From: a virus
DNA: 5,617 bases
IMG/VR virus record: IMGVR_UViG_3300045988_000918
Location: 1-5,617 of that record
Direction: 5' to 3' (one strand)
Both the position numbers and the translations under genes were made by a program. Below, in pieces: positions 1-5,617 of the stretch; the first letter of the stretch is position 1; every line of letters starts with the position of its first letter. The notes beneath the pieces are model-generated. The model was given only the letters and a program-made list of their open reading frames with translations, was not told the DNA's origin and ran no database searches.

Positions 1-99
1 AACTTACAAGGAGATCGAGGCGGCATACAAACACGTAAGAACAGCTGCCACGATAGAAGACGCAAAATTTTACATCGACATGGCATTCCGCAAAAAAAC
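1..99. repeat. Terminal redundancy, left copy (circular-genome assembly overlap)
   Basis: Base-for-base identical to 5519-5617 by manual comparison. An ORF reads straight through the junction. Confidence 0.95.
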
Positions 100-163
100 T
101 TTTGCGAATGAAATCGAGATGGAACAAATCCGTAGGAGAATCAACAATGGCAAAGAGGAGTAA
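2..163 (+). CDS. C-terminal part of a 73-aa hypothetical protein that wraps the circular junction (same gene as 5460-5617)
   Basis: The frame is open from the window start to TAA at 161-163. Joined to 5460-5518 it gives MKTWNVRDQTDTTLAATLARTYKEIEAAYKHVRTAATIEDAKFYIDMAFRKKTFANEIEMEQIRRRINNGKEE. The composition looks helical. I recognise no family. Confidence 0.55.
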   Translation, partial: TYKEIEAAYKHVRTAATIEDAKFYIDMAFRKKTFANEIEMEQIRRRINNGKEE

Positions 164-266
164 AGTTCGCAAATCCAAAGACGCAAAGATCTACAACAAG
201 ACAGCAAAAAAGACCAAGGCGATCAATCTTGGAAGCGGCGCAATGCGGGGAGGCATTAGATTATGA
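147..266 (+). CDS. Small basic DNA-binding/packaging protein, 39 aa (gokushovirus VP8/ORF8-like, functional analogue of phiX174 J)
   Basis: Hand translation gives MAKRSKVRKSKDAKIYNKTAKKTKAINLGSGAMRGGIRL. It is very Lys/Arg-rich, and I recall the ...MRGGIRL C-terminus as typical of gokushovirus ORF8 proteins. AGGAG (134-138) lies 8 nt upstream of the ATG. The stop overlaps the next start as ATGA (263-266). It is below the ORF-track size cutoff. Confidence 0.7.
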   Translation: MAKRSKVRKSKDAKIYNKTAKKTKAINLGSGAMRGGIRL

Positions 267-502
267 TTAACGTATACGGCATCTATGACCAGTGTGCTAT
301 GTGCTACATCACCACAATCAACGAGCGCGACGATAAAGTCGCCGAGCGCAATTTTAAGATTGCGCTTACGGACGAACACAACATCATGAGCAAGACGCCA
401 AGCGACTACCGACTCGTGAGACTCGCAAAGTTCGACGAAAACAACGGCACTTTCGAAGAGGCAAAGGAGAACATTTTCGATGGCATATCGCTCAGTAAGT
501 AA
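263..502 (+). CDS. VP5-like non-structural protein, 79 aa
   Basis: It shows the pattern VYGIYD...AERNF...SKTPSDYRL..LAKFDENNG, matching the remembered gokushovirus VP5 signature (Y.I.D ... A.R.F ... P.DY.L...G.FD..TG). GGGGAGG lies 9 nt upstream. It sits directly before VP3, as in gokushoviruses. Confidence 0.75.
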   Translation: MINVYGIYDQCAMCYITTINERDDKVAERNFKIALTDEHNIMSKTPSDYRLVRLAKFDENNGTFEEAKENIFDGISLSK

Positions 503-974
503 TTTCAGGGAAACCGCAACGGCAAAACCAACCGAAGCCGGCGAAAGCGTAAGACGGACATATCTTTGGGAACACAACGAAAAAGGCGAAAAAGTGCTTA
601 GGCTCGACCAAATCATTGACCAGCAAGCAGAGATCGACAGCTACCTAGAAGAAACCAAAATCGAAAACATCGTCCGACGGGCAAGCATCGACCCAGACAT
701 TGCGGCACGTATCGCGCCAGATTTAGGCGGCGGCATCCAAGACTTTACCGAGGCACCGCAGACACTGGCAGAACTCCAAAGCATCATGCTGAGAGCGGAA
801 CAAATTTGGGAAGAGGTCCCAAAAGAAATCAAGCTCAAATTCGACAACGACGTCGATAAATTTGTTGCATCATTTGGAACAGTTGAATGGGCAAAAAACC
901 TAGGCATATATCAAGAAGAGCAAACCGAAGCCAAAACAAATGAAGCAACAGAAGCAACGGAGGCAAAAGAATGA
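480..974 (+). CDS. VP3 internal scaffolding protein, 164 aa
   Basis: The protein is acidic. Its C-terminal half (...VPKEIKLKFDNDVDKFV...) resembles the conserved gokushovirus scaffold motif. It lies immediately upstream of VP1 with an ATGA overlap (971-974). AAGGAG (464-469) precedes the ATG. Confidence 0.75.
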   Translation: MAYRSVSNFRETATAKPTEAGESVRRTYLWEHNEKGEKVLRLDQIIDQQAEIDSYLEETKIENIVRRASIDPDIAARIAPDLGGGIQDFTEAPQTLAELQSIMLRAEQIWEEVPKEIKLKFDNDVDKFVASFGTVEWAKNLGIYQEEQTEAKTNEATEATEAKE

Positions 975-2692
975 ACAGAAACAAAGACGCGGGATTTAAC
1001 CAAGTACCGCGACTGGACATCACGCGAAGTCGCTTTAAAAGGCGGCAGGACGTCAAGTTAACGCTGAACGCAGGACAGCTTATTCCGTTTTATGTGGATG
1101 AGGTGCTTCCGGGTGACACCTTCAGCGTTGACCAGGCGGCGATTATCCGTATGACCACACCTATCTTCCCGGTCATGGATAACTGCTATATGGACATCTA
1201 TTATTTTTTTACACCAAATCGAATCCTTTGGAAAAATTGGAAGCGGTTTATGGGAGAAAACGATACGGGGCCGTGGGCACAGACTCAGGAATACACCATC
1301 CCGCAAATAAATGTAAATAACGGAAGCGAAGAAAAAAATACGCCATTCGAAGGAAGCATCATGGATTACATGGGTATTCCAACAAAGGTATGCAAGGGAA
1401 CTGAAAAAGGAGCTTTCAGCGTCAACGCACTCCCGTTCCGAGCGTACACAATGATATGGCAAGAATGGTTCAGAGACCAAAACGTAGACAATCCAGCTAT
1501 TAACAGCAACGGGGACGAAAACGTAAATTACACGGACAACCGGACTAAAGGCGTAGACGGAACAGATACAGATATTGACTACATCCTACAAAACGCATAC
1601 AAAGGCGGCAGACCTCTTCCGGTCAACAAATTCCACGACTACTTCACCAGCGCACTGCCGAGTCCACAGAAAGCAGGAGAACCAGTAAGTATACCGATAA
1701 GCGGAAGCGCACCGCTCGGTATGTATAACGGGACAACGGGCAAAGTAACAATCAATAGCGCAATAATGAAACAAATAGCAAGTGATGCAGGACTGTTAAG
1801 CACAGGAAGCACCTTTAGCGCCACAGAATGGGACGTCGGAGACGGGCCATATGCAAACAAAGGACTGGCAGTGGGAAGAAATACACAAAGCGCATACAGT
1901 GGAGTAAACTTAGGCGCAGACCTATCAAAAGTCAACGCAATAACCATTAACCAACTGCGGCAGGCATTCCAAGTTCAAAAGTACTACGAACAACTAGCGC
2001 GCGGCGGCAGCAGATACCGCGAGATGATTTACAGTTTGTTCCATACGAAGATTTCGGACAAAACTGTACAGATTCCGGAGTACCTGGGCGGTACGCGAAT
2101 CACCATCAACATGAGTCAGGTTATCCAGACCAGCGGCACAACCACTGAGAGTCCGCAGGGCAACACAGCGGCAGTATCCGTGACGCCATACAATGGGAGC
2201 ATGTTTACGAAAAGCTTCGAAGAGCACGGCTATGTTATCGGCGTATGTTGCATCCGGCATGATCATACATACCAACAGGGACTTGAAAGGATGTGGAGTC
2301 GCAAAACAAACCTCGACTTTTACTATCCTGTATTCGCAAATCTGGGAGAACAAGCCATCCTCAAAAAAGAGCTGTATCTTACCGGAACAGCAACAGATGA
2401 ACAAGCTTTCGGCTACCAAGAAGCTTGGGCAGAATACCGAATGAAACCGAACCGAATCAGCGGCAAATTCCGAAGCAATGCAACAGGAACGCTGGATAGT
2501 TGGCACTACGGCGACAACTACGCAAATGTGCCAAGCTTGAGTCAAGCATGGATGAAAGAAGGAGATTCCGAAATCCAGAGAACTCTCGCAGTAGACAACG
2601 AACCGCAATTTATCATGGACACAGTCATTGACAACACCAGCGTCAGACCTATGCCCATGTACAGTATTCCGGGCCTTGTGGACCATCACTAA
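971..2692 (+). CDS. VP1 major capsid protein, 573 aa (phiX174 F-protein family)
   Basis: Hallmark motifs are present: FNQVPRLDITRSRF, GQLIPFYVDEVLPGDTF, HDYFTSALPSPQK and TINQLRQAFQVQKYYE. GGAGG lies 7 nt upstream of the ATG. It is the longest ORF in the window. Confidence 0.97.
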   Translation: MNRNKDAGFNQVPRLDITRSRFKRRQDVKLTLNAGQLIPFYVDEVLPGDTFSVDQAAIIRMTTPIFPVMDNCYMDIYYFFTPNRILWKNWKRFMGENDTGPWAQTQEYTIPQINVNNGSEEKNTPFEGSIMDYMGIPTKVCKGTEKGAFSVNALPFRAYTMIWQEWFRDQNVDNPAINSNGDENVNYTDNRTKGVDGTDTDIDYILQNAYKGGRPLPVNKFHDYFTSALPSPQKAGEPVSIPISGSAPLGMYNGTTGKVTINSAIMKQIASDAGLLSTGSTFSATEWDVGDGPYANKGLAVGRNTQSAYSGVNLGADLSKVNAITINQLRQAFQVQKYYEQLARGGSRYREMIYSLFHTKISDKTVQIPEYLGGTRITINMSQVIQTSGTTTESPQGNTAAVSVTPYNGSMFTKSFEEHGYVIGVCCIRHDHTYQQGLERMWSRKTNLDFYYPVFANLGEQAILKKELYLTGTATDEQAFGYQEAWAEYRMKPNRISGKFRSNATGTLDSWHYGDNYANVPSLSQAWMKEGDSEIQRTLAVDNEPQFIMDTVIDNTSVRPMPMYSIPGLVDHH

Positions 2693-2704
2693 AGAAAGGG
2701 GGAA

Positions 2705-2737
2705 AGACCCGGGTCAAAACCCCGGGTCTATTTATTT
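2705..2737 (+). terminator. GC-rich hairpin plus T-rich tail between VP1 and VP2 (probable partial intrinsic terminator/attenuator)
   Basis: agacccggg (2705-2713) pairs perfectly with cccgggtct (2721-2729), giving a 9-bp stem and a 7-nt loop. It is followed by atttattt and then the VP2 ATG. Confidence 0.5.
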
Positions 2738-3580
2738 ATGCTAGCAGGAATTGGAAGCGCATTACTAGGAATCGGAAAACAGTTATTACCATCAATCGCG
2801 AGCTGGGGCATAAACAAACTACTTGGCGGAAACATGAGCGAAAGTAGCGGAGGCAGTCAACAGCACAACGAAAGCACAAGCGCCGGCGGCGGCACAAGCA
2901 CCAGCGAAAGCGGCGTAAACAGAAACCAAAATCTGCAGGACTGGAATAGTATGCTTGGAGCAATTCAAGCAAATATGCAAAGTCAGCAAAAGTTTAACCG
3001 AAAAAGCATGTTCGAACAAATGGGATATAACACCATGGCGGCAATCACGCAAGGAGTGTATAACCAGATAAGCAACAACGCGGCAATGAACTACAACAGC
3101 GCAGAGGCCGCAAAAAACAGAGCTTGGCAAGAGCAAATGAGCAACACAGCCTACCAAAGAGCTGTAGCCGACATGAGAAAAGCGGGAATCAACCCTATTT
3201 TAGCATACCAACAGGGCGGAGCAAGCACACCGGGCGGAGCACAAGGCACAATCAGCGGAGCAAGTATGGGGCTTGCAAGCAGTAGCGCGGCAAGCGCAAG
3301 TGCTCTAGGCGTAAGCCAAAACCACAACAACACATGGAGCAAAAGCGAAAGCAATTGGTACAACGCAGCGCAAGCGGTCGGAGACGCGACAAGTTGGCAA
3401 CACACAAGTGCAGACAAAGCGTTCAATGAATTCAAAGACGTCTTCAACAGCCTCAACAGCCTAAACACTGGAACAGGAGGCGCAGGAAGAAAGCCAACCA
3501 AAAACGAGCTTGAATACAAGCCGGGAAGAGACTTCATAGGAAACAAGAACGTCGAATTTTGGAAAGGAAAACTTAAATAA
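2738..3580 (+). CDS. VP2 minor capsid / DNA pilot protein, 280 aa (phiX174 H analogue)
   Basis: It has a Gly/Leu-rich hydrophobic N-terminus, a low-complexity S/G/N/Q region and the conserved motif [22 protein letters not shown], typical of microvirus VP2. Its position after VP1 also fits. Confidence 0.9.
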
Positions 3581-4600
3581 ATGGGATGCAATAAACCGTT
3601 AATCCGGTTTTACGTACCTCATGACAGGGAGGCGAGTGGGAGAGTGTACTCACTCGCCTCTTTTAACGAGATACACAAAACCAAGATGACGTACGAAAAT
3701 TTAATGTACCGAAAAGATGTAATGTTGATACCATGCGGACAATGCACCGGGTGCAGACTAAGAAAGCGTAAAGATTGGAGCACACGAATGGAGCTAGAAG
3801 CATACGGTCACAACAAAGAAAGTATCTGGTTTATTACACTAACTTATGATGATGATCATGTACCAACACAGGACACAGAGACAGGCGAAATTTACAAAGG
3901 CGGTATAAACATCTGGAAAGGCACCTCAGAGCGGCCAAAAACGGCGCAAACACTGAGCGTAGAGGATACCCAACTATTTATAAAAAGGCTCAGAAAGGCC
4001 GTCAAAGAGCCTCTGAGATACTTTTTAGCGGGAGAGTACGGAGACAACACAGCACGACCACACTATCATATGATACTATATGGATGGCATCCGGACGACT
4101 TAAAACCAATCCACAAATTGTCAAGACACGGTCATTATACAAGCGATAAGCTAGTAAAAATCTGGGGACAAGGCACAATAGACATAGCACAGGCAACACC
4201 AGAGACCTATAATTATGTTGCAGGGTATGTAACTAAAAAGCTATACGGCAACGACAAAAAGCGTTACCAAAAAATGGGTTTAATACCACCATTTTGCACT
4301 ATGAGCCGGAAGCCGGGACTAGGAGACAAATGGTTCGAAGACAACCAACAACGACTCTGGCAACAAGGATACATACAGCTTACCAATGGCAAGAGAGCGG
4401 CCATACCAGAATACTATTGGAGAAAGCTGGAAGCCGAAAACCCTGAAAAAGCATGGAGAATCAAGAAGTATCGACAAGAAAAAGCTATAGCTTCCCTAAT
4501 CGAAAGAAACGCGGAAACCGATAAACCATACGCGGAACAGTTAAAAGACAAAGAAACGTCAATGTCGAAGAAAATGAGCAAAGCCAAAGGCATATTTTAG
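3581..4600 (+). CDS. VP4 replication initiator, 339 aa (HUH rolling-circle endonuclease, phiX174 A family)
   Basis: A Cys cluster PCGQCTGCRL is present. Motif 1 is FITLTY. The HUH motif is PHYHMILYG, with HYH at 4061-4069. The tyrosine motif is YNYVAGYVTKK, starting at 4208. The ATG directly follows the VP2 TAA. Confidence 0.95.
   Translation: MGCNKPLIRFYVPHDREASGRVYSLASFNEIHKTKMTYENLMYRKDVMLIPCGQCTGCRLRKRKDWSTRMELEAYGHNKESIWFITLTYDDDHVPTQDTETGEIYKGGINIWKGTSERPKTAQTLSVEDTQLFIKRLRKAVKEPLRYFLAGEYGDNTARPHYHMILYGWHPDDLKPIHKLSRHGHYTSDKLVKIWGQGTIDIAQATPETYNYVAGYVTKKLYGNDKKRYQKMGLIPPFCTMSRKPGLGDKWFEDNQQRLWQQGYIQLTNGKRAAIPEYYWRKLEAENPEKAWRIKKYRQEKAIASLIERNAETDKPYAEQLKDKETSMSKKMSKAKGIF
3629..3660 (+). 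other. Perfect 10-bp GC-rich hairpin inside the 5' end of the VP4 coding sequence
   Basis: gaggcgagtg (3629-3638) is the exact reverse complement of cactcgcctc (3651-3660). The loop is 12 nt and the stem is followed by tttt (3661-3664). Confidence 0.8.
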
Positions 4601-4607
4601 CCTTTGG
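4584..4607 (+). other. 8-bp hairpin spanning the VP4 stop codon
   Basis: ccaaaggc (4584-4591) pairs with gcctttgg (4600-4607). The 8-nt loop is atatttta. The TAG stop is at 4598-4600. Confidence 0.6.
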
Positions 4608-4610
4608 TGT

Positions 4611-4659
4611 CACTCAGCCAAGTAACTATCAAGTAAGCTACTTGGCTGAGTGTTTTATT
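4611..4659 (+). terminator. Rho-independent terminator after VP4
   Basis: cactcagccaagta (4611-4624) pairs with tacttggctgagtg (4639-4652), a perfect 14-bp stem with a 14-nt loop. It is followed by ttttatt. Confidence 0.8.
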
Positions 4660-4669
4660 GATTTGTTAA

Positions 4670-4711
4670 ATGCACACGCACGCGCACGTAATCGCGCACG
4701 CGCACGTGCAT
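4670..4711. repeat. Two perfectly alternating purine/pyrimidine (CA/CG) tracts containing a 13-nt direct repeat
   Basis: 4670-4690 (21 nt) and 4693-4711 (19 nt) alternate R/Y without interruption. cgcacgcgcacgt occurs at 4677-4689 and 4695-4707. The flanks aatgcac (4669-4675) and gtgcatt (4706-4712) are inverted. Confidence 0.85.
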
Positions 4712-4740
4712 TATATTATTATTTTTATTATTAACTTGTT
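4711..4740. other. AT-rich tract (candidate DNA-unwinding element)
   Basis: The sequence is ttatattattatttttattattaacttgtt, 28 of 30 positions A/T. It lies directly 5' of the (TAG)5 array. Confidence 0.5.
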
Positions 4741-4741
4741 G

Positions 4742-4756
4742 TAGTAGTAGTAGTAG
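4742..4756 (+). repeat. (TAG)5 trinucleotide tandem repeat, DnaA-trio-like (5'-TAG-3' equals 3'-GAT-5')
   Basis: There are five uninterrupted TAG units on the + (virion) strand, followed by ggag and then the first DnaA-box-like 9-mer. Confidence 0.6.
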
Positions 4757-4831
4757 GGAGTGTTGAAATGTTGAATACTATGAATTTTTATCCTTGGAAC
4801 GATATTTTTTGGCTAATTTTAATGTTGATAC

Positions 4832-4863
4832 TTTTGTGGATAACTTGTTGAAATGTTGAAAGT
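4832..4863 (+). repeat. Copy A of a ~32-nt imperfect direct repeat (DnaA box plus two TGTTGAAA units)
   Basis: ttttgtggataacttgttgaaatgttgaaagt aligns with 4896-4928, with 2 substitutions and a 1-nt indel. Confidence 0.8.
4835..4843 (-). promoter_or_regulatory. Perfect consensus DnaA box (TTATCCACA on the minus strand)
   Basis: The + strand reads tgtggataa, an exact 9/9 match to the reverse complement of TTATCCACA. Confidence 0.65.
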
Positions 4864-4872
4864 ATAGCAATA

Positions 4873-4892
4873 TGCACAAAAACCTTTGTGCA
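4873..4892. other. Small hairpin between the two direct-repeat copies
   Basis: tgcacaaa (4873-4880) pairs with tttgtgca (4885-4892). The stem is 8 bp and the loop is aacc. Confidence 0.5.
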
Positions 4893-4895
4893 ACA

Positions 4896-4928
4896 TTTTG
4901 TGGAAAACCTGTTGAAAGTGTTGAAAGT
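4896..4928 (+). repeat. Copy B of the ~32-nt imperfect direct repeat
   Basis: ttttgtggaaaacctgttgaaagtgttgaaagt. It starts 64 nt after copy A. Confidence 0.8.
4899..4907 (-). promoter_or_regulatory. DnaA box, TTTTCCACA (fits TTWTNCACA)
   Basis: The + strand reads tgtggaaaa. It has the same orientation as the perfect box and lies 64 nt downstream of it. Confidence 0.55.
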
Positions 4929-5044
4929 GTTGAAAAAGCAAATAAAGGCAGTCCGGCGAGCGAAACCGAAAAGTTGCGTCATGCTCTTCGCACGGCGCAC
5001 CGCGCCTACCGCATGACCTAAAATAAAAAGTTTCAAAAAACCTC

Positions 5045-5073
5045 TTGACAAATCGAAATATCTGTGGTCTAAT
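5045..5073 (+). promoter_or_regulatory. Sigma70-type promoter with extended -10
   Basis: The -35 is TTGACA (5045-5050). After a 17-nt spacer the -10 is TCTAAT (5068-5073), preceded by TGg (5065-5067) to give TGnTCTAAT. An A-tract-rich UP-like region lies at 5019-5040. The first downstream gene starts at 5098. Confidence 0.65.
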
Positions 5074-5097
5074 ACAGATAGAAAAGGGGGTATAGAG

Positions 5098-5277
5098 ATG
5101 AGTACCATCAATCGTCTGAGCGTCAAAGCCTTAAGAGAGCTAGAAGAAGTAGGTTCCTACGATACCGCAAAATACAGATACATCATTAACCGGAGAAATG
5201 GCGGATGCTACCGCATCAATAAAGAGCTGTTAGGCACAACGGAAGCACTGGACCCGGAAAATTGGGTAGAGCAATAA
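5098..5277 (+). CDS. Hypothetical 59-aa protein, first gene of the small-ORF cassette
   Basis: Translation is MSTINRLSVKALRELEEVGSYDTAKYRYIINRRNGGCYRINKELLGTTEALDPENWVEQ. AAGGGGG (5084-5090) lies 7 nt upstream of the ATG, just downstream of the promoter. It is one residue below the apparent ORF-track cutoff. I recognise no family. Confidence 0.6.
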   Translation: MSTINRLSVKALRELEEVGSYDTAKYRYIINRRNGGCYRINKELLGTTEALDPENWVEQ

Positions 5278-5288
5278 CAAGGTTAAAC

Positions 5289-5307
5289 AGCACAAAAGTG
5301 CTTTTTT
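5289..5307 (+). terminator. Weak hairpin plus T6 (possible leaky terminator after the 59-aa ORF)
   Basis: agcac (5289-5293) pairs with gtgct (5298-5302) around an aaaa loop, followed by ttttt. The stem is only 5 bp. Confidence 0.3.
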
Positions 5308-5350
5308 ACAAAACCATTTATACAAAATAATTTTTTAGGAGGTGTTTACT

Positions 5351-5455
5351 CTGACTCTCAAGGAGATTAACGCGCTGTTTAACAACATCCGCAAAATCTT
5401 AGCCATGTTGGATAAGATTTACCACGCAGTAGAGGGCAACAAGCCCGAGGAGTAA
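5351..5455 (+). CDS. Possible 34-aa ORF with a non-canonical (CTG) start; alternatively GTG at 5342
   Basis: A perfect AGGAGG (5337-5342) precedes the only open frame here, which runs from the stop at 5336 to TAA at 5453-5455. Translation is LTLKEINALFNNIRKILAMLDKIYHAVEGNKPEE. No ATG, GTG or TTG sits at a normal spacing; CTG is 8 nt from the SD. The stop lies 4 nt before the next gene's ATG. Confidence 0.35.
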   Translation: MTLKEINALFNNIRKILAMLDKIYHAVEGNKPEE

Positions 5456-5459
5456 CCAA

Positions 5460-5617
5460 ATGAAAACATGGAACGTAAGAGACCAGACCGATACGACGCT
5501 AGCGGCGACACTCGCCAGAACTTACAAGGAGATCGAGGCGGCATACAAACACGTAAGAACAGCTGCCACGATAGAAGACGCAAAATTTTACATCGACATG
5601 GCATTCCGCAAAAAAAC
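5460..5617 (+). CDS. N-terminal part of the 73-aa junction-spanning hypothetical protein (continues at 2-163 after circularisation)
   Basis: The ATG is at 5460, with GAGGAG (5447-5452) 7 nt upstream. The frame stays open to the window end and continues in phase through the repeat to TAA at 161-163. Confidence 0.55.
   Translation, partial: MKTWNVRDQTDTTLAATLARTYKEIEAAYKHVRTAATIEDAKFYIDMAFRKK
5519..5617. repeat. Terminal redundancy, right copy (circular-genome assembly overlap)
   Basis: Identical to 1-99. The window ends inside the copy. Confidence 0.95.

Follow-up and report, generated by a model that had tools for sequence, protein, structure and literature searches.

Positions 4711-4936 of the virus genome analyzed here probably constitute a portable unwinding module of the host chromosomal-origin type (basal unwinding system, BUS), accompanied by distal DnaA-box clusters and acting in the double-stranded replicative form (RF). 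The window, that is, the whole 5,617-nt stretch of DNA that was analyzed, is a complete, circular gokushovirus-like genome with a unit length of 5,518 nt and a 99-nt terminal redundancy. The presence of a near-exact host-origin opening module in a large group of gut ssDNA phages suggests that host DnaA is used on the double-stranded form, for which no earlier description in this virus family was found in the searchable literature. No paper was found that pairs gokushovirus with DnaA, or Microviridae with DnaA box, and the papers joining DnaA-trio with bacteriophage, or Microviridae with DnaA, appeared from their titles and abstracts to be incidental co-occurrences.

Setting and anatomy of the cassette

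The cassette lies in a 497-nt intergenic region (4601-5097), past the gene for the replication initiator VP4. VP4 is a normal HUH rolling-circle initiator and the sole replication protein encoded in the genome. Small ORFs stand on the other side of the cassette, and a search against protein families, DNA-binding families included, gave no match for the three small ORFs of the genome. As listed below, the + strand presents an AT tract, (TAG)5, GGAG, and a series of co-oriented TGTKGAWA boxes in 5' to 3' order.

4669-4712, no strand: (CGCGCAC)n repeat block of alternating purine-pyrimidine, the left boundary of the cassette; direct repeat of CGCACGCGCACGT (two copies) plus a 20-nt imperfect inverted repeat
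4711-4733, + strand: AT-rich tract at the position of the DNA-unwinding element beyond the trios; 28 of 30 nt are A+T over 4711-4740, GC 0.29 in 100-nt windows
4734-4741, + strand: ACTTGTTG motif immediately 5' of the trios; conserved at 90% or more among 87 unique relatives and inverted along with the cassette
4742-4756, + strand: five TAG triplets, the DnaA-trio array (3'-GAT-5'); five perfect, uninterrupted copies
4757-4760, + strand: GGAG, the 4-nt trio-to-box spacer ("GC cluster" position); length fixed in relatives
4761-4768, + strand: trio-proximal 8-nt box TGTTGAAA, equivalent of B. subtilis DnaA-box#7
4769-4777, + strand: abutting 9-nt box TGTTGAATA, equivalent of DnaA-box#6, with no gap to the 8-mer; TGTTGAAAA in bacterial counterparts
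4778-4822, no strand: gap of 45 nt separating the BUS box pair from the distal clusters
4823-4862, + strand: distal box cluster 1, with TGTTGATAC, TGTGGATAA (perfect DnaA box), TGTTGAAA and TGTTGAAAG; at least 90% conserved
4873-4892, no strand: small palindrome TGCACAAA-aacc-TTTGTGCA, lying between distal clusters 1 and 2
4899-4936, + strand: distal box cluster 2, with TGTGGAAAA followed by three TGTTGAAAG/A boxes with a periodicity of 9 nt; no other non-coding stretch of the genome is as well conserved

The coordinates that the original prediction had assigned to the AT tract (4711-4740), the trios (4742-4756), the spacer (4757-4760) and the two best boxes (4835-4843 and 4899-4907) were all correct. 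Its count of eleven same-orientation 9-mers was partly upheld: nine are strict, and eleven is reached only under a loose definition that adds TGTTGAATA at 4769 and TGTTGTAG at 4737. The perfect box TGTGGATAA at 4835-4843 reads TTATCCACA on the minus strand, and the box at 4899-4907 is TGTGGAAAA. The direct repeat of ~32 nt described around these boxes is real, 4832-4853 and 4896-4917 being 91% identical with the likeness running on into the TGTTGAAAG runs. The repeat unit of the cassette is an 8-9-nt DnaA-box variant.

Chance expectations were calculated from dinucleotide shuffles (200 shuffles for the TGTKGAWA and trio counts). The exact TTATCCACA was observed once against 0.03 expected. TGTKGAWA was observed 10 times against 0.78 expected, a number reached in 0 of 200 shuffles; nine of the 10 fall within 4761-4935, every one on the + strand. 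TGTTGAA was found eight times (1.17 expected), and (TAG)5, with up to two mismatches allowed, appeared in 0 of 200 shuffles.

The CGCGCAC block is kept in relatives, and in the lineage with an inverted cassette similar CGCGCAC sequences occur at both cassette ends. The AT tract stands at the same position in relatives with variable length. A second lineage carries a different palindrome, TCGTCA-aaa-TGACGA, at the position of TGCACAAA-aacc-TTTGTGCA. The phiX174 origin core is CAACTTG^ATA, and its likeness to ACTTGTTG made the latter a candidate VP4 nick site. A nick site must stay on the + strand; since ACTTGTTG inverts with the cassette, this assignment was rejected. Among the Oscillospirales-type counterparts compared, ACTTGTTG was not a general feature of bacterial BUS flanks.

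Promoter-like sites were looked for in the cassette and none was found; the lone promoter-like match lies on the minus strand at 4621-4594, by the VP4 stop. A promoter array or terminators were rejected on this ground as the identity of the cassette, and a structured RNA was rejected after the Rfam search returned one sub-threshold chance match. About 60 nt from the cassette, this genome also has a candidate for the VP4 origin, in the form of a covarying hairpin whose loop is invariant.

Agreement with the bacterial BUS

The BUS of chromosomal origins consists of DnaA-box#6/#7 and the DnaA-trios in B. subtilis incC (Richardson 2016/2019; Pelliciari 2021, PMC8287927; Pelliciari 2023, PMC10721633). 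The trio-strand oligonucleotide of the B. subtilis BUS, oHM558, reads 5'-TAGTAGAAGTAATAGTAG-GGCC-TGTGGATT-TGTGGATAA, and its counterpart in the window reads 5'-TAGTAGTAGTAGTAG-GGAG-TGTTGAAA-TGTTGAATA. The two share strand, order, orientation, the 4-nt spacer and the abutting 8+9 boxes, together with an AT-rich tract beyond the trios, at least three constrained trios, and distal clusters after the box pair. In both, the boxes follow on the 3' side of the trios and share the orientation 5'-TGTGGATAA-3' on the strand that carries them. The position, length and orientation of the proximal TGTTGAAA are those of TGTGGATT in oHM558. Box orientation and box-to-trio spacing, which had been left for checking against published architecture, matched the B. 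subtilis oligonucleotide exactly. The abutment of 8-mer and 9-mer without a gap is also seen in the BUS entries of B. subtilis, Listeria and Staphylococcus.

Published BUS search rules call for at least three NAN trios, preferably 3'-GAT-5' (5'-TAG-3'), with a spacer of 0-16 nt; the short G/C-rich gap between trios and box is 4 bp on average, and the trios lie at most 16 bp from the first located box. The window has five consecutive perfect TAG triplets, a 4-nt gap, and the AT-rich region at 4711-4740. The trios and the distal box of its pair are 12 nt apart, which is also the figure given for B. subtilis, Listeria and S. aureus, and the pair TGTTGAAA|TGTTGAATA on the TAG strand is identical in geometry to TGTGGATT|TGTGGATAA. 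Where the window has GGAG as its spacer, B. subtilis has GGCC and Oscillospirales have GGGC or GGGG. The default box rule allows the better box at most two mismatches and the other at most four against the DnaA-box motif of the species. Both BUS boxes of the window have three mismatches to TTATCCACA, which is the E. coli consensus and may not be that of the host, and they fail the default rule on this measure; each has one mismatch to TGTTGAAAA, the putative host motif. Relatives carrying TGTGGAAA or TGTTGAAAA pass the default rule.

The phage element differs from bacterial BUS in several respects. It is located in a 5.5-kb ssDNA phage and not between dnaA and dnaN, both of its BUS boxes are T-type, its distal boxes all have the same orientation, the cassette can differ in orientation and position from one phage genome to another, and an invariant ACTTGTTG precedes the trios. 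Because it stands between VP4 and the small ORFs, and not in a chromosomal oriC beside dnaA/dnaN, we class it not as a chromosomal origin but as a module of BUS type in a new setting.

Counterparts at bacterial origins

Bacterial genomes were searched with the pattern TAGTAGTAG-N4-TGTTGAAA-N0-1-TGTTGAA, which matched 64 genome stretches. Named Oscillospiraceae, Ruminococcus, Acutalibacteraceae or Ruthenibacterium account for at least 36 of these, and unclassified Clostridia for another 13. The site is flanked by dnaA and/or dnaN in 55 of the 64 stretches, and microvirus VP1 or VP4 was found in none of them. The phage sequence is almost identical to the Oscillospirales BUS, (TAG)5-GGGC-TGTTGAAA(n)TGTTGAAAA; the original prediction had proposed an alignment against dnaA-dnaN regions, and a nearly identical string does lie there in Oscillospirales chromosomes. 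Together with the B. subtilis BUS match, this supports the oriC-type unwinding module originally proposed (AT tract, trios, G-rich spacer and co-oriented boxes). Medians for the bacterial counterparts are 5 in-phase trios and, for the 40 nt upstream of these, 82% A+T. From the box pair to the next box the median distance in 60 bacterial origins is 46 nt; it is 46 nt by our own count in a Clostridia origin designated L210, and 45 nt here.

Next to bacterial BUS sites, TGTTGAAAA is 45-fold enriched and five times commoner than TGTGGAWAA, and it is the dominant origin box of those Oscillospirales genomes. T-type boxes also appear as DnaA boxes in published BUS tables (Ruminococcus albus, Treponema, Maribacter), and we found them in origins of non-sporulating phyla too. 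From the position that TGTTGAAA boxes occupy in bacterial origins, we infer that they would be bound by DnaA. Oscillospirales (Ruminococcus, Oscillospiraceae, Acutalibacteraceae) are the probable hosts, because TGTTGAAAA-type boxes dominate their origins. A related 5.8-kb contig binned with a Prevotella MAG runs counter to this assignment. DnaA domain IV signatures of genomes with T-type and G-type BUS overlap and show no clean specificity change, in a comparison confounded by phylogeny.

Similarity to bacterial origins extends over 33-45 nt in the BUS core and 34-60 nt in the distal module, and otherwise only over a single colinear alignment of 196 nt, in which 4736-4917 matches a Clostridia oriC next to dnaN with 69% identity. 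The L210 oriC has a T-box, a G-box and a T-box pair in the same order as distal cluster 1, and distal cluster 2 is 97% identical over 34-35 nt to two Ruminococcus origin regions (L180 and L206). The colinear alignment fits the earlier suggestion of captured host origin DNA. Recent capture from a sequenced host was rejected, as the distal-cluster 28-mer TGTGGAAAACCTGTTGAAANTGTTGAAA was found in one genome-collection contig only, a 5.8-kb sequence that is itself a microvirus and is binned with a Prevotella MAG; the 28-mer occurs in no bacterial chromosome among 185,579 species. The box pair of the second lineage, TGTGGAAA|AGTTGAAAA, was found in none of 120 G-type BUS matches from many phyla.

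Conservation among microviruses

The cassette was found in 145+10 of 166 microvirus contigs, the other 11 including single-triplet variants, as well as in GenBank genomes from several laboratories and hosts. Among 80 relatives chosen by VP1 alone, 72 carry it; the remaining eight are linear contigs without terminal repeats in which no cassette was detectable. Six of these eight could be placed by BLAST, and they end in or short of the cassette region; the eight contigs are uninformative. Every complete relative found has the cassette. Its columns remain at least 90% identical where VP1 identity to the window is as low as 38-46%, and the cassette is more conserved than coding sequence.

Relatives were parsed non-greedily with a spacer of 3-6 nt allowed. 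Of the 83 relatives parsed, 76 have TAG at all three triplets nearest the box and 82 retain the central A of these triplets; the fourth triplet counted from the box is free to vary, in agreement with the published requirement for at least three trios. All 83 can be read with a spacer of 4 nt, which has 17 sequence variants. In the proximal 8-nt box, TGTTGAAA alternates with TGTGGAAA and AGTGGAAA. Boxes, trios and spacing, whose conservation in relatives had been named as a check on the prediction, are thus kept.

Orientation and the proposed mechanism

Ten contigs, from two lineages, carry the entire cassette in the opposite orientation relative to the genes, and in GenBank KT264784.1 it is both inverted and relocated, between VP2 and VP4. 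Folding of 4700-4945 as ssDNA gave z = +0.98, and 169 of 200 shuffles fold as well. The inverted cassettes and the lack of a single-strand fold therefore point to the double-stranded replicative form, not the packaged strand, as the most likely site of a DnaA-dependent opening event.

According to the mechanism that we propose, host DnaA would bind the co-oriented TGTKGAWA boxes on the double-stranded RF, and the abutting box pair at 4761-4777 would direct a DnaA-ATP oligomer over the 4-nt spacer onto the TAG trios. Duplex opening at the trios and the adjoining AT tract would then allow entry of the host helicase-loading machinery. The likely outcome would be a DnaA-dependent, VP4-independent initiation, namely theta-type replication or amplification of the RF, and the cassette may permit plasmid-like RF maintenance. 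Such a DnaA-driven mode would operate alongside the canonical VP4 rolling-circle mode that makes the progeny single strands. Rolling-circle replication of microviruses is textbook knowledge, and VP4 is an ordinary HUH initiator, so that a second replication mode is not obviously needed.

Alternative explanations

The cassette could instead be a DnaA sink or sensor, binding DnaA on the multicopy RF without productive unwinding, and thereby either titrating DnaA to block re-initiation of the host chromosome or coupling phage gene expression to how much DnaA-ATP is present. In B. subtilis, initiation is disturbed by multicopy plasmids that carry DnaA-box clusters, which is the source of the "inc" names, and such titration could be the selected effect here. 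About ten co-oriented boxes per genome are in its favor, as is orientation independence, which a sink would equally predict, but we regard this reading as doubtful. A sink needs neither the trios, the fixed 4-nt spacer, the abutting 8+9 pair nor the AT tract, yet these are the most constrained features, and they reproduce a chromosomal unwinding site and not a mere box cluster. In addition, the cassette lacks a promoter-like site, and its position and orientation relative to the genes change.

It is unlikely that DnaA merely assists rolling-circle replication by opening the duplex for VP4 access to its nick site or for helicase loading. HUH initiators act on single-stranded or extruded DNA, a need that such melting could serve, and the cassette is close to the candidate VP4 hairpin. 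However, the unwinding end of inverted cassettes faces away from this hairpin, and the KT264784.1 cassette is in another intergenic region. Inversion and relocation mean therefore that neither distance nor polarity to any fixed VP4 site is conserved.

It is more improbable still that the TGTTGAAA repeats bind another protein, such as a phage iteron binder or a Spo0A-like host regulator, and that the BUS resemblance is superficial. The Spo0A 0A-box is TGTCGAA, one base from TGTTGAA, and three small phage ORFs are without assigned function. Nevertheless, the BUS at dnaA-dnaN is built with these same boxes in 55 bacterial genomes, T-type boxes extend to origins of non-sporulating phyla, and the proximal box alternates in relatives with TGTGGAAA, a standard DnaA box. 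The original prediction had allowed that these repeats were iterons for a different protein; they turned out to be the predominant origin box of those bacteria. A Spo0A 0A-box array of the kind present in phi29 and B. subtilis oriC was rejected, as TGNCGAA is absent from 4601-5097 and occurs twice in the window, at 840 and 4563. Enrichment of TGTCGAAAA at bacterial origins was tested and none was found. A phage-encoded iteron binder was rejected because the small ORFs match no DNA-binding family.

Complementary-strand priming, in which DnaA on the packaged strand recruits helicase and primase in the manner of the ABC primosome, is disfavored and in our judgment very improbable. The original prediction had stressed this possibility, with DnaA acting on the incoming ssDNA. 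In this genome the trios do lie on the packaged (coding) strand, and an imperfect 11-nt pairing of 4832-4842 with 4871-4881 could put TGTGGATA in a stem. However, the inverted cassettes of the 10 contigs and KT264784.1 place the trios on the non-packaged strand, and the single strand folds no better than shuffles; the ABC-primosome or ssDNA model was rejected on these two grounds. Moreover, the partner of the 11-nt pairing is absent in the second lineage, and the co-oriented boxes are unable to pair with one another.

A non-functional passenger, that is, a host oriC fragment acquired by recombination or a chimeric assembly, would account for the colinearity with bacterial oriC, but this reading is effectively refuted because the cassette is conserved: over 150 microvirus contigs have it, as do GenBank genomes from several laboratories and hosts, it exceeds coding sequence in conservation, and it shows structured constraint (spacer length fixed, sequence free). 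In addition, the genome closes as a circle, and the 28-mer is absent from the bacterial chromosomes of 185,579 species.

Comparison with other replication systems

The preferred reading, a BUS-type module opened by host DnaA on the RF, can be set against other known systems. The A site of the ABC primosome, attributed to Masai and Arai, is reportedly an ssDNA hairpin with a DnaA box in R6K and pBR322. The predicted use of host DnaA on a small replicon with a single-stranded stage is common to both, but the A site needs a stable hairpin with a duplex DnaA box, whereas the phage strand is unstructured, forms no such hairpin, and has its cassette in either orientation.

pSC101, F, P1 oriR, RK2 and R6K have iteron-type theta origins with auxiliary DnaA boxes. 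They share with the phage element direct repeats, DnaA boxes, an AT-rich region and, as predicted here, DnaA-mediated helicase recruitment. In contrast, these origins need an element-encoded Rep acting on 17-22-bp iterons and are without trios; the phage repeats are the DnaA boxes themselves, and the phage encodes no such Rep.

The known complementary-strand origins of Microviridae are the PriA primosome assembly site of phiX174 and the DnaG-recognized hairpins of G4. The phage element would likewise be a non-coding host-factor recruitment site in a microvirus intergenic region. However, the phiX174 and G4 sites are DnaA-independent ssDNA structures on the packaged strand, whereas the element described here is unstructured, duplex-origin-like and orientation-independent.

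Finally, oriC minichromosomes, datA and the B. subtilis DnaA-box clusters resemble the cassette as extra DnaA-box arrays competing for DnaA. Titration loci such as datA lack the trio, spacer and AT-tract unwinding site, and oriC minichromosomes are laboratory constructs or chromosomal derivatives, not viruses.

Implications

As a natural module of ~230 nt, the cassette offers a compact test system for the BUS, and its natural variation marks the constrained BUS features, namely three trios, the 4-nt spacer and the abutting box pair. It also lends support to the view that TGTTGAAAA functions as a DnaA box in a major gut bacterial group, and it allows abundant gut gokushoviruses without a cultured host to be assigned from sequence to a probable host group, Oscillospirales.

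A DnaA unwinding module across a whole microvirus clade would imply either a second, host-initiator-dependent mode of replication or helicase loading, or a takeover of host initiation. If the RF is maintained through the cassette origin, this would bear on the years-long persistence of microviruses in the human gut. We tentatively raise the possibility that gut microviruses replicate and persist in Oscillospirales as DnaA-driven, oriC-type episomes ("viral minichromosomes"), with a mobile cassette captured from the host chromosome. Were this so, it would represent a third Microviridae lifestyle besides lytic growth and XerCD-mediated integration, could explain the long-term stability of these phages in individual guts, and would let host range be read directly from the cassette sequence.

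Genome layout and anatomy of the cassette

The window genome is that of a gokushovirus-like microvirus. It is circular with a unit of 5,518 nt, and the 5,617 bases of the window equal this unit plus a 99-nt terminal overlap. All recognizable genes are carried on the + strand, as listed below, and a family search matched none of the small ORFs of the window to any DNA-binding family. The nearest GenBank records were the gut phages "Gokushovirus WZ-2015a" and "Microviridae sp." from the faeces of human, pig, monkey, and dog.

Features of the window
147-266, + strand, small basic protein
263-502, + strand, ORF5-like protein
480-974, + strand, VP3
971-2692, + strand, VP1, major capsid protein
2738-3580, + strand, VP2, pilot protein
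3581-4600, + strand, VP4, HUH replication initiator
4601-5097, intergenic region of 497 nt holding the cassette
4734-4741, ACTTGTTG, directly 5′ of the trios, invariant in all phage versions

The cassette (4711-4936, + strand) consists of an AT-rich tract, TAG triplets (DnaA-trios), a spacer, a pair of DnaA boxes, and distal box clusters; re-reading the window showed that every coordinate given in the original prediction was correct. Positions 4742-4779 read 5′-TAGTAGTAGTAGTAG-GGAG-TGTTGAAA-TGTTGAATA-CT. The exact TTATCCACA was observed once against 0.03 expected from the shuffled window. TGTKGAWA, which covers the TGTTGA-class (T-type) and TGTGGA-class (G-type) boxes, occurred 10 times in the window against 0.78 expected, nine of them within 4761-4935 and on the + strand in every case. 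Similarly, TGTTGAA occurred eight times against 1.17, and (TAG)5 was absent from shuffles even with two mismatches allowed. The features of the cassette are thus far beyond chance. The ~32-nt repeat noticed originally was also borne out, as the two modules bearing G-type boxes form a true direct repeat. The two distal clusters flank an 8-bp palindrome (4873-4892), and a second phage lineage carries another palindrome, TCGTCA-aaa-TGACGA, at the matching position, suggesting that a hairpin or dyad binding site is conserved rather than its sequence. Neither a promoter-like site nor a 0A box was found in the cassette, and no Rfam family was found for the region.

Agreement with the Bacillus subtilis unwinding module

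The arrangement was compared with the basal unwinding system (BUS) of bacterial origins. The trio-strand scaffold of B. subtilis, oHM558, reads 5′-TAGTAGAAGTAATAGTAG-GGCC-TGTGGATT-TGTGGATAA-GT (supplement of Pelliciari et al. 2021, PMC8287927), and the box orientation and box-to-trio spacing of the phage, which the original prediction had left unverified, agree with it. In both, trios and boxes share one strand, the boxes lie 3′ of the trios in the TGTGGATAA orientation, a G-rich spacer of 4 nt separates them, an 8-nt proximal box directly abuts a 9-nt distal box, and the AT-rich tract lies beyond the trios on the side away from the boxes. The same 9+8+4 layout is tabulated for Listeria and Staphylococcus (PMC8287927). 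By the published search rules, a module has three or more NAN trios, its spacer measures 0-16 nt, and the two boxes of its pair lie at most 3 bp apart (Pelliciari et al. 2021, PMC8287927). The phage module follows the published rules except the one on box mismatches: each of its BUS boxes differs at 3 positions from the E. coli consensus, which may not be that of the host, and the better box is allowed no more than 2 mismatches. Published BUS tables accept TGTTGATAA and TGTTGAAAA as DnaA boxes in Borrelia, Maribacter, Treponema, Porphyromonas, Chlamydophila, and Ruminococcus albus.

Conservation among related phages

The intergenic region matched 54 GenBank phage records, and in several of them megablast detected similarity in 4821-4936 alone. 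When the BUS pattern was searched in IMG/VR, every contig among the matches listed was microvirus-sized. The strict BUS expression was found in 155 of 166 microvirus contigs examined, the remaining 11 including single-triplet variants; VP1 identity to the window among related contigs ranged from 38% to 96%. In an unbiased sample of 80 relatives picked by VP1 alone (53-90% identity), 72 carried the cassette. All eight exceptions were linear contigs lacking terminal repeats, so no complete relative in this sample was without the cassette; BLAST could place six of the eight, and their ends lie either within the cassette region or short of it. Related contigs (L377, L381, L382, L410, and L417) have assembly ends in or beside the repeat-rich cassette, and surveys of incomplete contigs would therefore underestimate its frequency.

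Across 87 unique sequences, columns 4733-4776, 4822-4860, and 4886-4936 were about 90-100% identical. The 4-nt spacer length fitted all 83 parsed relatives, its sequence taking 17 forms. The three box-proximal triplets were TAG-TAG-TAG in 76 of these 83, with the central A kept in 82, and the fourth triplet from the box was free (TAG, TCG, GAG, ACG, or CCG). The proximal box varied among TGTTGAAA, TGTGGAAA, and AGTGGAAA. Judged by these alignments, the three constrained trios agree with the minimum of three reported for B. subtilis origin activity (PMC8287927).

Bacterial counterparts and host

The composite TGTGGAWAACYTGTTGAAA was scanned against genomes of 185,579 species, and at least 120 stretches matched. 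The matches listed came from many phyla, often among other boxes, and recurrent neighbors among them were DnaA (30 loci), DnaN (17), YidC (15), RecF (11), and GyrB (7), indicating that the composite is an origin-region feature. The composite TGTGGAWAA-CY-TGTTGAAA (loci L120-L239), in which a strong box precedes a T-type box by 2 bp, recurs at origins of many phyla near dnaA, dnaN, yidC, recF, and gyrB, and may be a widespread pairing of a high- with a low-affinity DnaA box. In four of the loci, (TAG)4-5 was followed by a G-rich spacer of 4 nt (GGGG, GGGC, or GGTA) and an 8-nt TGTTGAAA/TGTGGAAA box, with a 9-nt TGTTGAAAA/TGTGGAAAA box one base further on.

A dedicated scan with TAGTAGTAG-N4-TGTTGAAA-N0-1-TGTTGAA matched 64 stretches. 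At least 36 carried the names Oscillospiraceae, Ruminococcus, Acutalibacteraceae, or Ruthenibacterium, a further 13 were unclassified Clostridia, Clostridiales, or Eubacteriales, and a few came from other phyla. Of the 64 sites, 55 had dnaA and/or dnaN as flanking genes and lay between the two wherever both were detected; none of the 64 stretches encoded a microvirus VP1 or VP4. The geometry of the bacterial sites equals that of the phage cassette, with a median of 5 in-phase trios (phage, 5) and a median A+T of 82% upstream of the trios (phage, 93%). Across 60 bacterial origins the gap from the box pair to the next box had a median of 46 nt (loci L125, L210, and L241-L302), and it is 45 nt in the phage (4778-4822), a conserved length that suggests constraint by looping, phasing, or a further factor. 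In the 400 nt adjoining the bacterial sites, TGTTGAAAA was 45-fold enriched and five times commoner than TGTGGAWAA (241 versus 48), and control 9-mers, including TGTCGAAAA, were rare. One Clostridia origin adjoining dnaN (L210) gave a colinear alignment of 196 nt (69% identity) to window 4736-4917, sharing the order BUS, 45/46-nt gap, T-box, G-box, and T-box pair. In its G-type version the BUS pattern was present in over 120 additional species from many phyla, so the layout is a common bacterial one. DnaA helix-turn-helix signatures of T-type and G-type BUS genomes had overlapping motifs. On sequence grounds, the T-type version points to Oscillospirales.

No prophage copies were seen. In the genome collection, the sole match to a long phage-specific 28-mer was a 5,840-nt microvirus genome of this clade (CALBJK010000280.1) deposited under an "uncultured Prevotella sp." MAG. 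The genome was probably misplaced there during binning, and the placement disagrees with the host inferred from the cassette, Oscillospirales; MAG binning is at best weak, conflicting host evidence.

Canonical BUS strings, such as TAGTAGTAG-GGGC-TGTGGATAATGTGGATAAG, were also observed in four IMG/VR viral contigs of 23-159 kb (L432, L433, L436, and L448). No dnaA was detected in the stretches fetched around these matches. Such contigs could represent dsDNA phages or phage-plasmids whose origins are BUS-type, or else prophage calls that take in the host oriC.

Cassette orientation and neighboring elements

The trios were on the coding strand, which in Microviridae is the packaged strand, in 145 contigs. 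In 10 contigs of two lineages (VP1 identity to the window of 52-59% and 41-43%), the whole cassette was on the opposite strand, the inverted unit taking in the AT tract, ACTTGTTG, trios, spacer, box pair, and distal clusters. The inversion was confirmed by an independent complete GenBank genome from human faeces in France (KT264784.1), whose full cassette is opposite to all four annotated genes and lies between VP2 and VP4, not after VP4. ACTTGTTG is not general in the flanks of bacterial BUS; as it flips with the cassette, it was excluded as a VP4 nick site. As ssDNA, 4700-4945 was no better folded than shuffles (z = +0.98). The cassette is thus orientation-independent, relocatable, and without single-strand structure, which favors action on the duplex replicative form (RF).

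Upstream, a strong hairpin (4605-4652; ssDNA z = −5.1) lies just past the VP4 stop with a T-rich run after it. Comparison of relatives shows compensatory changes at 5 of the 12 stem pairs and no variation in the loop CTATCAAG or the 5′ flank GGTGTCA. In reverse complement, the loop includes ACTTGATA, a sequence that resembles the phiX174 origin core. The hairpin is a candidate VP4 rolling-circle origin, nicked in the loop, and/or terminator. An alternating purine-pyrimidine block kept in all relatives (4669-4712) holds two copies of CGCACGCGCACGT and an imperfect 20-nt inverted repeat, and CGCGCAC-type sequence occurs at both cassette ends in an inverted-cassette lineage; the block may be an inversion/recombination site or Z-DNA-prone. 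Downstream, 4948-5018 is GC-rich and highly conserved among relatives, with an imperfect hairpin (4978-5017), and is no more stable as ssDNA than shuffles (z = +0.36). It might serve as the complementary-strand origin or belong to the leader of the genes that follow.

Proposed role of the cassette

From the anatomy, conservation, and orientation independence observed, we infer that the cassette is rather probably a DnaA-dependent duplex-opening origin. Host DnaA would bind the box clusters on the RF, and the abutting pair at 4761-4777 would load a DnaA-ATP oligomer across the spacer onto the TAG trios. The duplex would then open into the AT tract and admit host helicase loaders. A plausible outcome is theta-type replication or maintenance of the RF without need for VP4, while VP4 rolling-circle synthesis would still make progeny strands.

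A role as a DnaA sink or sensor is a possible though clearly less probable reading. That DnaA assists melting for VP4 is unlikely, since the inversions speak against the cassette keeping a fixed geometry relative to any VP4 site. Binding of the boxes by a protein other than DnaA appears quite improbable. The original prediction had emphasized the trios of the packaged strand and DnaA on incoming ssDNA; priming there is still harder to sustain given the inverted and relocated cassettes and the lack of an ssDNA fold. A non-functional passenger is scarcely credible.

The BUS module itself is already known from bacteria. Full-text literature searches yielded no paper joining DnaA with gokushovirus or "DnaA box" with Microviridae, and papers joining DnaA-trio with bacteriophage appeared, by their titles and abstracts, to be reviews or incidental co-occurrences. 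A conserved, mobile BUS cassette in an ssDNA rolling-circle phage clade thus appears undescribed, and through it a family whose known host recruitment is of the PriA or DnaG type would gain a strategy dependent on DnaA.
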